Shown here: piece after piece, positions 1 to 64,000 of the stretch | How positions within the stretch are numbered: the stretch's first letter is position 1 | Layout: each line of letters opens with the position of its first letter | From: a virus | Strand: one strand, 5' to 3' | Length of the DNA stretch: 64,000 bases | IMG/VR virus record: IMGVR_UViG_3300035698_017111 | Location: 32,001-96,000 of that record | Translations under genes and position numbers: made by a program | The notes under the pieces: generated by a model | Seen by the model: the letters and a program-made list of their open reading frames with translations, nothing else | The model's database searches: none | What the model was told of the DNA's origin: nothing

Positions 1-237
1 ATCGCTTTCAACTTTATGGATGATGCTGAAAGAAAATCGATGGGTATTTCAAGTCCGATACCATATGTAAAGGAATCTAAGGTTAAAAAACAGAAGAAAT
101 TAACAGATACTAAGGTAGGTAGGGGAAGAAAGAAGTCTAGTGCATCACTTGCGTGTCCAAGTTGTGGCTCTTTAATGGAGACCAATGGTAGTTGCAAACA
201 CTGCAAAAACTGTGGACACACCACAGGTTGCTCGTAA
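1..237 (+). CDS. nrdJ: C-terminal end of ribonucleotide reductase, probably class II (5'-truncated by window)
   Basis: Frame is open from base 1; ends in the Zn-ribbon CPSCG...GSCKHCKNCGHTTGCS typical of NrdJ C-termini. Confidence 0.7.
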   Translation: MAFNFMDDAERKSMGISSPIPYVKESKVKKQKKLTDTKVGRGRKKSSASLACPSCGSLMETNGSCKHCKNCGHTTGCS

Positions 238-271
238 AGCAACAATACTTGACACTTAAGGAAACAAATAT

Positions 272-1129
272 ATGGGATGCATATATAGGATAATAAATAA
301 CATAAACGGCAAATCATATATTGGGCAAACTGTTCAAGATATAAATAAAAGGAATTCGGGTAACAACTTTTGTCGATACAAAGAATGTACAGCCCTATAT
401 CGAGCTGTACAAAAATATGGTTCAGAAAACTTTACAACAAATATTATTTGTGAATCTGATTCTACAGAAGAATTGAATACGCTTGAAAAAAAATATATAG
501 TTCAATTCAAAACAAACACAAAACAGCACGGTTACAACATAAGACTAGGTGGTGATGGTGGTGGAAACCTTTCAAAAGAAATGAAAGAAAAGATAGGTAA
601 GAAATCAAAAAAATATTGGTCAAAAGACATAAACAGAGAGTCTCAAAGAGAACGATCAATACAGCAATTTTCAGATCCAAAACAAAGACAAATTCAAAGA
701 GATCTAAAGATTGAATACTTCAAAGACGAACAGAACAAAATAAAAATTAGCAGATCCAAGGGCATGAAGCCGTTTTATGCCTTTAAAGACACGGAACAAA
801 AACCTATTATTTTCGAATCTTTAGGGCAAGCATCAGTAAGGTTGGGTTTGTCAAGATCTCATATATCGTCAGTGTTACATGATAAAAGAAAAACATGTGG
901 AGGATGGTATTTCTCTTTTGATAAACCAAAAGACCATAAAAATAAATGGACATTTTATGCACATAAGGATGGAGATCTTTTGCAATTTGACAGCCAATCA
1001 GAAGCAGCCAGACAATTGCACTGTAACTCTTCTATGATATCTTCAATTCTTTTGAAAAAACCACATAGGATATCGTGTAATGGATGGAAATTCTCTTACG
1101 ATAAATTAGATTTGATTGGATTACAATAA
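272..1129 (+). CDS. GIY-YIG homing endonuclease with NUMOD1-like repeats
   Basis: N-terminal CIYRIIN...YIGQT, GYNI; two C-terminal repeats (FESLGQAS..L / FDSQSEAARQL ... GWxFS). Confidence 0.9.
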   Translation: MGCIYRIINNINGKSYIGQTVQDINKRNSGNNFCRYKECTALYRAVQKYGSENFTTNIICESDSTEELNTLEKKYIVQFKTNTKQHGYNIRLGGDGGGNLSKEMKEKIGKKSKKYWSKDINRESQRERSIQQFSDPKQRQIQRDLKIEYFKDEQNKIKISRSKGMKPFYAFKDTEQKPIIFESLGQASVRLGLSRSHISSVLHDKRKTCGGWYFSFDKPKDHKNKWTFYAHKDGDLLQFDSQSEAARQLHCNSSMISSILLKKPHRISCNGWKFSYDKLDLIGLQ

Positions 1130-1670
1130 TATGCGTATCGTCGTTTTTGGTGCAGAAAACTGTAAATTCTGCAAGTATCAATTAAAATATCTATCCAATA
1201 CCTTTTCGAAGGGTGATTGGCTGTATCTTGACGTTTTGAACAATAAAGAAGCGTTAGACATAGCTGTCGATGTCAACGTTGATGATTTACCCGCTGTTCT
1301 TATCCTTAACAATCGAATGCAGAAGATACATCAGAAAGCTGGTACAATGCCTTCTGATCAGATTTTTTGTAAGTTGGTTGGTTCTGACTCGCTTATTCCA
1401 TTTTCTTCCCAAGAAAAAAAAGAAATTGAAAGTGGTGAGAGAGATTCCATCCTTTTAAGCTTTAAGCCATCAACCAGTTCTAACAAGAAGACGTTAGCGT
1501 ACACATACTCTCGTAAGAGTATTTGTTCAATCCAAATCACATCTATGAAAAAGATGAAACTTGAAACTGCTCACAAGAAATTTGGCAAGAAAGAAGTAGA
1601 TCAATATACTTCTAAAAATGGTGAAACCTCTTTTGTTTATCACATCAAATTCCAAAGGGAAGAGAAGTAA
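1116..1670 (+). CDS. thioredoxin/glutaredoxin-fold protein
   Basis: FGAENCKFC CxxC motif and cis-Pro motif DLPAVLI; next to RNR. Confidence 0.75.
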   Translation: MDYNNMRIVVFGAENCKFCKYQLKYLSNTFSKGDWLYLDVLNNKEALDIAVDVNVDDLPAVLILNNRMQKIHQKAGTMPSDQIFCKLVGSDSLIPFSSQEKKEIESGERDSILLSFKPSTSSNKKTLAYTYSRKSICSIQITSMKKMKLETAHKKFGKKEVDQYTSKNGETSFVYHIKFQREEK

Positions 1671-1672
1671 AC

Positions 1673-4054
1673 ATGAATTTCGAAGACATCCTTAGCCCAA
1701 AACTGAAAATGATCTTGCGTGACAAAGCTTTTGTTTCGGCAATTAAACTTGGTCACAATGGGGTTTGGCCACAAGATCTTATCCTTTGTATTCTTGGAGA
1801 GGCAGAAAGTCTTTCTGATAATATTTTAGGACTATTGAATGTTGATGTACCCGAATTGTACAACGGCATATCAAATGTATCTGTGCTAAAAGACGAAGAC
1901 AAAATAGACGAAACAAAAATTCACGATAGCACAAAAGAGATTCTCCGTCTTTCTAAAGAAGAATCTATTAATTTGGGGCATCCATACATTGGTACCGAAC
2001 ACGTTATTCTATCGTTCCTTTCCTATGGTGGCAATGTCGCACACATTAGAGAGATTAAATCTCTTTTAGAAAAATATGGAATCACTAAGAGAGATTTCAA
2101 AATGGGGATTATTGCTGCAATGAGTAGTAGCAATGTCGGCCGGAAGAAAAAAACCTCTGAAGAAAAGGAGAAAGCTATCGCTGAAGACGGATCAAGTGGT
2201 AGTGGTAGAAGGACAAGAAAAGAAAAACAAACAACACTTGAACAGACATTGAAGAAGGAATCATACATAGAGAATGTAAATGAAAAGGTTGCCAAAAGAA
2301 AAGAATCTTTCATTGGTCGAACCAAAGAAATAGAAAGATGCATTCAGGTTCTTTGTCGTAAAAAGAAAAGAAATCCAATCGTTGTTGGTGAATCTGGTGT
2401 TGGTAAAACCGCACTGATCGAGGGTCTGGCACAAAGAATTAACTCTGGCGATGTTCCAGGTAAAATAAAGGGAGCTCAGATTTACTCTGTTAATCTTGGG
2501 AATGTTGTTGCTGGTACAAAATATAGAGGACAGTTTGAAGAAAGAATGAAGTCTATTATCTCGTTCTTTGAAATTAAGAAAAAGAATCCTCAAATCATTT
2601 TTATTGACGAGATACACACCCTTATCAACGCTGGAAATGCAGAAGGTGCATTGGATGCTAGTTCTATACTCAAACCAAAATTATCTTCTGATGTATTTCA
2701 ATGTATCGGTACGACGACATACGAAGACTATAGAAAGTATATTCAAAGAGATGAAACTCTTTCTCGTAGATTTACTTCTGTGTTTTTGGAAGAACCGTCC
2801 ACCGAAGACACTGTCAAGATTCTTCGTGGCATTAAATCAGAATATGAAAACTACCACGGGATTAATATCGATGATAACTCCATTAAGACAATAACCGATC
2901 TTTGTGATAAATATATTAAAAACAGATTCTTCCCAGACAAAGCCATTGATATTCTTGATGAGTCTTGTGTTAAATCAGTTTTGGAGACACACAATAAGAG
3001 TAAGACTGGGGTAAAGAATCTTCTGTTGGAAGAGACAATCCTTGAGGTTATTTCAGATTCTACTGGTATTCCTGTTGCGACAATGTCTCAGGACGAAAAA
3101 AAGACACTTGGGAACATTAAAAAAGAGATGTCTAAGGTTGTCATTGGCCAGACAAAAGCAATAGATGTTGTTTGTGATGCACTTCAGAGATCACGCATTG
3201 GGTTTAAGGATGCCAATAGGACAATGGGGGTGTTTTTGTTCTTGGGTCCAACAGGTACTGGTAAGACTCTTTTGGCTCAAAGTATTTCTCAAAAATTATT
3301 TGGATCGAATAAGATAGTTCGACTCGATATGTCGGAATATATGGAAAAACATTCTATATCTAAGATTATTGGAAGCCCACCCGGATATATTGGTCATGAT
3401 GATGGTGGACAGCTTACCGAACAGATACGGAAAAAACCATACTCTGTAATTCTCCTTGATGAAATAGAAAAGGCTCATCGAGATGTTCTAAACATCTTCC
3501 TTCAGATATTTGATGAGGGTAGGCTTACAGATTCGCAAGGTAGACTGGCTGACTTTAGCAACTCTATTATCATAGCCACGTCTAATATTGCAGCAGCACA
3601 GATTGGCAAGAAAGCAAAGGGTATTTGCTTTCGTGTTCCAGACCATGTGCGACAACAGGATGACGTTGAGAAGTTTCTATTAGACGAAGTCCAGAATCAC
3701 TTTTCTCCTGAGTTTATTAACAGAATAGACGAAACACTTGTGTTTAACACATTCACCAAAAAAAATGTCAGGAAAATTATGGAGATAGAACTTGGCAAGG
3801 TGAAAGATAGGATTAAAAAAGCTGGCTACAATATTAGGGTGTCTCCGTCAGCCAAAACCTTTCTTTGTGAAAATGGATACTCAGAAGAATATGGTGCTAG
3901 ACCTATGGTTCGTGTTTTGAAGAAACACATTGAGAATCCGTTGGCTAATCAAATATTTGCAGACAAAATAGATAGCAATGCTATCGTATATATTAACTAC
4001 AGTAAGCCGAATACAGAGCTTACGTTAAGCCAAAAACAAGACGGAGGAAAATAA
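1673..4054 (+). CDS. clpC: ATP-dependent Clp protease ATPase subunit (ClpC/ClpA-like)
   Basis: Clp N repeats (YIGTEH), AAA1 GESGVGKT/IDEIH, AAA2 GPTGTGKT, DMSEYMEKH, GSPPGYIG. Confidence 0.92.
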   Translation: MNFEDILSPKLKMILRDKAFVSAIKLGHNGVWPQDLILCILGEAESLSDNILGLLNVDVPELYNGISNVSVLKDEDKIDETKIHDSTKEILRLSKEESINLGHPYIGTEHVILSFLSYGGNVAHIREIKSLLEKYGITKRDFKMGIIAAMSSSNVGRKKKTSEEKEKAIAEDGSSGSGRRTRKEKQTTLEQTLKKESYIENVNEKVAKRKESFIGRTKEIERCIQVLCRKKKRNPIVVGESGVGKTALIEGLAQRINSGDVPGKIKGAQIYSVNLGNVVAGTKYRGQFEERMKSIISFFEIKKKNPQIIFIDEIHTLINAGNAEGALDASSILKPKLSSDVFQCIGTTTYEDYRKYIQRDETLSRRFTSVFLEEPSTEDTVKILRGIKSEYENYHGINIDDNSIKTITDLCDKYIKNRFFPDKAIDILDESCVKSVLETHNKSKTGVKNLLLEETILEVISDSTGIPVATMSQDEKKTLGNIKKEMSKVVIGQTKAIDVVCDALQRSRIGFKDANRTMGVFLFLGPTGTGKTLLAQSISQKLFGSNKIVRLDMSEYMEKHSISKIIGSPPGYIGHDDGGQLTEQIRKKPYSVILLDEIEKAHRDVLNIFLQIFDEGRLTDSQGRLADFSNSIIIATSNIAAAQIGKKAKGICFRVPDHVRQQDDVEKFLLDEVQNHFSPEFINRIDETLVFNTFTKKNVRKIMEIELGKVKDRIKKAGYNIRVSPSAKTFLCENGYSEEYGARPMVRVLKKHIENPLANQIFADKIDSNAIVYINYSKPNTELTLSQKQDGGK

Positions 4055-4057
4055 CAA

Positions 4058-4528
4058 ATGGCACCGATTTACGAACCAGCAGAGGATATTCAGAAGATGG
4101 TTCATCTTCTGATTGAAAAGAGACCAGATCTTTTTGGAGGAATTGATCCAGATATGATTACCTGTGGTCTGAGGGTTGACAAACCAGCACCAGCAAGTCA
4201 GAAGTGTGTTTTGAAGATTGAAGGTATTCGTGGTTCTAAAACGCTTCTTACTGCCAAGAAATATCTCATCCACGGATACGCCTCTATGTGGGGTCGTTTG
4301 TGTGGAGAGAAGAAGGTTGCCCATGTTGCAAATATGTTGAAGAGAATTGAGATTCCGACAGAAGAAGAGTTGATGAAACTCAACGACAAGGGTCAAGATT
4401 ATGAGTGGGGCAAACTTCAAAAACCAGATGTTTCAGATTGGCGAAGCTTTATTGAAGAACTTGGTGTTGGTTGGGCAGACGAAGATAGTACTATCCCCAA
4501 CATTGCCGACACTAAAGTGCAAGTTTAA
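4058..4528 (+). CDS. hypothetical protein resembling putative phage metallopeptidase family, no HExxH
   Basis: Overall resemblance only (YEPAEDI..., KPDVSDW). Confidence 0.4.
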   Translation: MAPIYEPAEDIQKMVHLLIEKRPDLFGGIDPDMITCGLRVDKPAPASQKCVLKIEGIRGSKTLLTAKKYLIHGYASMWGRLCGEKKVAHVANMLKRIEIPTEEELMKLNDKGQDYEWGKLQKPDVSDWRSFIEELGVGWADEDSTIPNIADTKVQV

Positions 4529-4548
4529 CGCCAGGACGGAATATTAAA

Positions 4549-5229
4549 ATGCCTAAGAAAAAGAGTGGTCTGTTTGTGACTGTAGAGGGTCCAGATGGAT
4601 CTGGAAAAACAACGTTAATAAAAGAAATCGCAAAGTGGCTGGATAATGTAGTCAAAAAGACATATGTTCTTACTAAAGAACCTGGCAGTCCACATTGTGC
4701 TGTTTGTACAGATCTTAGGGAATTTATTCTTTCTCCAAAGAATGACATTGACCCTGAAGCAGAGGTCTTCCTGTATATTGCGGACAGATGTCAACATGTC
4801 CAGAAAATCATCAAGCCAGCTCTTGATGAGGGAAAATTGGTTCTTTGTGACAGATACATAGACTCTACATATGCCTACCAAGGATGGGGGCGAAGATACG
4901 GTAAAGAAGAAGCACTTGAGCATATCGAATACTTAAATAAAAAGTCTACAGGAGGACTTGTTCCAGATCTAACAATTCTTCTCATGGTCGATCCAGAAGT
5001 TGGTATGATGCGAATCTCCAAAGACAAAGATCGAGATGGGGAAGATAGGATCGAGAGAGAAAAGATGGCTTTCAAGACTAGAGTGTGGGAAGGGTATAAA
5101 TCTCTCTTTGAAAAAGAAAAAAAGAACAGGAATTTCCTTCTAATCAATACAGACGATAAAAGCCCAGAGCAATGCGTGACCGAGGTGATTGAACAGCTTG
5201 GTCTATTTATAGATTCAAAACTGGCTTAA
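4549..5229 (+). CDS. tmk: thymidylate kinase
   Basis: EGPDGSGKTT, TKEPG, LCDRYIDSTYAYQG, PDLTILL. Confidence 0.95.
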   Translation: MPKKKSGLFVTVEGPDGSGKTTLIKEIAKWLDNVVKKTYVLTKEPGSPHCAVCTDLREFILSPKNDIDPEAEVFLYIADRCQHVQKIIKPALDEGKLVLCDRYIDSTYAYQGWGRRYGKEEALEHIEYLNKKSTGGLVPDLTILLMVDPEVGMMRISKDKDRDGEDRIEREKMAFKTRVWEGYKSLFEKEKKNRNFLLINTDDKSPEQCVTEVIEQLGLFIDSKLA

Positions 5230-5898
5230 TTGGAGAAAAAAATGCTCATTGGTCTATGTAGCCTGGTTCCCCAGGTAGGTAAATCTACTATCTCGAAACA
5301 CCTGAAGAGAGAACATAACTTTCTAACTGGAGAGCTCAGTGAACCAATTATGGTTTTAGCCGAGAAGTACTTTGGCTACAATGGAGAAAAGTCTGATCCT
5401 AAACAAAGACGAATTCTTCAAGAACTTGGGTTGATGTCAAAAAATCTATATCCAACAATGTGGGTTTATCATTGCTTGGGTCTAATGAGAAGGAAACTGT
5501 GGGGTTTGCCATTGGGCATTAACCCCACGTTTCTTTTCTATTATCAATATGAAGAGGTGATGGGTCAAGTTAAAGAAAAAGGTGTGTTTGATTTCTTAGA
5601 AGGACACGATGCTGTTCTTTCTGGTATTAGAAGTCCAGAAGAAGCTGACGAGATCAAGGCACTTGGTGGAAAAGTTGTTTTAATCAGAAACGATAGATTA
5701 CAAGCAGCAGAGAATGTTCATGCCGTTGAAAATGCACTGTCAGACTACGAGTTCGACTATGTTATAAAAAACAATTTCGACCTTATCGTATCAAACAATA
5801 AGTCTTTTGAAGATCTTTATGAAATAGTTGATAAATTGATGCAAGAAATTAATGGAGAGCAAAATGGAAGAGAAAAAGGTTCTGTATCGAAAGTATAG
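5230..5898 (+). CDS. deoxynucleoside monophosphate kinase-like P-loop protein
   Basis: LIGLC..QVGKST, RRILQELG, GIRSPEE, FDYVIKN. Confidence 0.75.
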   Translation: MEKKMLIGLCSLVPQVGKSTISKHLKREHNFLTGELSEPIMVLAEKYFGYNGEKSDPKQRRILQELGLMSKNLYPTMWVYHCLGLMRRKLWGLPLGINPTFLFYYQYEEVMGQVKEKGVFDFLEGHDAVLSGIRSPEEADEIKALGGKVVLIRNDRLQAAENVHAVENALSDYEFDYVIKNNFDLIVSNNKSFEDLYEIVDKLMQEINGEQNGREKGSVSKV

Positions 5899-6967
5899 AC
5901 CACAGAAACTATCCGAAGTAGTTAGCCAAGACCATGTTAAACAAACACTGACAAAAGCAGTAAAGCAAAACAGACTATCCCACGCATATCTATTTACTGG
6001 TATTCGTGGCACTGGTAAAACCACAATTGCTAGAATCCTATCACAAATAGTCAATTGTGATAATGGTCCTAGTGTTGAGTATGATGTTAATAGTAAGATT
6101 TGCAAATCCATCATTGCTGGATCGTGTCCTGATGTACATGAATTAGATGCCGCAACACATTCGTCTAAAGACGACATTCGTGATATAAAGAAAATGGCTT
6201 ACAATAACCCAATTATGGCTAGAAAGAGATTCTTTATTGTGGATGAGGTACATTGTCTGAGGGGTCCTGCTGCATCTGCTTTACTTAAAATTCTTGAAGA
6301 ACCACCACCCACAGCAATGTTTGCTCTTTGTACAACAGAATCACATAAAATTCTTCCTACAATTCAATCTAGATGTCAGAGATTTGATTTGATTAAAATC
6401 TCTATCAGTCAAATAACAGAACATCTTCAAGGGATTTGTGAAAAAGAAAAAAGAAAAATAACAAAAAGTGCCTTGACTCTTATTGCCAAAGCAGCACAGG
6501 GTAGCGTTAGGGATGCTTTGAGTATGCTTGATTCTGTGTTTGGTAGGTTTGAAGAAGGTGAAGATGTAAAAGATAGTGATGTCTCCAGCATTATAGGCAA
6601 ATCGAACTTCACGTTTTGCATGAATCTTTTCAAGTATATAAGAACAAATGATTATAGAGGGTCTATTAGTCTTGTTAAGGGAGCAACAAATTCTGGCGTT
6701 GATCCTCAAAAGATATTTTTAGATCTATTGGAATACGTTCACGATCTTCTTATTGGAAAGTTCATGGACACTGACAGTCACATCCATGAAGAGGATAGTG
6801 TCAAGAACAAGTGGATTGAAGAAAGAGATCAGGTTTCCGAAAAAACACTTTTGTATTGTACTAACGTTTTGAATAAGTATATTACAGATATCAACACAAT
6901 GCCCAAGATAGATTTGATGTTGGACGTGTGTATTATTCACATGATGCAGGGACCAAAAAATAAGTAA
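5864..6967 (+). CDS. dnaX: DNA polymerase III gamma/tau clamp-loader subunit
   Basis: LYRKYRP, HAYLFTGIRGTGKTT, DEVH, LEEPP, TIQSRC. Confidence 0.95.
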   Translation: MEEKKVLYRKYRPQKLSEVVSQDHVKQTLTKAVKQNRLSHAYLFTGIRGTGKTTIARILSQIVNCDNGPSVEYDVNSKICKSIIAGSCPDVHELDAATHSSKDDIRDIKKMAYNNPIMARKRFFIVDEVHCLRGPAASALLKILEEPPPTAMFALCTTESHKILPTIQSRCQRFDLIKISISQITEHLQGICEKEKRKITKSALTLIAKAAQGSVRDALSMLDSVFGRFEEGEDVKDSDVSSIIGKSNFTFCMNLFKYIRTNDYRGSISLVKGATNSGVDPQKIFLDLLEYVHDLLIGKFMDTDSHIHEEDSVKNKWIEERDQVSEKTLLYCTNVLNKYITDINTMPKIDLMLDVCIIHMMQGPKNK

Positions 6968-6980
6968 AACACAGCCAAAG

Positions 6981-7010
6981 TTGACAAATTAGCCATTTTG
7001 TATCATATAC
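6981..7010 (+). promoter_or_regulatory. sigma70-like promoter upstream of the sigma factor gene
   Basis: TTGACA at 6981 followed by an AT-rich -10-like region. Confidence 0.5.
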
Positions 7011-7042
7011 CCTTGTAGACAGTAGTCCTACAGGGGGTTTGT

Positions 7043-7810
7043 ATGTACGGGGAAAAGAAATATAATAAAGATGTAGTGTACTTTGTAGACTTGTATCCTG
7101 GCATCAAATATAAGAAATTAGAGAAAGAAGAACTTCATGATAAAATAGAAAAAGCAAAAAATGGCGACAATTATGCATTTGAAGATATTCTTCGACATAT
7201 GCACAACTACCTTTGTTATCTAACTAAGTTTTTCTTCATACAGGGTGCTGAGGCACAAGACGTATATCAAGAAGGAATGATTAAACTTCTTAATGTTATT
7301 CAGAAATATGACAAAAATAAAGGAAGTTTTATTTCATTCGCACAATCCTCTATTCGAAAACACATCATTACATCTATCAATAAAGAACAGGCAAAAAAAA
7401 GAAAGGTTTTGAATCAATCTTTGAGTTTGAATTGCGAAACCAAAAATCAAGATGGTGAAATTGTTACATTTGCAGACACGATAACAGATGAGGGGCAGGA
7501 AACAAAAACCCCAACACCACTAGACCTCGTTCAAAAAGATCACGAAGAATATATTATTGAGAAAATTTCAGAAGTTCTTTCTGAAATGGAACAAAAAATA
7601 TTTGTTCTGAGATTCATAGAAAGTATGAGTTACAGGGATATAGCCAAAGAGCTCGGTCTAAAAAAGAGAAATAAAAAGACTGGCCGGATTATGTGGGATC
7701 AAAAATCTGTCGATAATGCAATTTGGCGTTCTAGGCCAAAGATTAAAAAAGCAATGGAACGTCTCAGGATTGATCCAAAAGCCTTAAACATTAAGCCAAA
7801 AAAGAAATAG
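7043..7810 (+). CDS. RNA polymerase sigma factor, SigH-like
   Basis: FFIQGAEAQDVYQEGMI..YD...SFISFA...IITSI, LNQSLSL, LSEME..IF, SYRDIA, KSVDNA match the sigma-H family pattern. Confidence 0.88.
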   Translation: MYGEKKYNKDVVYFVDLYPGIKYKKLEKEELHDKIEKAKNGDNYAFEDILRHMHNYLCYLTKFFFIQGAEAQDVYQEGMIKLLNVIQKYDKNKGSFISFAQSSIRKHIITSINKEQAKKRKVLNQSLSLNCETKNQDGEIVTFADTITDEGQETKTPTPLDLVQKDHEEYIIEKISEVLSEMEQKIFVLRFIESMSYRDIAKELGLKKRNKKTGRIMWDQKSVDNAIWRSRPKIKKAMERLRIDPKALNIKPKKK

Positions 7811-7888
7811 ACAAACGTTAATCTAAACCCTCTTTCCAATAACAGTATCGTATTACACAGAAGATACTATGGAATGGAGGGTTTCCTT

Positions 7889-8341
7889 ATGATTATAAAA
7901 AAGTATAAGATAACATCTGAACGGCCAGAAGAAACTGAATTCGAAGTGGTTGTTGTTAGGAACACAACAAGCACAATGAAAAAGACTTCTGTCGTTGATG
8001 AGAATGGTATTGTGATTTCCGCAAGACGAGCACCAGATGTAACAACAGATACAGACGTTAAAGAAGGTATCTCTGCAGTTTCTATTCCAAGCAGAACACC
8101 AGCCATCGTGGAGATACTTGAGAAGGGTGACCAGTTTGGCCCCACAGTAACAGTACAGTCTGAGCCAGAGCCGGATCGAGTTCGGGCAGAACCTAAAAAC
8201 TTAACAAAAGTTATGAATAACGAGCTTGGCCCAGACGGCAGACCAGCTTCTATTGATCTAAATGCTCTCATGCATGAGGATGGAGCAAAACCACAACAAT
8301 TGCCCAATCCTGGGGATATTGTCTGGGCAGACGAGGACTAA
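7889..8341 (+). CDS. hypothetical protein
   Basis: ORF with GGAGG RBS before the ATG at 7889. Confidence 0.6.
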   Translation: MIIKKYKITSERPEETEFEVVVVRNTTSTMKKTSVVDENGIVISARRAPDVTTDTDVKEGISAVSIPSRTPAIVEILEKGDQFGPTVTVQSEPEPDRVRAEPKNLTKVMNNELGPDGRPASIDLNALMHEDGAKPQQLPNPGDIVWADED

Positions 8342-8342
8342 T

Positions 8343-10355
8343 ATGATCCATCAACTTACAGCTCCAATTGAAGAAATAAAAGAATCTATGATTATTCATG
8401 GTGATTCTTTAGATATGATGAAGATGCTTCCGAGCAATTCTGTGCATTTGGTGTTCACATCACCACCATATGCTGGTTTGCTTAGGAAATATATCGAAGA
8501 TCCAAGAGATTTGGGTCAACTCCCTGTAGATAAGTTTGTAGATACGTTTATGGACTATGTTCATGAAATTACCAGAGTTTTAAGACACGAAGAGGGATGT
8601 GTTTTTATCCTAAACCTTGGTGAGAAATATGAAAATGGATTTGCCAGTTGTTATCCAGAAAAGATAATGCTTCGAACAGAGGCAGAAACCCCTCTTAGAG
8701 TGATTGATAAAGTACCGTGGTGCCTGTCTAATGATACAATGCTGTATGTCCGTTCTAAAAAGGGAGACATGCCAATGTCAATGCGTGATCTCTCTAGGCT
8801 AAAACCAGAAACAATTAAATTGTGGAATGGTGAAAATTGGACAAAGATAAAATCAATTTGGAAAAATAAAAATCCAGAAAAAATACTAAAAATAAAATTT
8901 AGAAATGGAGAAATGGTTTACTGCACAGATAACCATGGATGGCCAATACTAAATTCAACCAAATGTTCTTATAGTATTGTGAAGGCATCCGATTTATCTG
9001 TTGGTAATATTGTGTCCTCATGCAAATTACCAGAACCAAAAAATCCAAACACACCAGAGTTGATACCAGATGACTTGGGTTGGCTGGTTGGTTTGTATTT
9101 AGCGGAAGGCAGCAAAATGAAGGGTAAGAAAGCTATTCGGATTTCTGGACATTGTGACGAAAAAGATAGGCATGAAAAAACCATGCGTCTTGCCAAAAGA
9201 TATGGTGCGACTTGTAATATCTATTATCCAGAAGGAACTAAATCTGCAGAAATTCACATATATTCAAGATTTGTAGAATCATTAATAGATGAATATGTGT
9301 CTGGGAATAGTGCTTTAAACAAAAGACTCACTAATAAGTGTTGGAGTAGGAGCGATGTGTTTTTAAAAAACATCATTAAAGGCTATCTTGTCGGTGATGG
9401 ACATTGGGATTGTCCAAATGAAAGATGGAAACTCGGATTTTGCAGAAACAAGAATATTGCAGACAACATTAGAACAATTTGTTCTAGAATAGGTGCTTCA
9501 TGTAGAATAAGACCAGGTATCGTTTCTTTAAATGGTAAAAAATTCAAAAAATATTCTGGAGAAATACGATTTTCAACAAGAGATAACGACAAAAGTGATT
9601 ATGAAATTGTAGAGATCAAAGAGACGAAAAAAGCAACATCTTTTTGGGACCTTGAAGTTGAAGATGATCCGCATTTGTTCTCTCTTAATTCAGGGGTATT
9701 GACACATAACTGCAAACCGGATCCGATGCCTGGTAAAAAATCAAGACATGGAACTATTGCATGGGAACATGTTATTATCTTTGGAAGTCAATCTGATAAA
9801 ATAAATCAAAACAGAGATTTTATGTTAAGACCATATAAATCATCGACTAAAACAATCTCCACCAAAAAGAATAAAAAAGAAATCAGGAAACAAACTGGAC
9901 ATCCAATGAATGCGGCAAAGTGTTTTAAAAACATTGGTGCCGAGCCTTTTAACTACCTTGATACAGACACATTTCCAGAAGGTCCGATAGAAGATGTTTT
10001 TAATCGTATTGAATGCACTACACAGACCGTTAAGGGAAGTAATCATAAAGCACAAATGCCAGAAAAACTTGCCAGATACTTTGTTGGTGGATATTCACAA
10101 AGACAGCAATTCGTACTTGATCCATTTGGTGGTGGTGGGACAACCGCAGCTGTTGCATGGGGTCTTGACAGACAATTCGTCCACATTGATTTAGTGGCAG
10201 AAAACTGTGTAATTTCAGAAGAAAGAATTAAGAAAATACCACAAAAAAGAGATGTCTTTAATTTTCATGGCTTGTCGAAAGAATTGCCAAAGGAAAGAAT
10301 GGAAGACGTTAGTAGGCGTGTCTTGCAAGACGGAGAGAAACAAGACATCTTCTAG
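8343..10355 (+). CDS. N4/N6 DNA methyltransferase containing an intein
   Basis: HGDS, FTSPPY, HKAQMP, LDPFGGGGTT; intein in the middle. Confidence 0.9.
   Translation: MIHQLTAPIEEIKESMIIHGDSLDMMKMLPSNSVHLVFTSPPYAGLLRKYIEDPRDLGQLPVDKFVDTFMDYVHEITRVLRHEEGCVFILNLGEKYENGFASCYPEKIMLRTEAETPLRVIDKVPWCLSNDTMLYVRSKKGDMPMSMRDLSRLKPETIKLWNGENWTKIKSIWKNKNPEKILKIKFRNGEMVYCTDNHGWPILNSTKCSYSIVKASDLSVGNIVSSCKLPEPKNPNTPELIPDDLGWLVGLYLAEGSKMKGKKAIRISGHCDEKDRHEKTMRLAKRYGATCNIYYPEGTKSAEIHIYSRFVESLIDEYVSGNSALNKRLTNKCWSRSDVFLKNIIKGYLVGDGHWDCPNERWKLGFCRNKNIADNIRTICSRIGASCRIRPGIVSLNGKKFKKYSGEIRFSTRDNDKSDYEIVEIKETKKATSFWDLEVEDDPHLFSLNSGVLTHNCKPDPMPGKKSRHGTIAWEHVIIFGSQSDKINQNRDFMLRPYKSSTKTISTKKNKKEIRKQTGHPMNAAKCFKNIGAEPFNYLDTDTFPEGPIEDVFNRIECTTQTVKGSNHKAQMPEKLARYFVGGYSQRQQFVLDPFGGGGTTAAVAWGLDRQFVHIDLVAENCVISEERIKKIPQKRDVFNFHGLSKELPKERMEDVSRRVLQDGEKQDIF
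8721..9710 (+). mobile_element. intein with LAGLIDADG endonuclease (330 aa)
   Basis: W|CLSNDT start, TDNH block B, LYLAEG and YLVGDG motifs, VLTHN|C end. Confidence 0.93.
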
Positions 10356-10408
10356 AGAGTATGGTCGCACTCTATGTGTGTGCGTGAATTGAAATTAGGG
10401 GATAAATA

Positions 10409-11071
10409 ATGAAAACTCCAACAAGAATCCTCGTGGACTGGAGTGGCACAATCATCAGAGACTCTTCTATATTTCAGCAAATGGCAGAAGCGTCTGGATC
10501 ACCACATGCCATGTATTGTGGGCCACAATCATGGGATAACGTTAAATCAATAGGCCATTTTAATGCGTTTGATGAAATGACTAGTGGCAATCCATCACAG
10601 TTCTTTCTTTTGGGTGAAGAGTATTCAGACGCAGTAAAAACAATAAACTCTTACTGTGGATCCATGGGTATGGCATCCAAAACAGAAGTTCATGTCGTGT
10701 ATGACAACAAACCATCAATAGGAACCAAGACAGATGTTCTTACTGGTATGTTGGCAAAAGACTTTCAGGAAAGAGGTGGTAAGGCTAATGGTTTTTATGT
10801 AGACCCCAACAAACAGGGATTGGCAAAACGTCTACAAATAAAAATAGCAGTAGAAGATGATCCAAGAATTGCTCTATCTTTGGCTAGTCTTGGAATAAGG
10901 GTAGTTCTTATTTTGCGAAAATGGAATAGACTTTTTAATAAGGAAACTCTCCGGCTTATTGTACCGGAGCAAAAAACGATTCCTCTCATCGAAAACATCG
11001 TCTTGGTTGAAGATTGGATTGAGGCACGAGAGGTAATCGACAAACTCATAGAGGAGGTAGGATCAGAATGA
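10409..11071 (+). CDS. HAD-superfamily 5'-nucleotidase-like protein
   Basis: ILVDWSGTI motif I variant, AVEDDP, KWN, VEDW. Confidence 0.6.
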   Translation: MKTPTRILVDWSGTIIRDSSIFQQMAEASGSPHAMYCGPQSWDNVKSIGHFNAFDEMTSGNPSQFFLLGEEYSDAVKTINSYCGSMGMASKTEVHVVYDNKPSIGTKTDVLTGMLAKDFQERGGKANGFYVDPNKQGLAKRLQIKIAVEDDPRIALSLASLGIRVVLILRKWNRLFNKETLRLIVPEQKTIPLIENIVLVEDWIEAREVIDKLIEEVGSE

Positions 11072-11286
11072 AGAAGGGTACTTTTTGGACAGAGGCAAGA
11101 GTTAAGAGATTGACGAATTACATGGAACAGTATAGTAGTCACTCGAACAAGTACAATAGGATTTCTAAACGATTTCGCTCAGCAGTTTCGCCAAACGCCG
11201 TCTACAAGAAGCTTGGTCGAATGGGTCTTCTTAAGGCCAATTGGTGTAAGTCGATTAAAAATACTAGAAAACGTTCACTTCGATAA
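11068..11286 (+). CDS. small basic putative DNA-binding protein
   Basis: WTEARVKRL...AVYKKLGRMGL, HTH/Myb-like pattern. Confidence 0.45.
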   Translation: MKKGTFWTEARVKRLTNYMEQYSSHSNKYNRISKRFRSAVSPNAVYKKLGRMGLLKANWCKSIKNTRKRSLR

Positions 11287-11304
11287 GGATCGTTTGGGAG
11301 AACT

Positions 11305-11345
11305 ACAAGCTAGTTCGACTAATCATTGGACTAGCTTGTTCCTTT
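11305..11345 (+). terminator. hairpin, possible terminator
   Basis: ACAAGCTAGTT...GACTAGCTTGT inverted repeat in intergenic space. Confidence 0.45.
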
Positions 11346-11348
11346 ACC

Positions 11349-12212
11349 ATGTATAATCATAAACTAATCATCGGTGACTCTCGTAGAATGGACAATCTAG
11401 AAGATCAGTCTGTTCATTTGGTAGTTACGTCTCCACCATATTGGAAAATTAAAGATTATGGCGGGGATAATCAAATTGGCTATGGGTCTAATTACGAGAA
11501 GTATGTAGAAGACCTTAATTGTGTTTGGGATGGTTGTTATAGAGTATTGCACGATGGTTGTAAATTGTGCGTTAACATAGGTGATCAATTCTGCAGAGCC
11601 GTAAATTACGGCCGATACAAAGTAATACCTATTCGCAGTGAGATAATTCGATATTGTGAATATCGTGGTTTTGATTACATGGGTGCTATTATTTGGCAAA
11701 AGGTTACCAACTGCAACACGACAGGTGGTGCTCGTATTATGGGAAGTTATCCATACCCAAGGAATGGTATCGTGAAGATAGATTATGAATTTATTCTTAT
11801 CTTTAAGAAACCTGGAATATGCCAGCCAGCTAGTAAGGAAATAAAGGAAAAATCTAAATTAACAAAAGACGAATGGAATTCTTACTTCTCTGGACACTGG
11901 AATTTCAGTGGCAAGAGAAGAACTGAAGAACACATAGCTCCATTCCCAGTAGAACTACCACGAAGACTAATAAAGATGTTTAGTTTTGTTGGAGAAACCG
12001 TTTTAGACCCATTTTCAGGGAGTGGAACAACAGCAGCTGCAGCTTTGCGGCTTGATAGAGAATCTATTTCGTATGACACTCAAGATAAATATGTTTATGG
12101 ATCTGCAAATCGGTTGTTAAAAGATGTCGGTATCTTTGCTGACAAATACAATGTATCTTTGGAGAAACAATGCCAGGAACAAAGCCCACTAGTGTCATCG
12201 TACCTGTCTTGA
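11349..12212 (+). CDS. N4/N6 DNA methyltransferase
   Basis: GDSR, VTSPPY, HIAPFP, VLDPFSGSGTT. Confidence 0.93.
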   Translation: MYNHKLIIGDSRRMDNLEDQSVHLVVTSPPYWKIKDYGGDNQIGYGSNYEKYVEDLNCVWDGCYRVLHDGCKLCVNIGDQFCRAVNYGRYKVIPIRSEIIRYCEYRGFDYMGAIIWQKVTNCNTTGGARIMGSYPYPRNGIVKIDYEFILIFKKPGICQPASKEIKEKSKLTKDEWNSYFSGHWNFSGKRRTEEHIAPFPVELPRRLIKMFSFVGETVLDPFSGSGTTAAAALRLDRESISYDTQDKYVYGSANRLLKDVGIFADKYNVSLEKQCQEQSPLVSSYLS

Positions 12213-12925
12213 ATGAAATTGAGACAACAAAATTATTTGTCGAAAGTTTCATGAGACATGTGCCATTGCCATATGAACTGATTTTCATAGACAACAACTC
12301 AACAGATGGTACTCCAGAGTATCTGGACTCACTGCAAAGCGGAAACCCGTTTATTCGTGTGGTGACAAACGAAAAAAACATTGGAGTTGCTGCATCTTGG
12401 AATCAGGGAATTGGATTGGCCGAGCATGAGTATATTTGCATATCCAATAATGATGTGGAATTTATGTGGACTAACCCATTTGCTGAGATGCAAAAGGTGT
12501 TGGATAGAAACGAAAAAATTTCATGGACAAGCCCACGGACATGCTACAATAAAAACTTAAAGAAGATGTCTTACAAGCCATATCATTACGAGCAATTAAG
12601 ATACAATGCAAGCAACACAACATATGTTGTGGCTTGTTGTTTTATGTGTCCAAGAACTACGTTTGATGAAATTGGATTGTTTGATGAGGGTTTTGATGTT
12701 AAGTATTATGAAGACTTGGATTACTTGAATAGGATTTTAGAAAGTGGCAAAACGATATCTATGTGTGAATCTGCACTAGTGTATCATGCTGTTGGTAAAA
12801 CAAGTAGAATAACACCTGGTGGCGGTAACAATGAATCGTATTATAATGAGAAATGGCTTGGTACTAACTTTGACATATTGGCTAAACAAGGGCCAAGAAT
12901 TAAAGCTGCAAAACACTTTGAATGA
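12170..12925 (+). CDS. glycosyltransferase family 2
   Basis: SVIVPVLN, IDNNSTDGT, NNDV, FDEGF..YEDLD. Confidence 0.92.
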   Translation: MPGTKPTSVIVPVLNEIETTKLFVESFMRHVPLPYELIFIDNNSTDGTPEYLDSLQSGNPFIRVVTNEKNIGVAASWNQGIGLAEHEYICISNNDVEFMWTNPFAEMQKVLDRNEKISWTSPRTCYNKNLKKMSYKPYHYEQLRYNASNTTYVVACCFMCPRTTFDEIGLFDEGFDVKYYEDLDYLNRILESGKTISMCESALVYHAVGKTSRITPGGGNNESYYNEKWLGTNFDILAKQGPRIKAAKHFE

Positions 12926-12946
12926 AATTAAAGGGAGAGTAGATAA

Positions 12947-14257
12947 ATGAGATTTACCGTCAGAAAACACGAATTAGACAAGGCAGTTTCTGTTATTAGG
13001 GGCTCTAATGCTCTTGGTAGGAAAGAAGATGAGATGCTTTGTCTCCTCTCAATTGAAGCAACCAATACGGATGGGAAAAACAAAGTAGAATTGTTAGCTA
13101 CAAACATTGGCGTTTGGGCTAGTGCCTGTGTTACCGATGAGGATTTTTCTGATCTTGGCGAAGAGGCGTCCAAGAACTTTTCTGTTGAAAAGCCTGGTAG
13201 AGTTCTTGTTGATGGACATTCGTTCCTCAATAGAATTGTCACCTATCCGCAAAACTCAATCATTCATTTCACACTCGAAAGCAAGAGCTCTAAAGGTAGT
13301 GAAAAATCTGAGTTCCTTCAAGCCAAATACGAAGTTAAAAACGCACAAAAAACAAAATGGAAGACATGTGGGTTCCTTCTAAAGAATTCCGATATATTTG
13401 AAACAATGCCTCCAGACGAGGAGAGGAAAGAAGCTTCTGTCCCAGCTAGCCATCTTTACGAAGCTGTAAATTCTGTATCGTTTGCTGCTGGCTCTGATGA
13501 AACAGATCATTATCTTTGGGGTTGTCAGGTTCAGGTTTACGGTAATGAGGTTTCTGCATTCTCTTCAGACAGATCTAGATTGTGTTGGTTTGATGAGAAG
13601 GGTAGAGATAGAGAGGGTGAACCAGAACTCGTCTTTGTTCCAGTAAAGGAAAGTTTTTTGTCTGCATTGAAAAATATGGAGATGACAGAACAAATTGACA
13701 TTGAAGCTGGAGAGAGATACACCATCATTAAGCAGAGAAATCAATGGCATGCTGTTCCTAATGTTATGAATCCAGAAGAACTCCCAGACTGGAGAGAAAT
13801 TGCACAGAAGTTAAAGAAGACTGCTGTGTCTACTGTTCGAGTCCCAAAGAAAAGTATTCTTGATTTTATCAAGTCGGCACTCACTGAATCAACAGCTCAA
13901 TTTGGTATTGGCTTGTCGTTTGATTCTGAAAACAAAACAGTATCCTTCTCTATAGATAGGATTGAAGTCGGCAATGTTCTTTATTCGTATATTGATGAAG
14001 GTGAGTCTCTGGACGATGCAGATTTTACTGGAGATATTGATTCAAAAGTTATTCTTACAATTGAAAATGTTAGAGATATTATATCGAGATACTCTGACGA
14101 GATGGTTATATTTAGGGTAACCAATGGAACGTCTCCTGTTGAGATAATGAGTAATGGAGATACTATAGAATACATTAGCAGTACTGTACGTTCGTTGTCT
14201 GAAGAACACCCAAGTGAAGAATCGAAAGAAGAACCGAATGAAGAAACAGAAGAGTAG
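12947..14257 (+). CDS. dnaN: DNA polymerase III beta sliding clamp-like protein
   Basis: MRFTV start, LLATN, VEKPGRVLV, VSFAAG, SDRSRL, LPDW; lies near dnaX and holA. Confidence 0.75.
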   Translation: MRFTVRKHELDKAVSVIRGSNALGRKEDEMLCLLSIEATNTDGKNKVELLATNIGVWASACVTDEDFSDLGEEASKNFSVEKPGRVLVDGHSFLNRIVTYPQNSIIHFTLESKSSKGSEKSEFLQAKYEVKNAQKTKWKTCGFLLKNSDIFETMPPDEERKEASVPASHLYEAVNSVSFAAGSDETDHYLWGCQVQVYGNEVSAFSSDRSRLCWFDEKGRDREGEPELVFVPVKESFLSALKNMEMTEQIDIEAGERYTIIKQRNQWHAVPNVMNPEELPDWREIAQKLKKTAVSTVRVPKKSILDFIKSALTESTAQFGIGLSFDSENKTVSFSIDRIEVGNVLYSYIDEGESLDDADFTGDIDSKVILTIENVRDIISRYSDEMVIFRVTNGTSPVEIMSNGDTIEYISSTVRSLSEEHPSEESKEEPNEETEE

Positions 14258-15248
14258 TATAAGCTTCTATTGGTTGATCGGGGATCGTTTTCTTTGTATT
14301 GAGAGAAAAAAAGACATAATAGAAAGTATCTCAGGTAAAAAGAAACATACTGTTAAATATATCAAATCAACCGATTCTGCAGATGATTTCTGCAGTAAAA
14401 TGAGCGTTAGAGATCTTTTTGGGTCTTCGAAAACCATCTATGTGTACGATGGTCAGATACCAGAACCAGCTAAGACAATTGGATTCATACAATGTCTTGA
14501 AAGCGATTCTGTGCTTGTCGTTGTTACGGACAAGGTTGATAAGAGAAGCAAGATATACAAAGACCTCAAGAACCATGTTGAAGAATTTCCAACGGTTATG
14601 AGTGGTCCGTATCCAGATAGGTCTAAGATTAAGGTTGTTGAAAGGATTATAAAAAAAATGGTAAGGTGGGATGGTGATGATGGGGTTTTTGATTTCATCT
14701 TCCAAACATGTGGATATGACGCTGGTAAGACTGTAAATGAAATTAAGAAGATATGTATCTATAATGACGGTTCATGTCCACAAGAGTTCGCAGATATCAT
14801 TGGAATAATGTCAGATAGAGATGATCCAGATATAACTAAATTTGTTATGTCTTTGTCTGATGGTGACTCAGAATCTGCTATTAGTTTGTGTGATAAGATT
14901 ACAAGTTCTGGTAATTTTGAACAGATAAAGATGCCTGTATTTGGTGCAATTCTAGAACAGGCATTCTTCACATTGTATTGTGTTATGGCAGAGAAATCTG
15001 GTGCTGAAAATGCTGATCAAGTTGGAAAGTTTATTTCTGAAACATGGCAAAAAAAGGGTAAAAATGTCAGTGCAGTTTCAATGTCAAGGAGATACTCATA
15101 TTCCAGAGATCAATTAGATGGATTGAGTGTTAAAAGAGCAAGCCAAAGAGTAGAACATATTTACAAGGCTATGAAGAAATGTTTGTTGAATGTGGGAACG
15201 CCTAAACACGTCTTTCACGAACTTGTCCTTTCGTATAAATACATATAA
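14214..15248 (+). CDS. holA: DNA polymerase III delta subunit-like protein
   Basis: YWLIGD, DLFG, VDKRSKIYK, NEIKKI pattern of HolA. Confidence 0.7.
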   Translation: MKNRKKNRMKKQKSSISFYWLIGDRFLCIERKKDIIESISGKKKHTVKYIKSTDSADDFCSKMSVRDLFGSSKTIYVYDGQIPEPAKTIGFIQCLESDSVLVVVTDKVDKRSKIYKDLKNHVEEFPTVMSGPYPDRSKIKVVERIIKKMVRWDGDDGVFDFIFQTCGYDAGKTVNEIKKICIYNDGSCPQEFADIIGIMSDRDDPDITKFVMSLSDGDSESAISLCDKITSSGNFEQIKMPVFGAILEQAFFTLYCVMAEKSGAENADQVGKFISETWQKKGKNVSAVSMSRRYSYSRDQLDGLSVKRASQRVEHIYKAMKKCLLNVGTPKHVFHELVLSYKYI

Positions 15249-15253
15249 AATGG

Positions 15254-15280
15254 AGGGATTTCCACGGTAAAATTGGAATA
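15254..15280 (+). promoter_or_regulatory. SigH-like promoter (GGAT...GAAT)
   Basis: AGGGATT...GGAATA; same motif and spacing recurs at 31289, 36543, 50234 and 62283 (minus). Confidence 0.55.
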
Positions 15281-15306
15281 ATAAGCCAAAACCAAGGAGA
15301 TCCCAC

Positions 15307-15810
15307 ATGTCTATTATTCTGTCCCTAGATCCTGCAAGTTTAAAGAATCTGGGGCTTTGTGTTGCTAAATTTATGAAAAAGGAAATGAGGATAATTGATA
15401 GTTTTACAAACGTTTTTGATGTTGATCTTGAAAACAAAGACAAAAGACTTGTTGAGACGAAGATTCTAATAGAGGCTCTTATTGACAAGCACAAAGTAGA
15501 TACGGTTGTTTTTGAAAGATCAATGGGGTTTGGTAAGGCTTTTGTTCGTAATCAACTCAGCGAACAAACAGGTATTGTTAAACTTGTTGCTTACGAAAAA
15601 GGCGTTCCGGTAGTCGAAATATCTCCCAAGACAGCGAAGAAGAGGATTACTGGTAGCGGAAATGCTACCAAGAGAGAGGTGATTAACGCTGTTTTAGAGA
15701 CATTTAGCATGAATAAAAAAGACCTATCCTCTGAGCATGAGGCAGATGCCATTGCGATGGCCTATACCCACTTTAAGATGGTAAGAGAAGATGAGTGTAA
15801 TAAAAAATGA
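15307..15810 (+). CDS. ruvC: Holliday junction resolvase RuvC
   Basis: LSLDP, VFE, ISPKTAKKRITGSGNATK, HEADAIAMA. Confidence 0.92.
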   Translation: MSIILSLDPASLKNLGLCVAKFMKKEMRIIDSFTNVFDVDLENKDKRLVETKILIEALIDKHKVDTVVFERSMGFGKAFVRNQLSEQTGIVKLVAYEKGVPVVEISPKTAKKRITGSGNATKREVINAVLETFSMNKKDLSSEHEADAIAMAYTHFKMVREDECNKK

Positions 15811-17308
15811 AAAGGCTGTAAGTATAATGGCGATTAAAGCATTAGAAGAATTTTTGCTATTGGCAGAAGTTATATTTATTTGTTTAGACAAGGATGCAAC
15901 TATTACTGCAATCAATGGTCATGGTGTTGACATCTTGGAATGTGATGACGAGTCTGACGTTATTGGTCTTAATTGGATAGAAGATTTTATTCCAGAGTAT
16001 TTCAAAGACAATATAAGAAAACTTTTTTTATCAAATATTAAAAACCCAGATACGGTGTCTGTCTACCATCAGAATCCAATATTGACTAAAAAAGGAAATG
16101 TAAAATGGATTTCCTGGACCAATGCAATTAGAGAAAGTGGTGATGGAGAATATGTTTCTGTAAGTTGTGGTGTTGATATCACCCAATGGAAACATCTTGA
16201 GGTAAGGATAGGTGAGGGTCTTGATAAACAAAGAAAAAGTGAAGAGACATTAAAATCCATTACTGAATCAACACAAGATTTCATTATTCTTAAAGACACA
16301 AGTTCTAGGTATTTGTATGTTAACAAATCTACTACAGATGCTTTTAACATACCTTATGAAGAATGGGTTGGAAGAACTAGGGAAGAAATATTTAGACCTA
16401 ATACAAAAGATAAAGATAAGTCAACACAAAGAACAGTTGAAAGTCTTGAAAAAAAAATAATTGAAACTGGTGAAACTGTTACGCATGAACTCGAAATGCT
16501 TGGAAAACAATTTCATGTTGTTTACTCTCCTGTAAAAAACGAAAATGGTAAAGTTGAGATGATTTCTGTTATATTTAGGGATATTTCTAAATTAAAAGAA
16601 GCAGAAGAAGAGTTAAAGAAACGAAATCAAAACTTAGAAGATTTTACCGATGTTGTTTCGCACGATCTTCAAGAACCATTGAGAAAAATAACCTCATATG
16701 TTGAAAGAATAAAAAAAGAAACTCCAATGAAGGATCGCAGGAAGTCTTCACAGCATATGGGTAAGATAATTGATGCATCTCAAAGAATGCAAAAATTGAT
16801 TGATGATCTTTTAGAATTCTCAAGAATAAACCTTGAAGAAGATTGTAACTTTTTCCAAAAGGTTAACGTAGAGGATGTGATAAACGAAGTGATGTCAGAT
16901 CTTGAAATAAGGATAGAGTCGTCTAAAGCTAAAATATCTGTTGAAAACATGCCAACAATAGAAGCAGATCGAACTCAAATGAGACAGCTTTTCCAAAATC
17001 TAATTAGTAATTCTATTAAGTTTAAAAAGGAAAATGTCGCTCCAATTATTAATATATCTTGTGAGATGGTCAATGACATGGCCATCATTTTTGTAACTGA
17101 CAATGGAATAGGATTTGATGAAAAGTACAAAAATAAAATCTTCTTGCCCTTTAGAAGACTTTATAGACATACGAAGTACCCCGGATCTGGCATCGGATTA
17201 GCCATTTGTAAGAAGATAGTCAATGCACACTGTGGATGTATTGGTGTCAAAAGCAAAATCGGAGAGGGATGTTCTTTTGTCATTAGTCTACCTATGAAGC
17301 AGGATTAA
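15791..17308 (+). CDS. PAS-PAS sensor histidine kinase
   Basis: Two PAS/PAC domains; H box SHDLQEPLRKI; QNLISNSIKF, DNGIGF, GSGIGLAIC. Confidence 0.95.
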   Translation: MSVIKNEKAVSIMAIKALEEFLLLAEVIFICLDKDATITAINGHGVDILECDDESDVIGLNWIEDFIPEYFKDNIRKLFLSNIKNPDTVSVYHQNPILTKKGNVKWISWTNAIRESGDGEYVSVSCGVDITQWKHLEVRIGEGLDKQRKSEETLKSITESTQDFIILKDTSSRYLYVNKSTTDAFNIPYEEWVGRTREEIFRPNTKDKDKSTQRTVESLEKKIIETGETVTHELEMLGKQFHVVYSPVKNENGKVEMISVIFRDISKLKEAEEELKKRNQNLEDFTDVVSHDLQEPLRKITSYVERIKKETPMKDRRKSSQHMGKIIDASQRMQKLIDDLLEFSRINLEEDCNFFQKVNVEDVINEVMSDLEIRIESSKAKISVENMPTIEADRTQMRQLFQNLISNSIKFKKENVAPIINISCEMVNDMAIIFVTDNGIGFDEKYKNKIFLPFRRLYRHTKYPGSGIGLAICKKIVNAHCGCIGVKSKIGEGCSFVISLPMKQD

Positions 17309-17323
17309 TAAAGGATATGACGC

Positions 17324-17791
17324 ATGGTGAATGAGAATAAATTATCTAGTAAACACTTAATAGTATTACTTGTTGACGATGACGAAGAAGACCGTGGTAT
17401 TGTCCATGATGCTATTTCTGAATTGTTTGATGGTGTTCGAATCATTCAGATGGATGATGGTGAGGATTTAAGTAATTATCTAAATAGCGAAGAAGATTTC
17501 GCAGAGAGACCACCAGTTAATGGATCTCTACTGATAATTCTTGATTTACGGATGCACAGGAAGTCTGGATTTGAGGTTTTGAAGGAAATTAAAGAAAATA
17601 AAAAAACACAATCCATTCCTGTTATTATATATAGTGGCTCTAGCTCACAGAAAGACATAAATACAAGTTATAAACTCGGAGCAAACAGCTACATTACGAA
17701 ATCATACAGTTTAGATGAAGTAAATCAGACATTGGGTAATGCTCTCAATTTTTGGTTATCAACATCTGGGTTGCCAAACGTTTCCATCTGA
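17324..17791 (+). CDS. single-domain response regulator (Rcp1-like)
   Basis: LVDDDEED, IILDLRM..SGFEVL, GANSYITK. Confidence 0.93.
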   Translation: MVNENKLSSKHLIVLLVDDDEEDRGIVHDAISELFDGVRIIQMDDGEDLSNYLNSEEDFAERPPVNGSLLIILDLRMHRKSGFEVLKEIKENKKTQSIPVIIYSGSSSQKDINTSYKLGANSYITKSYSLDEVNQTLGNALNFWLSTSGLPNVSI

Positions 17792-17808
17792 GCTAAAGGA
17801 GAGGGTCC

Positions 17809-18750
17809 ATGGGCAATAACGATATCCTCAGAGTATTATTAATAGAGGATGACGAAGAAGATTATGAACTCACGAAAGATCTTGTAAATGAAATTAAAAG
17901 AACAAAAATAGAATTAGATTTTTGTGAGACGTATGATGAGGGTCTTGAAAAAATAAAAAGTGGTGAATACGATGCATATCTTGTTGATTGCAAATTGGGT
18001 TTAGATGACGGACTTGACTTGATTGACGAAGCTAAACTCCACGAATGTAGATCTCCAATAATAATACTCACCGGACAAAGAAATGGCAATATTGATATAA
18101 AGGCACTTAACAGAGGGGCAGATGATTATCTGTCTAAAAGGAATACCGATGCTTCTCTTTTGGAAAAAAGCATTCTGTATTCTATTGAGAAAAAGAAACT
18201 TGAAAGAAAACTAAAAGATAGTCAAACTCTTCTATCGTCCATATTAGACACGACAAAAGTTGGTATGTGTCTTATTGATAAAAATAACAATATTGTAAAA
18301 ACAAATCCAGCATTGTTGTCAATGTTTAATTTAGAAGATGTTTCTATTAATGTCTTTGAAAGTACATTTTTGTTATCAGAACACAACTCTTCACCATTTC
18401 GTAACAAATCTTTGCAAAAAGAACTTCCAGTTGGAAACCCTATAGACCTATCACTATTACATAACGATGGAGAATATGTTGTAAAATGTCTCCTAAATAG
18501 TATTGTAAAAGACTGCACCATTACAATAAGTGATCTTTCTTATGTTAACGGTAGTGTTCAAGAATTTATTCTAATTAATTTTATAGACATTACCAAACAG
18601 AAAAAAACAGAAAAAAGTCTAGTTGATACACAAATAAAACTACAAAGATCTATTGAAAAACATGGCATTAAAACAGAAGATCCAAATGTTATGATGGATT
18701 TGATTGACTTGGAAATCTGTAGGATGCGAGGAGAGTCAAGCTGTGTTTGA
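17809..18750 (+). CDS. receiver-PAS domain protein with no output domain
   Basis: LIEDDEED, YLVDCKLG, GADDYLSK, then a PAS-like region. Confidence 0.88.
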   Translation: MGNNDILRVLLIEDDEEDYELTKDLVNEIKRTKIELDFCETYDEGLEKIKSGEYDAYLVDCKLGLDDGLDLIDEAKLHECRSPIIILTGQRNGNIDIKALNRGADDYLSKRNTDASLLEKSILYSIEKKKLERKLKDSQTLLSSILDTTKVGMCLIDKNNNIVKTNPALLSMFNLEDVSINVFESTFLLSEHNSSPFRNKSLQKELPVGNPIDLSLLHNDGEYVVKCLLNSIVKDCTITISDLSYVNGSVQEFILINFIDITKQKKTEKSLVDTQIKLQRSIEKHGIKTEDPNVMMDLIDLEICRMRGESSCV

Positions 18751-19267
18751 AGAGATCATTACAGTTCTGATTGCTAGTCCACAGGGTGGCGTTGTTATCG
18801 TCTGCCTCATACTAGTCATATCTCTTATAGTGTGGCTTTTCCTTAATTTTATTTTCAAAATCTTTAAATGGGTCTATGAAAAGGACCAGGAAAAAAAACA
18901 GTTTGCGAAGATACAAAAAGATCTAGAAAAACAATTCGGCGACAAATTCAAAGACCTAAAAGAAGACGTAAATAATGATTTTAAAGATCAAGAAGAGAGG
19001 CAAAAGAATAGAATCTCTGATGGAACTGTGTCTAAGGGAGAACTTTTTAATAAATTAGATACATTTAATAAAGAATTGGGGAATATCCGACAAGAATATA
19101 GTGCCAATATGGTTCCTAGAAAAGAATGTCGAGAAGAACAAAAAACAATTAGAGAAGACATTAGAGATGTTGAGAAAACACACAAAACAGACATTGAGAG
19201 ACTCCGAGAAGAAATGGGAGACGTGAAAGCCAGAGTTGGGTCTATGGAAGGTAAAATAGACAACTAA
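18743..19267 (+). CDS. membrane-anchored coiled-coil protein
   Basis: N-terminal hydrophobic helix then charged coiled coil; GTG start with AGGAG RBS. Confidence 0.6.
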   Translation: MFEEIITVLIASPQGGVVIVCLILVISLIVWLFLNFIFKIFKWVYEKDQEKKQFAKIQKDLEKQFGDKFKDLKEDVNNDFKDQEERQKNRISDGTVSKGELFNKLDTFNKELGNIRQEYSANMVPRKECREEQKTIREDIRDVEKTHKTDIERLREEMGDVKARVGSMEGKIDN

Positions 19268-19926
19268 TGAGAACATATACCATACAAGAAGCTGTGCCAC
19301 CCAAGTGGGCTGCTATTAATGATTTGGTCCTCCAGGCAAAAATTGGAGGGAAGGAAGAAGTAAATAACCTATGGAAAATCTATAAATTCGTTTTTGACGA
19401 AATATTTGCTGGTTTTCTTGTAGTATATGAGTTTTTTGGCACTGAGAGAATAGAAATCTATTATCATTTTCGAATGTGGTTTTTAGATTTCGTTACAAGA
19501 TATGATTTTGAAGGGAAGTATGGTTTTGGATACTATCTCAAAAAAGAGATAATTAAAGAAACAAAAGAACATCTTCGTGAACGATATATGCTTTCTGACG
19601 AAATGTTGATCAGAGATGAGATTATAACAGAAACAATTCGTTCTGATACGCCGAACAAAGAGAGGACAGAAGAAAAAAGAGAAATACAAAATGCCCTTAG
19701 GATAATGACTCCAAAGACTAGACAAGCAACTTATTGGCACATTTACAAGGGTTTTAGGTTAAAAGACTGTGCAGAAATAGCAGGAACCAGAGAAGATACT
19801 TTGTCAAGAAAAATTATGGCGGCACGAAAGAAAGTCTTACAGAGTCTGTACGGGATAGAAACAAAAGCAAAGAAACAGAAGAGACGGGAAAAAATATATA
19901 GAATTCCATATACCGCACCCTCCTAA
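19267..19926 (+). CDS. divergent sigma70-like / region-4 HTH protein
   Basis: DFVTRYD...FGYYL (region 2-like) and ALRIMTPKTRQ...LKDCAEIAG (region 4-like). Confidence 0.55.
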   Translation: MRTYTIQEAVPPKWAAINDLVLQAKIGGKEEVNNLWKIYKFVFDEIFAGFLVVYEFFGTERIEIYYHFRMWFLDFVTRYDFEGKYGFGYYLKKEIIKETKEHLRERYMLSDEMLIRDEIITETIRSDTPNKERTEEKREIQNALRIMTPKTRQATYWHIYKGFRLKDCAEIAGTREDTLSRKIMAARKKVLQSLYGIETKAKKQKRREKIYRIPYTAPS

Positions 19927-20162
19927 TGGAGATAAAGATGAGAACAGAAAAGAAAGAGATGCACCCACCCAAACATTTCACACTAGATCCAGATCATCCA
20001 CAAGTTGGTGATAAGGATTGGTTGGGTAAATTCGCTGAATCTATGCTGAAAAAAGCTGCTACTGCCCCATATGGTGTTTACCCACTGGGGGGATTGGACC
20101 CAAACGAAGAGAAAGACTTAAGATGCAGAGATATAAGACAGAAACGTATAATGATCAATTAG
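19926..20162 (+). CDS. hypothetical protein
   Basis: ORF coupled to its neighbours. Confidence 0.5.
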   Translation: MEIKMRTEKKEMHPPKHFTLDPDHPQVGDKDWLGKFAESMLKKAATAPYGVYPLGGLDPNEEKDLRCRDIRQKRIMIN

Positions 20163-21193
20163 TCTATTACAAAGAAGGCTATAGATTAGATGCTATGGCA
20201 GAAGCTGGTGATACTGCTGCTATGGGAGAAATAGAAAGACGTAATCAACAAGTTCAACCACAACCAACCGTTAAAACTGCTCCTGTAGAAGAACCAGTTG
20301 CAGAACCAGTTCAAGAACCAGTTCAAGAACCAGTTCAAGAACCAGTTCAAGAAGTAGCACCTACTCCCGAACCAAAAGTCGAAAGTCTGTTTCAGGTCTT
20401 CCAAGGTATTTTGCAAGGAGATCTTCCAAATCTACAGACCGCTATTAATGATTTTTCTAGAGACTACGGTAAAGAGAACAAACAAGTCGTTGATGTATTA
20501 AATGTAGTAATAAGACAACTTACAACAGATCTAAAAGATGTGATTGGCTTTACTGGATTTCGACCTAAAGCAGAAATGACAACCATCAAAGTAGAAGCTG
20601 CTGGTTGGATGGATAATGTTGGAAGATATTTCCGTGGGAAGGGAATTGATAAAAGCCTTGAAGAGCAACAACAAGAGGCCGTGAGTGAACAACAAGAAGC
20701 TGCAGACTACAATGAAATAAATAAACAGCTTTTAAATTTGAGACAGAAAATTGGAGAATATACTGGTCAAGGAAACCCAAGACAGAAGGTAGTTATCCAA
20801 AATTCTATCGATATGCTTGATAGTATTATTCAACAACCAGCACAACCACAACCTCAACAGGGAGTTGCACCAGGGCAACCTATGCAGGGACAACCTGCTC
20901 CGACTCAACCTGCTGAACAAACAGTGGCTCCAGTGGCACAACCAGGTCAAATTGCGGTTCCAGATGCTATTCAAACACTTAGACAATACATGGAACAGAT
21001 AGGTCCTGAGAAAGCAAAACAATATGAAGGTGTTTTTAGTAGAATACAAAAAGATTTCGAAGACATGCAACAAGGCAGGAAACCAGCCGGACCTCCAGTG
21101 TCTGGAAAAGATACATTACAAGAAAACACTCAGTTAGAACCAGTTTTACAAACAGACATAGATACGAAACCGGAATTTTTTTCCGTTAAATAA
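20123..21193 (+). CDS. Q/P/E-rich hypothetical protein, possibly virion-associated
   Basis: Low-complexity ORF with EPVQ repeats. Confidence 0.65.
   Translation: MQRYKTETYNDQLVYYKEGYRLDAMAEAGDTAAMGEIERRNQQVQPQPTVKTAPVEEPVAEPVQEPVQEPVQEPVQEVAPTPEPKVESLFQVFQGILQGDLPNLQTAINDFSRDYGKENKQVVDVLNVVIRQLTTDLKDVIGFTGFRPKAEMTTIKVEAAGWMDNVGRYFRGKGIDKSLEEQQQEAVSEQQEAADYNEINKQLLNLRQKIGEYTGQGNPRQKVVIQNSIDMLDSIIQQPAQPQPQQGVAPGQPMQGQPAPTQPAEQTVAPVAQPGQIAVPDAIQTLRQYMEQIGPEKAKQYEGVFSRIQKDFEDMQQGRKPAGPPVSGKDTLQENTQLEPVLQTDIDTKPEFFSVK
20291..20350 (+). repeat. 12-bp coding tandem repeat x5 (GAACCAGTTCAA, EPVQ)
   Basis: Seen directly; first unit is the variant GAACCAGTTGCA. Confidence 0.95.
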
Positions 21194-21204
21194 AGGAGAT
21201 AGAA

Positions 21205-21816
21205 ATGGACATCTACGAAAGCCTTCAAGGTACTGAAAAGATCAAGGTTGAAGCAGAAATAAAACAATTTAAAGCAGCAGCTGCCGATTATGCCGAACAG
21301 GGTTTTGACGCAGATCTAGTAGCCGAACTTCTTGGCATAGACGGATGTTCCAAAGAAGCCGCTGTGGCTCTATCTACTGAATCTGAACAAGATCTTCCGG
21401 CCGGGTATTCTGATGGGTATCCCCCAAAGTCATACAATGACATTAAAGATAAAGTAGAAGTAACCATTAAGGAAGCAAGTATCGATAAATTAAGAGATTA
21501 TTTCGAAAAACTTGCAGATAAAAAGAATCCAAATATTGTAAATCGTATATTAATAGCAAGGGATAATCCTACAAGCTTAATCTTTGGAGAGATTCATAAA
21601 GAAATAGAACCAATCCTTGATGATGTCATCGTTAACAATAGAGCTTGTGTCGCAGCCTTAGAAGTAGAAACCGGAGAGAAAGAAAAGGCTGAAAAGGATC
21701 TTTTTGGTATTTGGCCACCACATCTTCTTGGAGCATATGCTCAAAAAGAGAAAGCTGAGAAGGATTTGTTGGAAAGGTCTAAACCCAAGGAGAAACATGT
21801 CCCATTCTTTCAGTAA
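21205..21816 (+). CDS. hypothetical protein
   Basis: ORF with AAGGAG RBS. Confidence 0.65.
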   Translation: MDIYESLQGTEKIKVEAEIKQFKAAAADYAEQGFDADLVAELLGIDGCSKEAAVALSTESEQDLPAGYSDGYPPKSYNDIKDKVEVTIKEASIDKLRDYFEKLADKKNPNIVNRILIARDNPTSLIFGEIHKEIEPILDDVIVNNRACVAALEVETGEKEKAEKDLFGIWPPHLLGAYAQKEKAEKDLLERSKPKEKHVPFFQ

Positions 21817-21827
21817 AGGACTAAGTT

Positions 21828-22526
21828 ATGACTGATAATGAAGGGACGACAAAGAAAGAAATAAAAGAGGTTCAAAACGCACTAGAAAAAAGAGATGATG
21901 ATAACAATCAACCGTCAATAGCAATTGATGGAGCTTGTGCCACATGTCCTGTCTGTAAACATCCAGCCTCAAAAAAAGCAAACGAAATCTACTTTGATAA
22001 CAATAAGAACTGGGAATCTGTTTCTTTGTGGTTCAACAATAAGTATAAGAAGACATTTGCTTCTGGAACAATGCAAAAGCATTTCAAGGAGCATGTGGAT
22101 CCTTTTGTTGGACAGTTTATGGTGATGAAAGAAAAGACACTTAAGGAACTTGAGAAAAGAATTGCCAATACAAGTAAGAGTTCCAATAAGATTGCCATGG
22201 TCAAAGAGATGCTCTTTGATATGATTACAGACGTTTACGCATTTAAAACAAAACAACTTTCCACAAAGGAAGATCGGGTAAATTATCAAAGGGATGCTAA
22301 GATGATTACTGATCTTGCTAAGTCGTTTAGAGAATACAATCAAATGGAGTTTGATCTATTGGGATTGGGTAAGACAGAAGAAGAGCAAAAGAATATGATG
22401 AAGAATTATGTTGCTGGTATGTTGAAACAAATTGTTTCTGCATTTGATGATATGCCAGATGCACAAAAGAGATTGTCTGATTTAATGAAGCTCACAAGTA
22501 GAGAGACGGCACCTGGAGAGGAGTAG
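21828..22526 (+). CDS. putative terminase small subunit
   Basis: CPVCKH...HFKEH metal-binding/HTH start; immediately upstream of TerL. Confidence 0.5.
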   Translation: MTDNEGTTKKEIKEVQNALEKRDDDNNQPSIAIDGACATCPVCKHPASKKANEIYFDNNKNWESVSLWFNNKYKKTFASGTMQKHFKEHVDPFVGQFMVMKEKTLKELEKRIANTSKSSNKIAMVKEMLFDMITDVYAFKTKQLSTKEDRVNYQRDAKMITDLAKSFREYNQMEFDLLGLGKTEEEQKNMMKNYVAGMLKQIVSAFDDMPDAQKRLSDLMKLTSRETAPGEE

Positions 22527-22527
22527 G

Positions 22528-24273
22528 ATGGCACGTAAAACAAAAGAGCCTGTGTTTGATCTTGACGACATCTTTCAAGATGCTGTCAAGACAGTAAAGG
22601 GAGACATTGCCCTCAAGACAGGCAAACCGATGGATATTATCACGTTTGCCACCGATATGTTAAAGCAAACGTTGTATCCCACACAGAAAGTAATGCTTAA
22701 GTGTTTTTACGCCGGTACCAGATTTCATGAAGATGTTTATATTACAGAAGAGGAATGGGATTTAATTAAATCTTGGGAAATTCCACAAAGCTGGATATTT
22801 AATGGAGAGAACAGTAAACAAAAAGTACTCGATAGACATAGGGATAGTGAAAATCCCGAAGATTACTTTAGGGATCTTGTTCTTATTCTTGGACGACGTA
22901 GTGGTAAATCTTACCTAAGTGCCTTGATTGCTGTCTATGAGGCATATAAACTTCTTACATTCCCACATCCACAAGATTTCTATAAAATTGACTCTGACAT
23001 ATACATAGTCAACACTGCTATTACTGGCGATCAGGCAGAAACTATTATTTTCCAGACAATTCGTGGATTCATATACAAAGCTCCATGTTTCGAAGGTAGA
23101 ATCAAAGAAGCTAAAGAATATGGTGTCCCAACAATTAGACTAAGTTCCGACTATGACCTAGAACTTAAACAAAAAGTAAAAGAAGAATCTGGTAAAGATC
23201 TTGCGGGATCTATTGTTCTTCGTAGTGGTAACTCCAACTCCCCCGCACTTCGTGGTAAAGCAGCAGTTATGGTCATTTATGATGAGATGGCTCACTATGT
23301 CGATACTGCTGGTAAATCATCTGCTGATGAAGTATATGCAGCCCTTTCTCCATCAACCCTAACGTTTAGAGACAAGGGTGACGGTAGGAATGTTGTTATT
23401 TCATCTCCATTTATGCCACATGGATTTTTCTATAGACACTATATGAGTGCAAAAACAGTTAATAGTATGTTGATTTTTCAGGTACCAACATGGGATGCCA
23501 ATCCAAAACACCCTAAAAGAATGATTGAAGATGATTTAAAGAAAGATTTTGAAAAGGCAAATGCTGAGTATGGTGCCAGGTTTCGTCGTACTGCTTCTAA
23601 TGTATATTTTCCACCAGCCAAAGTAGAAGAAGCTATGATAAGAAGGGAAAATTGGTTTAGAAAAGACACAGGATGGCCTGGATATGAGTATTACATGCAT
23701 ATCGACCCAGCTAAAAACTCAGATAATTGGGCCATAATGATAGGACATCCCGAATACAGGTTTGACCAGACTTCTGGCCAGAAACTACTATACATAGTTG
23801 AAGATTATTCTTATTTCTTTGTTCCTCCACCTGGTGATTTCCTTGATCCAGACGAGATAATGGATGATTTTATTCTTCCTCTTTTTGATAAGTTTAATAT
23901 TGTCTCGTGTACATCTGATCAGATGTTTAGTCTTGAGCAAAGAAAGAAACTAAAGAAAAAAAGTATATATTTTAGAGAGATACCATATAACGGAAGCAAA
24001 AAAAACGAAATATATGATACCACAAGGGATTTCTTTATCAACGGTAGAATAGAATTGTGTAACGATGATGCAGAGCTAGCGGGAGAATTAAAGAATATTA
24101 CGGTGGATTATACAAGAACTCCACCGAGAATAAAGAAGAATTCAGAGAGTGACGAATTCTCCAACGATGACATGGTGGATTGTTTAGGTGGTATTATAAT
24201 TTCCATCATGTCGGGAGCTACTGGAAGAACAAGATTGCCAAGGATAGTAACTGTCCATACTGGAAGACGCTAA
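22528..24273 (+). CDS. terminase large subunit
   Basis: Walker A GRRSGKS, LRG, Walker B VIYDE, coupling motif ISSP, nuclease HIDPA and NDDMVD. Confidence 0.9.
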   Translation: MARKTKEPVFDLDDIFQDAVKTVKGDIALKTGKPMDIITFATDMLKQTLYPTQKVMLKCFYAGTRFHEDVYITEEEWDLIKSWEIPQSWIFNGENSKQKVLDRHRDSENPEDYFRDLVLILGRRSGKSYLSALIAVYEAYKLLTFPHPQDFYKIDSDIYIVNTAITGDQAETIIFQTIRGFIYKAPCFEGRIKEAKEYGVPTIRLSSDYDLELKQKVKEESGKDLAGSIVLRSGNSNSPALRGKAAVMVIYDEMAHYVDTAGKSSADEVYAALSPSTLTFRDKGDGRNVVISSPFMPHGFFYRHYMSAKTVNSMLIFQVPTWDANPKHPKRMIEDDLKKDFEKANAEYGARFRRTASNVYFPPAKVEEAMIRRENWFRKDTGWPGYEYYMHIDPAKNSDNWAIMIGHPEYRFDQTSGQKLLYIVEDYSYFFVPPPGDFLDPDEIMDDFILPLFDKFNIVSCTSDQMFSLEQRKKLKKKSIYFREIPYNGSKKNEIYDTTRDFFINGRIELCNDDAELAGELKNITVDYTRTPPRIKKNSESDEFSNDDMVDCLGGIIISIMSGATGRTRLPRIVTVHTGRR

Positions 24274-24289
24274 CCCTCAGGAGAACAAA

Positions 24290-24712
24290 ATGAAATTTAA
24301 TGACAACACAATCAATATTAAGATATCATCAACCGAAGAGTCTGTCTCTAAGACGATAGAAGAGCTTCTTGAATTGAACACTAAAATCCCGCAGAGACAG
24401 GATGAGGTTCAGCGTATTACAGAAAGCCAATTTGAAAAGGAGGACTATGAAAATAAGGACTCCAGAGGTGAAGTTGAAGAGGTTACCGAAAAACAATTTG
24501 GCGATAGAAAAGAGTCGTCTAGCGATATCTTGGAGATCAAATTGGAAAATACAGATGCTACTAAAGGTGGACATAATCCAGAGGCATGGGATAAGGATGA
24601 TCAGGAAGTTAGAGGGCATAAAAACGTAGCCCCAATTTGGCATGAAGTATACAAGAAAGAAGATGATAGGAAAAAATTAGACAAAGGTCAATTAGATAGG
24701 AAAAAACAATAA
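24290..24712 (+). CDS. hypothetical protein with TExQF repeats
   Basis: ITESQF / VTEKQF internal repeats. Confidence 0.6.
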   Translation: MKFNDNTINIKISSTEESVSKTIEELLELNTKIPQRQDEVQRITESQFEKEDYENKDSRGEVEEVTEKQFGDRKESSSDILEIKLENTDATKGGHNPEAWDKDDQEVRGHKNVAPIWHEVYKKEDDRKKLDKGQLDRKKQ

Positions 24713-24716
24713 CAAT

Positions 24717-24929
24717 ATGATCACAATAAAAGAACCATTTCTTAGCGATTGGGATAACTTCAAACTAGCTGAGGTTCAGAATGGCGAGAGATGTGTTACC
24801 TGTGATGAGGGCATGTACGATTTGCCAGTATTTGGTCGCCCAACAGAATGCTACAATTGTAGAATCGACAATCTCGAAAAAAAGGTTAAGAAAGACATAG
24901 ATAGGAAAAAATGGTTAAAAAAGAGATAG
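24717..24929 (+). CDS. small Zn-finger protein
   Basis: CVTC and CYNC. Confidence 0.5.
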   Translation: MITIKEPFLSDWDNFKLAEVQNGERCVTCDEGMYDLPVFGRPTECYNCRIDNLEKKVKKDIDRKKWLKKR

Positions 24930-24942
24930 AGAGGAAAAAATA

Positions 24943-25446
24943 ATGATTAAAAAAACAATTTTACTATCAGTATTACTTGTAACCATGCTTTTTGCTGGAT
25001 CATGCAGTATGATCGGAGATACTTTAACGAATTTCGAACTTGTCGTTCCAAGTGAGGACTATCAGACAAAAGTTAGACCACTTGTTGACATTCTTGTTGT
25101 TGTGTATGGTGAAGAGTTGACGGCAGAGCAAAAGGGAGTGTTGGGTAAGTTTATTGCAGAACTCGACAAACAGGCATTGGAAAACGACGAAGTTGACGTT
25201 CTATACGCTCTTTTAGCCCTCGCATCGCCAATTCTACTCGATAAAGAATTTGATGAGATCATAGATCCGTCAGAGGCTCGAATCGGTTTGATTGGATTAG
25301 ACCTCTTGGATAGCTCGTTTAGTTCGAATGATAATCCATATGTCGCATTGATTCTATCCAACGTTCGACTATTACTGGAAAAAGCTGGTCAGATTGAAGC
25401 TCCGGCCGAACCTGCAGGAACGTTCCAGATTCTCTTGTACGAATAG
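24943..25446 (+). CDS. lipoprotein
   Basis: Signal peptide MIKK + hydrophobic core + lipobox-like AGSC. Confidence 0.7.
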   Translation: MIKKTILLSVLLVTMLFAGSCSMIGDTLTNFELVVPSEDYQTKVRPLVDILVVVYGEELTAEQKGVLGKFIAELDKQALENDEVDVLYALLALASPILLDKEFDEIIDPSEARIGLIGLDLLDSSFSSNDNPYVALILSNVRLLLEKAGQIEAPAEPAGTFQILLYE

Positions 25447-25463
25447 TTGAATAGGAGTAGAGG

Positions 25464-26543
25464 ATGTCTTGGAAATACCGCAAAGCCTCACCATTTGGAA
25501 GAGATCCATTTGGAGAAGGAGAACTCTCGGACAAGGTTCGAGTAGACCCATTCGGCAATTCAGGTGGTGAAGTTCATCATGGTCTTTTTGAACCAAGTTC
25601 TGGTGCACATCATCCAAACGATCCATTTAGTGAAGACGATAAGGTACCGACTGTTGAAGAACGTCTTAAGAATAAGAAGAATAAGAAAAAAAGGAGACAT
25701 GTGTCTCCACGTATAAAACGAGACAAATTTCGTGTTAGTTCGTTTGGTAAAAAGTATGCACAGTGGGGAGAAGTTGGTCCTAAGATGCCCATATGGGAAC
25801 GAAGTAATTGGGTCTCAGACACATACAAAGATATTGTTAATCAAGAAAAATCATCTGCACCTGCTGCACCCGCTGCACCAACAGAACAAGAACAACCCGC
25901 TCCCAATGAACAACCAGAAGCAAACCCGGTAAACACCGTTCTGGATGCCACTGTGACCATCCAATCAGTATTGGGAGAAGTCTCTGAAATTGGGAGCGGT
26001 TTTTTCATTGCTGAAAATATTGTTTTAACATGTGCCCATGTGGCTCTTCCTGGTGGACAGGAAGGACAGACACCGCAGATCAGTGTTAAGCACGGAGAAA
26101 AAGACTATACGGGATCTTTGTGGGCTTATGATATGTCCATAGATGCTGCAATTTTAGTAGTAGATGATCCTAGTTTCCAATCCAGTAATTTCCTGTCTCT
26201 TGGTAACTCCAGTGAAACTCAAATAGGTGAAGAGATCATTGTTATTGGAACTCCACTTGGGTTTGAGAATGTTGTTGGTAAGGGTATTGTATCAAGTGCT
26301 CCTATAAATTACACAGAAGGACAGGACGATAAGTCTTATATTTTTATATCATCCAGTATTTCACCAGGGAATAGTGGTGGTCCAGTAGCAAGAACAGCAG
26401 ATTCAGCAATTATCGGAATTGCAGCAGCAGTAATCAGTGATGCGGACTCTGGCGGAGCTGGTGGTTTAAATGCTGCAGTCCCAATCGATAAGGTTAAGCC
26501 ATTTTTAGAACAAAATGGTGTAAAATTCGGATTTAAACAGTAG
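25464..26543 (+). CDS. trypsin-like (S1C/HtrA-type) serine protease with N-terminal extension
   Basis: GSGF, TCAH, DAAIL, GTPLG, PGNSGGP. Confidence 0.92.
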   Translation: MSWKYRKASPFGRDPFGEGELSDKVRVDPFGNSGGEVHHGLFEPSSGAHHPNDPFSEDDKVPTVEERLKNKKNKKKRRHVSPRIKRDKFRVSSFGKKYAQWGEVGPKMPIWERSNWVSDTYKDIVNQEKSSAPAAPAAPTEQEQPAPNEQPEANPVNTVLDATVTIQSVLGEVSEIGSGFFIAENIVLTCAHVALPGGQEGQTPQISVKHGEKDYTGSLWAYDMSIDAAILVVDDPSFQSSNFLSLGNSSETQIGEEIIVIGTPLGFENVVGKGIVSSAPINYTEGQDDKSYIFISSSISPGNSGGPVARTADSAIIGIAAAVISDADSGGAGGLNAAVPIDKVKPFLEQNGVKFGFKQ

Positions 26544-26551
26544 GCAACAAT

Positions 26552-27358
26552 ATGTTGTACGATCTTCTTAAAAAAGCTTTCTTTCTGTCCAGAGAACAAA
26601 AGAACTATCTCTCAGATAATTGGGATGGTATCGTTGCTATTTTGAAAGAAGACAATGAGGTTCAGGCAAGAAGAATACGTAGAACTCGTCCTCGCAAAAA
26701 GATAAAAGAAAATCCTGAAGAAAAAAACATGGAAGCAGATACGAAATGTGACCCAGATTCTGATTGGTACGAACCATACAAAGACAGAGCATACCAAACA
26801 GATCCATTCAATCACACATCGTTTGGCGGATCAGAAGATAGAGTTGTGTTGGCTGGTAAGCTGTACGATCCAGAAACACCAGAACAGATGTTAGAGGTTC
26901 TTGGCCTTATGGAGAAGTTTCTTGGAGAAGAGGGTGAGCTTTGTTATGATAGTCTTTCTTTGTTTCTCCATCCACTTCAGAGAGGATCTAAAAAACTTGT
27001 TCTTCGGCCACATAAATTAGTTGGACTTACCAGAAGATTAGAAAATCTATGCCGAAAATACTCTAGGAACAAATCAATGTTAGAACCATTGTGCGATCCA
27101 GATGAAATTAAACAAAGTTTCAGAGATAACGTGTCCACCATTAAAGAACGTCTAGTTGGGCAAAAGGTAGAAGGAAGTTCGGCCAAAATAAAAGTTGAGG
27201 CTCAAATAGACAATCCAGACGTAATTCAAAATGTTTCTCGTTTACTTGGCCAGGGTTGGTCTGAGGAAAGTGTCAGGGGGACTCTGTTGAGTGCTGGTTT
27301 TGGATATTCTGAAGAAGAAATTGATCATTTACTGAAAATGGCTGCAGCTTTAGCTTGA
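26552..27358 (+). CDS. hypothetical protein
   Basis: ORF only. Confidence 0.6.
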   Translation: MLYDLLKKAFFLSREQKNYLSDNWDGIVAILKEDNEVQARRIRRTRPRKKIKENPEEKNMEADTKCDPDSDWYEPYKDRAYQTDPFNHTSFGGSEDRVVLAGKLYDPETPEQMLEVLGLMEKFLGEEGELCYDSLSLFLHPLQRGSKKLVLRPHKLVGLTRRLENLCRKYSRNKSMLEPLCDPDEIKQSFRDNVSTIKERLVGQKVEGSSAKIKVEAQIDNPDVIQNVSRLLGQGWSEESVRGTLLSAGFGYSEEEIDHLLKMAAALA

Positions 27359-27362
27359 GAGC

Positions 27363-27390
27363 TTGACAAACTGTTTTGAATATAGATAAT
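27363..27390 (+). promoter_or_regulatory. sigma70-like promoter
   Basis: TTGACA...GATAAT upstream of ORF 27438. Confidence 0.55.
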
Positions 27391-27437
27391 GGAGAGGTAA
27401 CCCTTGGGTCGCCTCTTTTTATTTTGGTGATCTAAGA

Positions 27438-28301
27438 ATGAGAGGAAGTCATATGAGTCGAACGTATTGGACAATGAGAAACGAAAAGGCATCTGCAGGA
27501 CAACGGTTGGCTACAGAACTACACACTAGGCAGATTGAATATCTAAAGAAACATCCAGATACAAAAGATGTTACAAAAGAAAATCAAGATGTGATAGATT
27601 ACGTTGGTAATGATACGGATTGTGATACCGTGAGGGCTTCCTCGATCCTAAGTACCACAAATAGGGCAATGGACAGTGCCGTGAAGCATGTTCGAAAAGA
27701 GATAATGAATAGCTTCAAAACAGATACGGCATCAGAAGACCAGTCAGATACCCTTCTTGGACTTGATCAACAAGCTTCAGAAATAAAGTGTGCAGCTGCT
27801 TTCTTTTCTATCCCCACTAAAGAGATTTTCCTAATCCGCAACATTCATCTTAGGAAAGATCCAAGAGATAAGGGTAAAAAGAAATCAAAGAAAAAAACAA
27901 GGCCAGATAGATTTAAACTTGCAGAATGGCTGAATATAAAACACAAATCTGCTATAGCCCACGAGCTGTATCACATGCAAATGGACATGAAGTGTCATGC
28001 AGAAAATCCAATGTTGCACGAAGAGTATGCGTATGGTAACATGGTTGGATGGTGTCAGGCCAATGGTTTGACTGATGATGAAATAGCTGAGTTTATCATT
28101 TTATCATTTGGACGTATGGTTGCCATGTCGAAATATCCTTCACTTCTCGTATTAAAAGACTGGAAGACGTTGGAGAAGAGGTCCATAGAAGAGGCACATA
28201 ATGTAATAGAACAATTTGTAAATCAGAACCAAAGCATACGGGATAATGAAGATGTAAAAGAGGTACAAATCGCAGATAGGCGTTTTGATCTTGAACTATA
28301 G
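27438..28301 (+). CDS. HExxH metallopeptidase-like protein
   Basis: AIAHELYH and downstream EEYAY. Confidence 0.6.
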   Translation: MRGSHMSRTYWTMRNEKASAGQRLATELHTRQIEYLKKHPDTKDVTKENQDVIDYVGNDTDCDTVRASSILSTTNRAMDSAVKHVRKEIMNSFKTDTASEDQSDTLLGLDQQASEIKCAAAFFSIPTKEIFLIRNIHLRKDPRDKGKKKSKKKTRPDRFKLAEWLNIKHKSAIAHELYHMQMDMKCHAENPMLHEEYAYGNMVGWCQANGLTDDEIAEFIILSFGRMVAMSKYPSLLVLKDWKTLEKRSIEEAHNVIEQFVNQNQSIRDNEDVKEVQIADRRFDLEL

Positions 28302-28312
28302 GAGAGAAAACA

Positions 28313-28666
28313 ATGAGTGAGATTCGAAGAGTTAAAGTAACAATTAAGGAGAAGGAAGTCGCTTTATCAGCTTGCAAGCAGGCTGGTCTTACGGTTGAGC
28401 AGAAGACCAAGGGTCGTATCCTTGTGAAAAATCACGGTATTAGAACGTGGGGAAGTACTCAGATCTATCTTGTTCAGAAGGCAAATGGAACTTTTGAGCT
28501 CGAAGGTGATTGTTCCAAGTCTGAGTTAGACAAGCTGGCTGGCAAGCTCAAATCTTTTGCTAGTGTTGAAATCATTACAAGAGAAGCTACAAAACTTGGC
28601 TACACTGTCGGTGCACAGGTTAGGGAAAAAGGCAAAATCAAACTTAAGCTCAGAGCTTATGCATAG
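28313..28666 (+). CDS. DUF1257-like protein
   Basis: MSEI..VKVTIK...LGYTV...GKIKL; followed by a DUF2997-like gene as usual for the family. Confidence 0.7.
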   Translation: MSEIRRVKVTIKEKEVALSACKQAGLTVEQKTKGRILVKNHGIRTWGSTQIYLVQKANGTFELEGDCSKSELDKLAGKLKSFASVEIITREATKLGYTVGAQVREKGKIKLKLRAYA

Positions 28667-28676
28667 GAGATGAATC

Positions 28677-28889
28677 ATGCGGGAAATCGAAATCGAAATT
28701 GACGAGCTAACTGGCGAAATCGACATGGAAACACTGGGCTTCAAGGGAAAAGAATGCGAAGACGTTCTTGACAAGCTACAAGCAGCTCTTCGTGCCGAAA
28801 AGTTGAAGCAAACCAGTAAACCAGAAAGACAAATGCAGGTTCTCAATGTCCAAGCAAACAAACATAAACAACAAATCAAAAACAGATAA
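28677..28889 (+). CDS. DUF2997-like protein
   Basis: IEIEID..GEI..ETLGFKGKEC...KPE. Confidence 0.75.
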   Translation: MREIEIEIDELTGEIDMETLGFKGKECEDVLDKLQAALRAEKLKQTSKPERQMQVLNVQANKHKQQIKNR

Positions 28890-29079
28890 GGTTGAGATGG
28901 AGCTAGATATCGTGATTTGTGAAGAGACTGGAGAAGTCCAGCTCAACAGAGATCATGCTGTGCTTATTGATATAGTAAAAGCTCTTAACTCGCCAGACTC
29001 AGAAGATTACGAAGATTTTTTCAAACAAAAAAATCCAGATGTTTGTGGTAAAAGAAACTATCGAACATTCTGTGGATAA
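28877..29079 (+). CDS. hypothetical protein
   Basis: Small ORF in operon; start uncertain. Confidence 0.5.
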
Positions 29080-31209
29080 ATGGAGAGTCGAGTGCCTAAA
29101 GTATACCCAACGGAAGTGGTACAACCTCTAGGTGGGCATAACCCAGAGACAGCATGTGTGCAGACAATGCATCTGGAGAAGTATCTAGAGTCAGAATACA
29201 AATACCTAAATCCTCTTCAAAGCGAATTTGTTACACACCTAGAAGATGACGATTGTAACATTGTTATAGCTGCTGAGACATCGAGTGGTAAGACTCTTTG
29301 TGCTGAATACTTTGCTGCTCGTGCAATCTCTCTTGGCAAAACAGTCCTGTACATTGCACCAATGAAAGCTCTTGCTGACGAGAAGTACAATGAATGGTCT
29401 GATCTTTCTCATACTCTTTCGAAACACACAATACAGATTCAGACTGGTGATTTTGAACTAACAGAAAGCAAGAAGAGGAATCTAAATGCTGCAGACATTA
29501 TCATTCTAACTCCAGAGATGTTTAACTCCAAATGCCGACTCTATGACAGCCATGAATGGTTGAAAAATACAGTCTTTATTGGAGATGAGATTCATATTGT
29601 TGGCATGGAAGGTAGAGGAGATTCTCTTGAGGTTGGATTGATTCAGTATTACGAAAATGATCCCACATCCAGAGCATTGTTTCTTAGTGCCACAATTCCT
29701 AATGTTATGGATTTTGGAAATTGGCTAGAGCATCTTACAGATAGAAAAACAATCAATATAACTAGTGGTTATCGCCCATGTAAATTAAATAAAAGAATTG
29801 TTGGTTTTCAAGACAGTGCAATGGGCAGAAAAATGAGTTATTATCAGATTGAATCAGAAAGACTTGATAAGGCTGTTCAACTCATACAGGAACACATGAA
29901 AGATCCAATCCTTCTGTTTGTTGGATCTAAAGATTTTGGCAATAAGCTTTCAAGAAAACTTTCTACTTTAAAAATTGACCATAATTTTCATAATGCAGAT
30001 CTTGAAAGATCTAAAAGAACAGCAATTGAACAGGGATTCAGGAATCTTGACTTCAAGGTTTTGATATCAACAACGACAACTGCATGGGGATGTAACACAC
30101 CAGCCAGATATGTGATCCTGTGTCACACTGCATTTGGATACACTCCAATGCATCCAGCAAATATCCTTCAGGCAATCGGTCGAGCTGGAAGAGCTGGTTA
30201 TGCTGATGAGGGTGATGCTCTGATTCTTGTACCGCAACATAAGGTCGAAGAAGAGAGAAGGAGAATATTTAGTGATTATAGAGTCAATTCAATTTTGAAT
30301 GACATTAACACTCTTATGTTCCACATTCTTTCATATATTGCTCATGGTAAAATAACAAATGCCGATGAGCTATACGATTGGTACAACAAGTCTCTTGCTT
30401 CTGTTCAAAAAAACAGTCTCACTAAAGCTTCATCACAAAGAATCCTAGACAATCTAGCCGCAAGAGGAATGATCAAGGGTGTTGGAGATGGTAAGTATGA
30501 AGCAACTAAGGTTGGAGAGATTACTGCAAGATTCTATATGAGTCCATTAGATGTCTCGGATTGGTTTAAGAACTTCTCTAAGTTGGGGAACATTAACCCA
30601 CAGCCACATGGCTCTGAATATGATAAAAAAGAAGTGAACCTATCGGTAGCTCGTGCTCTTTCAGAATGTTATTCTTGGGGGAAAACGTGGGCTGGTGAAG
30701 AACAAAGATCGAATCCAAAATGTTACGTGTCCAACAGAGAGAAGGCATGCAATAGTGTCAAGACAGTGTCTAAGATGCTCTATCAGGATCCAAAATACGA
30801 TCCACAGGTGAAGTTTACGGCAATCTTCTACAGTCTTCTTTCTGGATGGGATGTTGAATTACCGTTACGTTCTCATTACATGGGGGTCTATAGGGATATT
30901 GAAAGAATCATTCAAACACTTAAGCAAACAGATCAATTATTTGGTAAGTTTCTTAAATCACAGAAAAAATGTGTTGGATATGGTTGGGAAAATGAATGGG
31001 ATAGTTTGGCTCTGAGGTTGAAGTACGGTGTTGAGATAGATCTTCTCGAACTTGTAAAGATTCCAGGGATTGGTAAAACATTTGCAGTAAACCTTCACCA
31101 AGAAGGTATTTCATCACGAAAAGCACTAATGAACCCTTCAAATGAGGTAATTGTGAAGAAAGTCCTTGGTCCAAAAAGATACGAAAAGATACTAGAAGAA
31201 ACAGAATAA
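29080..31209 (+). CDS. Ski2/Hel308-like SF2 helicase
   Basis: LNPLQ, TSSGKT, APMKALA, TPE, DEIH, SAT, GRAGR, C-terminal HhH (IPGIG). Confidence 0.92.
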   Translation: MESRVPKVYPTEVVQPLGGHNPETACVQTMHLEKYLESEYKYLNPLQSEFVTHLEDDDCNIVIAAETSSGKTLCAEYFAARAISLGKTVLYIAPMKALADEKYNEWSDLSHTLSKHTIQIQTGDFELTESKKRNLNAADIIILTPEMFNSKCRLYDSHEWLKNTVFIGDEIHIVGMEGRGDSLEVGLIQYYENDPTSRALFLSATIPNVMDFGNWLEHLTDRKTINITSGYRPCKLNKRIVGFQDSAMGRKMSYYQIESERLDKAVQLIQEHMKDPILLFVGSKDFGNKLSRKLSTLKIDHNFHNADLERSKRTAIEQGFRNLDFKVLISTTTTAWGCNTPARYVILCHTAFGYTPMHPANILQAIGRAGRAGYADEGDALILVPQHKVEEERRRIFSDYRVNSILNDINTLMFHILSYIAHGKITNADELYDWYNKSLASVQKNSLTKASSQRILDNLAARGMIKGVGDGKYEATKVGEITARFYMSPLDVSDWFKNFSKLGNINPQPHGSEYDKKEVNLSVARALSECYSWGKTWAGEEQRSNPKCYVSNREKACNSVKTVSKMLYQDPKYDPQVKFTAIFYSLLSGWDVELPLRSHYMGVYRDIERIIQTLKQTDQLFGKFLKSQKKCVGYGWENEWDSLALRLKYGVEIDLLELVKIPGIGKTFAVNLHQEGISSRKALMNPSNEVIVKKVLGPKRYEKILEETE

Positions 31210-31233
31210 AACCATATACATCTGAAATTATTA

Positions 31234-31264
31234 AAGTTAGCCATCCTTTGGGTGGCTAATTTTG
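31234..31264 (+). terminator. rho-independent terminator
   Basis: TTAGCCATCC-TTT-GGGTGGCTAA followed by a T run. Confidence 0.7.
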
Positions 31265-31288
31265 TTGCTGGTATCTTCTCTATATTAG

Positions 31289-31316
31289 AGGGATTCGGAA
31301 TGCCCCTGCGGAATAT
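31289..31316 (+). promoter_or_regulatory. SigH-like promoter
   Basis: AGGGATT...GGAATAT upstream of a long co-oriented gene block. Confidence 0.55.
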
Positions 31317-31344
31317 AAAAGAGTAAGTTGAAAAAGGTCTTATT

Positions 31345-32427
31345 ATGGATATGGACGGTAAAGAATACGTGGAATTGGATAAGAACCTGTGTGGTTCTCC
31401 CAGTGGCTCTATGGCTGCTTTTTTTGATATAAAAAAGAGAGATGGTAAGTTGTGGCTACCAAAAAATAAAGAAAAAGACTACAAGGATACCTGTGATGGA
31501 ATAGAAAAAGATCTTAAAGAAAGCACATCGTGTAATTGGTATCGTACTGCTAGTGAATTTGTTGGTTCAGATGCCAATTTTCCCAACAGTGGACACGTTT
31601 ACGATGCGAAAGGTCTTAATCAAGGACAACCATTAAGTCCCACAATGACAAGTCTTAGTTTGCCAGATATGGCTGAAGTCCCAAATAAAGAGAACAAATA
31701 TAGTGATGTTCCTAACTTTTGTCCATCTTGCAAATCGCCAATTGAAGATTTTGAAGTTCAAAAAGGCAGAAGAGATGATGATGGTAATCTTGTCTATAGG
31801 TGCAATAACTGTGGACATACTAATGATCAATATCATAGAACTGTAGAGAGAAGTAAATCAAGATCTCCAAAATCTAGAGTTAGAAAAAGAAGAAAAATAG
31901 CCTCTGTTAAAAGTGTTATTCATGAAGCTGCCACTCCAGCAACTCCTCAGCCTGGTGGTGGTTATGGTAACAATCCAGCAAACACTCCATATGGCCGTGT
32001 AGATTTATCGGAAGAACAGAGAGTTATTCCTTGGGAATTGATGCAGGATGGATTTGCTAATGAGTTTGACACAAATAAACAGAAAAACAATAAGAAATTT
32101 AAAGTTGTTAAAGTTAAAGGTAAAGATGGTAAGCCACAATTTATGCGGGTTAGGGTCATGAATCCTGCTGGCAATGGTGTTTCTCCAGCAAACACAACAA
32201 CTCAGAAGGGTAGGGTAAAGAAACAAAGAAGATACAATCCAGATGATGGTGGTCCTGGTAAGAGTAAAGGTGCTTGGCCACATAATAGAAATATTGGAAC
32301 CGAGGGTTGGTATCAAAGCCATTGGTCTCAAAACCAAGATGCTGATATGAGAAACCGTGTAACCACATGGCATGATTATGTGAATGATAGAGGAACTAAT
32401 TTCATGGGTATATCGAAACCGCTTTAA
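31345..32427 (+). CDS. hypothetical protein with Zn ribbon
   Basis: CPSC...CNNC; NWYRTAS motif. Confidence 0.65.
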   Translation: MDMDGKEYVELDKNLCGSPSGSMAAFFDIKKRDGKLWLPKNKEKDYKDTCDGIEKDLKESTSCNWYRTASEFVGSDANFPNSGHVYDAKGLNQGQPLSPTMTSLSLPDMAEVPNKENKYSDVPNFCPSCKSPIEDFEVQKGRRDDDGNLVYRCNNCGHTNDQYHRTVERSKSRSPKSRVRKRRKIASVKSVIHEAATPATPQPGGGYGNNPANTPYGRVDLSEEQRVIPWELMQDGFANEFDTNKQKNNKKFKVVKVKGKDGKPQFMRVRVMNPAGNGVSPANTTTQKGRVKKQRRYNPDDGGPGKSKGAWPHNRNIGTEGWYQSHWSQNQDADMRNRVTTWHDYVNDRGTNFMGISKPL

Positions 32428-32439
32428 AGAGGAATAATC

Positions 32440-32736
32440 ATGGCAACTTGGAAATATAGATTGACTAAAAATGCTGGAAATAAATTTCAAATTGGACAAG
32501 ATGGTAATATTGATCTTGGTGGTGAAGTTACAGACGATATGGCCAACAAGATAGTACAGAAACTAAACACAATGGGTGTTAAGTCTAATTTTGATTCAGC
32601 TACAAAGAAGATAAAAAGATCAGATGGGTTAAAGTTTGATCCAAATTCGCCAGCTCCATTTTATAATAAGTTACAAAGTTTTATAGACGAAATGTTGAGA
32701 GCTGTTGATTATTCACCACCAGTATTTACAGTGTAA
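32440..32736 (+). CDS. hypothetical protein
   Basis: ORF with GAGG RBS. Confidence 0.6.
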   Translation: MATWKYRLTKNAGNKFQIGQDGNIDLGGEVTDDMANKIVQKLNTMGVKSNFDSATKKIKRSDGLKFDPNSPAPFYNKLQSFIDEMLRAVDYSPPVFTV

Positions 32737-32754
32737 TTAAAGGAGAAGAAGAAA

Positions 32755-33474
32755 ATGCCACTGCCAATTCAACCGATAAACGATCATCCTTCTCAGCATG
32801 CTGAGCCGAAACAGGATATCACAACACTTATCCCAATGATGCAGCCATTCCAAATCACGGATCTTTTTGAGAATTTATTTTCAAACAAATTTTCTCAAGA
32901 GAAAGAAATGTTAAAGAAGGTTTGGTTATCATCTACAAAAATTGATGACGATAAAATAGAAATCGCTGCAGATGTCGAGATAAAAGATCTCCAAGTTCTA
33001 ACAAGTAAGGGTCTCATTCAAGGGGAAAATGGAATTTTCGAATTTACAGAAGAAGGATCTAAGCTTCTAAGAGAATCTATTCTTAATGATGAGGAAAGTT
33101 CTTTCACAAAACAAGCATCTAAACAAATGATTGCAAATAGTAGTTATGATTTTGGTGATGATGTTCTTGTCAGGGTTAGTCATCCAGATAGATTTGGGAC
33201 AAGATATATTGTTCTTCCAAAGAAAACATTTGCCCACAAAACAGAACCAAAAGTTTTTGAGTCGTATAATGTTGCTACAAAGAGAGATGACGGGTCTCCG
33301 AAAACAATAGATGAGTACACGGAAAACGAGCTTGTACAGACCTTGCACTTGGCAAAGAGAATTGTAGACAACTCTCATAACATAATTATATCTGGCCATA
33401 AAATTGAACATGTTCCAGTACATAGAATCAAAACATTTTCAGAAATGATTATGAGGGAGTTAAATGCAAGATAA
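32755..33474 (+). CDS. hypothetical protein with a winged-helix-like segment
   Basis: LTSKGLI...FEFTEEGSKLL. Confidence 0.6.
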   Translation: MPLPIQPINDHPSQHAEPKQDITTLIPMMQPFQITDLFENLFSNKFSQEKEMLKKVWLSSTKIDDDKIEIAADVEIKDLQVLTSKGLIQGENGIFEFTEEGSKLLRESILNDEESSFTKQASKQMIANSSYDFGDDVLVRVSHPDRFGTRYIVLPKKTFAHKTEPKVFESYNVATKRDDGSPKTIDEYTENELVQTLHLAKRIVDNSHNIIISGHKIEHVPVHRIKTFSEMIMRELNAR

Positions 33475-33476
33475 AC

Positions 33477-33833
33477 ATGAAGAAACTCAGTGTTGTCTTA
33501 TTCGCAGATAGTGAAGATACGAGAAGACAGGGGTTAATGTTCCACAAACCTCTAAAAAAAGATGAGTGTGCTTTGTTCTTTTTCCCTCAAGCAGGAAAAC
33601 ATTCGTTTTGGAACAAAAATGTAGAATTCCCCATCTCCCTGATATTTTGTGATCAAGATGGTAAGATAGAAGATATTCAATATCTTGAAGCACAACAAAC
33701 TAAAGCTGTAGTGCCTAAATCAAATCGTGTAGTTTATGTTATTGAAGCACACAAAGATGTCCCAATTGAATTGGGATTGAAACAAAACATTGATATTCGT
33801 ATGGTGGGACGAGAGGTTATGTTCGATGGTTAG
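33477..33833 (+). CDS. DUF192 family protein
   Basis: AD...RRQGLMF, FWNKNV.FPISLIF, YVIEA. Confidence 0.88.
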   Translation: MKKLSVVLFADSEDTRRQGLMFHKPLKKDECALFFFPQAGKHSFWNKNVEFPISLIFCDQDGKIEDIQYLEAQQTKAVVPKSNRVVYVIEAHKDVPIELGLKQNIDIRMVGREVMFDG

Positions 33834-34851
33834 TATCCCTATACAGATTCAGAAAGATCTTGATGATATCGATATCGTCGCCAAAGACCTTCAAATGAAG
33901 CTCTATGTGGTGGGTGGTTTTCCACGAGATATCGTTTCTGGAATTAGTCTTACTGATGAAACAGATTTGGATGTAACAGAAGCGAACGGCAATGCTTTCG
34001 ATCTGGCTTTTTTTGTTGCTGCAAAATATGGACTACCAGAACCAGAGATATACGAAAGCACAGGAACTGCCCTTGTGACAATGCCAAGTGGAAGACCTGT
34101 TGAATTCCATAATGCTGCTTGGAATGTCCCACACATTGTCGATCAACTTTATGTTCTTGGAATTGAACCAACTCCATTGAATAAAGATATCTATTCTCGT
34201 GATTTTACAATCAATACACTTTTGTTTGATCCAGAAGACAACGAAATTATTGATATTACTGGCCAAGCCAAGGCTGATATTCAGAATAAAATACTAAGAA
34301 CTCCTCTTGCACCAAGAAAAACCTTATCAATCAACCCAAAGATTATACTAAGGGGAATTCGGTTTACTGTTCAGATGGGCTTGACAATGGACCCAGAATA
34401 TGTTAGAGAGGTGTCTAATTTTGTCCCGTATTTGGTTCACTTTATGCAGATGCACCCAGACAGTAAGATGGTGAGAAGAACGGTTGAAAAGACACTTGGA
34501 ATTGACCCACACAGGGCAATGGAAGAGTATCGCAAATTAGGAATTCTCGAATACCTACCCAAGACCACCGAAATGGATGCTGCTCTTAAAAAGGATTTGT
34601 TTGGGACAAGCATAGTTCCTGTTGCGGCCAACTTTTCTCAGTACACAACTGCACAAACAACGATGATAGATTACTTGTTGGAACAGAGAGAAAAACACAA
34701 AGCCTACATGAGACGTAAAAGACGAGAAGAACAACAACAAAGAGAAAAGAAATTCGATGTTTTGGAGAAGGCAAGAAACGGATTCTTTACACAAGAAGAT
34801 CCTGTTCCAGAATTGACCAAAATAAAAGAGGACAGGAGTAAGAAAAAATGA
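33826..34851 (+). CDS. tRNA nucleotidyltransferase / poly(A) polymerase family protein
   Basis: YVVGGFPRD, DLDV, RDFTIN, IILRGIRF. Confidence 0.9.
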   Translation: MVSIPIQIQKDLDDIDIVAKDLQMKLYVVGGFPRDIVSGISLTDETDLDVTEANGNAFDLAFFVAAKYGLPEPEIYESTGTALVTMPSGRPVEFHNAAWNVPHIVDQLYVLGIEPTPLNKDIYSRDFTINTLLFDPEDNEIIDITGQAKADIQNKILRTPLAPRKTLSINPKIILRGIRFTVQMGLTMDPEYVREVSNFVPYLVHFMQMHPDSKMVRRTVEKTLGIDPHRAMEEYRKLGILEYLPKTTEMDAALKKDLFGTSIVPVAANFSQYTTAQTTMIDYLLEQREKHKAYMRRKRREEQQQREKKFDVLEKARNGFFTQEDPVPELTKIKEDRSKKK

Positions 34852-35390
34852 CAGATAAAATAGACATAGTAGAATCTAATTTTGGCGTATTGGGACACAC
34901 AGCTGATATAGAAAAAAGACATCCTATCGTGCAAAGTGGCTTAGGAATACTTGATACTGGAAAATATGTGAAGGCACAAGATATTGGACTCATGGATGTG
35001 TCTCAAGATCAACAGCCAATTGCACCACCAACAAACGAAGCAGACAATCAGGGGATTTCGCCAGAAGAGATTAAATCAAAATCTTTGCAGATATATTACG
35101 AGACAACAGGACAGGATGACTCGTCACCATATGCTCGTGATTACGTTGATATGATGTACAACAATGCAGCAGAGGGGATGTCTGCAGAGGTTGAACAAAC
35201 ATACAATTATATGGAAAACATGTTGCAAGTCCTACAATCACCTGGTATGGTGTTAATAGAGGGAGAAGAACAGGTAATAGATGCAACAGAAACCATTATG
35301 CTAGTTCTCAATAACAATAGAAGTTTATATCAAGATATGGTCAATGCCATTGAACAAGCCAAAAGTGAGTTAGGTGCAATAGGAATTTAA
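34848..35390 (+). CDS. hypothetical acidic protein
   Basis: ORF only. Confidence 0.6.
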   Translation: MTDKIDIVESNFGVLGHTADIEKRHPIVQSGLGILDTGKYVKAQDIGLMDVSQDQQPIAPPTNEADNQGISPEEIKSKSLQIYYETTGQDDSSPYARDYVDMMYNNAAEGMSAEVEQTYNYMENMLQVLQSPGMVLIEGEEQVIDATETIMLVLNNNRSLYQDMVNAIEQAKSELGAIGI

Positions 35391-36538
35391 TGATGCCATA
35401 TGAATGGCTCGTCAAACAAGATGAAAACGGAAACCCTTACAGATTTTGGCAACCAGAAGAACACTCTTCCTCTATGCCAACATCTGATGTAAATGACCTT
35501 GCTCAGGTTGAAAATGCGAAAGCCCTCCTAAGAAAATATTCAGAATACAACAATGAAGAAGATTGGATTGAGGATCAGCATGGCAATATGTTGACTCCAC
35601 AACAAATTTTTGGTGCTTGGCATCAAAGATACAAACCAGAGGAATTTGATCAACCAGCATCAGTTCTTATGGATGAACAAAGCAAACTTCTACAAGCGAA
35701 AATACCAACAGCTGGGAAAAGAAATTGGTATAGGAAAGCTCAGGTACAAATGCGATTAGAAATTCCAATATCAGATTGGCTTGTCTCTGTAATGCAAGAT
35801 CTTAAAAGACAAGGTATGACATCCCTGATAGTTGGTGGTGCTGTTCGAGACGCCATTGTCGGTTCTCCATCAAAAGACATAGATGTTGAAGTTTATGGTA
35901 CAAATTACGAGACTTTGTCAAACATTCTGAACAACTATGGGAAAGTTAATCTTGTTGGCAAGGCATTTGGTATAATTAAGATAAGTGATCCAGATGGAGA
36001 GGAGTATGATTTTTCAATTCCAAGAAGAGAAAGTAAGATGGGTAGGGAACATAAAGATTTCTCTGTGGAATTTGATGAAAAGATTACGCCAAAAGAAGCT
36101 GCATCTAGAAGAGACTTTACAATAAACTCTCTTGCATACGATCCTCTAACAAAAGAAATGCATGATTATTTTGGTGGAATGAATGATATCGAAAATGGAA
36201 TCCTTAAGGCAACCAGTCCAGCGTTTGCTGAAGATCCGCTTCGTGTTCTTCGTGGTATGCAGTTTGCCGCTAGGTTTGGATTTACAATAGAACCACAAAC
36301 TGCAGAAATGGCCAAGAGTCTTAAGGATGAACCTATTGTAATTGAAAGAGTATCAGAAGAATGGATGAAACTCTTTACAAAAGGTAAACATCCAGGTAAA
36401 GCCATACAGTATTTAATAGATACTGGTTGGATGGAAAACTATCCAGAACTCCAAGCTCTTGTCGGTTTGAGACAAGACTCTGAATGGCATCCAGAAGGAG
36501 CTATGGTGAGAAAAATAATAAAGAAAAAGAATGTTTAG
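35390..36538 (+). CDS. cca: CCA-adding enzyme, N-terminal piece (nucleotidyltransferase head) with extra N-terminal domain
   Basis: VGGAVRD, DIDVE, RRDFTIN, EDPLRVLRGMQFAARF; stops just after QDSEWHPEG. Confidence 0.9.
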   Translation: MMPYEWLVKQDENGNPYRFWQPEEHSSSMPTSDVNDLAQVENAKALLRKYSEYNNEEDWIEDQHGNMLTPQQIFGAWHQRYKPEEFDQPASVLMDEQSKLLQAKIPTAGKRNWYRKAQVQMRLEIPISDWLVSVMQDLKRQGMTSLIVGGAVRDAIVGSPSKDIDVEVYGTNYETLSNILNNYGKVNLVGKAFGIIKISDPDGEEYDFSIPRRESKMGREHKDFSVEFDEKITPKEAASRRDFTINSLAYDPLTKEMHDYFGGMNDIENGILKATSPAFAEDPLRVLRGMQFAARFGFTIEPQTAEMAKSLKDEPIVIERVSEEWMKLFTKGKHPGKAIQYLIDTGWMENYPELQALVGLRQDSEWHPEGAMVRKIIKKKNV

Positions 36539-36542
36539 TGAG

Positions 36543-36570
36543 AGGATAAACAGTACCTTCCTTAGAATAT
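36543..36570 (+). promoter_or_regulatory. SigH-like promoter of the inserted endonuclease
   Basis: AGGATA...AGAATAT. Confidence 0.5.
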
Positions 36571-36593
36571 ATAGTTAAGAGTATTCTTGGGAG

Positions 36594-37496
36594 ATGAAAA
36601 TGCATAAATTTAATTGTTTAAATTGTGGAATAGAAAAATCATCAAAATGGAAAAAAACAAAGTTTTGCAGCGTGAAATGTTCGAATGTTTATAACGGAAG
36701 CAAAGGCAAGGTCGGGGGCAATACCTCTAGTTTAGACTGTATGGTAAAAAAATATGGAAAAACAAAAGGGAAGAAAAAATACGAAGAAAAATTAAAGAAA
36801 TTATCTAAAGCACATAAAGGTAGGGTTGGTTCGATGACGGGCAAAAAGCATCCTGATTCTACTAAAAATAAAATTGCCAAATCTCTTAAAGATTTTCATA
36901 GAAAAAATGGTCACAAAACATTTGATGAAACACACAATATATCAAAAGAAGAATTATCTAAAAAAATGAAAGGCATATTTTCCATAAATTGGTTTGTGAA
37001 TAAATATGGAAAAAAAAAGGGCAGAGAAAAATATCAAGAAAGATCAAACAAAATAAAAAAGACAACATTTTTCAAAACATATAACAGAATGGACAACAAA
37101 AATAATTATTCTAAAAAATCACAAGATTTATTTTGGACAATATATAGAAACCACAAAAACCACCTATCAAATAAAATGGTTTATTTTGCAGAACTAAATC
37201 ATGAATATGGATGTGAAACAAATAGGAATTTTGACTTTGTTGTAATTGATAATAAAAAGATAATAGAATTTAATGGAGATAAATTTCATGCAAACCCAAA
37301 TGTTTTTAAAGAGACAGATAAACCAAATCCATATCTTAAAAACACAACAGCACAGCAAATATGGGAATTTGATAGAAAAAAAATAGAGAAAGCACTATCT
37401 AATGGTTATGAAATTTTAATTGTTTGGGAAAGAGATTTCGATAAAAACCCAGAGGAAGAGATAAAAAAATGCCAGCATTTTCTCCTGAACAAATAA
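36594..37496 (+). CDS. free-standing homing endonuclease (NUMOD3 plus Vsr/PD-(D/E)xK-like domain)
   Basis: MTGKKH..STKNKI (NUMOD3); FDFV...IIEFNGDKFHANP; GYEILIVWE. Confidence 0.8.
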   Translation: MKMHKFNCLNCGIEKSSKWKKTKFCSVKCSNVYNGSKGKVGGNTSSLDCMVKKYGKTKGKKKYEEKLKKLSKAHKGRVGSMTGKKHPDSTKNKIAKSLKDFHRKNGHKTFDETHNISKEELSKKMKGIFSINWFVNKYGKKKGREKYQERSNKIKKTTFFKTYNRMDNKNNYSKKSQDLFWTIYRNHKNHLSNKMVYFAELNHEYGCETNRNFDFVVIDNKKIIEFNGDKFHANPNVFKETDKPNPYLKNTTAQQIWEFDRKKIEKALSNGYEILIVWERDFDKNPEEEIKKCQHFLLNK

Positions 37497-39346
37497 AAGA
37501 AATGGGGAAACAATATGTTTTGGGTGAACCAGAACCATATGATCCATTTAATAAAGAACACAATGATCCAAATAAGTATTTAATACAATACGGAACTGTG
37601 GAGATTCATACAGCCCACACATTGGATGCTGCTGCTCAAATTGCAGACAGAGAGGGACTACAAGGAGACGATAGAGCTGTTTTAATCGCCTCTGCACTAG
37701 CACACGATCTTGGTAAAGCAGATGTTACTCAGGATGAGATGAAAGATGGTAAGATGAGAGTAACGTCCAAGGGACATGAGGGATTAAGTGTAGATCTTGC
37801 TAATAGTCTTTTGAAAAGAATGGGTATTAAGAAAGACATAGTGGACAGAGTATTACCTATTGTTGGCCATCATTTGTTACATTTACATTTTGACCCAGAT
37901 TCTAAAAACGGCAATGCTAGACAGATTGCAGAAAAACTATATCCAGCAAGTATTAAAGAATTAATATATCTTATTGAATCGGATCATTCTGGGAGACCGC
38001 CCATTGAGGGTGGATTGCCTGAATTGGCAGAACAGTTACAAGCTTCAGCTCAAGAACAAGGGGCATATGATGGTAGGGTTCCACCACTGATTCAAGGAAG
38101 AGATATTTTGCATCTTTTCCCAGAGGCTGGTCCTGCTATTGGACAAGTTCTGCAAGAAGTACGTAAAAAACAACTTCGAGGACAGGTTAGTACTCCAGAA
38201 GAAGCTATGTATGCGGCAGAAATGTCAGCACAAAAACTAATTCTTTTGGTTAATGGAAGGGATGTTTTAGATGTTCTTGGTGGGGTTGGTGGACCACATG
38301 TTGGTGAGATCTTGAATAATGCATGGGAAGCTCAGAAAAATGGTGTTTTTACCGATAGAGAAGGGGCTTTGACGTGGTTGCAAGAACAATATACTAGTGA
38401 ACCAGTGCCTCAAAATGAGGTTATAGACAATGTTCCAAACGACAATATGGAGAGATTCGAAGCAATGGAAAGTAATTTAAGATTCTCAGAACTCAATATG
38501 AATTACGTGACGAAAATATCCGACAACATGTCGGATAAAGCAATTGTTGCTGCGTCTCTTGTTGTTAGTGAATTCAAGAGTGGACAACCAGATTGGAGTC
38601 TTATTCAAAAATACATTAGTAGCAATTCAGATTTTAAATTAGAAGAAATGCAGTTGTTTTATGAATCTGATCCAAAATATGCAACTGAGACATATGAACA
38701 AATATTAGAAGAGTTTCTAAATGCTGATATAGAGGCATTTTTAGATAGTTATATGAAAACAGGACAGTCAACAACAACAGAATATGGAGACGTTCCATTC
38801 GGAGTACAAGAAGGTTCGTTACATGCAGAGGAACTGGCAGATGCCTTTGGTTCTGAAGCTGTAGCACAAGCAATGGAATTGATACAAATACACAGTCCAG
38901 AATCTCTCGATGGAATTACGTACATTGGTCTTGTTGATAAGGGAGATATGTTCGGGGTTACGGAAGATGAGTTAACGCAAAAACTCAGAGAACAAAGAGG
39001 AGAACCCATAGGGGATGCTGGTAGTAAGGAAGCATTTAGACTCAATGCAGAAATAATTAAGGGAAAGAAACAAGAGTTCGAAGCAGAGTCTAATGCACAA
39101 AAAGACAATCTATTACGATCATATCCTCCAGATGTTGTTGCACTATGGGAAGAAAGAAATGCAAGTGAAGTTCTTCCACTGATTATTGCGGAGGTTATAG
39201 TACACGAAGCAGAACACGCTCATGGTGCGGAAGGTGAAGGGCAACCCATTGCAGAAGAAAGACAATTTCTTCAAGAAGCTATAGTTCGATTAAATAAAAA
39301 AAGACAAGATGATGGTATTCCAGAATTACCAGTTGTTTTAAAGTGA
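37469..39346 (+). CDS. cca: CCA-adding enzyme, C-terminal piece (HD domain) fused to an HExxH domain
   Basis: TVEIHT, AHDLGK, GHE, SDHSGR, duplicated GRD(I/V)L..GP..G tail repeats, IVHEAEH. Confidence 0.85.
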   Translation: MPAFSPEQIKEMGKQYVLGEPEPYDPFNKEHNDPNKYLIQYGTVEIHTAHTLDAAAQIADREGLQGDDRAVLIASALAHDLGKADVTQDEMKDGKMRVTSKGHEGLSVDLANSLLKRMGIKKDIVDRVLPIVGHHLLHLHFDPDSKNGNARQIAEKLYPASIKELIYLIESDHSGRPPIEGGLPELAEQLQASAQEQGAYDGRVPPLIQGRDILHLFPEAGPAIGQVLQEVRKKQLRGQVSTPEEAMYAAEMSAQKLILLVNGRDVLDVLGGVGGPHVGEILNNAWEAQKNGVFTDREGALTWLQEQYTSEPVPQNEVIDNVPNDNMERFEAMESNLRFSELNMNYVTKISDNMSDKAIVAASLVVSEFKSGQPDWSLIQKYISSNSDFKLEEMQLFYESDPKYATETYEQILEEFLNADIEAFLDSYMKTGQSTTTEYGDVPFGVQEGSLHAEELADAFGSEAVAQAMELIQIHSPESLDGITYIGLVDKGDMFGVTEDELTQKLREQRGEPIGDAGSKEAFRLNAEIIKGKKQEFEAESNAQKDNLLRSYPPDVVALWEERNASEVLPLIIAEVIVHEAEHAHGAEGEGQPIAEERQFLQEAIVRLNKKRQDDGIPELPVVLK

Positions 39347-39353
39347 GAGAATA

Positions 39354-39905
39354 ATGGCTAAATATTTTTTTGACACAGAATTTGCAGAAAATGGTCCACA
39401 TGAACCAATTTGGTTTCTGTCTATTGGTATGGTTACAGAAGATGAGGATGGGTCTATTCGTGAATACTATGCTGTAAATAAAAACTTTGATAAAAGTAAA
39501 GCTAATGAATTTGTTCTCAGTAATGTCATTCCTAAATTAAAACCTAAAAAGGAAGACATGAAGACAACTGACGAGATAGCAAGTGATATTATTGCGTTTG
39601 TTGGAGATGATTTGAATCCTATGTTTGTTGCTGATCATTGTAGTTATGATTGGGTTGTTATTTGTCAATTATTCGGCACAATGATGGATCTTCCAGATCA
39701 TTTTCCGAAGTTTTGTCTCGACGTACAGCAATTGAAGGAATCTCTTGGTAATCCAGAATTCCCTCAAAGCACAGAAGAAGTTCTTGATGAACATAATGCT
39801 CTTGCAGATGCACACGAATGTAAGGGTCGTTGGGAGTTTCTTCAGAAGTATAAGTTCGTAGGGAAGAATTTTAATCTAAAAGATTGGAAAAAACATAGGA
39901 AATAA
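39354..39905 (+). CDS. DEDDh 3'-5' exoribonuclease (Rv2179c-like)
   Basis: FFDTEF, SIGMV, SYDWV, HNALADA. Confidence 0.88.
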   Translation: MAKYFFDTEFAENGPHEPIWFLSIGMVTEDEDGSIREYYAVNKNFDKSKANEFVLSNVIPKLKPKKEDMKTTDEIASDIIAFVGDDLNPMFVADHCSYDWVVICQLFGTMMDLPDHFPKFCLDVQQLKESLGNPEFPQSTEEVLDEHNALADAHECKGRWEFLQKYKFVGKNFNLKDWKKHRK

Positions 39906-39912
39906 ATCTGTT

Positions 39913-42111
39913 ATGAAGACTCAAGATATTGTAATGTTACCACCATTTACCGTTAACATGATGATGATGTCATTATCTGAAACGGTTAACTATGGGCATC
40001 AGATGCACAATATTCCTGGTGCATGGTTAAAATCAAAAGGAGAAGGAGTTGTCGTTGCTGTTCTTGATACTGGACTTCCAGTCCATAGAGATTTGGAAAA
40101 CCAAATATTAACTGCTGAAAATTTCACAAATTCTCCAATTCAAGATCTTGTTTCTGGACATGGTTGTGTCTCTCCAAACGATTATGTCTATACTTCAATG
40201 TGTGGTCTGCAAAAAATACAAGATGTTTTTGACAGATCCCCTGGAATTGTTCATTTTCAGCAAGACGGATCAGTTATAAAAGACTGTTCTAGGAATTCCA
40301 TCCATACATTCTCTCTTGATAAGAAGGGCAATACGGTTAAATCTAACATTATTGCAGTTCATAAAATACCATACAATGGAGATGTTTTTTGTATTAAAAC
40401 AAAACAGGGAAAATTGACACTGACTCCATGGCATCCAATATATATAAGGAAAACAAACCTTAAGTCATTCGTCAAAAAAAGAGCAGACGAATTACAAATT
40501 GGTGATTCTATAGCGTTACCAGAAAGCGGTCCAAGTTTTCATTCATATTTAAACATTCCATATAGAGAATACTACAAATGCCAATATTGTGGTTATAAAT
40601 CTTCTGGGTTCCGTAGAAAACAATGTAGAAAATGTAATAAATATAAATGGCATAATGGAAAAACAATTGATTGTATTAAACTTGACGAAGATCTTGCATT
40701 CCTAACTGGTCTTGTCGCATCTGATGGACATAGTATGAAAAGTTCTATGAGTATAGAGTTTTGCAATATGGATGAAAAATTAATAAATATATTTGAAGTT
40801 TTATGTAAAAAATTATTTAACAAAAAATGTAAAAGATATAAAGACAGTAGAAACAAAAAACTAATCAGAACCAGGATACATTCTAAAGATGTTCAAAATC
40901 TTTTTGTAAAATTAGGAATAAAAAAAGGAAATAAAACTCATAATCTTTTATTTCCAGAACTAATATCAAAATCTCCAAGATCTGTTTTTTGTTCATTTGT
41001 TGCAGCCTATGTAGAGGGCGACGGAAGTGTAGACAAAAAAGATAAAAGAATAAGGATAGTCTCTGGAAGCAAATCTTTTAGTGATCATCTTTCAATGAAC
41101 CTTAAATTTTTTGGTATTAAATCTTCAATATCTAAAAATAAAGCAAGCAAAAGAAATTTTGGATATGGCACATATAATTGTAAGGAGTCTTACACTATTA
41201 GATTAGTCTCTGATTATGAAATAGTAAAATATTTAAAGTTAAAAAAATCAAAAGAATCTCAAAGACAAATAATTCAATCTAATGTAATTTCCATTGAAAA
41301 GAAATCTTATAATGGGCACATGTTTGACTTTACTATAAAAGATTATGGAAATTATGTGGCAAATGGAATGATAGTCAGCAATACGCACGTCTCTGGAATC
41401 ATAGGTGCCGAAGAGAATAATGAAGGCGTCATAGGAATAGCTCCGAAAGCAAGACTCATAATAGCGAAAACGTTAAGTGACAGTGGTGGTGGAACAGATG
41501 AAAGCATAGCCAATGGTATCTTCTGGGCTATAGAAAAAGGTGCTGACATTATCAACATGTCTTTAGGGGCACCGGCGAAACATGAAAGTATGTTTGTTCA
41601 AACAAAACAGGCAGTACAAGCCGCAAATAGGGCTGGAATTATATTGGTCTGTGCCGCAGGAAATGAATCTGCAGCAAAAGTAGGTGTTCCTGCAAGATGG
41701 CCAGAATGTATTGCAGTCTCTGCGGTAAATTCAAAGAAAGATAGAGCAAGCTTCTCAAACAGAGGTGCTTCGTTGGACTTTGCTGCAGCTGGTGTGAATA
41801 TTCTTTCTACATTTAAGGACAATACTTATGCGGAATTGAGTGGAACCTCGATGGCATGTCCACAAATCGCAGGTATTGCAGCTTTGATTCTTTCTGAACA
41901 TAGAAATAGAATGGACAATACAAACACACCTGTCGATACACCGGAACAGTTAAGTGAACATTTACAGAAGATATCGTTAGACTTGGGTAAGGCTGGACAC
42001 GACACTAATTTTGGTTCTGGTTTGCCTGTGTATGGTAGAGCAAAATATTTTGTTCCCAATCCACCAAAAAAGAAACCTTGGTGGCTGAGATGGATACCGT
42101 TTTGGGGGTAG
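39913..42111 (+). CDS. subtilisin-like S8 protease containing an intein
   Basis: VLDTG, GHG|THVSG, AAGN, SGTSMACP. Confidence 0.93.
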   Translation: MKTQDIVMLPPFTVNMMMMSLSETVNYGHQMHNIPGAWLKSKGEGVVVAVLDTGLPVHRDLENQILTAENFTNSPIQDLVSGHGCVSPNDYVYTSMCGLQKIQDVFDRSPGIVHFQQDGSVIKDCSRNSIHTFSLDKKGNTVKSNIIAVHKIPYNGDVFCIKTKQGKLTLTPWHPIYIRKTNLKSFVKKRADELQIGDSIALPESGPSFHSYLNIPYREYYKCQYCGYKSSGFRRKQCRKCNKYKWHNGKTIDCIKLDEDLAFLTGLVASDGHSMKSSMSIEFCNMDEKLINIFEVLCKKLFNKKCKRYKDSRNKKLIRTRIHSKDVQNLFVKLGIKKGNKTHNLLFPELISKSPRSVFCSFVAAYVEGDGSVDKKDKRIRIVSGSKSFSDHLSMNLKFFGIKSSISKNKASKRNFGYGTYNCKESYTIRLVSDYEIVKYLKLKKSKESQRQIIQSNVISIEKKSYNGHMFDFTIKDYGNYVANGMIVSNTHVSGIIGAEENNEGVIGIAPKARLIIAKTLSDSGGGTDESIANGIFWAIEKGADIINMSLGAPAKHESMFVQTKQAVQAANRAGIILVCAAGNESAAKVGVPARWPECIAVSAVNSKKDRASFSNRGASLDFAAAGVNILSTFKDNTYAELSGTSMACPQIAGIAALILSEHRNRMDNTNTPVDTPEQLSEHLQKISLDLGKAGHDTNFGSGLPVYGRAKYFVPNPPKKKPWWLRWIPFWG
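40165..41382 (+). mobile_element. intein with LAGLIDADG endonuclease and Zn-ribbon insert (406 aa)
   Basis: G|CVSPND start, LTPWHP block B, VASDG and VEGDG motifs, IVSN|T end. Confidence 0.92.
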
Positions 42112-42119
42112 TGTAAAGA

Positions 42120-42638
42120 ATGCAAAAACTCAAAAGAATTGTCAGGGCTGAAATACCAGCAGTTCTCATAGAAGACCTTGGCGTTTTTCTGAGACACAAG
42201 GGTGATAGTAGGGACCTGCTCGAAGCAAATGCAAAGAATCAAACTAGATTTACTGTGCAGCAAATTTGTAAATCTAACAGTTTGGATAATCTCGTTAAAA
42301 GAGGATTTCTCACACTCTGGGATGAAGATGGATTACAGGTCACTGGAGATGATGAAATAGAAAAGGCAACAAATGTTGCTACTTTGAGAGATGCTGGAGG
42401 TGGTTCTTCAGCTATATCAAAGAGAGTTATACAGGAGAGTTTCACGGCAGTGGGTGGAGAGGGAAGTTTTATCCTCACAAGCAGCCCACTTTACGAGAAT
42501 GGTGTTATTATGTTTGTGAATGGTAATAATCAAATTTATGGGACAGACTATACTGTGAGTGGAACAACGGTTACGTGGTCTGGTTTTACACTTGCATCTG
42601 GAGATCAACTCAACTTCTCATATGAAGTTCTCATATAA
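42120..42638 (+). CDS. putative structural protein with beta-rich C-domain
   Basis: FVNG..Q.YGTDYTVSGTTVTW pattern common in phage virion proteins. Confidence 0.6.
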   Translation: MQKLKRIVRAEIPAVLIEDLGVFLRHKGDSRDLLEANAKNQTRFTVQQICKSNSLDNLVKRGFLTLWDEDGLQVTGDDEIEKATNVATLRDAGGGSSAISKRVIQESFTAVGGEGSFILTSSPLYENGVIMFVNGNNQIYGTDYTVSGTTVTWSGFTLASGDQLNFSYEVLI

Positions 42639-42647
42639 GGATGAATA

Positions 42648-43436
42648 ATGGCTAAGGGACAAAACAATAGAAAGGGAATGATTTATTCCGCTACCAACAA
42701 GATAAATAACAAAAAATATATTGGACAAACTATCAGTACGCTATCTGTTAGAAGAAGTGGTCATAAAAGCAAGGGAAAGAGAGCTTGTCCTTATTTTGGT
42801 AGAGCAATAGAAAAATATGGAGTCAATGGTTTTGTATGGGAGATTATAGAAGATGATCTGCCTATTTCTGAATTAAATGAAAGAGAAATATATTATATTG
42901 CAAAACATAAAACAAGAAACAAAATTTATGGATACAATATCGATATTGGTGGCTTTGTTCATAAAGAATATTCGATAGAAGCAAAATTAAAAATACAAAA
43001 TACGCATAAGGGTAGAAAATTTTCAGAAAATCACAAAAAAAAGATAAGTGAAGCAAAAAAAGGAAAAGGTTTTTCTAAAGAACACATTAAAAACCTTTCT
43101 ATTTCTCATATTGGAAAAGTATCTGGAAAAAAAGGTATTAAGAATTCTGAAAAAACACGTAAAAAGATTAAGGAATCTGTAAGGTTTAAAAATTACCAGA
43201 AAGGACTCTCAAAAAACAACACTAGTGGATATAAGGGCGTTTGTTGGGACAAGAGATATGGAAAATGGCTATCGCAAACCACTGGCATGAATAAGAAAAT
43301 GGTTTTTATAGGTTATTTCGGAACTAAAGAAGAAGCTGCTATTTCTTATGATAAAAAAATAGTCGAAATGGTTGGTATCGAAAATTGTGTCACTAATTAT
43401 GATCTTGGGTTAATTGGATGTAAATGCTATGAGTGA
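42648..43436 (+). CDS. GIY-YIG homing endonuclease with NUMOD3 and AP2 domains
   Basis: MIYSATN...YIGQT, HKGRKFSENHKKKIS, NTSGYKGV...GYFGTKEEAA..YD. Confidence 0.92.
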   Translation: MAKGQNNRKGMIYSATNKINNKKYIGQTISTLSVRRSGHKSKGKRACPYFGRAIEKYGVNGFVWEIIEDDLPISELNEREIYYIAKHKTRNKIYGYNIDIGGFVHKEYSIEAKLKIQNTHKGRKFSENHKKKISEAKKGKGFSKEHIKNLSISHIGKVSGKKGIKNSEKTRKKIKESVRFKNYQKGLSKNNTSGYKGVCWDKRYGKWLSQTTGMNKKMVFIGYFGTKEEAAISYDKKIVEMVGIENCVTNYDLGLIGCKCYE

Positions 43437-45348
43437 TCAAAAAATAAATATAGAAAACAATACTGGCGTCATCAACATATACAATGGTACTGAAGACAAT
43501 GAAGTCTTTAAGAAAAGTATATCGATGAATTCTGTAGACAAATATTCAACTCCGCTTGAAGCTAATATAGAAATGTCTCCATGGGGATCAAATAAATATA
43601 AAGTTTCCTTTATGTTAAAGAACAGTCTTTTGGGACAAGTTATGCAGCAAAACAATTTGGTCTACGACACAGAGGACAAGGCGAGAAAAGCATACAAAGA
43701 TATAATTGAAGTCATGAATGGGTTCAAAGAAGACGCTGAGAAGAAATTAACACATAGTGCTATAATCGTTCCTGCTATTTGGAATCGAATGGCATCTTTC
43801 AAAGATGACCTACATAAACCAGAATCTGACGATCTTCTTATTAGACACGACATCTCTCATCTCCATAAAGATTTCCAAGGTGCGACTCCAATGGGTCTTC
43901 TCGTCCATCCTGTTGACGAACACTTTCCAGATCACTATGGAATCGTCAAGGATGCTGCCAAGAAACAAGGTATGATTAAAACATCTGAGAAGAAAGATAT
44001 GGATTCTGGATGGTATAGAGAATCAAAAATAAAGAAGATGCCAAGTGGTAAATGGCGAGTTACCGATGAGTCTGGTAAAAAGAATCTGGGTGAATCAGAT
44101 ACTGAAGCAGGTGCCAAGAAAAGACTTCATGAAGTTGAGTACTTCAAGAACAAATCTGCTGGCAAACAAGAACTCGACCTAATAGAAGAGCTTGATCGAA
44201 AAAGACTGGATGGTAACTTTAATGAAGATGATTTGGCCAAAATCGCATGTTGTTTGTCTATATTTCCCAACGATCCAAACGATGTGAGGGAGATAAAAAG
44301 AGAAGCTCTTTTGCGTATACATAGTTTGTTTAAAACTAAAGAAACAATTGATAATTGGGCTGCAAAAAACTCAGAAAGAATAGATAGTGCGATATCTGCC
44401 ATTGGACAAATCGGTATTGTAAGATCGGCCGCAACAATTAAAGAGATATCTGCAAACGACTACGATTTGTTTATTTTTGATGCCGACCAAACGATTTGGG
44501 ATGGTGAATGTGCAAAAGATATGGAACTTCCATTCTCTATGATTGAAGAAAACACAATACAAGACAGTGTGGGGCGTAAAATTCGTTTACGTGATGGTGT
44601 TAGGGAAACTCTTCAGGGACTAACTGATATGGAGAGAGACATTGGTCTTGTTAGCCATTCTGAAAAAAAAGGTGTTCAGTATCAAGAACAACCTGTTGTT
44701 CTTCTCCTAAGAGAATTCGGTATTCTTGAGTATTTCAACGAAATGGTAGTCGTTGCTGGAGATATTCCTAAAAGTATATTTATTCCAAGTGGTAGACGAA
44801 CCATTTTTATAGATGACGAATCTCATAATCTTTTTGATGTATCTGAAAATTCAGATGCAGATGCAGCAGATGTGAAAGACGTTAAGTTCTTTAAGGTAGA
44901 AGATCTCTTGGAAAGAGGTAAACAGGAATTGAAAGACTCTGGATACTCTTCTGCTGAAGAAGCATTGTCCGATGTCGTCAAACAACAAGATATTGTCTCT
45001 GCAGCCAAAAAGCCACCTAAGCCAAAGGGTAAGGGTAAGTATGAACTTGATCACAAGAAGCCAAAGTGGAAGGGTGGTACGGAAAACGAAAGCAATCTTC
45101 AGTGGATACCAAAATCAAAACATAAGAAAAAGACCCAAGAAGAAGGTTCGTTCCAAGAAGGTGGAAAAGATCGTCACAGAAAGCTGAAAAACAAGAAGAC
45201 AGATCAGGGTTATTCTCAATATCAGAGTGATGCTGGTAAAGCCAAGGTCAGTAAAGAAAGAAAAGAAATGGGTGAAGAGGCTTTTAGTCGTAAACAAAGA
45301 GAGAGAGCTAAGAAAAGATGGGCCAAAAATACATGGTATAGAAAATAG
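43429..45348 (+). CDS. multidomain protein with MDP-1-like HAD phosphatase and HNH-like domain
   Basis: FDADQTIWD, FIDDE; ELDHKKP..GG....NLQ. Confidence 0.75.
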   Translation: MSDQKINIENNTGVINIYNGTEDNEVFKKSISMNSVDKYSTPLEANIEMSPWGSNKYKVSFMLKNSLLGQVMQQNNLVYDTEDKARKAYKDIIEVMNGFKEDAEKKLTHSAIIVPAIWNRMASFKDDLHKPESDDLLIRHDISHLHKDFQGATPMGLLVHPVDEHFPDHYGIVKDAAKKQGMIKTSEKKDMDSGWYRESKIKKMPSGKWRVTDESGKKNLGESDTEAGAKKRLHEVEYFKNKSAGKQELDLIEELDRKRLDGNFNEDDLAKIACCLSIFPNDPNDVREIKREALLRIHSLFKTKETIDNWAAKNSERIDSAISAIGQIGIVRSAATIKEISANDYDLFIFDADQTIWDGECAKDMELPFSMIEENTIQDSVGRKIRLRDGVRETLQGLTDMERDIGLVSHSEKKGVQYQEQPVVLLLREFGILEYFNEMVVVAGDIPKSIFIPSGRRTIFIDDESHNLFDVSENSDADAADVKDVKFFKVEDLLERGKQELKDSGYSSAEEALSDVVKQQDIVSAAKKPPKPKGKGKYELDHKKPKWKGGTENESNLQWIPKSKHKKKTQEEGSFQEGGKDRHRKLKNKKTDQGYSQYQSDAGKAKVSKERKEMGEEAFSRKQRERAKKRWAKNTWYRK

Positions 45349-45397
45349 ATAAGAAATAGCTTGAAATCGTCCCTCGGATGTCGTATTGTGAAATATA

Positions 45398-45880
45398 ATG
45401 TTCGAGGGAGATTTGTATCCAATGAAATATCTAGTGCACGTCATTGATGAGGCATCCGTTCATCACAAGACAGAGGGTGGTGAGTATGAGATGGAAAGAG
45501 GGTTGGCTGAGAATGGTGAAGAATGCCAGGTTTCTCGGTCTGATTCTTTCTATTTCATAGACGTAGATGATGCTGTAGATGCCGTTGTATCTGTGGCTAA
45601 AATAGTAAGAGTTAAAGACTCAAATGGGGATCTTGTTTCTCTATCTACTGCATTTTCTCAAACAAAAAAAGAAGTTGAAAACGCTAGTCTTGACGAAGAC
45701 GACTTCACCGTTCTTCATGACCTACCATTGGATTATGCTGGGAACACTCATTCCAATCTACTCATTGCTTCTTGTCAAATTAAACGTCATAATGAAGAAG
45801 AAGAATGGCAAGAGCTTCATAGAGTCTATTTCTACGTAACTCAACAAGATAAAATAATGCAAATCACAGGCAAGGATTAG
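45398..45880 (+). CDS. hypothetical protein
   Basis: ORF after a TCGTAT motif. Confidence 0.6.
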   Translation: MFEGDLYPMKYLVHVIDEASVHHKTEGGEYEMERGLAENGEECQVSRSDSFYFIDVDDAVDAVVSVAKIVRVKDSNGDLVSLSTAFSQTKKEVENASLDEDDFTVLHDLPLDYAGNTHSNLLIASCQIKRHNEEEEWQELHRVYFYVTQQDKIMQITGKD

Positions 45881-45884
45881 ACCA

Positions 45885-46424
45885 ATGGGCAATCTTAAAA
45901 ATTTACGATGTTATTTTTCTCATCCAATTGAGAATCAGCAAGATCCAGGGCCAATTGCAAGAGATAGGGATCTGTTGGCCGACTTTCTAAAAAAGAAATC
46001 TTCATTTTTCATCGATCCAAGAAAGATATCACTTCATGGTATCTCTGAGGTAATCGATAAAGATCAAATCGTAAAAGAGAAAGACTTTAAAGAGCTTCGT
46101 AGGCAGATGAGGATTATTGTCAGAAAAGATCTCAGAAGTGTTGATATCTCTGACTTTATAGTTGCGTATTTACCCAAAGACATTAAGACAACGGGCTGCA
46201 TTCATGAGGTGATTCTATCTGATGACCAGAAGAAACCAACGTTTATTGTATGTCCAGAGGGAATAGAATACATTCCTTCATGGCTTTTTGGCCTTGTTCC
46301 TCTTGAATATATGTTTGACTCCATGGAGGATTTAATCGTATACTTGACTGAGATCGATAATGCCAATATCGAAACTTTAGAAGATGATAGATGGCAATTC
46401 ATCATAGCAACACTAATAGATTAA
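45885..46424 (+). CDS. nucleoside 2-deoxyribosyltransferase-like protein
   Basis: YFSHPI, DLRSVDISDFIVA, TGCIHE, KP. Confidence 0.7.
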   Translation: MGNLKNLRCYFSHPIENQQDPGPIARDRDLLADFLKKKSSFFIDPRKISLHGISEVIDKDQIVKEKDFKELRRQMRIIVRKDLRSVDISDFIVAYLPKDIKTTGCIHEVILSDDQKKPTFIVCPEGIEYIPSWLFGLVPLEYMFDSMEDLIVYLTEIDNANIETLEDDRWQFIIATLID

Positions 46425-46435
46425 GGAGACGTGAA

Positions 46436-46627
46436 ATGGCAGTAGATCCCTTTGCAAGACTCGCAGAAATTTGTCGTGAAAAAGAAAAGAAGATGCACCC
46501 AGATCCAACGAACAACTTTTTGGAAAGAGAAGAATATGTAGAAAAAAAGGGCAAGGGACCAGAGTTTATCTACGTCCCAACAGAAGAGGGTGAAGAGATA
46601 TTTACAAAGATAGAGGAGGAGGAGTGA
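46436..46627 (+). CDS. hypothetical protein
   Basis: AAGGAG RBS before MAVDPF. Confidence 0.5.
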   Translation: MAVDPFARLAEICREKEKKMHPDPTNNFLEREEYVEKKGKGPEFIYVPTEEGEEIFTKIEEEE

Positions 46628-46628
46628 A

Positions 46629-47141
46629 ATGAAGACTATTGCAAGGACACTCAGAGAAAGAAAGACTTGGTGTGAGAATCTTAGGATTTGTTCTCATAGA
46701 ATAAATATTAGTTCGGTAACAGATGATGAAGTCAAGCCAGATTTCAAAGTTACAGATTTGTTGAGTGAATTCAACGAAATGCAGATCGGTCTTAGAGAAG
46801 CCAAGACAAAGGTGGCTAAGAAGTCACAGGAGTTGATGGTTCAAATTCCCGAGGGTATCGATACCGTTGGTGAATCTGGAAGCGAAGTCACTCTTTATTT
46901 GGCTATCTTGATTCGAGATGACATGAAGGCTCGAAAATCTATTCTTATGCGTATGGCAGAAAAGACCATTGATCCAAGAGCAGTGCATGGTCACCTTCTA
47001 CATAGGGATGATGCTCCACCGCCAAAGAAAGTTAGGCATTTCGATTTCGATGCCGTGTTGTCGGAAATAGATAACCTACAAGACAAGATTGATATTCTGG
47101 ATTCTTCAATCCAGTATGTTGATAGTACATCGGAAGTCTAA
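46629..47141 (+). CDS. DIP1984/DUF6847-like coiled-coil protein
   Basis: Pattern MK.IA..L..R, TL..AI..RD, EID.L..KI..LD..IQ.....EV. Confidence 0.7.
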   Translation: MKTIARTLRERKTWCENLRICSHRINISSVTDDEVKPDFKVTDLLSEFNEMQIGLREAKTKVAKKSQELMVQIPEGIDTVGESGSEVTLYLAILIRDDMKARKSILMRMAEKTIDPRAVHGHLLHRDDAPPPKKVRHFDFDAVLSEIDNLQDKIDILDSSIQYVDSTSEV

Positions 47142-47145
47142 GAAT

Positions 47146-47368
47146 TCTGCATGCCTGCCGGTGCAGATAGGCTGATGGAAAACAAGAAAATAGGGCTTGA
47201 AACCCCTGTTCCTACATGCTTTAATGAAAATGGTTGATCTCGATCAATAGCTGATTGAGCCAATGACAAACACGCACAATGCACATTGGGAAAAATCAAC
47301 AGGCACATTGGGCAATTATGGTACTGGGTACTGTGGACTGGGTACTTTTATCTTGTTTGACATTAGCC
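47146..47368 (+). ncRNA. candidate structured RNA downstream of the DIP1984-like gene
   Basis: Long-range stems GGCTGATG/CATTAGCC and AAACAAGA/TCTTGTTT enclose hairpins and short repeats. Confidence 0.6.
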
Positions 47369-47371
47369 GTT

Positions 47372-47404
47372 GAGAGAGGGCTTTCGTGGCCCTCTCTCTT
47401 TTTA
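47372..47404 (+). terminator. rho-independent terminator
   Basis: GAGAGAGGGC/GCCCTCTCTC stem plus T run. Confidence 0.85.
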
Positions 47405-47414
47405 GGAGACTATT

Positions 47415-47933
47415 ATGACGACTGTCGAGGAATTTTTTGACAACATAAGAGATTTGAATATCGGTGCTGCTGTAGATTGTTGGATTTCTCTCAGCGAAGA
47501 TGAAAAAAGTGCCATTAGGCAAGGAATGCTTGATCTTTGTGAAGACGATAGGGAAGGTTTTAGAATGCGGTTTAATCTTCTCAGCGAACACATATCCAAT
47601 GACATCTTTGCTCTTTGTTCACGACAAACAGACATTCCAGACATTCCTGATGTTTTGGATGGTTTTCAAGATGGCTTAAATAAAGTTTCTAAATTAATTG
47701 AAGAAAATCAAGAAGATATTGTTAATCTTATCATGAGCCTTCGTTGTTTGTCGAATTTATTGATAACACCTTTGCCGAAAGAAAACAAGAAAATGGATCC
47801 CGAATTATATGGGGTAATAGCAGACCTATTGTCTTCATATAGACGTGAATTAGAAGACAGAGGGATGCCTGCTTATTATGTTAAAGATTTAATAATAATA
47901 GAAGCTAGGAGGCTTAGTTCACGATATGAATGA
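47415..47933 (+). CDS. hypothetical protein
   Basis: AGGAG RBS. Confidence 0.6.
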   Translation: MTTVEEFFDNIRDLNIGAAVDCWISLSEDEKSAIRQGMLDLCEDDREGFRMRFNLLSEHISNDIFALCSRQTDIPDIPDVLDGFQDGLNKVSKLIEENQEDIVNLIMSLRCLSNLLITPLPKENKKMDPELYGVIADLLSSYRRELEDRGMPAYYVKDLIIIEARRLSSRYE

Positions 47934-48345
47934 AATTGATCCCATGTCTATGTCTACTGAAAGTTTGATAGATTTCTTCCTAGAGAAAAGTGATATCTCT
48001 ATAGAGGAGTTTTTATACCACGTTAATGATAAGAGAATGGTCTTCTACATAGAGGTGGTAAACTTCTTTCTATTAAACAACACCAATGATGATATGTGGT
48101 ATACGGTTGTCCATGAGGCAGAGCCAATAATTAAAGACATAGAAACGGATGAGGGGTCGAATTGGATCCTTCGAGAATTTATGATTGATTTGACACATTT
48201 GGTTGGTTACAGGGGAGAAGATTTGCAATTGCTCGTCTTCCCATTTGAGGATGAAGAAACCAATGAACTCTTCGGCTCTGCATTGAGAGACACAAAACCA
48301 GCACAATATTGGCATAATGGAGAGTTTGTTGGAGATAATCTTTAA
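47926..48345 (+). CDS. hypothetical protein
   Basis: Coupled ORF. Confidence 0.55.
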   Translation: MNEIDPMSMSTESLIDFFLEKSDISIEEFLYHVNDKRMVFYIEVVNFFLLNNTNDDMWYTVVHEAEPIIKDIETDEGSNWILREFMIDLTHLVGYRGEDLQLLVFPFEDEETNELFGSALRDTKPAQYWHNGEFVGDNL

Positions 48346-48584
48346 TAAAGTATGGTCTGAATCTCTTCCTCCCAATTCGAACAATTAAAATGTTTTTCGC
48401 ACCTAAGACATTTGTGATCTCTGGATTCCCATTTATTTCTAAATAAAACAGCATATTTAACCATCCATTCAACAGCTGCTTCGTTATGGGTAAGTGTCCT
48501 TCCCATTTCGTTTTCTTTTTCAAGATAAGATGCGATCATGAATCTTTCGGTCTTTACGTATAATCTAAAGTCAATATATGTCAT
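48342..48584 (-). CDS. DUF4032-like small protein
   Basis: E..GR.L..NEAAVEW..KYA. Confidence 0.5.
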   Translation of the reverse strand: MTYIDFRLYVKTERFMIASYLEKENEMGRTLTHNEAAVEWMVKYAVLFRNKWESRDHKCLRCEKHFNCSNWEEEIQTILY

Positions 48585-48657
48585 TACATTCCTCCCACAC
48601 TAGTCTGTTCGATACAATATACAACAATACCTTTCTGGCTATGTCGTATAGAAATAT

Positions 48658-49020
48658 ATGGCCAACAAAAGACAAAAGATTCCCAAACATGTTAAAGAGG
48701 AGGTCAGGCATAGACAGAAGTCTGGCTGTGTAACATGTATTGATCGTGGAATAATCTATCACCACGTTCATCCAGTATCTATGGGTGGGATGAATTCTCA
48801 TTACAACATAGTCCTCCTTTGCAAATCTTGCCATAACAAGATACATCTAGGTGACCTGCCTACCATCACTAGCGTACTGGAATACCTGTACTATCTCAAG
48901 CATAATTGCTTGCCAGATAGCCAAGAAGAAATCACGGAATTGGCAGAAACAATAAAGGTAGAACATGTCCCTATTTGGAATAGAGAAGAAGAGGACATTG
49001 ACAATGAACTGGTACGCTAA
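48658..49020 (+). CDS. HNH endonuclease
   Basis: CVTC, HHVHP..MGG, NIVLLCKSCHNKIH. Confidence 0.9.
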   Translation: MANKRQKIPKHVKEEVRHRQKSGCVTCIDRGIIYHHVHPVSMGGMNSHYNIVLLCKSCHNKIHLGDLPTITSVLEYLYYLKHNCLPDSQEEITELAETIKVEHVPIWNREEEDIDNELVR

Positions 49021-49687
49021 AAAAATTGTAGATAAAGAAACACCCACAGACAATATCCCCGGTGGATTTGCTGATAATATGCCAGATGAGTCCTTTGACG
49101 AAGAACAAATTGCCAAGGGAATAAAGATAGAAATGGAACATGTTGATGATGTTGATCTAGCAAGAGAAATATCAAAGGACCATCTTAAAGAATTCCCTAA
49201 ATACTATAACGCTTTAGAAGAAATGGAAAAGAAACTAAAGAATGAAAAGAAAGCTTTTAATTTCAGAAGGATTGTTGCTCAAGAAGAATACGAGGGACAT
49301 TCTAGTGTTGTAGATAGTATGGAACTTGGTGGAGGGGACGGCCGTAAATTAGATCCTAAAACAAAGGTTCAAATAAATAATGAGTTAGATTCTAAATTCA
49401 TTCACTATCCTGGCACTAGTAAAACAATATTTTTCAAACAAATACCAATGGCAGATATCGAAAATATTATTGCCAAATACGGTGTGGTTCTTCTTCAAGA
49501 AGACAATACAAAATTGCAACTACTGTTTCTAAGTGGAGAAGATAGTTATGACTATTTTGATGCAGCATATGCCGACTCAAAGGATGGGGAGTCTGGATTC
49601 TATATCCCATTTGAGAACACAAGATTATATCTACATTGGACTCGTGTAGACAACGGAACATATTATATTAATGTTCGTCTTACCTAA
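49004..49687 (+). CDS. DUF5661-like domain protein
   Basis: IPGG.AD, GIKIEMEH, EISKDHL.E...YY. Confidence 0.75.
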   Translation: MNWYAKKIVDKETPTDNIPGGFADNMPDESFDEEQIAKGIKIEMEHVDDVDLAREISKDHLKEFPKYYNALEEMEKKLKNEKKAFNFRRIVAQEEYEGHSSVVDSMELGGGDGRKLDPKTKVQINNELDSKFIHYPGTSKTIFFKQIPMADIENIIAKYGVVLLQEDNTKLQLLFLSGEDSYDYFDAAYADSKDGESGFYIPFENTRLYLHWTRVDNGTYYINVRLT

Positions 49688-50152
49688 TTAACCCAAAAGA
49701 ACATAACAACCAGCACGTGGATGATTTGCGTAAATTTCTTCAATTTGCTGTGCTTTAATAATATGTGCTGGGTCAATTAATATTATTGGATTTTCATGTC
49801 TATGAAATGTACATCTTTCTACTTCTGATATTGGAATAATTCTCGATTTTTGATCTTCACTTATTTCAGATCTTTGATTTTCCATCATTCTAAATATGAG
49901 ATCTTTACAGTACATGTGTGTGGGGCCTATTAAATAACATTGTTTAAAATATGATAGTAACATAATGGCCAATGTTGTATTTCCCATTCTCCTTGGCAGT
50001 TTGGTTGCAATTGTCTTTAACTCCCTATCTGCACGAATAGGACCCAGATGTGCTATCTCTTTTGAAAGGTCACATTCTAAAATATACTCCACACATTCCA
50101 CTAAACCAGAAAATATACTAAACAATTTAGGATCTATTTTACCAAGTTCCAT
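49688..50152 (-). CDS. hypothetical protein with degenerate P-loop
   Basis: PRRMGNTT, ILID. Confidence 0.5.
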   Translation of the reverse strand: MELGKIDPKLFSIFSGLVECVEYILECDLSKEIAHLGPIRADRELKTIATKLPRRMGNTTLAIMLLSYFKQCYLIGPTHMYCKDLIFRMMENQRSEISEDQKSRIIPISEVERCTFHRHENPIILIDPAHIIKAQQIEEIYANHPRAGCYVLLG

Positions 50153-50282
50153 TTTTTCGTCTCCTTATACTGTTGTACTGTCATTAGTTTACATAGTACG
50201 ATTAGGATATACAAGTAAAATCGACAGCCAAGAAGGATTTTTTATGTTTTAAGCGGAATTTAGATTAAGTGAGGATAATACC

Positions 50283-50618
50283 ATGGCTTATGAAGACTAC
50301 AACCCACTAGAACAAGTTCTTGCTCAACAAAGAGACCAATATGCTGAAGAACTAAAAGCATTGAAAGGTCAACTACAGAACATAGGACTTTCAGAGATAC
50401 ATTACAAAATGGTAATAGAAGAATGTCAAAATGCTTTGAGCAAAATATTCAAAACAGCTTCTTCTGATTGTGATGAATACGATTTAAAAGATATTCGTGA
50501 AGAAATACAAAGAACTCTATCTGTTGTGAAAAGACAAGTGGAATTAGTGCAAGAAACAAAAGAAAAGGGATTTGATGCTGCATATGCATTTAATTTAAGA
50601 AGAACAAAAAAGGGTTAA
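50283..50618 (+). CDS. hypothetical coiled-coil protein
   Basis: GAGG RBS; SigH-like promoter at 50234-50260. Confidence 0.6.
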   Translation: MAYEDYNPLEQVLAQQRDQYAEELKALKGQLQNIGLSEIHYKMVIEECQNALSKIFKTASSDCDEYDLKDIREEIQRTLSVVKRQVELVQETKEKGFDAAYAFNLRRTKKG

Positions 50619-50893
50619 AGGTCCCATTCTTTTTTACCCATAAAATCAATTGCCTCATCCTCTGAGTCAAACATAAAATCCTGACGTATCATTCCCTCAT
50701 CATCATATTCTGTTGTATAGAACGCAAACGATGTCTTAATCTTCCCATCTGTTTCATCTTCACGCATTTCGTATATAACCGAGACAATGGTTGTTCTAAC
50801 AAAAGAAATAATATCTAGATTCTCATTGTCATAATCTGGAATCCAAACTTCATCACCTATATCGTAAATGGGTTTTTCTCCAGATATCCGCAT
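50615..50893 (-). CDS. hypothetical protein
   Basis: YDIGDEVW...FDSEDEAI small phage protein; likely start MRISG at 50893. Confidence 0.55.
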   Translation of the reverse strand: MRISGEKPIYDIGDEVWIPDYDNENLDIISFVRTTIVSVIYEMREDETDGKIKTSFAFYTTEYDDEGMIRQDFMFDSEDEAIDFMGKKEWDL

Positions 50894-50920
50894 AATGCAT
50901 TCCCTATTGATAAAAATTAT

Positions 50921-51093
50921 AGGAGTGGTTGACTTCGGGTTTGTAACCTGACACCTAACGCTCATGGCGTGAGGACGTTCTGGCCTTGGGTATGATCCTC
51001 ACCAGATTTTTCAGCCCGTACTTCAGTTGTTACAATTTGAGGCTACCCTTTTCTCATACTCAGTACGATTAATTACGTACAGCAACCACTCCC
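50921..51093 (-). ncRNA. candidate structured ncRNA directly downstream of the release factor gene
   Basis: 10-bp closing stem GGAGTGGTTG/CAACCACTCC; internal stems TTGTAAC/GTTACAA, GTGAGGA/TCCTCAC, GTACG/CGTAC. Confidence 0.55.
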
Positions 51094-51099
51094 ATTTTC

Positions 51100-51808
51100 T
51101 TATACGACATTGTATATCTTGTCGAGATCTCCCCTAAGGAATTTCGCTAAAGAAAACTTACCTTCAGGACACTCAACACGATCTCTTCTATAGTTATAGT
51201 TTCTATTATAACCACCACGTTTTCCTTTATTTTGATTCTGAGAGTCATATTGTCCCTTGATGTCTGTGTGTTTTTTCTTCTCACTAATCACAGACATTTT
51301 CTTGGATAGTCGTTCAAAAGCTATCTCTTTGTTTTTTCTCTGATCACGAGTATCACAACATTCAACGGTTATTCCGTCGTATTGCAAACGAACACCAGAG
51401 AGAGTTTTATTTCTTTTCTGTCCACCACAACCAGAATCCTTATAGTACGTAACCCTAACCTTTGATTTATCAATAGTGTTCTCTTCGACTCTATTCTTTT
51501 CGACAAGAACGACATTGATCAAAGAAGTTTGGACCCGGCCACGAGTCTCCGTTGGAGGGACTCTCTGGACACGGTGAACTCCAGGCTCTCTTCAGAACCA
51601 GTCTCTACATCCAGGTCCAGTTAATTCTAATTCTGTTTGTTTTGCGGTTTGAGACACAACACGGGCTTTAATGTTATGTTTTGCAGCATGCTTCAGGTAA
51701 GCCTTGAGTAGGTCCTGAGCAAATAGGCGGGAATCCTGACCTCCCTCACCAGGCAAGATTCGAAGATAGAGGGGGCTAAAGACAACTCCTTTTCGTTTGT
51801 GTTTTCAT
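51100..51808 (-). CDS. class I peptide chain release factor (RF1-type PxT, lacks domain 1), about 235 aa via +1 frameshift at CTT-TAG and readthrough of an in-frame TGA
   Basis: Conceptual product MKTQTKRSCL/SPLYLRILPGEGGQDSRLFAQDL...WF*REPGVHRVQRVPPTE...GCGGQKRNK...RNYNY; AGGAG RBS before the ATG at 51808. Confidence 0.85.
51775..51790 (-). other. prfB-like programmed +1 frameshift cassette
   Basis: AGGAGT TGT CTT TAG C: internal SD, 3-nt spacer, CUU-U slippery site, stop codon. Confidence 0.85.
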
Positions 51809-51894
51809 AATTACTCTCCTTTTTAGTATTTCTCATATCAATACGATTTTCTTTATGCAAATACCTCGTTACATGATTTATCGTATACTACAGG

Positions 51895-52371
51895 ATGGAG
51901 AACGATATGACAAGTGAAAAATGGGAACCACTGAAAGATTTAGGACTCGATACTAATCCATGCCAAGAATGTGGTGGACGATGCTGTAAAGAAGGAGTCC
52001 ATATAGAACAAGGGAAATTCGTTCCTGGTCTAACGGAGCAAAGCATTAGATGGGCAGAGTGTTGGGAAGGTGTTGAAACATATGTGTACTCTACTCAACT
52101 TGGAAAGCTTTGGGGAATCAAGATACCAAAACTACAATGTAAACATATTGGCCAAGACGGTGGTTGTTCAATACACGAGAACAAACCACCTGCCTGTAGG
52201 GAATACTTCGGCTTGAAGCCAACTGGACCAGATCCAGACTGTCTTTTGATTCGTGAACTATTACGACAAGACAAAGTCCCATACGAAGATTGGGTAAAAC
52301 AACTTTGGCCAAAAGGATTACCACTGACCAAATGGTTGAAAGAGTTAGGAATTGTTCTTATACCGAAATGA
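51895..52371 (+). CDS. YkgJ-like Zn/Fe-chelating CxxCxxCC protein
   Basis: CQECGGRCC, CKHI...CSIHENKP.ACREY. Confidence 0.8.
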   Translation: MENDMTSEKWEPLKDLGLDTNPCQECGGRCCKEGVHIEQGKFVPGLTEQSIRWAECWEGVETYVYSTQLGKLWGIKIPKLQCKHIGQDGGCSIHENKPPACREYFGLKPTGPDPDCLLIRELLRQDKVPYEDWVKQLWPKGLPLTKWLKELGIVLIPK

Positions 52372-52534
52372 TTTCAACTCTTTTGCCAATATCTACAAGA
52401 ATAACCTCTCCACCCTTATAGACATCTTTCTGTAGACTCACAACTGGTGTTATTCCCCAGTCCTGATCAAAACAGACGACTTCGGTTTCTTCATCTTCAT
52501 TTTGAAGCAATTCAATAAGTTGTTTAACTTTCAT
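52358..52534 (-). CDS. hypothetical protein
   Basis: MKVKQLIELL start, common phage small protein. Confidence 0.55.
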   Translation of the reverse strand: MKVKQLIELLQNEDEETEVVCFDQDWGITPVVSLQKDVYKGGEVILVDIGKRVEIISV

Positions 52535-52544
52535 TTGTCTATTC

Positions 52545-52889
52545 CTATTCCATGTATAGTAGAAGATATCCAGGATCTTCTGTTGTTTCTGATATTTCAG
52601 CTGCGTGAGAAAAAGCTGCGTAAAGCACATCGTGAAGTTGAACTGGAGAACCAGAGAGTCTCTCTTTGTAGTCTTCCAGTTTGTCTGGCATCCAAAACAG
52701 ATACTCAGAAGTTTCTGAATGAACAAACGTGGCATTTTGTTTCAGCCAATTTTCTATCTTGGCTTTGTCATCGGGTCCAAGGACATTAAACAATTCGCCA
52801 AGACTAAACTCATATAGATTTCTTGATCGAAATGTCATGACTCTTTCGTTCTCATCACCAGAATCAAGCGTTACAGATATTTCGTCCAT
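52545..52889 (-). CDS. hypothetical protein
   Basis: AAGGTGG RBS. Confidence 0.55.
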   Translation of the reverse strand: MDEISVTLDSGDENERVMTFRSRNLYEFSLGELFNVLGPDDKAKIENWLKQNATFVHSETSEYLFWMPDKLEDYKERLSGSPVQLHDVLYAAFSHAAEISETTEDPGYLLLYME

Positions 52890-53100
52890 CTTTATCCACC
52901 TTTCTATTCCATTCTAAGTATATACCAGTCTCATATCGAAGAAACTTGAAAGGGAAGAAGACATACGAACATGGTGTGTATTGTTTCTTCTTTCTATCGC
53001 CACGACTAGTACCCACACACAGAACTGGAATCCAATAAATACACTTCTTGCATGTGCAATCACTTCTTTTCGGCCATATCATATCACCTGAAAATCTCAT
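52864..53100 (-). CDS. small Cys-rich hypothetical protein
   Basis: CTCKKC; preceded by a TCGTAT motif. Confidence 0.4.
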   Translation of the reverse strand: MRFSGDMIWPKRSDCTCKKCIYWIPVLCVGTSRGDRKKKQYTPCSYVFFPFKFLRYETGIYLEWNRKVDKDGRNICNA

Positions 53101-53170
53101 TTGTCAACCCTCTTACTCCACTATACGACAAATCGTATAATGACAATAAATATACACGAAAGGAAGAAAA

Positions 53171-53590
53171 ATGGTATTTAACCTGAAAGCAGAAAAGGGT
53201 AAGAAAGTATTCCTTGGTGGAACATGTAATGAATCTACCTGGAGAGATGATCTGATTCCAGATCTGGAAATCGATTTCTTTGACCCAGTTGTTGACGATT
53301 GGGATGACGCAGCATATAAGATAGAGTTGAAGGAAAGAGAAACATGTAATTTCTGCCTCTATGTTATTACGCCAAAAATGACTGGAGTCTATTCTATTGC
53401 TGAAGTTGTTGATGATTCGAACAAAAGACCAAAGAAGACCGTATTCTGTTTTCTGAAAAAAGATGGTGATAAAACGTTTGACAAAGGACAGGTCAAGTCG
53501 TTAGAGTCAGTACAGAAGATGGTTGTCGATAACGGTGGACAGTCTTTTGAGTCGTTGGAAGAAGTGGCCAAGCATCTAAACTCTCAGTAA
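53171..53590 (+). CDS. nucleoside 2-deoxyribosyltransferase-like protein
   Basis: VFLGGTC..STWR, FDPVV.DW, GVYSIAEV. Confidence 0.85.
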   Translation: MVFNLKAEKGKKVFLGGTCNESTWRDDLIPDLEIDFFDPVVDDWDDAAYKIELKERETCNFCLYVITPKMTGVYSIAEVVDDSNKRPKKTVFCFLKKDGDKTFDKGQVKSLESVQKMVVDNGGQSFESLEEVAKHLNSQ

Positions 53591-53693
53591 TTTTGGCCGA
53601 AAGATTTTTCTTGACTTGTAGTTCACTGTCGTATATAAAGAACTGTAGATTGAGTGAAGGAAAAAAAGTTACGGCCAAAAGAGGAATTAGTAC

Positions 53694-53722
53694 TTGACTT
53701 GCCGTATAGAAAGTGTTACACT
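53694..53722 (+). promoter_or_regulatory. sigma70 promoter for the RNA cluster
   Basis: TTGACT-17-TACACT with an extended TG. Confidence 0.7.
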
Positions 53723-53740
53723 CAATGAAGTAAAAGATTT

Positions 53741-53826
53741 AGCCAGAACTTGAAGCTGTTACAGCTTATGCAAAAAGCACTGCCCTCAATAAAGGGCGGT
53801 ACACAACAACTTCTAAGAACCTGGCT
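53741..53826 (+). ncRNA. Y RNA-like element 1 (reduced tRNA-like domain)
   Basis: AGCCAG/CTGGCT terminal stem, GAAC, inner stem GAAGCTGTT/AACAACTTC, TTACA, two hairpins. Confidence 0.55.
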
Positions 53827-53895
53827 TTAAAATTTATAGGAAGGGGCAGGAGATAGGGATGACAGGTAAAGGATAGAGTCCTCGGACTAAATTTT

Positions 53896-54015
53896 GACTG
53901 GAACGGATAGTCATTACAGTGATAGCTCATTTTGGTAGAGCATCGGCCTTCAACGCCGGTTGTTATAGGTTCAATTCCTATTCACCCAAACAAACTGACT
54001 CTCAATAATCCAGTC
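53896..54015 (+). ncRNA. Y RNA-like element 2 (YrlA-like tRNA mimic, anticodon TCA)
   Basis: GACTGGA/TCCAGTC and AGTCA/TGACT stems enclose a D arm, anticodon arm (loop CTTCAAC) and T arm GGTTCAATTCC; acceptor stem only 4 bp. Confidence 0.7.
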
Positions 54016-54056
54016 TATTAATTTTAAATAAAATAAAGAAAGAGAGAAACAAGCAA

Positions 54057-54260
54057 ATGGCAGACAAAACACCGAGTCAATTAGTTGTGTACGAGGGTGA
54101 AGACGAAGTACTTGTTACTACACTTGAAAATGAACACATTCTAATTCAAGAATTTTTCGAAGAAGGTGAAAGAGACAAAGAAGATTATGGACGAACTGTT
54201 ACAAATTTCGAATCTGTTGTCCATATCGAAACTGGTCTGTTGCAAGTTAGCACATGTTAA
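54057..54260 (+). CDS. hypothetical acidic protein
   Basis: 67-aa ORF between RNA elements. Confidence 0.5.
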   Translation: MADKTPSQLVVYEGEDEVLVTTLENEHILIQEFFEEGERDKEDYGRTVTNFESVVHIETGLLQVSTC

Positions 54261-54265
54261 AGGTT

Positions 54266-54393
54266 TTGCTAGGAACGGCACGTTGATACAGACAAAATAG
54301 CTCAGCTGGTAGAGCTGTTGGTATTCTAACCAATAGGCGTAGGTTCAATTCCTACTCTTGTCACCTTTACTCAACTGGTAATCACCCTAGCAA
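54266..54393 (+). ncRNA. Y RNA-like element 3 (tRNA mimic, atypical 8-nt anticodon loop)
   Basis: TTGCTAGG/CCTAGCAA and GTTGA/TCAAC stems enclose a cloverleaf at 54291-54363. Confidence 0.7.
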
Positions 54394-54400
54394 TTAAAAC

Positions 54401-54432
54401 AAGGCCCCTCAAACGAGGGGTCTTATTTTTTC
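54401..54432 (+). terminator. rho-independent terminator
   Basis: AAGGCCCCTC/GAGGGGTCTT stem plus T run. Confidence 0.8.
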
Positions 54433-54522
54433 TTTAAGTTTCTCAGCCAAAAGACTTGACATTGACCACACAATATGTTTAGATGAAATCTGTGGCAAGA
54501 CATAAAGGAAAGGAATACCACA

Positions 54523-56193
54523 ATGACTACAGCACTAGCACCAAAAACAAGTAAGATGGTTACTGATCTGACCGAGAGAGCTTCGATTCAGGTTCCAGAA
54601 AGCGTGGACACATGGTTGAAAACCGTGGATGTTGACACTGTCGCATCTATTGTGGATCGTTTCCTCGACGTTTGTACCACAGTCACTGGACGAGCCACCC
54701 ACTACAACTCCAAAGCCGATCAAGAAAGACTCATGGCAGGATTGCATACTGAGCTTTTCGACGTTGACCGTGGTATGTATGGTCTTCTAGTGTGCCTTGA
54801 GGGTGCAATGGATATCAGTAGACAAATGGCCATGTCCAGATTGCTTGATAATCCAAGAGAAGGTGAGGCTTTGCTTACAGTACATCAGGAAAATCAACTC
54901 ATCAGTCACCTTGCACTGAGCATGCCTCCACAAAGAATGTTGAAACTCTACAAGAAATTCGTAGAGCAAAAGGTCAACAACTCTCGTGCTCGTAAACTGA
55001 TCCTTCGAACGATTATTCAGCAACCAGTTGGAAGACTGGAGCATTGGGCGGTCATGTATCGTTCCAAGTTGGCTTCGGCAATCCGACATGCACTGGGACT
55101 CAAGTCCAGTTACGTTCTGGAGAAGACTCTTGAGAGGAAACTCTCCGGTAAGAGAATGTCTACAGACCAGAATAAAACTATTCGTAAACTTGTTGGTAAG
55201 TTTATGAAAGAGATCTACGATAACAATGATACCAAGAACAAAAAGTTGGAAATCATTGGCTTTATTCTCGGCATTGAAACCGGAATGGAATTGAAGAAAA
55301 CCAAGGCATATGTTGCTGTGAAGGAAGGAAATTTCGCAGCTGGTAAAGTTCTTCCTCTCGAAACAATGGAAGGTCTCAGAAGCGTTTACCACCCAAAGAA
55401 AACGGCCAAAGACATCCTTGAACTAACCAAGGATACTATGACCAAGGGTCAGAAGATGGTTCGACAGAGACAGGCCAAAGAAGTTGGTGTTAAGATTGAC
55501 CTAGATCCAAAGCAGTACGATCCTGTCAAACTTTACATCTACTGTTACGAGCAAGGTATCGATGGCCCAATCATGAAGGCTCTTGAAGAGAAGGCACAAA
55601 GTGCCGTTAAGAACCTCCCCCTTCGTTTTGGGAAGATTGGCATCCTGCTTGACAACTCAGCTTCGATGTTTGGCCACAAGACACAAGGAAACCGTCCAAT
55701 GGCAGTTGCCTTGTCGATTCGTGACTATCTGTCGGCAGCAGCCGATGAAGCAAATGTCGAACTCGTCAACAGACCTGCGAGATTGACAAAGAAGAGAAAA
55801 GCTCTTCCTCTTCCAGAGGGTGACACTTCTCTCGCACAAGCTCTCGTTCAAATGCTTAAAGAAAAGAACGAAGCTATCTTTGTTATCAGTGATGGTTATG
55901 AGAACGCTCCGGCCGGACGTTTTGCCGAAGTTCTCAAGTTGGCCAGACAGGTCGGTGTGAAGACACCAGTGTACCAGATCAGTCCTGTTGCAGCAGCAGA
56001 AGCATCAGGTATCAAACATCTGGCACCGGGGCTCGTTGAAGCTCTTCCAGTCTCGAACGCAAATAGCCTTGGAACAACATTGTTCAAGGCACTGTTGGTG
56101 GCACGTCCCAAAGAAGGACTTCGTGTTCTTATTGGAATGGGCATGAAACAGCTTGATAACATTAAGAAGATCGATTACGAAGGGAGAAAGTAA
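54523..56193 (+). CDS. Ro60/TROVE-like protein: helical N-domain plus C-terminal vWA
   Basis: MIDAS motif DNSAS, GDTSL, ISDG; about 370-aa helical N-part; adjacent to Y-like RNAs. Confidence 0.65.
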   Translation: MTTALAPKTSKMVTDLTERASIQVPESVDTWLKTVDVDTVASIVDRFLDVCTTVTGRATHYNSKADQERLMAGLHTELFDVDRGMYGLLVCLEGAMDISRQMAMSRLLDNPREGEALLTVHQENQLISHLALSMPPQRMLKLYKKFVEQKVNNSRARKLILRTIIQQPVGRLEHWAVMYRSKLASAIRHALGLKSSYVLEKTLERKLSGKRMSTDQNKTIRKLVGKFMKEIYDNNDTKNKKLEIIGFILGIETGMELKKTKAYVAVKEGNFAAGKVLPLETMEGLRSVYHPKKTAKDILELTKDTMTKGQKMVRQRQAKEVGVKIDLDPKQYDPVKLYIYCYEQGIDGPIMKALEEKAQSAVKNLPLRFGKIGILLDNSASMFGHKTQGNRPMAVALSIRDYLSAAADEANVELVNRPARLTKKRKALPLPEGDTSLAQALVQMLKEKNEAIFVISDGYENAPAGRFAEVLKLARQVGVKTPVYQISPVAAAEASGIKHLAPGLVEALPVSNANSLGTTLFKALLVARPKEGLRVLIGMGMKQLDNIKKIDYEGRK

Positions 56194-56195
56194 AA

Positions 56196-57257
56196 ATGGC
56201 TAAGACGACTACCAGCATCAGAGAGGTCCTGAGAGGGACCAAAACGGGTCGTATGCAGTCTGTGGGTAGAATGCAAGTCATTCCACTCATACTGGATATG
56301 CCCGAGGACAACAGGTTTACCTCACCAGAAATTCTCTGGATTAAGAACCGTGATTACGGTAGCATTAATCTAGACAACAGAGGTGATGTGACAACGATTG
56401 CACCAGTGGGTGCTACGTATCTCACCAAACAGTCAGCACAGGATCATGCCATCATGAATGCTGAGCTTGTTAAGGCAAAATCTGGAGTTGAAGTAGATAC
56501 GGCAGCTTGTGTCCAGTCAAGCCAAGGTGGAACTATTCGTAACGAGCAAACCGAACTCTTGATTCTGCCATATGCCCTTCGAGAAGCTTCGATTGGTATG
56601 AGAAAGACCAAGAGATACAATAAACTATGGGATGATATCGGCAAGTTCAACAAACTCGCTAAATGTGGATCTGGTAGCGAGCATCTCGAATACTTCGTAA
56701 AAACGCATGAGTCCACAATGGATGATTTCGTTGCACAGTTCGAGATCGTTCCTGGACAGGTCGGAGCAATTGTTCTGATTGATGGTGAAGTCTACGGAGT
56801 TGAAAGAGCACCTAACTGTCAGTACTGGGAAGGTGTCTGGTCTCCACTGATTCGTATGTGTTACGGATCGCAGGCTATCATCGCAGATCTTGAAGACAAG
56901 GCAAAGAAGGGTCCACGTACCAGTAACGCAATGCTAAATCCCCTTCCTTCTGATGTTGAGGATCTCGATGATATCGAGGAAGCCCTCAAGGAAGCAGACG
57001 AACAGTATTCTGAAGCTTCTATGGATGTTGTTCGCAACCTTCTGGACGATGAGTTCAAGAGAGAGGATGTCGCAAGACAATCTTTCCTCACTGACGAAAA
57101 GGAGACTGTGAATCTCGACAGAGTGACCGTAAGCAACGACCAGTTCGTTGGACAGGTCTTCCAAGACGGTCCTCAGGTTTGTTACGCATCAATGGTGACG
57201 AAGAAAGGCTGGAAGAAACATGCCAGCTGGAGAGCGGCACCGGCGTTTGATGCCTGA
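56196..57257 (+). CDS. ARPP-1/DUF6569-like protein
   Basis: AQDHA, ACVQSSQGG, FEIVPGQVGAIVLIDG..GVE pattern. Confidence 0.6.
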   Translation: MAKTTTSIREVLRGTKTGRMQSVGRMQVIPLILDMPEDNRFTSPEILWIKNRDYGSINLDNRGDVTTIAPVGATYLTKQSAQDHAIMNAELVKAKSGVEVDTAACVQSSQGGTIRNEQTELLILPYALREASIGMRKTKRYNKLWDDIGKFNKLAKCGSGSEHLEYFVKTHESTMDDFVAQFEIVPGQVGAIVLIDGEVYGVERAPNCQYWEGVWSPLIRMCYGSQAIIADLEDKAKKGPRTSNAMLNPLPSDVEDLDDIEEALKEADEQYSEASMDVVRNLLDDEFKREDVARQSFLTDEKETVNLDRVTVSNDQFVGQVFQDGPQVCYASMVTKKGWKKHASWRAAPAFDA

Positions 57258-57274
57258 TAGACTTCCAAGCACGT

Positions 57275-57310
57275 AAAAACCCCGGCCAGTAATGACCGGG
57301 GTTTTCTTTT
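57275..57310. terminator. bidirectional terminator
   Basis: AAAAACCCCGG...CCGGGGTTTT between convergent genes. Confidence 0.85.
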
Positions 57311-57329
57311 GCTTTATATAAATCTTCTA

Positions 57330-57695
57330 TTAATTACTACTTTTAGCTCTATCGTCTTTCATGATTTCAACTTCATCAAGTTTTCCATCACGAATTACTG
57401 CTTTTAACTCCACATAACCATCACCAAACCAAAGCTCACCAGACCAATTTGTGGTTTCTGTTCTTTCATTTGTTCGTTTAAATCGACCTGCTAAATCGGT
57501 TAAATCATTCACTCCACATAGGCTTTCATCCCACTCGTAATTACACGTATTGAAAACAAGATCACCATCTTGTGTGATCTCAACTTCGTGTAGAATGTTT
57601 TCCCACGGGCCATCTTTTGTTTGCCACTGCGAATCCGTAGGGACATCGTCTGGCAAATAGTCTTCATGAATAACAAAATTATTGTACATTCCCAT
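57330..57695 (-). CDS. hypothetical phage protein
   Basis: MGMY...WQTKD pattern. Confidence 0.6.
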   Translation of the reverse strand: MGMYNNFVIHEDYLPDDVPTDSQWQTKDGPWENILHEVEITQDGDLVFNTCNYEWDESLCGVNDLTDLAGRFKRTNERTETTNWSGELWFGDGYVELKAVIRDGKLDEVEIMKDDRAKSSN

Positions 57696-57707
57696 TTTAT
57701 TTCTTTC

Positions 57708-57890
57708 CTATTCTGTTTTTTCCATCAGAACATCACCATCAACAAAGAAGTCGAGAGTATCACCATCGACACCCTCTGGCCTAATGTAGAAAGTGACATT
57801 CCCATCAGCATCAACATGATGTCGAACAACATGATCTATTGTCTTTTGTTTTTTAAAATACTCTTCAAGCGTCATTCTCATCTTTATCAT
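57708..57890 (-). CDS. hypothetical protein
   Basis: VTFYIRP.G.DG.TLDF.V.G. Confidence 0.55.
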   Translation of the reverse strand: MIKMRMTLEEYFKKQKTIDHVVRHHVDADGNVTFYIRPEGVDGDTLDFFVDGDVLMEKTE

Positions 57891-58428
57891 CCTCCTCTTT
57901 TATTGTTCCACAAACATGAATATCTTTACTCCAAATAGATCCACAAATAATTTCATTTTTTCGTAGAAACGAAACAGTATTCCTCATTATTTCTTTAAGC
58001 TCATCTCCATAACCAAATCTTCCTTGATTATGTTCAAGACTCTTCTGAATATCCCCATCAGCATGTCTTTCGGTAGCAGCCAACCAATCACAAATCATCT
58101 CAATTAAATCAACAAGATTCATTTCTTTAATACCATTTTTGAAATGTTCTGGATGATGTCTATTGTGGGCATAGTGATGATCTAACGCCACTTGCATTTC
58201 TTTAAGATATTGCTTGTATTCGTCAGAACCATACGTTGTCTCCTTTAAAAGCGGAGTGTATTTGACAAATGTTGGGAATTCATCTTCCTTCAATTTTGTC
58301 TTGTCGTGTTCTATTGCCTTTAACCGCATCTCCATAAGAAGAATGTTGAGGAAATCCCTGACACGTTCTATATGTTGTTCTGTTTGTTGTCTTATTTCTT
58401 GTTCGTTAACATTATCAGACATTATCAA
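57865..58428 (-). CDS. DUF5662-like HD-type protein
   Basis: HDKTK, HHYAHNRHHPEHF, EMICDW. Confidence 0.8.
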   Translation of the reverse strand: MIMSDNVNEQEIRQQTEQHIERVRDFLNILLMEMRLKAIEHDKTKLKEDEFPTFVKYTPLLKETTYGSDEYKQYLKEMQVALDHHYAHNRHHPEHFKNGIKEMNLVDLIEMICDWLAATERHADGDIQKSLEHNQGRFGYGDELKEIMRNTVSFLRKNEIICGSIWSKDIHVCGTIKEEDDKDENDA

Positions 58429-59189
58429 TCCTCTCTCAACTTTTCCATTGTAGCGAAATACTCACGAATACAATTTCCACAATGACGACAAGCTGTTGTT
58501 CCCTTCTCGCCTTCTACCTTACCACAGGAGTAAACCCAACGATTGTACTTGAACTCAGACATAACTTCTTCCCATGCTTCTGTTGTTATGGCCCAGTAGC
58601 TATTTGTGGTTCTTTTTCTGAAAACATAGTTCTCGACATGGCTCGGAGAATCATCGCCATCACCCTGTGGTATAGCATCATCACAATAATAAGCCATAAA
58701 GGTGAGAATGACGGGTACTTCTCTTTCTGAATAATGTGCTATTGCTGTTCTAACCAAATCAATATTCCATGTATTTGTCCTTATTCGAACAAACATTAGA
58801 TTATCAGGAATAATATCCAGAAGACAAACAGATTCATCGGTGTATTCGCCTGGGTTTATTGTAAGAACAACTGGACCATCAAACTCATCAAGCCCGGTTG
58901 GAATAGCAGTATTGTAAAACTTCATATCGTAGAACTGACACGAGTCCATAACAAGCTTCTTGTCCACGTTAGAATCATTACCATCGTTCACTCGAACAAT
59001 GCGACCCTCTGCGTTATACTTGTCTGGCATATTTGGCAGATTGTCTTTCAATGGCTCAAGATATGAACGGCCAGATTGAAAAAAACAATCAGGACATTCG
59101 TTGGGACATGTACCAGTTTGCGGTATTGCGGCCAGTATTCCACTGTCTTTTGTTTTTGGGTTAATTTTGTAACCCGCAGATGCTTCCAT
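58425..59189 (-). CDS. radical SAM-like Fe-S protein
   Basis: CPNECPDCF CxxxCxxC; C-terminal CRHCGNC. Confidence 0.6.
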   Translation of the reverse strand: MEASAGYKINPKTKDSGILAAIPQTGTCPNECPDCFFQSGRSYLEPLKDNLPNMPDKYNAEGRIVRVNDGNDSNVDKKLVMDSCQFYDMKFYNTAIPTGLDEFDGPVVLTINPGEYTDESVCLLDIIPDNLMFVRIRTNTWNIDLVRTAIAHYSEREVPVILTFMAYYCDDAIPQGDGDDSPSHVENYVFRKRTTNSYWAITTEAWEEVMSEFKYNRWVYSCGKVEGEKGTTACRHCGNCIREYFATMEKLRED

Positions 59190-59261
59190 AGTATTTCTCC
59201 TTTTATGTTACTATACGACATTATACCCAGTAACTTAAGAAAAAACCTTCATAATAGCATA

Positions 59262-59294
59262 AGAAAAGGGTGATGATCCGAAGACCATCACCCC
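59262..59294 (-). terminator. terminator after the major capsid gene
   Basis: GGGTGATG/CATCACCC stem followed by a T run on the minus strand. Confidence 0.75.
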
Positions 59295-59322
59295 ATAGAT
59301 GACTATAAACACTGGGTTTAGA

Positions 59323-60195
59323 TTACGATGTTGCTGTAACGTTAACCTTAGCGATTGCATAATCATTAATAACAATAATTCCTAATTCCTCATATATAAC
59401 CCACCCTAATCTAAGCTCTCTTGGGTTATCTGCGGGAAGGACGGTGATGTCCTGACGGACTGGGATTGCACCGACATACTCGGCTGGTGCAAGGAGATAC
59501 ACGCTACCAGGTGTGACCCTGTGCGAAACGTGGATATCTGCAGTCCAGATGTGTCCGAATAGACCACTCATAAGAACGTCACGTCTTGTTGCTTCGTCGA
59601 ACACATCACGTCCGAAAAGACGGACATCAGCATACTGCTGAGGATGCATAACGATTTTTGCAACGGTCAAGTCATGCGACTCGATTAGAGAGAAAGCATA
59701 ATTCAGTGATGCGACCTGAAGGTCACCCGACTGGGTGATTGTCTGATTTGTTCTAACTGCGGCGTTAATATCAGTAAGAATTTCAGTATCTTCCAGTTTT
59801 TGAATAGCTTCCTTTGCCTTCATTTGTGCCCTATCAACGATATAAAAACGACGGGCCTTGATCTCACTCAAACGGATCTGAGGATTGACAGCGATTTCAA
59901 ACGTGGGAACCAAGACTTCCTCACCTTCGGTGATTCTATCTGGGACTGCACCACGACGAGAGATAACGTATGCAACACTTGCAACGTCTTTCTCGTAGCG
60001 GGCGAGTGCCCCTTGGGGCAACTCGTCAACCATCAAAAGCTTACGTCCAATTGCCTGGTATTCCAATGCACGTTTGATTGGTTCTACCATGGCTTGAGCG
60101 AGAGCAACACGACCTTCCGGCGTCTCCAACGCTTGGGCGATGACAGCCTCACGCTGTTCATCAGTATAGTTGGATTTTAACATAGCCATTGTCAT
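59323..60195 (-). CDS. major capsid protein (HK97/encapsulin-like fold)
   Basis: LAQAMVEPI...GRKLLMVDELPQG, PTFEI, GWVIYEELG; AAGGAG RBS; position after scaffold and decoration genes. Confidence 0.85.
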   Translation of the reverse strand: MTMAMLKSNYTDEQREAVIAQALETPEGRVALAQAMVEPIKRALEYQAIGRKLLMVDELPQGALARYEKDVASVAYVISRRGAVPDRITEGEEVLVPTFEIAVNPQIRLSEIKARRFYIVDRAQMKAKEAIQKLEDTEILTDINAAVRTNQTITQSGDLQVASLNYAFSLIESHDLTVAKIVMHPQQYADVRLFGRDVFDEATRRDVLMSGLFGHIWTADIHVSHRVTPGSVYLLAPAEYVGAIPVRQDITVLPADNPRELRLGWVIYEELGIIVINDYAIAKVNVTATS

Positions 60196-60266
60196 AAGCT
60201 CCTTTTGTGTAAAATGTGAAAGTTTTTTTATACAGACCTTTCTATGATCTGTTTCAATCAACAAAC

Positions 60267-60836
60267 TTAGACCGTAAGTTTGATTTTAACCCACGTTCTC
60301 GGAGTATCATCCGATGCGAGGTTAGATGTAAGGGGTTCGTACTCTCCGGGGATTCCACCGTCGAGAGCAGCTGCAGCGGTAACACAAACAGCAACAGTAA
60401 CTGTGCTTGTAGATGTGTGTGTCAACTTACCAGCGGTTGCACCAGAGCTATTCTCTGTGTAGAGAACGGTACCTGGAGTTGTGGTAGCACCAGTCGAGAT
60501 AACACCAGAAATGGTAGAACCAGCTGGTGTCTGAAGTGCACTATCATCAACGTCAACGAAAAATTCGCCGCCACTGTGATAGATGGTCATCATGCCGCTT
60601 GCACGAGTATCGTTACCAGAGTCACTGACACGGTTCACCCACTCATATGCTTCACTTGCACGATTTCTATCGCCAGCAAGACCGATACATGCGATGTCGG
60701 ATCCATATGCTCTAACAGCTTGACCATCAGAGTTAAGACCAACAGCCATACCCGACTCGAAGTCGTTAGTGTTTGTCGTAATCGTTGCACTAATGGGAAC
60801 CATAGATGAAACGACGTGGTAGACAGGAATAATCAT
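60267..60836 (-). CDS. capsid decoration/cement protein
   Basis: Small S/T/G-rich beta protein directly upstream of the MCP; GLAGD, SGMMTIYH. Confidence 0.7.
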   Translation of the reverse strand: MIIPVYHVVSSMVPISATITTNTNDFESGMAVGLNSDGQAVRAYGSDIACIGLAGDRNRASEAYEWVNRVSDSGNDTRASGMMTIYHSGGEFFVDVDDSALQTPAGSTISGVISTGATTTPGTVLYTENSSGATAGKLTHTSTSTVTVAVCVTAAAALDGGIPGEYEPLTSNLASDDTPRTWVKIKLTV

Positions 60837-60866
60837 TTTCTTCTTCCTCCTTGGGAATTCCACACC

Positions 60867-62234
60867 TTAGTCTTTTTGATGTGGTACATAGTTTTCATAT
60901 TCAGCCATCTTCTTACCTAGGGTTGTTGAACCCATAAGAATTGCTTTCATATCATCTTCGCCAGTTTGACCAATTCCATCTTGCGGGATAACAATTGCTG
61001 TTGCGAGACCGGAGTCTCCCCTATTAACTTCAGCTGTAACCTGCTTTCTGGTTTCGGCCGCTTGTTGCTTAATGACATCAAGTTCTTCAACGGCAGTTTC
61101 AATGGCGTCAATATTCATTTTTCTAACGGTATCTTCAACCTTCTGGTTGAATGTTTCCGCAGATGCGTATTTTGCGGGGTTGAGGTCTCTCAGGCTAAGT
61201 GCATAAGCATTTGCAGCCTTCTGACGCTCTGTGCGGATTTTGTAACGGCTATTTTCTACTTTAAGTTGCGAAATTTCCTCTTTTGCTTCTTTCAACTGTC
61301 TGTCCAGTTGACTAATTCGTAGATTGCTGTCCTTGGCGGCTTCTTTGTCGTCGTCGTCTTTGTCGTCGTCTTTACCTTTTTCAAGCCATGGGGGAAGTTT
61401 CTTCTTCCCTTTGTCGTCGTCTTTGTCGTCGTCGTCTTTGTCTTTTTCAAGCCATGGGGGAAGTTTCTTCTTCCCTTTGTCGGACTTCTCGTCTTTTGCG
61501 TCTTTGGATTCGTCTTTTGAGTCTTCTTTATCTTCATCACCTTCGTCTTCTTCTTCTTTAGCTATCGTAAGTTTCTGATACATTTCGGCTTCGGGACGGA
61601 CCTCAATATTGTGGTCGGCGTCTGCTGCATGATTTTCTTTTGTTCCAGCACCAGCTGGCTTCTCAGAAGGGGTGAATTCTTGTACATAGGTATCTGGTTT
61701 GTTAGAAGTAGCTTTATCACCTTCTTCAGCTTCAAACGAAGTCGAATCGGAGCCCTTCAATCCAGAATTACCTTTTGATCTTGGAACTACGTCAGTATGG
61801 GAGTCTTCTCCACCTTTACCTCTGTCATAAGTTCCATCACGAACCTCTTTTGGGTTTTTAACATCGTCTCTTCCAACATCGATTTCTGGTTTCGACTTTT
61901 TCTCATCTCTTGGAACTTTGAGATCAGGATCTGATCTGTCGCCAGAATCGGTGGGTTCGGTTTGTTTGCTGTCGGAGGTCTGAGCAGTTTTAACTTCAGC
62001 AACTGTTTTCCTATAAGTTTTAACATCATCACCCTCACCATAACGACCATAAACATGACCTGTTTTAGGATCGTACTTGACTGCAGTAAGAGTCAGTCCG
62101 TTTTTCTCTTCAGGAAGCATGGAAGTAAAATGATCCGATACTTCTGATGCAGTTGCTTTACGGACTTTGCCTTCGCCCAAGTGGACGATAACCGTACCAT
62201 TAGTAAACATGGCAGTTTTAATCTTATCAGACAT
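60867..62234 (-). CDS. putative scaffold / capsid-internal protein
   Basis: D/K-rich, KGKKKLPPWLEK twice, C-terminal coiled coil; upstream of decoration and MCP genes. Confidence 0.65.
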   Translation of the reverse strand: MSDKIKTAMFTNGTVIVHLGEGKVRKATASEVSDHFTSMLPEEKNGLTLTAVKYDPKTGHVYGRYGEGDDVKTYRKTVAEVKTAQTSDSKQTEPTDSGDRSDPDLKVPRDEKKSKPEIDVGRDDVKNPKEVRDGTYDRGKGGEDSHTDVVPRSKGNSGLKGSDSTSFEAEEGDKATSNKPDTYVQEFTPSEKPAGAGTKENHAADADHNIEVRPEAEMYQKLTIAKEEEDEGDEDKEDSKDESKDAKDEKSDKGKKKLPPWLEKDKDDDDKDDDKGKKKLPPWLEKGKDDDKDDDDKEAAKDSNLRISQLDRQLKEAKEEISQLKVENSRYKIRTERQKAANAYALSLRDLNPAKYASAETFNQKVEDTVRKMNIDAIETAVEELDVIKQQAAETRKQVTAEVNRGDSGLATAIVIPQDGIGQTGEDDMKAILMGSTTLGKKMAEYENYVPHQKD

Positions 62235-62282
62235 GTGCTTTTCTCCTCTTAATTTGAGTTACTCGAAGTCTGTATTGTAGTT

Positions 62283-62310
62283 ATTCGTTAACTTCTTTTT
62301 AATTACCTTT
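62283..62310 (-). promoter_or_regulatory. SigH-like promoter for the capsid operon
   Basis: AAAGGTAATT...CGAAT on the minus strand. Confidence 0.5.
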
Positions 62311-62335
62311 ATTTTTTTAACTTTATTTCACTTTT

Positions 62336-64000
62336 TTACTCTGCTTCAACTGTAGCCTCTGGTTGAGTTTCTGTTTCTGTCTTAACTTCTTCTTCCATAG
62401 AATTTTCTTCCATTGGAAGTCGATACATCTCACCAGATTCAAGGTCCATGACGAACACGAAATCGTCTTCAATCATGCCTTCAAGATTTGATTCTTCAAC
62501 ACCCTTGGACTGTGCGACTTTCTTAATTGCGTTAGCTACAGCTGCTCCAAGGTGGTTGTCTTCTGACGAAACTGGAGTTGGGGCAATCTGGTTGTCGTCC
62601 TGGAATTCTTGGACATAACTATCGGGGTTACCAGAAGTTTGTTTATCTCCAGATTCTTCATCAAACGATACAGACTCTCCACCAATGCCATCACCAGAAC
62701 CATCACGAGGAACTACGTCAGTATGAAGATCTTTTCCACCTGGTCCAAGATCGTATGCTTCTTCTCTAACCTTGGTAGGACTATCTACATCAGGACGTTT
62801 AACATCTATTTCTGGTTTTGCTTTTTCTTCCTTGCGAGGAACGTCAAGTTTATCACCAGTAGGTTCTTCTTTTTCTGCCTGCTCACTATCAACTGGTTCT
62901 GTCTGACCAACCTCGGAAGTCTGAGCTTTTACAACCTTCTTGTCTTTGCTTGCCGTTTTGTCATCTTTGTCATCTTTGTCGTCTTTTTTACACTTTGGAT
63001 CACATTCACATGGACACTTTTTACAGGTCTTGCATGGTTTTCCACGACCTGTTCCAGGACCATCACCATCTGGTCCTGTGCCGTCTCTGTTTCGTGCGAC
63101 CTTCATCCATTCGTTGGTAGAAGCTTCCTTGGGGGTTTCTTCCTGAGGGGTAGGTTCTTGAACCTCAACACCTCTTTCAGTTCCCTGAACGACATCTTCT
63201 TCGGCAAGAGTGCTTCCGGCTGCTGTGCCGTGCATTTCTTTTGCTTCATTTTCACTATCGTTCGTATCAAGATCCACTTCGCCATCGTCTACAATGCCTT
63301 GATCCTCATCACGAGGAACATCTGCTTCTGTGTCGAGAGGCATACTAATTGCCTGTGCGACTGCAGAAAGATCCAAGTTCATTCCGGCACTCTGTGTCTG
63401 CGAACCAACCTGACCACCTCTAAGGAGTTCGGTTGTATTCTTCGACACATTATGGATATCTTCTTCTGTCATCGGTTCGGTATCTGTTTCTAATTCATCT
63501 TCTTCAACTTCCATCTCAAGACCATCACTAAAGAGGCTGTTCATGATTCCAACTTCTTCTGCCTCTGGTTCTGGTGCTTCGTCGATAATGACATCTTCTT
63601 CAACGTCTTCGCCTGGACCTTCGTCCTCTAACATTGGAGGCTCTTCGTCGGTTTCAAAAGTCTCAGTAATTTCAAGGATTTCTTCTGGGTCTCCATCTTC
63701 AGAACCTTCTCCACCAGCGACTGGCAGTTCTACTTCAACTTCGTTACCTTCAGTATCAGTAATTGAAAGTTCAATCTTCTCGATGCTATCGGAGTTAAAC
63801 GAACCAGATCCCTCACCCAACTCTTCACCTAATTCATCAACAGGCTCATCGTCAAAGATCTCTTCAAGTCCGTCATCATCTCCGAAGTCAACTGCATCTT
63901 CTTCTGTCTCGTCAATATCTTCCTCAAAATCAACACTATCGACTTCTTCTTTGTCTGTATCTTCGAAGTTTTCTTCACCGAACTGTGCTGTTTTTCTCAA
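62336..64000 (-). CDS. highly acidic head-associated protein (probably 5'-truncated by window)
   Basis: E/D-rich; shares an about 100-aa module with the downstream gene. Confidence 0.65.
   Translation of the reverse strand: MRKTAQFGEENFEDTDKEEVDSVDFEEDIDETEEDAVDFGDDDGLEEIFDDEPVDELGEELGEGSGSFNSDSIEKIELSITDTEGNEVEVELPVAGGEGSEDGDPEEILEITETFETDEEPPMLEDEGPGEDVEEDVIIDEAPEPEAEEVGIMNSLFSDGLEMEVEEDELETDTEPMTEEDIHNVSKNTTELLRGGQVGSQTQSAGMNLDLSAVAQAISMPLDTEADVPRDEDQGIVDDGEVDLDTNDSENEAKEMHGTAAGSTLAEEDVVQGTERGVEVQEPTPQEETPKEASTNEWMKVARNRDGTGPDGDGPGTGRGKPCKTCKKCPCECDPKCKKDDKDDKDDKTASKDKKVVKAQTSEVGQTEPVDSEQAEKEEPTGDKLDVPRKEEKAKPEIDVKRPDVDSPTKVREEAYDLGPGGKDLHTDVVPRDGSGDGIGGESVSFDEESGDKQTSGNPDSYVQEFQDDNQIAPTPVSSEDNHLGAAVANAIKKVAQSKGVEESNLEGMIEDDFVFVMDLESGEMYRLPMEENSMEEEVKTETETQPEATVEAE

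What the first reader, a model, noticed from the sequence alone, without database searches (positions are those of the whole stretch)
46629..47404. DIP1984-like coiled-coil gene followed by a structured RNA of about 220 nt with internal short repeats
Seen: right after the stop codon come a hairpin (TCTGCA/TGCAGA) and long-range stems GGCTGATG(47170)/CATTAGCC(47361) and AAACAAGA(47180)/TCTTGTTT(47351). These enclose hairpins AATAGGG/CCCTGTT and TTGATC/GATCAA, GCACATTGGG twice (47281, 47303) and a 7-nt periodic tract GGTACTG-GGTACTG-TGGACTG-GGTACT, all before a strong terminator. Long noncoding gaps are rare in this dense genome. Inference: a protein plus cognate ncRNA pair in which the oligomeric protein binds the repeated motifs, resembling a type III TA arrangement or an RNP scaffold. 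I know of no described function.
Basis: partly seen in the sequence, partly recalled or inferred. Interest (0 to 1): 0.72.

Follow-up and report, generated by a model that had tools for sequence, protein, structure and literature searches.

The report
Heptad-repeat RNA partnering DIP1984-like phage protein
Right behind a small phage gene of unknown function lies a conserved, folded RNA of about 200 bases that displays a row of evenly spaced 7-base units; gene and RNA stay together in every relative examined and match no catalogued RNA family, so they are probably the two halves of an undescribed protein-RNA particle.

Summary
The 199-nt RNA (47170-47368, + strand) folds far better than shuffles (z -4.3; minus strand -2.5).

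It is a conserved RNA, not a chance fold. The upstream ORF has the DIP1984 fold (TM 0.75/0.83 to PDB 3KDQ). All 19 distinct relatives with sequence downstream (35-45% protein identity; phage-like metagenome contigs) carry the same RNA on the same strand.

- A covariance model built without the window hits 47215-47348 (38 bits, E 1.6e-5).
- Helix P3 is 96.6% paired, with compensatory changes at 7 of 7 pairs.
- The closing stem P1 pairs in every relative with a different sequence.

The conserved core is AAAUGG, then P3, then 5-6 single-stranded heptads G-Y-A-Y-N-N-N (A invariant), with two more in the P3 loop. There is no Rfam 15 or PADLOC match, and no paper on DUF6847 function.

Best reading (about 0.5): a co-transcribed partner RNA on which the protein oligomerises, one protomer per heptad. 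Binding is inferred, not shown. The type III toxin-antitoxin, Y-RNA and VIPR-membership readings fail their tests.

This scan has already noted DIP1984 genes with heptad RNAs on other DNA (165 notes, at least 134 genomes).

The parts
46613..46624 (+). Shine-Dalgarno-like GAGGAGGAGGAG in front of the gene; it overlaps the end of the upstream ORF (stop 46625-46627)
   Evidence: sequence
46629..47141 (+). DIP1984/DUF6847-like gene (170 aa; four long helices plus a beta-hairpin)
   Evidence: Pfam DUF6847 E 1.1e-4 (22.6 bits, cut-off 27). NCBIfam DIP1984_fam E 4.9e-6 (26.8 bits, cut-off 70). AF2 model pLDDT 92.9. Foldseek top hit 3KDQ, TM 0.75/0.83. 22 homologues.
47146..47167 (+). P0: hairpin 4 nt after the stop codon, with no U-run. 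It is a possible processing site or 3' protection element for the mRNA.
   Evidence: A comparable hairpin (-9 kcal/mol or stronger) follows the stop codon in 13 of 19 lineages.
47170..47187 (+). P1 5' strand: P1a GGCUGAUG, GA internal loop, P1b AAACAAGA
   Evidence: Cognate 5'/3' flanks pair in all 19 lineages.
47189..47210 (+). P2 hairpin AAUAGGG-loop-CCCUGUU. This region is variable: relatives have 1-3 hairpins here.
47227..47233 (+). Conserved single-stranded AAAAUGG leading into P3 (family consensus AAAUGG)
   Evidence: alignment columns 14-19, 1.2-2.0 bits
47233..47238 (+). P3 5' strand GUUGAU
47239..47294 (+). P3 loop. It holds a window-specific insert (47239-47273), then two units GCACAAU and GCACAUU (47274-47287), then GGGAAAAA.
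47295..47300 (+). P3 3' strand AUCAAC
   Evidence: family: 96.6% paired, 7 of 7 pairs with compensatory changes
47303..47348 (+). Array of six G-Y-A-Y units: GCAC, GCAA, GUAC, GUAC, GGAC, GUAC. The conserved A lies at 47305, 47314, 47323, 47330, 47337 and 47344. No conserved pairing involves the array.
47351..47368 (+). P1 3' strand: UCUUGUUU, GA, CAUUAGCC
47372..47403 (+). Intrinsic terminator (11-bp GC-rich stem, then U5) that ends the gene-plus-RNA transcription unit
   Evidence: A strong hairpin plus T-run follows P1 in at least 13 of 19 lineages.

Best explanation
The locus is a two-part module of a large phage: a DIP1984-fold protein and a partner RNA transcribed on the same message.

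Inferred sequence of events:
- Transcription runs from the gene through the RNA to the terminator at 47372-47403.
- The RNA folds into a closed shape: P1 joins its two ends, P2 is variable, and P3 is conserved.
- A conserved A-rich lead-in (AAAUGG) and a row of single-stranded heptads (G-Y-A-Y plus three free bases) are left exposed. Six heptads lie between P3 and P1, and two lie in the P3 loop.
- Copies of the helical-bundle protein bind side by side, one per heptad, reading the G-Y-A-Y core. This gives a defined ribonucleoprotein of roughly 6-8 protomers.
- The post-stop hairpin P0 probably marks where the RNA is separated from the mRNA, or protects the mRNA's 3' end.

Shown: the fold of the protein, the conserved RNA structure, the periodic conserved motif, and strict co-inheritance.

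Inferred: co-transcription, binding, stoichiometry, and the cellular role. The genomic company suggests RNA metabolism or translation during infection: tRNA and tmRNA genes, Ro60-like genes and RNA ligase.
For: - Strict synteny. The RNA lies 3' of the gene on the same strand in all 19 distinct lineages with sequence available. It hits once per locus and nowhere else in about 300 kb searched. The 146.8-kb phage record holds one gene and one RNA.
- Only the gene and the RNA are shared by all loci. The neighbours differ.
- Model R2, built without the window, finds 47215-47348 at 38 bits, E 1.6e-5.
- P3 covariation: 96.6% of cells paired, 38 double changes, 0 of 500 shuffles as high, and slid controls 18-48% paired.
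- P1: cognate flanks pair at a mean of -25.0 kcal/mol against -14.3 for non-cognate flanks. The cognate partner ranks first or second for 17 of 19.
- Heptads: A is invariant in four consecutive units (17 of 17 sequences). G1 carries 1.2-1.7 bits, Y4 about 1 bit, and positions 5-7 carry 0.05-0.8 bits.
- No conserved pairing involves the array.
- There is no sigma-70-like promoter between the stop codon and the RNA, and a terminator follows directly.
- Conserved polar residues (R56, K59, R96, D97, D98, K100, R136) are invariant across the family.
Against: - There is no direct evidence of transcription, processing or binding.
- Co-inheritance alone would also fit a cis-acting 3' UTR.
- The DIP1984 fold has no known nucleic-acid-binding activity. 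The conserved face mixes acidic and basic residues.
- The oligomeric state is unknown; only a monomer was modelled.
- The window's own array has irregular spacing (9, 9, 7, 7, 7), and its P3 loop differs from the relatives' loops.
Confidence: 0.5

Rival explanations
1. The RNA is a cis-acting 3' UTR element. It stays part of the mRNA and controls the stability or translation of the upstream gene, possibly by autoregulation through the protein. It is not a separate RNP with a function in trans.
For: The RNA always lies between the stop codon and the terminator of the same gene, with no promoter of its own. The P0 hairpin sits right after the stop codon.
Against: About 200 nt with three conserved helices and 8 periodic motifs is far more than known 3' stabilisers need. 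In L012 and L014 a small ORF or a 250-380-nt spacer separates gene and RNA, yet the RNA is intact. Earlier notes of this scan (not tested here) report the RNA upstream of the gene in some archaea.
Confidence: 0.17
2. The RNA is a sponge or decoy. The heptad array titrates a host RNA-binding protein or ribonuclease that recognises YAY/ACA-type motifs. The DIP1984-like protein acts as chaperone or has an unrelated role.
For: The periodic short motifs are single-stranded, as in CsrB/RsmZ-type sponges (established knowledge). The setting is a phage.
Against: A decoy for a host factor gives no reason for strict co-inheritance with one particular phage protein across lineages at 35-45% identity. The motif core differs in more distant DIP1984 loci (the A. 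baumannii plasmid has GUUAC-type units). That pattern fits co-evolution with the linked protein better.
Confidence: 0.1
3. This is a VIPR-like guide by convergent evolution. The protein forms a filament on the array, the fixed G-Y-A-Y cores are held by protein, and the three free bases of each unit together read a gapped nucleic-acid target.
For: The logic of fixed and free segments alternating in a phage-encoded RNA next to a small protein matches VIPR (bioRxiv 10.64898/2026.04.26.720920). Across the family, positions 5-7 are nearly unconstrained.
Against: The free positions are not hypervariable between close relatives: 90% identical at 79% protein identity, and 81% at 64%. A gapped search with skips of 0-5 nt over both strands of the phage record finds nothing beyond shuffled controls. 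The array has only 6 units. The protein fold is unrelated to RAMPs.
Confidence: 0.1
4. The RNA is a Y-RNA-like partner of the phage Ro60-like protein. The closed stem P1 is the Ro60 docking site, and the DIP1984-like protein is an accessory.
For: A Ro60/TROVE-vWA gene lies directly next to the module in two other lineages (L003/L031 downstream, L012/L033 upstream) and 7 kb away in the window. Like Y RNAs, the RNA is closed by pairing of its 5' and 3' ends.
Against: No Ro60-like gene lies within 3-6 kb in the other 9-10 lineages with flanks (the sensitivity of that tblastn search is limited). No match to Rfam Y_RNA or YrlA appears even at E up to 10. The P1 internal loop has no conserved sequence.
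Confidence: 0.05
5. This is a type III toxin-antitoxin pair or similar addiction module: the protein is a toxin and the RNA its antitoxin.
For: The module is compact, mobile and made of a protein and an RNA. Relatives occur on small plasmids.
Against: The RNA is not built of long tandem antitoxin repeats. The RNA lies downstream rather than upstream with an intervening terminator. The protein has no ToxN/AbiQ/CptN-like fold. No PADLOC model hits any of the 22 members.
Confidence: 0.03

Closest known systems
DIP1984 family / Pfam DUF6847 (PF20935), NCBIfam NF038048; crystal structure 3KDQ of a Corynebacterium diphtheriae protein; often annotated 'septicolysin'
   Same: The fold is the same (TM 0.75/0.83). 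21 of 22 phage relatives hit the NCBIfam model at E 0.01 or better (best 1.5e-14). The IRDD/LRDE motif aligns with the Acinetobacter plasmid protein.
   Different: All scores are below the curated cut-offs, and identity to 3KDQ is about 15%, so this is a distant viral branch. The family has no established function. No paper in the library deals with it beyond annotation.
VIPR systems (Vipr protein plus vrRNA; bioRxiv 10.64898/2026.04.26.720920 and 10.64898/2026.04.26.720927)
   Same: Both are phage-encoded small proteins next to an RNA made of short tandem units in which a fixed core alternates with free positions, attached to a structured part. In VIPR the protomers oligomerise along the RNA.
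   Different: Vipr is a RAMP/RRM protein, whereas this one is a helical bundle. The vrRNA unit is 5 nt (GGY/NN) repeated 9-16 times, whereas here it is 7 nt (G-Y-A-Y/NNN) repeated 6 plus 2 times inside a closed fold. The VIPR NN positions are hypervariable between close relatives; here they are not.
TRAP with the trp leader and HutP with the hut leader of Bacillus subtilis (from established knowledge)
   Same: An oligomeric protein reads short motifs repeated at a fixed spacing on single-stranded RNA. HutP's NAG triplets with 4-nt spacers also give a 7-nt period.
   Different: The protein folds and motifs are unrelated. Those systems are attenuators in 5' leaders of other operons, not a closed RNA behind the protein's own gene.
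Ro60 (Rsr) with Y RNAs
   Same: The RNA is closed by its 5' and 3' ends. Ro60-like genes are adjacent in 2 lineages and 7 kb away in the window. The neighbourhood holds RNA-repair and tRNA genes.
   Different: There is no Y-RNA model match, no conserved bulged helix, and most loci lack Ro60 nearby.
Period-7 cluster #156,623 of bioRxiv 10.64898/2026.10.21.760802
   Same: Fixed tetramers alternate with variable trimers at period 7, mostly from Patescibacteria. Two relatives here lie on contigs binned as Patescibacteria.
   Different: That cluster is described as an array followed by its reverse complement, with no protein partner. Here all units are in one orientation and a protein partner is invariably present. 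Identity of the two could not be checked, because neither figures nor sequences are held.

Membership tests
DIP1984 family / DUF6847 | Score at or above the curated cut-off of the family HMM | tested here: not met
   Pfam 22.6 bits against 27. NCBIfam 26.8 bits against 70. Relatives reach E 1.5e-10 and 1.5e-14 but also stay below the cut-offs.
DIP1984 family / DUF6847 | Fold of the solved family member 3KDQ | tested here: met
   AF2 model pLDDT 92.9. Foldseek places 3KDQ first and second at E 8e-5, TM 0.75/0.83; the next hit has E 0.59.
DIP1984-linked heptad RNA (family defined here, models R1 and R2) | Hit by a covariance model built without the window, directly 3' of the gene on the same strand | tested here: met
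   R2: 47215-47348, 38 bits, E 1.6e-5. R1: 27.1 bits, E 0.005.
DIP1984-linked heptad RNA (family defined here, models R1 and R2) | P3 helix and closing helix P1 supported by covariation; heptads unpaired | tested here: met
VIPR | Vipr protein with RAMP/RRM fold | tested here: not met
   The model is all-helical plus a beta-hairpin. No RAMP or Cas protein ranks among the significant PDB hits.
VIPR | vrRNA of 9-16 five-nt YNNGG units with hypervariable NN | tested here: not met
   Period 7, core G-Y-A-Y, 6 plus 2 units. The free positions are 81-90% identical between close relatives.
VIPR | Gapped complementarity of the free positions to a DNA target | tested here: inconclusive
   No match beyond controls in the phage's own 146.8 kb. 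Host and competitor genomes are unknown.
Type III toxin-antitoxin (ToxIN, CptIN, TenpIN) | Antitoxin RNA of tandem repeats of about 34-40 nt upstream of the toxin gene | tested here: not met
   No such repeats are present. The RNA is downstream and is a single closed fold.
Type III toxin-antitoxin (ToxIN, CptIN, TenpIN) | Toxin of the ToxN/AbiQ endoribonuclease type | tested here: not met
   Fold search. PADLOC gives no hit for 22 members.
Ro60 / Y RNA | Match to the Y_RNA or YrlA covariance models | tested here: not met
   No match at E up to 10 in 46900-47600. None at gathering score in the window or in 19 relatives' loci.
Ro60 / Y RNA | Ro60 gene regularly adjacent | tested here: not met
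   tblastn with three Ro60-like proteins finds a gene adjacent only in L003/L031 and L012/L033; in the window it is 7 kb away.
TRAP / HutP type attenuation proteins | Protein belongs to the TRAP or HutP family | tested here: not met
   Pfam reports only DUF6847.

The most novel reading that the evidence does not exclude
The DIP1984 fold is a second RNA-templated filament protein, unrelated to RAMPs. Protomers clamp the G-Y-A-Y core of each heptad and present the three free bases of successive units as a noncontiguous reading head for a DNA or RNA target. That would make this a convergent counterpart of VIPR, spread through phages, plasmids, bacteria and archaea.
Probability: 0.1. Interest if true: 0.92.

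Novelty: categorically new. Interest (0 to 1): 0.74.

Why it matters
DUF6847/DIP1984 is a widespread family with a solved structure, and no paper in the searched library assigns it a function. On Acinetobacter plasmids it is still mis-annotated as the cytolysin 'septicolysin'.

Showing that its phage branch is invariably tied to a conserved structured RNA with a periodic motif gives the family a first testable function: an RNA-binding oligomer. It also adds an RNA family that is absent from Rfam.

Periodic-motif RNAs bound by oligomeric proteins have produced regulatory switches (TRAP, HutP) and, very recently, a programmable DNA-recognition code (VIPR). A third, structurally unrelated example would be of broad interest whichever way it works.

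The module is small, about 0.8 kb, and can be tested directly by co-expression.

Tried and rejected
- Known RNA families. Rfam 15 at gathering score on the whole window, and at E up to 10 on 46900-47600, gives only chance-level hits in the terminator area. Nothing covers the RNA in 19 relatives' loci.
- Close relatives in IMG/VR and in phage GenBank records. No DNA match was found for 44000-50000. Single-protein and profile scans of viral contigs found no relative. The word-index protein search found nothing or almost nothing. Relatives came only from the exhaustive representative search and from metagenome and MAG scans.
- RNA-side pattern scan of viral contigs. A 17-base degenerate pattern returned 14 loci. 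None is hit by R1 or R2, so they are chance matches.
- Other conserved pairings. An exhaustive column-pair scan of the core alignment finds only P3, so the core has no conserved pseudoknot.
- Small ORFs in the RNA (36 and 53 aa). They are not conserved, and the conservation pattern is structural.
- Defence-system reading. PADLOC gives nothing.
- PDB by sequence profile. Nothing was found; only the fold search found 3KDQ.
- Whole-record search for Ro60 on the long metagenome contigs. Those records are not held.
- Gapped-target search in the phage's own genome. Negative.
- Bacterial DIP1984 loci in bulk. Only one plasmid was inspected.

Full report
**1. What is there**

The window is part of a 146.8-kb IMG/VR virus record, estimated 77% complete. 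At 46629-47141 (+) lies a 170-codon ORF with a strong Shine-Dalgarno sequence. It is followed by 273 nt without a conserved ORF, up to the next gene at 47415.

- a hairpin 4 nt after the stop codon (P0, 47146-47167);
- a two-part closing stem (P1a 47170-47177 with 47361-47368; P1b 47180-47187 with 47351-47358);
- hairpin P2 (47189-47210);
- the direct repeat GCACATTGGG at 47281 and 47303;
- the 7-nt tract at 47319-47348;
- an intrinsic terminator at 47372-47398 followed by T5.

The 204-nt core folds at -62.3 kcal/mol, against -45.1 +/- 4.0 for dinucleotide shuffles (z -4.27, 0 of 200 as good). The reverse complement reaches only z -2.53. Together with the orientation of the terminator, this places the RNA on the + strand. 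No sigma-70-like promoter lies between the stop codon and the RNA, so co-transcription with the gene is the simplest reading. That is an inference.

**2. The protein**

Pfam DUF6847 and NCBIfam DIP1984_fam match, but below their curated cut-offs (22.6 against 27 bits; 26.8 against 70 bits).

An exhaustive search of 1.84 billion representatives found 22 relatives at 29-45% identity. Of these, 16 hit DUF6847 and 21 hit DIP1984_fam, with a best E of 1.5e-14.

The AlphaFold model built from their alignment is confident (pLDDT 92.9). It shows four helices of about 27 residues plus a beta-hairpin. Its only significant PDB neighbours are chains of 3KDQ, the Corynebacterium diphtheriae protein of unknown function (TM 0.75/0.83, E 8e-5; the next hit has E 0.59). 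So the gene is a distant viral member of the DIP1984 fold.

Invariant residues are D38, L55, R56, K59, A92, L94, R96, D97, D98, K100, R136, I154 and I161. No PADLOC model matches. No paper in the library deals with the family beyond annotation. On Acinetobacter plasmids it is called 'septicolysin' or 'DIP1984 family protein'.

**3. The RNA is conserved with the gene**

Contigs encoding ten of the relatives all show 260-630 nt of ORF-poor sequence after the gene. Read side by side, these stretches share one architecture:
- P0 after the stop codon;
- a closing stem P1 with an internal loop;
- one to three variable hairpins (P2);
- a single-stranded A-rich lead-in ending in AAAUGG;
- helix P3, enclosing an AU-rich stretch and GCACAnnGUAnnUGG;
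- CACAC;
- a row of G-Y-A-Y units every 7 nt;
- the 3' strand of P1;
- a terminator.

A covariance model of the core built from seven of them (R1) found the four held-out relatives and the window: L015 at 2e-9, L009 at 1e-5, L016 at 0.005, and window 47215-47348 at 0.005.

A profile scan of metagenome contigs gave 14 more loci. All 13 with sequence downstream carry the RNA 60-120 nt after the gene, on the same strand, once per locus and nowhere else. Two loci from MAG bins do the same.

A second model built from 17 sequences without the window (R2) scores the window at 38 bits, E 1.6e-5. It hits none of 14 chance pattern matches from IMG/VR.

The phage record holds exactly one gene and one RNA. 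All-against-all comparison of ORFs from 13 loci shows that only the DIP1984-like gene is common to all of them, and the neighbours vary. The unit of inheritance is therefore gene plus RNA.

**4. Structure support**

- P3: on 17 distinct sequences, 96.6% of cells are paired and 7 of 7 pairs show compensatory changes (38 cells). The covariation score is 0.88 against 0.21 in shuffles (0 of 500 as high). Partners slid by 1-3 columns give only 18-48% paired. RNAalifold on the seed predicts P3 and nothing else. An exhaustive scan for other co-varying stacks in the core also finds only P3.
- P1: its sequence differs in every lineage, yet the region 5' of the core and the 34 nt after the array pair at a mean of -25.0 kcal/mol with their own partner. 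With the partner from another lineage the mean is -14.3. The cognate ranks first or second for 17 of 19, and the exceptions and second places are mostly close relatives.
- P0: a hairpin of -9 kcal/mol or stronger follows the stop codon in 13 of 19 lineages.
- Terminator: a strong hairpin plus T-run follows P1 in at least 13 of 19 lineages.

**5. The heptads**

In model columns the array reads G-Y-A-Y-n-g-n five times.
- The A is invariant in four consecutive units (17 of 17 sequences).
- G1 carries 1.2-1.7 bits and Y4 about 1 bit.
- Positions 5-7 carry 0.05-0.8 bits.
- Two further units (GCACAnn, GYAnUUG) lie in the P3 loop.
- CACAC follows P3.

The window has six units after P3: GCAC, GCAA, GUAC, GUAC, GGAC, GUAC. 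The conserved A lies at 47305, 47314, 47323, 47330, 47337 and 47344. Two more units lie in the loop at 47274-47287.

**6. How it probably works**

A short motif repeated at a fixed spacing on single-stranded RNA, held in a conserved frame and inherited with one small protein, is what an RNA bound by a row or ring of identical protomers looks like. TRAP and HutP are examples from established knowledge, and Vipr on vrRNA is a recent one.

I therefore favour an RNP in which DIP1984-like protomers each bind one heptad (confidence about 0.5). Seven nucleotides per protomer is compatible with side-by-side packing of four-helix bundles. That is an inference, not a computation.

The guide-like version of this idea is weakened by two results. 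The 'free' positions are not hypervariable: they are 90% identical at 79% protein identity (L039/L041) and 81% identical at 64% (L006/L035). A gapped search of the six trimers with skips of 0-5 nt over both strands of the phage record is no better than shuffled controls.

**7. Context**

The module sits among RNA-related genes in several lineages:
- Ro60/TROVE-vWA genes lie directly next to it in L003/L031 and L012/L033, and 7 kb away in the window.
- RNA ligase genes occur in L006, L031 and L036.
- tRNA genes lie within a few kb in L003/L031, L012, L016, L042 and L046. There is a tmRNA gene in L043 and a group I intron in L031.

This points to RNA metabolism or translation during infection, but it does not define a role. 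The RNA matches no Y-RNA model, and most loci lack a nearby Ro60 gene, so I do not file it as a Y RNA.

**8. Wider family**

On the A. baumannii plasmid pAB0057, the annotated DIP1984 family gene (6332-6793) aligns weakly with the phage profile, including the IRDD/LRDE motif. It is followed by 322 ORF-free bases closed by a perfect 10-bp stem, with GUUAC-type 7-nt units just before the closing strand (z -2.1). R2 does not hit it. This single case agrees with earlier notes of this scan that the gene-RNA pairing extends beyond phages with different unit cores. I did not test that claim in bulk.

**9. Comparison and novelty**

- There is no Rfam 15 family, no PADLOC model, and no literature on the function of the protein family.
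- VIPR is the closest in logic but differs in protein fold, period, unit number and variability. Membership features were tested and not met.
- Type III toxin-antitoxin features are not met.
- A preprint on language-model clustering of intergenic DNA lists a period-7 cluster from Patescibacteria without a protein partner. It is described as an array plus its reverse complement. Whether it overlaps this family could not be checked.
- This scan has noted the DIP1984-plus-heptad-RNA pairing repeatedly on other DNA (165 notes in at least 134 genomes). The present locus is a further, well-supported instance, not the first sighting within the scan.
- Relative to the public record examined here, it is an undescribed protein-RNA system.

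**10. Verdict**

The interpretation as a protein-ncRNA pair is supported, the binding mechanism is plausible but untested, and the toxin-antitoxin analogy is rejected. Interest is 0.74.

Noticed in passing
window 53917-53988 and 54291-54365: ARAGORN and Rfam call two tRNA-like genes. One has a UCA (opal-reading) anticodon and one has an irregular anticodon loop. They lie in the Ro60-like/scaffold-RNA array already reported by earlier agents.
   Followed up: no
window 47239-47273 and 47354-47367: The P3 loop of the window's RNA carries an insert absent from relatives. Part of it (47250-47272) is a near-copy of the P1 5' strand and can pair with the P1 3' strand (14 nt, 86%). It may be an alternative conformer or a relic of an internal duplication.
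   Followed up: partly
L045 (JALNXF010000007.1) and L046 (CAYYLG010000001.1): Relatives of the module lie on 62-kb and 121-kb contigs binned as Candidatus Gracilibacteria and Candidatus Saccharibacteria MAGs. These are either phage contigs binned with their host or prophages. Either way it hints that this phage group infects Patescibacteria.
   Followed up: no
L048 (NC_011585, A. baumannii pAB0057) 6332-7060: An annotated DIP1984 family gene is followed by a closed ORF-free stretch: a 10-bp perfect stem 6817-6826 with 7001-7010, with GUUAC-type 7-nt units just before the closing strand. It is a possible bacterial counterpart of the module on a well-studied plasmid type.
   Followed up: partly
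L043 1475-1841; L031 8-237; L016 1-60 and 1179-1253; L042 3696-3871: A phage-borne tmRNA gene, a group I intron and several tRNA genes lie within a few kb of the module in relatives.
   Followed up: no
window 43414-45348: A 644-aa ORF combines a HAD/acid-phosphatase-like domain (E 6e-8) with a C-terminal HNH nuclease motif and a lysine-rich tail.
   Followed up: no
control genomes: Of 14 well-known control genomes, only Deinococcus radiodurans has a DIP1984_fam hit over the curated cut-off. It is the organism in which bacterial Ro60 and Y RNA were first studied. The locus could not be fetched.
   Followed up: no

Follow-up and report, generated by a model that had tools for sequence, protein, structure and literature searches.

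A gene on the minus strand of a stretch of DNA (the window, 64,000 nucleotides) from a large, uncultured phage is likely to be an intact and deliberately gated gene for a minimal class-I release factor (RF) of the RF1 type, whose synthesis would depend on a prfB-style +1 frameshift at UAG and on passage through an in-frame UGA. The window belongs to a virus record of 146,772 bp (~147 kb) that is 77% complete. Since the relatives of this gene keep both recoding signals, and since purifying selection acts on it, the gene appears to be a control device, not a broken gene or an assembly error.

Anatomy of the gene and its product

The features of the gene are collected in Table 1. The first-pass annotation had described a Shine-Dalgarno (SD) sequence, an ATG, a short leader ending in CTT-TAG-C, and a +1 frame with one TGA, a GGQ motif and a final TAA, and all of these coordinates and strings hold. 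The start codon occupies 51808-51806 (-), and relatives have GGAG or GGAGG at the equivalent initiation site. The last four codons of the leader are AGG AGT TGT CTT, so that AGGAG (51790-51786) and CTT (51781-51779) precede the TAG (51778-51776), whose next base is C. Downstream of this TAG, frame 0 is closed throughout. The +1 frame, which from 51777 begins SPLYLRILPGEGGQDS, is open as far as the TAA at 51102-51100, save for a single TGA (51594-51592) around which the protein reads WF*REPGVHRVQRVPPTE. The conceptual product has 235 aa (10 aa from the leader and 225 aa from the body), the length given for it before. That the ORF track is incomplete was also borne out, as the gene appears in the standard ORF list as 54-aa and 140-aa pieces only.

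Table 1. Features of the RF gene and of the neighboring tRNA-like RNAs, in window positions
Feature	Position (strand)	Remarks
Shine-Dalgarno AGGAG, initiation	51816..51820 (-)	7 nt 5′ of the ATG; from the sequence
Frame-0 leader ORF	51776..51808 (-)	ATG + 9 codons, MKTQTKRSCL; ends at TAG 51778-51776
+1 frameshift cassette, AGGAG-UUGU-CUU-UAG-C (putative)	51775..51790 (-)	internal SD-like element, slippery CUU_U, RF1-specific stop, C
+1-frame body	51100..51777 (-)	225 codons + TAA; RF1 domains 2, 3 and 4, without domain 1
In-frame UGA	51592..51594 (-)	body codon 62; context UUC UGA A; predicted to be read as Trp
PPT tripeptide	51550..51558 (-)	RF1-type PxT anticodon mimic; inside HRVQRVPPTETRGRVQTS
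GGQ peptidyl-tRNA hydrolysis motif	51418..51426 (-)	G118, G119 and Q120 invariant in alignment A1
Promoter-like TTGTCA-17-TAGTAT	51885..51913 (-)	upstream of the RF gene; 9/12 matches in consensus scan; weak evidence
tRNA-like RNA, UCA anticodon	53917..53988 (+)	ARAGORN and Rfam tRNA, 51.9 bits; 2.3 kb from the RF gene
Second tRNA-like RNA	54291-54365 (+)	ARAGORN and Rfam; 8-nt anticodon loop UAUUCUAA

A single copy of the string GGAG-N4-CTTTAG is present in the window, where 0.10 would be expected, and the 146,772-bp record has no second one. The SD-like element of the window, which can be written as AGGAG-N4 or, in the register of the relatives, as GGAGU-N3, is slightly off the GGAGG-N3 that the relatives possess. 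A spacer of 86 nt lies between the ATG and a divergent gene with a CxxCxxCC domain. The consensus scan that gave the promoter-like sequence of Table 1 found four such sites in the region, with 2.6 expected.

Based on profile and structure comparisons, the product is predicted to be an RF1-type factor that consists of domains 2-4 only. Pfam matched it to PCRF (PF03462, positions 102-194 of 194) and to RF-1 (PF00472). Among NCBIfam profiles, prfA ranked highest (152.6 bits, from profile position 107), followed by prfB (107.7), PrfH (47.7) and ArfB (30.3), and all four scores lie under their curated cut-offs (400 for the prfA equivalog and 166.65 for PrfH). The best PDB sequence match was Thermus thermophilus RF1 (residues 110-313); alignment to this protein showed that the equivalents of Q181, P184-x-T186, T194 and GGQ are retained, with Gln as the equivalent of His193. 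In the window protein, the GGQ lies within SGCGGQ. An AF2 model (pLDDT 89, built on 30 relatives) had ribosome-bound RF1 as its top Foldseek matches (TMq 0.89, rmsd 2.4-2.7 Å). Neither the sequence nor the ORF list held any coding sequence for domain 1 upstream of the gene. Ordinary RF1 loci possess 106-130 more in-frame codons than the window gene, and the shortfall in domain 1 relative to RF1 is ~105 residues. It is these matches, together with the absence of domain 1 upstream, that lead us to the prediction. The earlier RF1-type reading of the PxT motif agrees with a prfA score that exceeds that of prfB. In contrast, a suggested role in ribosome rescue found no specific support, since the residues that read the stop codon are kept. 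The protein therefore resembles RF1 (prfA; TIGR00019, NF001859) in domains 2-4, in the Q181, PxT and T194 equivalents and in its GGQ, but RF1 has domain 1, and the window protein scores well below the RF1 cut-off and belongs to a clade with sequence signatures of its own.

Recoding signals among relatives

A search of 5.8 billion proteins revealed this clade of short RF1-like proteins, which are 43-58% identical to the window protein and carry the signatures PPTE, SYYKDSGxGGQ and ECCxTRDQRKNKE. Most of its 28 members in the protein database are N-terminally shortened calls, and these fragments start right after the position of the window TGA or at other internal points. DNA loci of relatives (L-numbered; protein entries are P-numbered) were obtained from metagenome and genome scans. 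In IMG/VR, no close relative was found with a single-protein query, and a profile search gave just a second, distant clade. GenBank phage matches had at most 39% identity.

The first-pass annotation had called for a test of whether the SD-CTT-TAG cassette is conserved, and six independent relatives (47-57% identical) were found to possess the same leader and GGAGG-N3-CUU-stop, with UAG-C in four and UGA in two. In L025, L026, L027/28 and L029, an SD and an ATG are followed by a leader of 10-12 codons that ends CGG AGG NNN CTT TAG C, and the RF body lies in the +1 frame. This layout recurs in L030 and L108, with CTT TGA G and CTT TGA C, respectively. The leaders of L025, L026, L028, L029, L030 and L108 (10-12 codons) all end in R-R/S-C/S-L-stop. 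While GGAGG-N3-CTT is present in 6/6 of these relatives and a GGAG-T-N2-CTTT block is invariant in the six-locus alignment, the leader codons are variable. With the second clade included, the stop and following base are UAG-C in the window, L025, L026, L027/28, L029, L007 and L009, UGA-C in L108 and UGA-G in L030. The first beta-strand, L-x-I-h-P/A-G-E-G-G, is encoded immediately past the shift site. Initiation at a downstream start instead of a frameshift was considered and rejected, as no ATG, GTG or TTG in the +1 frame past the shift site is conserved among the relatives.

Exactly one in-frame TGA is found in domain 2 of eight relatives (L027/L028 counted once), at four different columns. 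L025, L027/28, L029 and L031 have the TGA at the column of the window, whereas it lies five codons upstream in L026, at NP-TGA-RAF in L030 and L108, and at DS-TGA-LFA in L032. Because the cassette and the single in-frame TGA recur in independent relatives, their presence together in the window gene is beyond chance.

Two kinds of relatives bear on what the signals could be for. L030 and L108 keep the PPT motif though their cassette stop is UGA, and therefore the product need not recognize the stop codon of its own cassette. This speaks for sensing of host RFs rather than for strict self-regulation, and the cassette may report general host RF activity and not solely that of the product. Self-regulation cannot be the universal logic unless the L030 and L108 proteins also read UGA. 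Further, P0005 and P0006 are uninterrupted members of the window's clade, indicating that the gates are dispensable.

Several individual relatives show further peculiarities. The N-terminus of P0002 (234 aa) reads MQILNLWECL-F-ETLYLQ..., in which leader and cassette (W-E-C-L) apparently run into the body without a change of frame, as would result if 2 nt gained in the T run had turned the shift site into sense codons. L032 (700-860) has no 5′ cassette and shows a frame change near QN-NKGKRG besides its TGA; it is a 1-kb contig, and the change is possibly an assembly indel. L108 (G001:C1, 120,681 bp), the closest relative in the genome collection, is a phage-like contig binned into a Candidatus Saccharibacteria MAG, and the contig name of L026 reads 'Hain-H43-01um', possibly a 0.1-µm filter fraction, although this is a reading of the name only. 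For L108 and L026, these details could hint at ultra-small (CPR) hosts, or could simply reflect a binning artefact.

The tree placed the window's clade (14 rows, support 100/99) apart from the second IMG/VR clade of short phage RF1s (100/100). In that second clade, L007 (7844-8530) and L009 (7992-8655) have TGY CTT TAG CGG in the middle of domain 2, where a +1 shift is required, without GGAGG. L003 (7992-8670) and L005 (3171-3850) have two in-frame TGAs (TGA-A and TGA-C), of which the second lies where L007 and L009 have their shift site, and L009 combines one TGA with its shift site. The positions of recoding differ between the two clades, and these genes have thus acquired such signals more than once. 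A T-arm-like GGTTCGAnTCC was also observed within ~200 nt upstream in L003, L005 and L009.

Reading of the UGA and alternative explanations

UGA is an established leaky stop codon, and on this basis we predict that the default reading of the in-frame UGA would be read-through by near-cognate tRNA-Trp. Such read-through would account for the location of the TGAs at Trp columns, as TGG to TGA is one transition. In alignment A1, uninterrupted relatives carry Trp at three of the four TGA columns (FW[KR]E in P0003, P0004, P0007 and P0010; NPWRVF in P0012; DSWLFA in P0005 and P0006), and the TGA column of L026 has no uninterrupted counterpart. Eight loci have A as the base 3′ of the TGA and one has C, and both UGA-A and UGA-C are weak termination contexts. 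Without a suppressor, only a few percent of ribosomes may read through the UGA, and the yield could be very low. A hairpin that stimulates read-through was looked for at the UGA and is unsupported in the window's clade: it has just 6 bp, is AU-rich and contains the stop itself, with a covariation term of +0.16 and a z-score of -1.67 (single sequence, 96-nt segment).

The phage genome is written in the standard code: under table 11, ORFs cover 95% of the record, and a global TGA=Trp code was rejected, since tables with TGA or TAG as sense codons (including table 4) gave no better tiling. The ORFs of at least 100 aa end in TAA (79), TAG (31) or TGA (28 of 139 long ORFs; ~20%), and UAA and UAG together end 80% of the long ORFs. 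No other gene that needs TGA read-through was found in the 77%-complete record. Candidates with in-frame TGA or TAG at genome 25559-26422, 14600-17455 and 114690-115754 and at window 10409-11356 proved on inspection to be neighboring genes that share a frame, start-codon artefacts or extensions that do not code. The standard code also holds for the 120-kb L108 contig, where 48 of 151 ORFs end in TGA.

These observations bear on an explanation that we consider unlikely, namely that the gene belongs to a code-change or timing module in which the UGA is efficiently read as Trp by a phage opal suppressor, the RNA at 53917-53988, and the RF is made only after this RNA. A tRNA with a UCA anticodon is indeed called by two programs close to the gene, the TGAs do occupy Trp columns, and modules of RF1, Sup-tRNA and TrpRS are known in TGA-recoded phages (10.1101/2021.08.26.457843). 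However, the three top acceptor-stem pairs of this RNA are mismatched, and it has a scaffold in common with the second tRNA-like RNA, consisting of a GGAACGG-N9-TACAG leader and a complementary leader/trailer stem (window 53900-54005 and 54272-54390). For these two reasons we do not count it as a working suppressor, and its action on UGA is doubtful. The record, in which these two RNAs are the sole tRNA calls, also lacks a TrpRS, and TGA serves as an ordinary terminator in about a fifth of the phage's genes and, within this 77%-complete record, as an in-frame codon in the RF gene only. Moreover, the gated gene occurs without tRNA(UCA) on the 120-kb L108 contig, and no such tRNA was found in L029 or within 10 kb in L026. 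As for the second tRNA-like RNA, its acceptor stem is intact, and Rfam aligns its loop UAUUCUAA as UCU with one inserted base. The pair lies just upstream of a 556-aa gene without a Pfam match and an ARPP-1/ARPP-2 gene (54523-57257).

It is less probable still that the full-length factor is not the functional product, and that the 140-aa ORF (TTG 51522), made by itself, acts as a codon-independent rescue factor like ArfB or PrfH, or that the protein is of the PrfH type and works with the phage RtcB on damaged ribosomes. The 140-aa ORF includes the GGQ, domain 1 is missing as in PrfH and ArfB, both of which gave weak NCBIfam matches, and an RtcB gene is present in the genome (L226, genome 117193-118239 (+), outside the window; PF01139, 220 bits). 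In PrfH (TIGR03072), however, the normal elements that read the stop codon are lost and the gene adjoins rtcB2, whereas the window protein retains its decoding residues, scores 47.7 bits for PrfH against the cut-off of 166.65 and 152.6 for prfA, and is encoded 34 kb from RtcB, with which it forms no operon. No SD precedes TTG 51522, and the conserved elements for codon reading (GxGG-D, Q, PxT and T) lie in the segments upstream of the TGA and of this TTG, on which strong purifying selection acts in the same frame. Comparison of L028 with L029 gave dN/dS values of 0.086 for the segment 5′ of the TGA and 0.112 for the one 3′ of it, whereas the wrong frames gave 1.2-1.9, and both halves are thus translated in one frame. 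From the synonymous divergence of this pair (dS ~0.8-1.2), the TGA and the cassette have persisted while about one substitution accumulated at each synonymous site. The same dN/dS of ~0.1 speaks against a decaying pseudogene or an assembly error, with a 1-nt indel and a nonsense mutation, which is the most improbable of the explanations weighed here and has in its favour the two disruptions within one gene of a metagenome-assembled record. Both kinds of disruption recur with their flanking signals in independent assemblies from different samples, the catalytic and decoding motifs are all intact, and there are no further stops or shifts. Uninterrupted homologs with no conserved cassette had been named in the first-pass annotation as the mark of a simple pseudogene; six relatives instead keep the cassette and a single TGA.

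Proposed mechanism and comparison with known systems

The frameshift of prfB is the textbook case of autoregulation by recoding. Like the bacterial prfB +1 site (AGGGGG, 3 nt, CUU UGA C), the window gene is a class-I RF gene with an early stop after a slippery CUU_U, an SD-like element 3-4 nt upstream and a C after the stop, and in both, low termination is predicted to lead to the shift. The likeness to prfB geometry, with UAG for UGA, had been noted before and is confirmed, as the SD-like run, the 3-nt spacer, the CUU_U-stop and the following C are the parts that make up the mechanistic model of the prfB site (PMC12421855). The systems differ in that prfB encodes RF2, uses UGA or UAA and has a leader of 25 codons, whereas the window gene is viral, uses UAG, encodes an RF1-type PPT protein without domain 1 and belongs to a group with leaders of 10-12 codons, one subclade of which (L030/L108) uses a UGA cassette in an RF1-type protein. 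In the window gene, the in-frame UGA also follows as a second gate. A 2025 survey found TAG in 0/8,164 prfB motifs, the stop being UGA (98.6%) or UAA, and no programmed shift in prfA in 12,753 bacterial genomes, making the frameshift exclusive to RF2 (PMC12421855). Similarly, the +1 CUU-stop sites in RECODE are all in prfB (PMC10885494).

The combination of a frameshift and read-through has a parallel in the Mimiviridae, as had been pointed out, and the parallel is real. The class-I RF gene of Mimivirus and Megavirus needs both events, a combination that was called unique to those viruses (PMC3521657), and a 2016 review stated that read-through control of RF1 or RF2 genes was unknown and that the Mimivirus gene was the sole RF gene needing both (PMC5009743). 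Both genes are viral RF genes with one frameshift, one read-through and a bacterial-style autoregulatory cassette. In contrast to the Mimivirus gene, which is an eRF1/aRF1 homolog in a virus of a eukaryotic host, the window gene is of the bacterial RF1 type and belongs to a phage, and the resemblance is therefore convergent, an analogy and not membership in one family. In the full-text literature that was searched, we found no description of a phage RF device with both gates.

Phage RFs themselves are well documented, and huge phages encode RF1, RF2 and tmRNA (PMC7162821). The TGA-recoded Jade phages encode RF1, Sup-tRNA and TrpRS in standard code (10.1101/2021.08.26.457843; PMC10746230), and resemble the window in that a tRNA-like RNA with a UCA anticodon lies close to an RF1-type gene of the phage. 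The Jade module, however, serves a genome with many in-frame TGAs and has a functional Sup-tRNA(UCA) and often TrpRS, whereas the window phage has no TrpRS, a structurally defective 'tRNA' and, in its 77%-complete record, its only in-frame TGA in the RF gene. Other translation genes were also observed in the record. A full-length tmRNA (L107:865-1263 (+), genome 123864-124262, outside the window; Rfam RF00023, 141 bits, E 1e-56) has a tag that ARAGORN predicts to be DEAMPIAA. An IF3 homolog (IF3_N and part of IF3_C; L106:691-1755 (-), genome 114690-115754, also outside the window) has TAG as its stop codon, and a sigma-70 family gene (regions 2 and 4) comes after it without a change of frame. 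With the tmRNA, the IF3 homolog and the RtcB gene present in the same genome, the RF is part of a larger translation and RNA-repair toolkit.

The sequences establish the anatomy of the gene, its conservation and the purifying selection on both of its halves; that ribosomes shift frame, insert Trp and respond to RF levels, and that the product is active, is our inference. As previously claimed, the full protein would need both recoding events, the signals for which are conserved and under selection. Ribosomes would start at ATG 51808 and, after translating ten codons, pause as CUU occupies the P site and UAG-C the A site, with the internal AGGAG paired to 16S rRNA. With plentiful RF1-type activity, supplied by host RF1 and presumably by the phage product, the 10-aa leader would be released. 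When this activity is limiting, tRNA-Leu would slip from CUU to UUU (+1) and the body would be read from AGC. After another 61 codons, the ribosomes would meet UGA-A, a weak stop read by RF2 only, and only those that insert an amino acid there, predicted to be Trp by way of near-cognate tRNA-Trp or some other suppressor, would finish the 235-aa factor. In this phage, the neighboring UCA tRNA-like RNA might feed into the UGA gate. As the two gates are in series, the output would approximate the product of two bypass frequencies, being low and rising steeply when RF1-type and RF2 activity both fall. The product is predicted to terminate at UAA and UAG and, given the known role of domain 1, which it lacks, would probably be independent of RF3.

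It is plausible that the gene acts as a two-input sensor of host termination capacity, as the first-pass annotation had proposed. More specifically, we suggest, tentatively and with slightly less than even confidence, that a domain-1-less RF1 gated by UAG (RF1-type) and then by UGA (RF2) could serve large phages as a self-limiting 'termination-capacity meter'. If so, the phage would top up termination at UAA and UAG only when the host RF pool is depleted or trapped in infection. The prfB switch would then have its first natural counterpart on the RF1 side in the amber cassette, and read-through control of a bacterial-type RF gene, long hypothesised, would have its first natural case in the UGA.

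In conclusion, the genes described here serve as a warning that annotation pipelines call such genes as fragments. They would offer a natural amber-responsive +1 switch in which the rules for SD, spacer, CUU and stop are directly testable, and a natural domain-1-less RF1 as a handle on what domain 1 and RF3 contribute. For the biology of these viruses, the finding would mean that phages have more than once equipped a single RF1-type gene with both recoding devices, and at varying positions, and it may be evidence that large phages monitor or buffer the termination capacity of their hosts.

Follow-up and report, generated by a model that had tools for sequence, protein, structure and literature searches.

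An array of tRNA-like small RNAs upstream of a Ro60-fold/ARPP gene pair: a probable diverged subfamily of Ro60/Y-RNA-type ribonucleoproteins

In the window, the whole 64,000-nucleotide stretch of viral DNA that was analysed, three small RNA elements are followed by a terminator, the gene of a 556-aa protein and the gene of a 353-aa protein of the ARPP-1 family, all on the plus strand (Table 1), and this locus probably encodes a Ro60/Y-RNA-type ribonucleoprotein of a diverged subfamily that has not been described. Ro60/Y-RNA particles are conserved from bacteria to humans. A divergent particle of this type with an ARPP partner had been suggested from the letters alone (the sequence-only reading), and it is supported by a fold match of the 556-aa protein to Ro60 only, by covariation in the stems of the RNAs and by the obligate presence of ARPP. 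The RNAs constitute a conserved, covarying family that is tied to the Ro-like/ARPP pair, and the module seems to form a hitherto undescribed branch among the Ro60/Y-RNA machines.

Organization of the locus

All parts listed in the sequence-only reading were found, with coordinates that were exact or off by a few bases. The σ70 promoter it had placed before the array corresponds to a matching site, but the region contains 9 promoter-like sites compared to 6.7 ± 2.5 in shuffled sequences, and since such sites are not enriched it is regarded as a candidate only. The terminator after the array was recovered by the terminator scan. A 67-aa ORF of uncertain status has no Pfam or PHROG match and no tblastn match among 80 related loci, and is not one of the conserved parts of the module.

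Table 1. Positions of the predicted features in the window.
Feature	Position	Strand	Description and evidence
Promoter-like site	53694–53722	+	TTGACT, 17 nt, TACACT, TG extension; upstream of the RNA array; consensus scan, 9/12
Element 1	53738–53830	+	Handle with a 40-nt two-hairpin cargo replacing the tRNA core
Element 2	53893–54019	+	Handle and tRNA-like core (53917–53988); model R1, 97.6 bits full length, E 2e-27
67-aa ORF	54057–54260	+	Uncertain status; between elements 2 and 3; ORF listing
Element 3	54265–54395	+	Handle and tRNA-like core (54291–54365); model R1, 86.3 bits full length, E 4e-24
Intrinsic terminator	54401–54434	+	10-bp stem containing 6 GC pairs and a T run after it; ends the RNA array; terminator scan (54401–54424)
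Ro60-fold protein, 556 aa	54523–56193	+	AF2 pLDDT 86; Foldseek; VIA
ARPP-1 family protein, 353 aa	56196–57257	+	Pfam PF20208; start 3 nt past the stop codon of the Ro-like gene

The three RNA elements

Each of the three elements shows the order terminal stem, GAAC, inner stem and UACAG, and the terminal stems close in the folds of all of them (z -4.2 for element 1, -2.8 and -2.3 for the other two). They had been read as one architecture with a tRNA-like domain in every copy; the scaffold is indeed common to all, but the tRNA-like cores found by ARAGORN and Rfam are limited to elements 2 and 3, and element 1 has a short non-tRNA insert. Its handle consists of P1 (AGCCAG/CTGGCT), the GAAC bulge, P2 and UUACAG. 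It shows no match to Rfam tRNA (RF00005), and when it is compared to covariance model R1 (below) the scaffold positions alone align, with 17.1 bits and a local E of 3.7e-4, around the 40-nt insert. It is of a short, YrlB-like class, and comparable reduced elements are present in other loci.

Elements 2 and 3 are not permuted; the D, anticodon and T arms follow in this order and the handle is joined at the acceptor end. The core of element 2 matches Rfam tRNA with 51.9 bits over model positions 4–67 only and is also called by ARAGORN; it has the anticodon loop CU-UCA-AC and an acceptor stem of just 4 bp (GUGA/UCAC), followed by CCA. The core of element 3 reaches 59.7 bits, with a loop that is abnormal according to ARAGORN; this core has a 7-bp acceptor stem containing one mismatch and an anticodon loop of 8 nt (UAUUCUAA).

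The handle as an RNA family

Covariance model R1 was trained on 22 homologous elements. The handle consensus consists of P1, an asymmetric internal loop (G-R-A-C on the 5' side and C-A-A-M-Y-U on the 3' side), P2 ending with GUYAU/AURAC, and a UWCAG junction. Both P1 and P2 were recovered independently by RNAalifold on a MAFFT alignment, in which 90.5% of the cells are paired compared to about 42% with slid partners and a compensatory change is found at every P2 pair. Covariation of the flanking stems was one of the points whose failure would have refuted the sequence-only reading, and it is strong in both stems among 93 distinct homologues, where 94.3% of the cells are paired (97% in P1 and 87% in P2) against about 40%. 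The conserved bulge is G-R-A-C-Y-N-G, with A10 at 99% and G8 at 90%, and resembles, without being identical to, the CGAA motif. Full-length matches to R1 of 75–116 bits are located upstream, on the same strand, in 44/61 viral and 23/58 bacterial loci searched, with weaker handle matches in most of the remaining ones. In each of four whole bacterial genomes (7.8–16 Mb) the single top match adjoins the Ro-like gene.

The Ro60-fold protein and its ARPP partner

The 556-aa protein had been described as helical with a vWA (DxSxS) domain, and this agrees with the model: residues 14–362 are helical and form a HEAT-like ring at about 26–362, the vWA domain covers residues 369–510 and is followed by a C-terminal helix. 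The MIDAS is complete, with D377, S379, S381, T435 and D457 invariant in 32 sequences, and in the model the residues are placed after strand 1, before helix 437–446 and after strand 451–455. In Foldseek against PDB there are 12 matches at E ≤ 0.001, and all of them are Ro60, Rsr or the Ro60 of phage phiLo (E 3.5e-7, TM 0.52). VIA aligns 410–420 residues spanning 42–528 with Ro60 structures (Z 15.5–16, rmsd 4.8–5.2 Å), and the unrelated entries next in rank are vWA-only with Z at most 11.5. The neighbours in Atlas and BFVD are TROVE or Ro-like proteins, with an Atlas TM of 0.63–0.74 to TROVE clusters. The TROVE-like ring proposed for the N-terminal part, another point whose failure would have refuted the sequence-only reading, is thus borne out by the predicted structure, in which the N-domain and the vWA domain together match only Ro60/TROVE rings over their full length. 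At the sequence level the link to TROVE is absent: the TROVE Pfam profile (PF05731) matches neither this protein nor, at E ≤ 1, a single one of 32 family members, and in hhalign against two genuine TROVE proteins the vWA part alone aligns, weakly and with low probability. The modelled protein has the Ro60 fold.

The 353-aa protein, read earlier as ARPP-like, belongs to the ARPP-1 family (PF20208), with E 8.5e-25 and 88.1 bits against a cut-off of 27 over profile positions 4–287 of 297. Q21, Q82, H84 and C105 are among the residues that are invariant in 37 sequences. The AF2 model has a pLDDT of 90 and no fold match in PDB.

Distribution of the module

The pairing of the ARPP gene with the Ro-like gene is supported by synteny. 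Of 150 phage and bacterial loci, all those that are not truncated by a contig end have ARPP, and in 77/80 viral loci, as in all bacterial loci that are uncut, it lies directly 3' of the Ro-like gene; in an all-against-all clustering of the ORFs of the 150 loci the Ro-like and ARPP genes are the sole conserved genes. The gene pair is obligate. The module had been taken as phage-encoded, which holds for the phage loci, but it is not phage-specific and is also found in bacterial chromosomes of Pirellulaceae, Polyangiales, Streptomycetaceae and Saprospiraceae, including cultured hosts (Rhodopirellula, Stieleria, Minicystis and Embleya). Canonical TROVE genes are found elsewhere in the same bacterial genomes. 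No cultured phage was found to carry the module.

tRNA mimics or functional tRNAs

The cores of elements 2 and 3 both exceed the Rfam tRNA gathering score of 29 bits. Family-wide, the nucleotides of the L-shaped tertiary fold (U8, A14, G18, G19, T54, T55, C56 and A58) each show a conservation of 92% or more, and in the anticodon loop U33 is kept in 84% and R37 in 97%. These features would fit genuine tRNA genes, possibly stop-codon suppressors, with precursors that have a base-paired leader and trailer and with the Ro-like protein and ARPP as a maturation or quality-control factor, the RNAs decoding on the ribosome after RNase P and 3' processing. The canonical 7-nt UCA loop of element 2, the 7-bp acceptor of element 3 and the lack of any other tRNA in the phage record are on the same side, as is the fate of Mycobacterium smegmatis YrlA, which is itself cleaved by RNase P and given CCA (PMC4201824). 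Some family members have a 6–7 bp acceptor stem followed by CCA, and these could be processed to tRNA-sized molecules. However, a 7-bp acceptor and a 7-nt anticodon loop are not found together in either core, element 2 having too short an acceptor and element 3 too long a loop. In most members the contiguous acceptor pairing is 1–6 bp (about 3–4 in the Pirellulaceae forms), the anticodons of 87 loops are of 39 different kinds, 16 of these loops have A34, the triplets look unconstrained, and the same handle also bears non-tRNA, reduced or permuted cargo that is incapable of decoding. Stop-reading anticodons are not clearly enriched since 5 of the 7 UCA loops come from near-identical loci. With an acceptor of usually 1–6 bp and a hypervariable anticodon, the tRNA parts are therefore mimic-like rather than functional tRNA features, and the explanation by genuine tRNAs is unlikely.

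The RNAs are located upstream of the Ro-fold gene and on the same strand in this locus and in the majority of the roughly 120 loci that were searched, in fact in nearly all loci, and here a terminator separates them from the genes, as might be the case for cis-acting leaders, an attenuator or a T-box-like sensor of tRNA status that controls the Ro-like/ARPP operon, rather than for trans-acting partners. The elements do, however, come in arrays of 2–4 differing copies at distances from about 150 nt to more than 3 kb from the gene, some copies sit 3' of ARPP (for instance at 8105 in locus L020), a 67-aa ORF lies within the array, and the terminator is a simple hairpin for which no alternative pairing with the elements is evident; a role as leader is thus very improbable. 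tRNA genes are classic integration targets, and the module is often found inside tRNA gene arrays of big phages and of myxobacterial or planctomycete islands, but that the units are DNA features (ends of mobile elements, att sites or MITE-like repeats that move with tRNA arrays, with the flanks as an inverted repeat) is hardly credible, as the pairing is maintained, in the manner typical of RNA, by G-U pairs and compensatory changes, the unpaired GRAC and UWCAG motifs are conserved and asymmetric, the strand strictly matches that of the operon, and each bacterial genome has one specific copy adjoining the gene pair.

Possible function

For the ribonucleoprotein, the binding of RNA to protein, the docking of ARPP on the MIDAS and the biological role are what we infer. 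The small RNAs should be transcribed as an array, each closing into the conserved handle, and by analogy with Y RNAs the ring-shaped Ro-like protein may dock on this stem-bulge-stem handle. The handle would display an exchangeable cargo, in most cases an L-shaped mimic of tRNA in which the shape of the anticodon loop is canonical and the triplet is free. The intact vWA MIDAS probably binds a protein ligand, and the obvious candidate for it is ARPP, a putative Cys/His/Gln enzyme that is always co-encoded. In this way the particle would join ARPP and the ring with tRNA-binding factors or damaged tRNAs, and might serve in tRNA surveillance or repair, or as a decoy of tRNA-targeting enzymes, in the conflict between phage and host.

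A more specific proposal, which we consider possible but put forward only tentatively, is a programmable tRNA-bait particle used in this conflict, with a constant handle on the Ro-type ring, interchangeable mimics and ARPP on the MIDAS. Given a canonical loop shape and freely diversified anticodons, each RNA might bait or sense a different enzyme directed at the anticodon loop, such as an anticodon nuclease, an RNA ADP-ribosyltransferase or a modification enzyme, and ARPP might be a new kind of enzyme whose substrate is RNA that has been captured or damaged, a ribose adduct being one example. If true, this would be an unrecognised RNA-guided surveillance or counter-defence system common to huge phages and bacterial tRNA-array islands.

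The locus belongs to a large branch that is missed by the TROVE profile in the 32 members tested, and that is distinguished by an unpermuted, complete tRNA mimic with a hypervariable anticodon, by several kinds of cargo on one handle and by the constant presence of ARPP. It is a compact three-part system for asking what the tRNA-like arm of Y RNAs recruits, and it gives ARPP a first concrete context. Through it, particles of the Ro type also become connected with the tRNA arrays that huge phages carry and with phage-host conflict in which tRNAs are central. The module is directly testable, because cultured hosts carry it.

Comparison with known systems

One of the closest known systems is bacterial Ro60 (Rsr) with YrlA and YrlB, found as rsr-yrlBA-rtcBA in Salmonella and also in M. 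smegmatis and mycobacteriophages (Chen et al. 2014, PMC4201824; Wang et al. 2018, bioRxiv 10.1101/312249). As in this system, the gene of a ring and vWA protein adjoins one or more small RNAs, and a long tRNA-like RNA occurs together with a shorter one. Like in YrlA, the RNA ends pair as a stem with a bulge, and a tRNA with conserved D and T arms is mimicked at the far end. Membership of YrlA itself, which had been considered, is not borne out, as the best score of the three elements with the Rfam model (RF02553) is 15.2 bits (E 5.6) compared to a gathering score of 69. The closest relative, locus L002, with a protein that is 49% identical, has a circularly permuted core on its third handle as in YrlA, and this core matches the Rfam YrlA model with 34.9 bits (E 2e-6) over the tRNA-like module only. 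In YrlA the acceptor stem is closed, the anticodon loop is missing and the Ro-binding stem extends from the anticodon stem, whereas most elements here are unpermuted and display a full anticodon arm with a hypervariable triplet, with the handle extending the acceptor end. Known Y RNAs pair their 5' and 3' ends into the stem that serves as the Ro60 site, and the bulge of this stem contains a CGAA motif (PMC4201824, PMC12135203). The handle motif here is GRAC with UWCAG, unlike GNCGAAN0-1G of YrlA, and a Ro-type recognition of the handle is for this reason an analogy. Unlike Rsr, the Ro-like protein is missed by the TROVE HMM, and its partner is ARPP instead of RtcB/RtcA.

In Yrn1 of Deinococcus radiodurans the Ro-binding stem of the RNA ends replaces the acceptor stem and a hairpin resembling an anticodon arm is located between D-like and T arms (PMC4201824), as in the elements here; in Yrn1 the D arm is weak, the loop has 6 nt and there is no variable region, while the cloverleaf here passes the Rfam tRNA threshold. 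D. radiodurans Rsr and Yrn1 form with PNPase the machine named RYPER (PMC12135203); a link to PNPase is not evident here, and the conserved partner is ARPP.

The ARPP protein is like that of the conflict systems centred on ARG (ADP-ribosylglycohydrolase), as presented by Iyer et al. (2022, PMC9503650), with Pfam ARPP-1 and a conserved Cys and Gln, and a vWA gene is found in some of these neighbourhoods. Unlike there, no ARG, rhodanese-phosphatase, HIRAN, WYL or deacetylase gene is conserved in the 150 loci, that paper does not contain the word TROVE, and a tRNA-like RNA is mentioned in none of its ARPP or vWA passages that were examined.

Thermus phage phiLo (PDB 9KOP and 9L5Y; PMC12135203) has a recognisable TROVE protein that recruits host PNPase and has no ARPP partner, whereas the Ro-like protein here escapes the TROVE profile and is paired with ARPP; its Yrl RNAs have the CGAA motif and, unlike elements 2 and 3, are not described as full tRNA mimics. 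As in the present locus, phiLo encodes a Ro60 fold, which is among the top structural matches in VIA (Z 15.8–16), with two stem-bulge-stem Y-like RNAs (Yrl1 and Yrl2) immediately upstream of its gene.

Organization of the locus

The handle RNA elements, the gene for the Ro-like protein and the ARPP gene make up a module that spans 53.69–57.26 kb, with all parts on the + strand, of a 146,772-bp IMG/VR virus record that is about 77% complete. The sequence-only reading had proposed that the three elements share one architecture in spite of different sequences, and this anatomy was borne out: each can be read as a terminal stem, GAAC, an inner stem, UACAG, the cargo (the insert carried by the handle) and the closing strands, and the predicted folds of all three agree with the arrangement of terminal stem, GAAC and inner stem. 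Apart from the cores of elements 2 and 3, the phage record as a whole contains no tRNA-like sequence.

Features of the module and its surroundings (positions in the window)
Feature	Position	Strand	Remarks
Nucleoside 2-deoxyribosyltransferase-like gene, 139 aa	53171-53590	+	PF15891, 4e-10; directly 5' of the RNA array
GCC[GA]AAAGA/CTTGAC box	53586-53610	+	
GCC[GA]AAAGA/CTTGAC box	53672-53700	+	
Promoter-like site	53694-53722	+	Consensus scan, weak call
Element 1	53738-53830	+	Handle with 40-nt two-hairpin insert
Element 2	53893-54019	+	
tRNA-like core of element 2	53917-53988	+	ARAGORN and Rfam
ORF of 67 aa	54057-54260	+	Between elements 2 and 3
Element 3	54265-54395	+	
tRNA-like core of element 3	54291-54365	+	ARAGORN and Rfam
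Intrinsic terminator, strong	54401-54424	+	Between the RNA array and the Ro-like ORF
GCC[GA]AAAGA/CTTGAC box	54443-54462	+	
Ro-like ORF, 556 aa	54523-56193	+	
ARPP ORF, 353 aa	56196-57257	+	3 nt after the Ro-like ORF
Major head protein gene	59323-60264	-	phrog_2522, 7.5e-69

Three similar boxes, in which GCC[GA]AAAGA is followed by CTTGAC within 1–13 nt, stand ahead of the RNA array and of the Ro-like gene and could represent a promoter or operator motif specific to the phage; together, the first two form an inverted repeat (UUGGCCG ... CGGCCAA). The 67-aa ORF has no Pfam or PHROG match and no counterpart among 80 related loci, and is therefore a putative gene only. The nucleoside 2-deoxyribosyltransferase-like gene is not conserved with the module. 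The gene for a major head protein lies on the other strand, some 2 kb further downstream, and the module therefore lies at the edge of a block of structural genes.

A covarying RNA family upstream of the Ro-like gene

ARAGORN predicts, for most viral loci, a same-strand tRNA-like gene that precedes the Ro-like gene by a few hundred bases; the anticodons of these tRNA-like genes differ widely, and their flanks pair strongly and bear G[AG]AC 13–25 nt upstream. RNAalifold, applied to 22 such elements aligned with MAFFT, independently recovers the outer stem P1, the inner stem P2 and the three tRNA arms, with compensatory changes at every P2 pair. In this alignment 90.5% of the cells are paired, against about 42% with the partners slid, where P1 is biased by the choice of sequence ends by P1 complementarity and P2 is unbiased. 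A covariance model built from the 22 elements (R1) gives full-length matches 5' of the gene pair also in distant relatives (25–29% protein identity) and in bacterial chromosomes. Among 93 distinct matches, whose alignment is fitted to R1 and hence leans towards the model, 94.3% of the cells are paired (P1 97%, P2 87%) against about 40% when slid, and 32 of 32 pairs change on both sides.

In whole genomes of 7.8–16 Mb the single best R1 match (76–95 bits) adjoins the Ro-like gene. Ordinary tRNAs in these genomes reach up to about 72 bits, and scores of 55–72 bits occur with a "full-length" alignment, and a match was for this reason regarded as specific at 75 bits or more. At this threshold an element is present in 44 of the 61 viral and 23 of the 58 bacterial loci searched, always on the strand of the gene, and most of the remaining loci have weaker handle matches. 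The RNAs thus make up a family that is conserved, covaries and is linked to the Ro-like/ARPP gene pair. Among GenBank phages there is one matching record only, LR756500.1, an unannotated 462-kb uncultured phage, and no cultured phage carrier was found.

On the 5' side of the handle consensus, P1 ends in G-R-G and is followed by the bulge R-A-C-Y-N-G (A 99%) and by P2, which ends in G-U-Y-A-U, paired with A-U-R-A-C; U-W-C-A-G, in which U and G are at 100%, forms the junction to the cargo, and an A-rich linker, P2', the 3' loop C-A-A-M-Y-U-N-Y and P1' come after the cargo. Recognition by a protein is indicated by the conservation of the handle sequence in phages, planctomycetes, myxobacteria and Bacteroidota alike.

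The Ro-like protein

Pfam gives vWA matches only for the 556-aa protein, all sub-threshold, and no TROVE match for any of 32 family members. PDB-sequence searches with the protein and its profile gave nothing useful, PHROGs gave nothing useful for it or for ARPP, and hhalign, run with the family profile against two genuine TROVE ORFs taken singly, gave weak vWA alignments only. The AlphaFold model, based on a 32-sequence alignment (pLDDT 86, pTM 0.82), is helical up to residue 362 and has the vWA domain after it. All 12 Foldseek matches in the PDB with E ≤ 0.001 are Ro60, namely Xenopus and human Ro60, D. radiodurans Rsr and Ro60 of Thermus phage phiLo. VIA-align gives Z 15.5–16 with 410–420 aligned residues across positions 42–528, and the rows after Ro60 cover the vWA domain alone (Z ≤ 11.5), while the nearest named clusters in ESM Atlas and BFVD are "TROVE domain-containing" and "Ro-like RNA binding protein". 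The MIDAS residues D377, S379, S381, T435 and D457 are invariant. The protein as modelled therefore has the Ro60 fold, and is named for that fold and not as a TROVE family member since TROVE homology was not found at the sequence level, either by Pfam (n = 32) or by hhalign against the two ORFs.

Genuine TROVE genes are present elsewhere in the bacterial genomes that carry the Ro-like gene, indicating that the latter represents a separate family and not the Ro orthologue of these organisms. In Minicystis rosea a canonical TROVE/Ro60 gene (L154, chromosome 8,256,807–8,257,850; 125 bits, 151 with a neighbouring in-frame segment) precedes the Ro-like gene (L108) by about 4 kb and shares a tRNA-rich island with the Ro-like/ARPP pair, and classical and diverged Ro systems thus adjoin each other.

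ARPP and the gene neighbourhood

The 353-aa protein is ARPP-1 (Pfam PF20208, 8.5e-25). Its gene directly follows the Ro-like gene in 77 of 80 viral loci recovered by search with the Ro-like profile, the other three ending at a contig edge, and among 70 loci of bacterial and archaeal genomes the same order is seen wherever the contig continues; bacterial carriers belong, for instance, to Pirellulaceae, Polyangiales, Embleya/Yinghuangia and Saprospiraceae. Cultured bacteria that carry the module are Stieleria magnilauensis TBK1r, Rhodopirellula baltica SH28, Minicystis rosea DSM 24000 and Embleya scabrispora. When 2,296 ORFs taken from 150 loci were clustered all against all, only the Ro-like protein and ARPP proved conserved (149 and 139 loci), and no further conserved partner such as RtcB, ARG, PNPase or nucleases emerged. 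The next-ranked clusters were dismissed as partners, since they consist of antisense shadow ORFs or of phage genes restricted to particular lineages; lineage-specific neighbours include DnaB, an antirepressor, a 5'-3' exonuclease and GroEL.

The structure model of ARPP is confident (pLDDT 90). No usable relative was found among PDB sequences, nor a usable fold relative by Foldseek on the PDB (best E 0.04) or by VIA wide (best Z 4.5, confined to a helical hairpin), which does not imply a new fold. Residues Q21, Q82, H84 and C105 are invariant, and this pattern agrees with the reading of ARPP as "enzyme-like" in Iyer et al. 2022 (PMC9503650), where the contexts given for ARPP are ARG, HIRAN, WYL and a deacetylase. 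The word TROVE is absent from that paper, and its passages on ARPP and vWA consulted here mention no tRNA-like RNA.

The cargo is a tRNA mimic

Across the family the nucleotides of the tRNA L-shape (U8, A14, G18, G19, T54, T55, C56 and A58) are each at least 92% conserved, and the anticodon loop has U33 in 84% and R37 in 97%. The main alternative, that the elements are real tRNAs, perhaps suppressors, draws on the anticodon of element 2, which on paper reads UGA; the family, however, has seven UCA loops, five of them from near-identical loci. Against real tRNAs argue the short acceptor stem, which is 4 bp (GUGA/UCAC) in element 2 and usually 1–6 contiguous pairs in the family, the 8-nt anticodon loop of element 3, and the scatter of anticodons, with 39 different triplets among 87 seven-nucleotide loops, of which 16 have A34. 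So do cargos that are not tRNAs, such as the insert of element 1; planctomycete and actinobacterial loci have reduced forms that lack the D arm or acceptor. The alternative is consequently improbable, and the cargo is a tRNA mimic and not a working tRNA.

The closest relative, L002 (protein 49% identical), has a third handle at 4455–4625 with P1 UUGACCGG/CCGGUCAA, a GGACU bulge and a UUACCG junction. Its cargo runs T arm, closed acceptor stem-loop, D arm, which is the circularly permuted arrangement of YrlA, and the Rfam YrlA model gives 34.9 bits (E 2e-6 locally), under its gathering score. Unpermuted and YrlA-type cargo are thus carried by the same handle within one locus, which ties the handle family to the classical Y RNAs.

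In Pirellulaceae (L087:3194–3690, L146:100–502) full elements of about 121 nt alternate in tandem 5' of the Ro-like gene with reduced ones of about 90–100 nt without D arm and acceptor, reminiscent of YrlA/YrlB pairs. In Embleya/Yinghuangia (L117, L121, L123, L125 and L130, at about 3760–3960) P2 directly replaces the acceptor stem and the D hairpin is shortened; a GroEL-type chaperonin gene recurs just 5' in these loci.

Proposed function

The best-supported reading, which we consider probable, is that the Ro-like ring would bind the handle, so that the tRNA mimic is displayed to tRNA-recognizing factors, with ARPP as the effector, which plausibly sits on the MIDAS site. The module might act in phage-host conflict through tRNA surveillance, repair or decoying. 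This role is proposed because the module is often embedded in tRNA arrays, e.g. with 37 tRNAs in L006, and because the anticodons are free. That the elements act as a cis-regulatory leader fits the data poorly and is very unlikely; that they are repeats at the DNA level is likewise a poor fit and hardly credible.

Comparison with known Y RNAs

In known Y RNAs the Ro60 site is a bulged stem (CGAA / GNCGAAN0-1G) formed between the 5' and 3' ends, and a second module serves effectors (PMC4201824, PMC12135203); in YrlA this second module consists of a permuted tRNA whose acceptor stem is closed and which has no anticodon loop (10.1101/312249). The elements in the window were rejected as Rfam YrlA, with a non-significant 15.2 bits against a gathering score of 69. 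No published description of the module was found in the literature searched, most subscription journals being outside its reach. Most handle elements are wired in the opposite way to YrlA and like Yrn1 of D. radiodurans, with a tRNA mimicry far more complete than that of Yrn1. By analogy, the module probably works like a Ro60/Y-RNA particle, as a distinct variant, since the protein family (at the sequence level), the handle motif and the topology differ from those of such particles, and the obligate partner is new.
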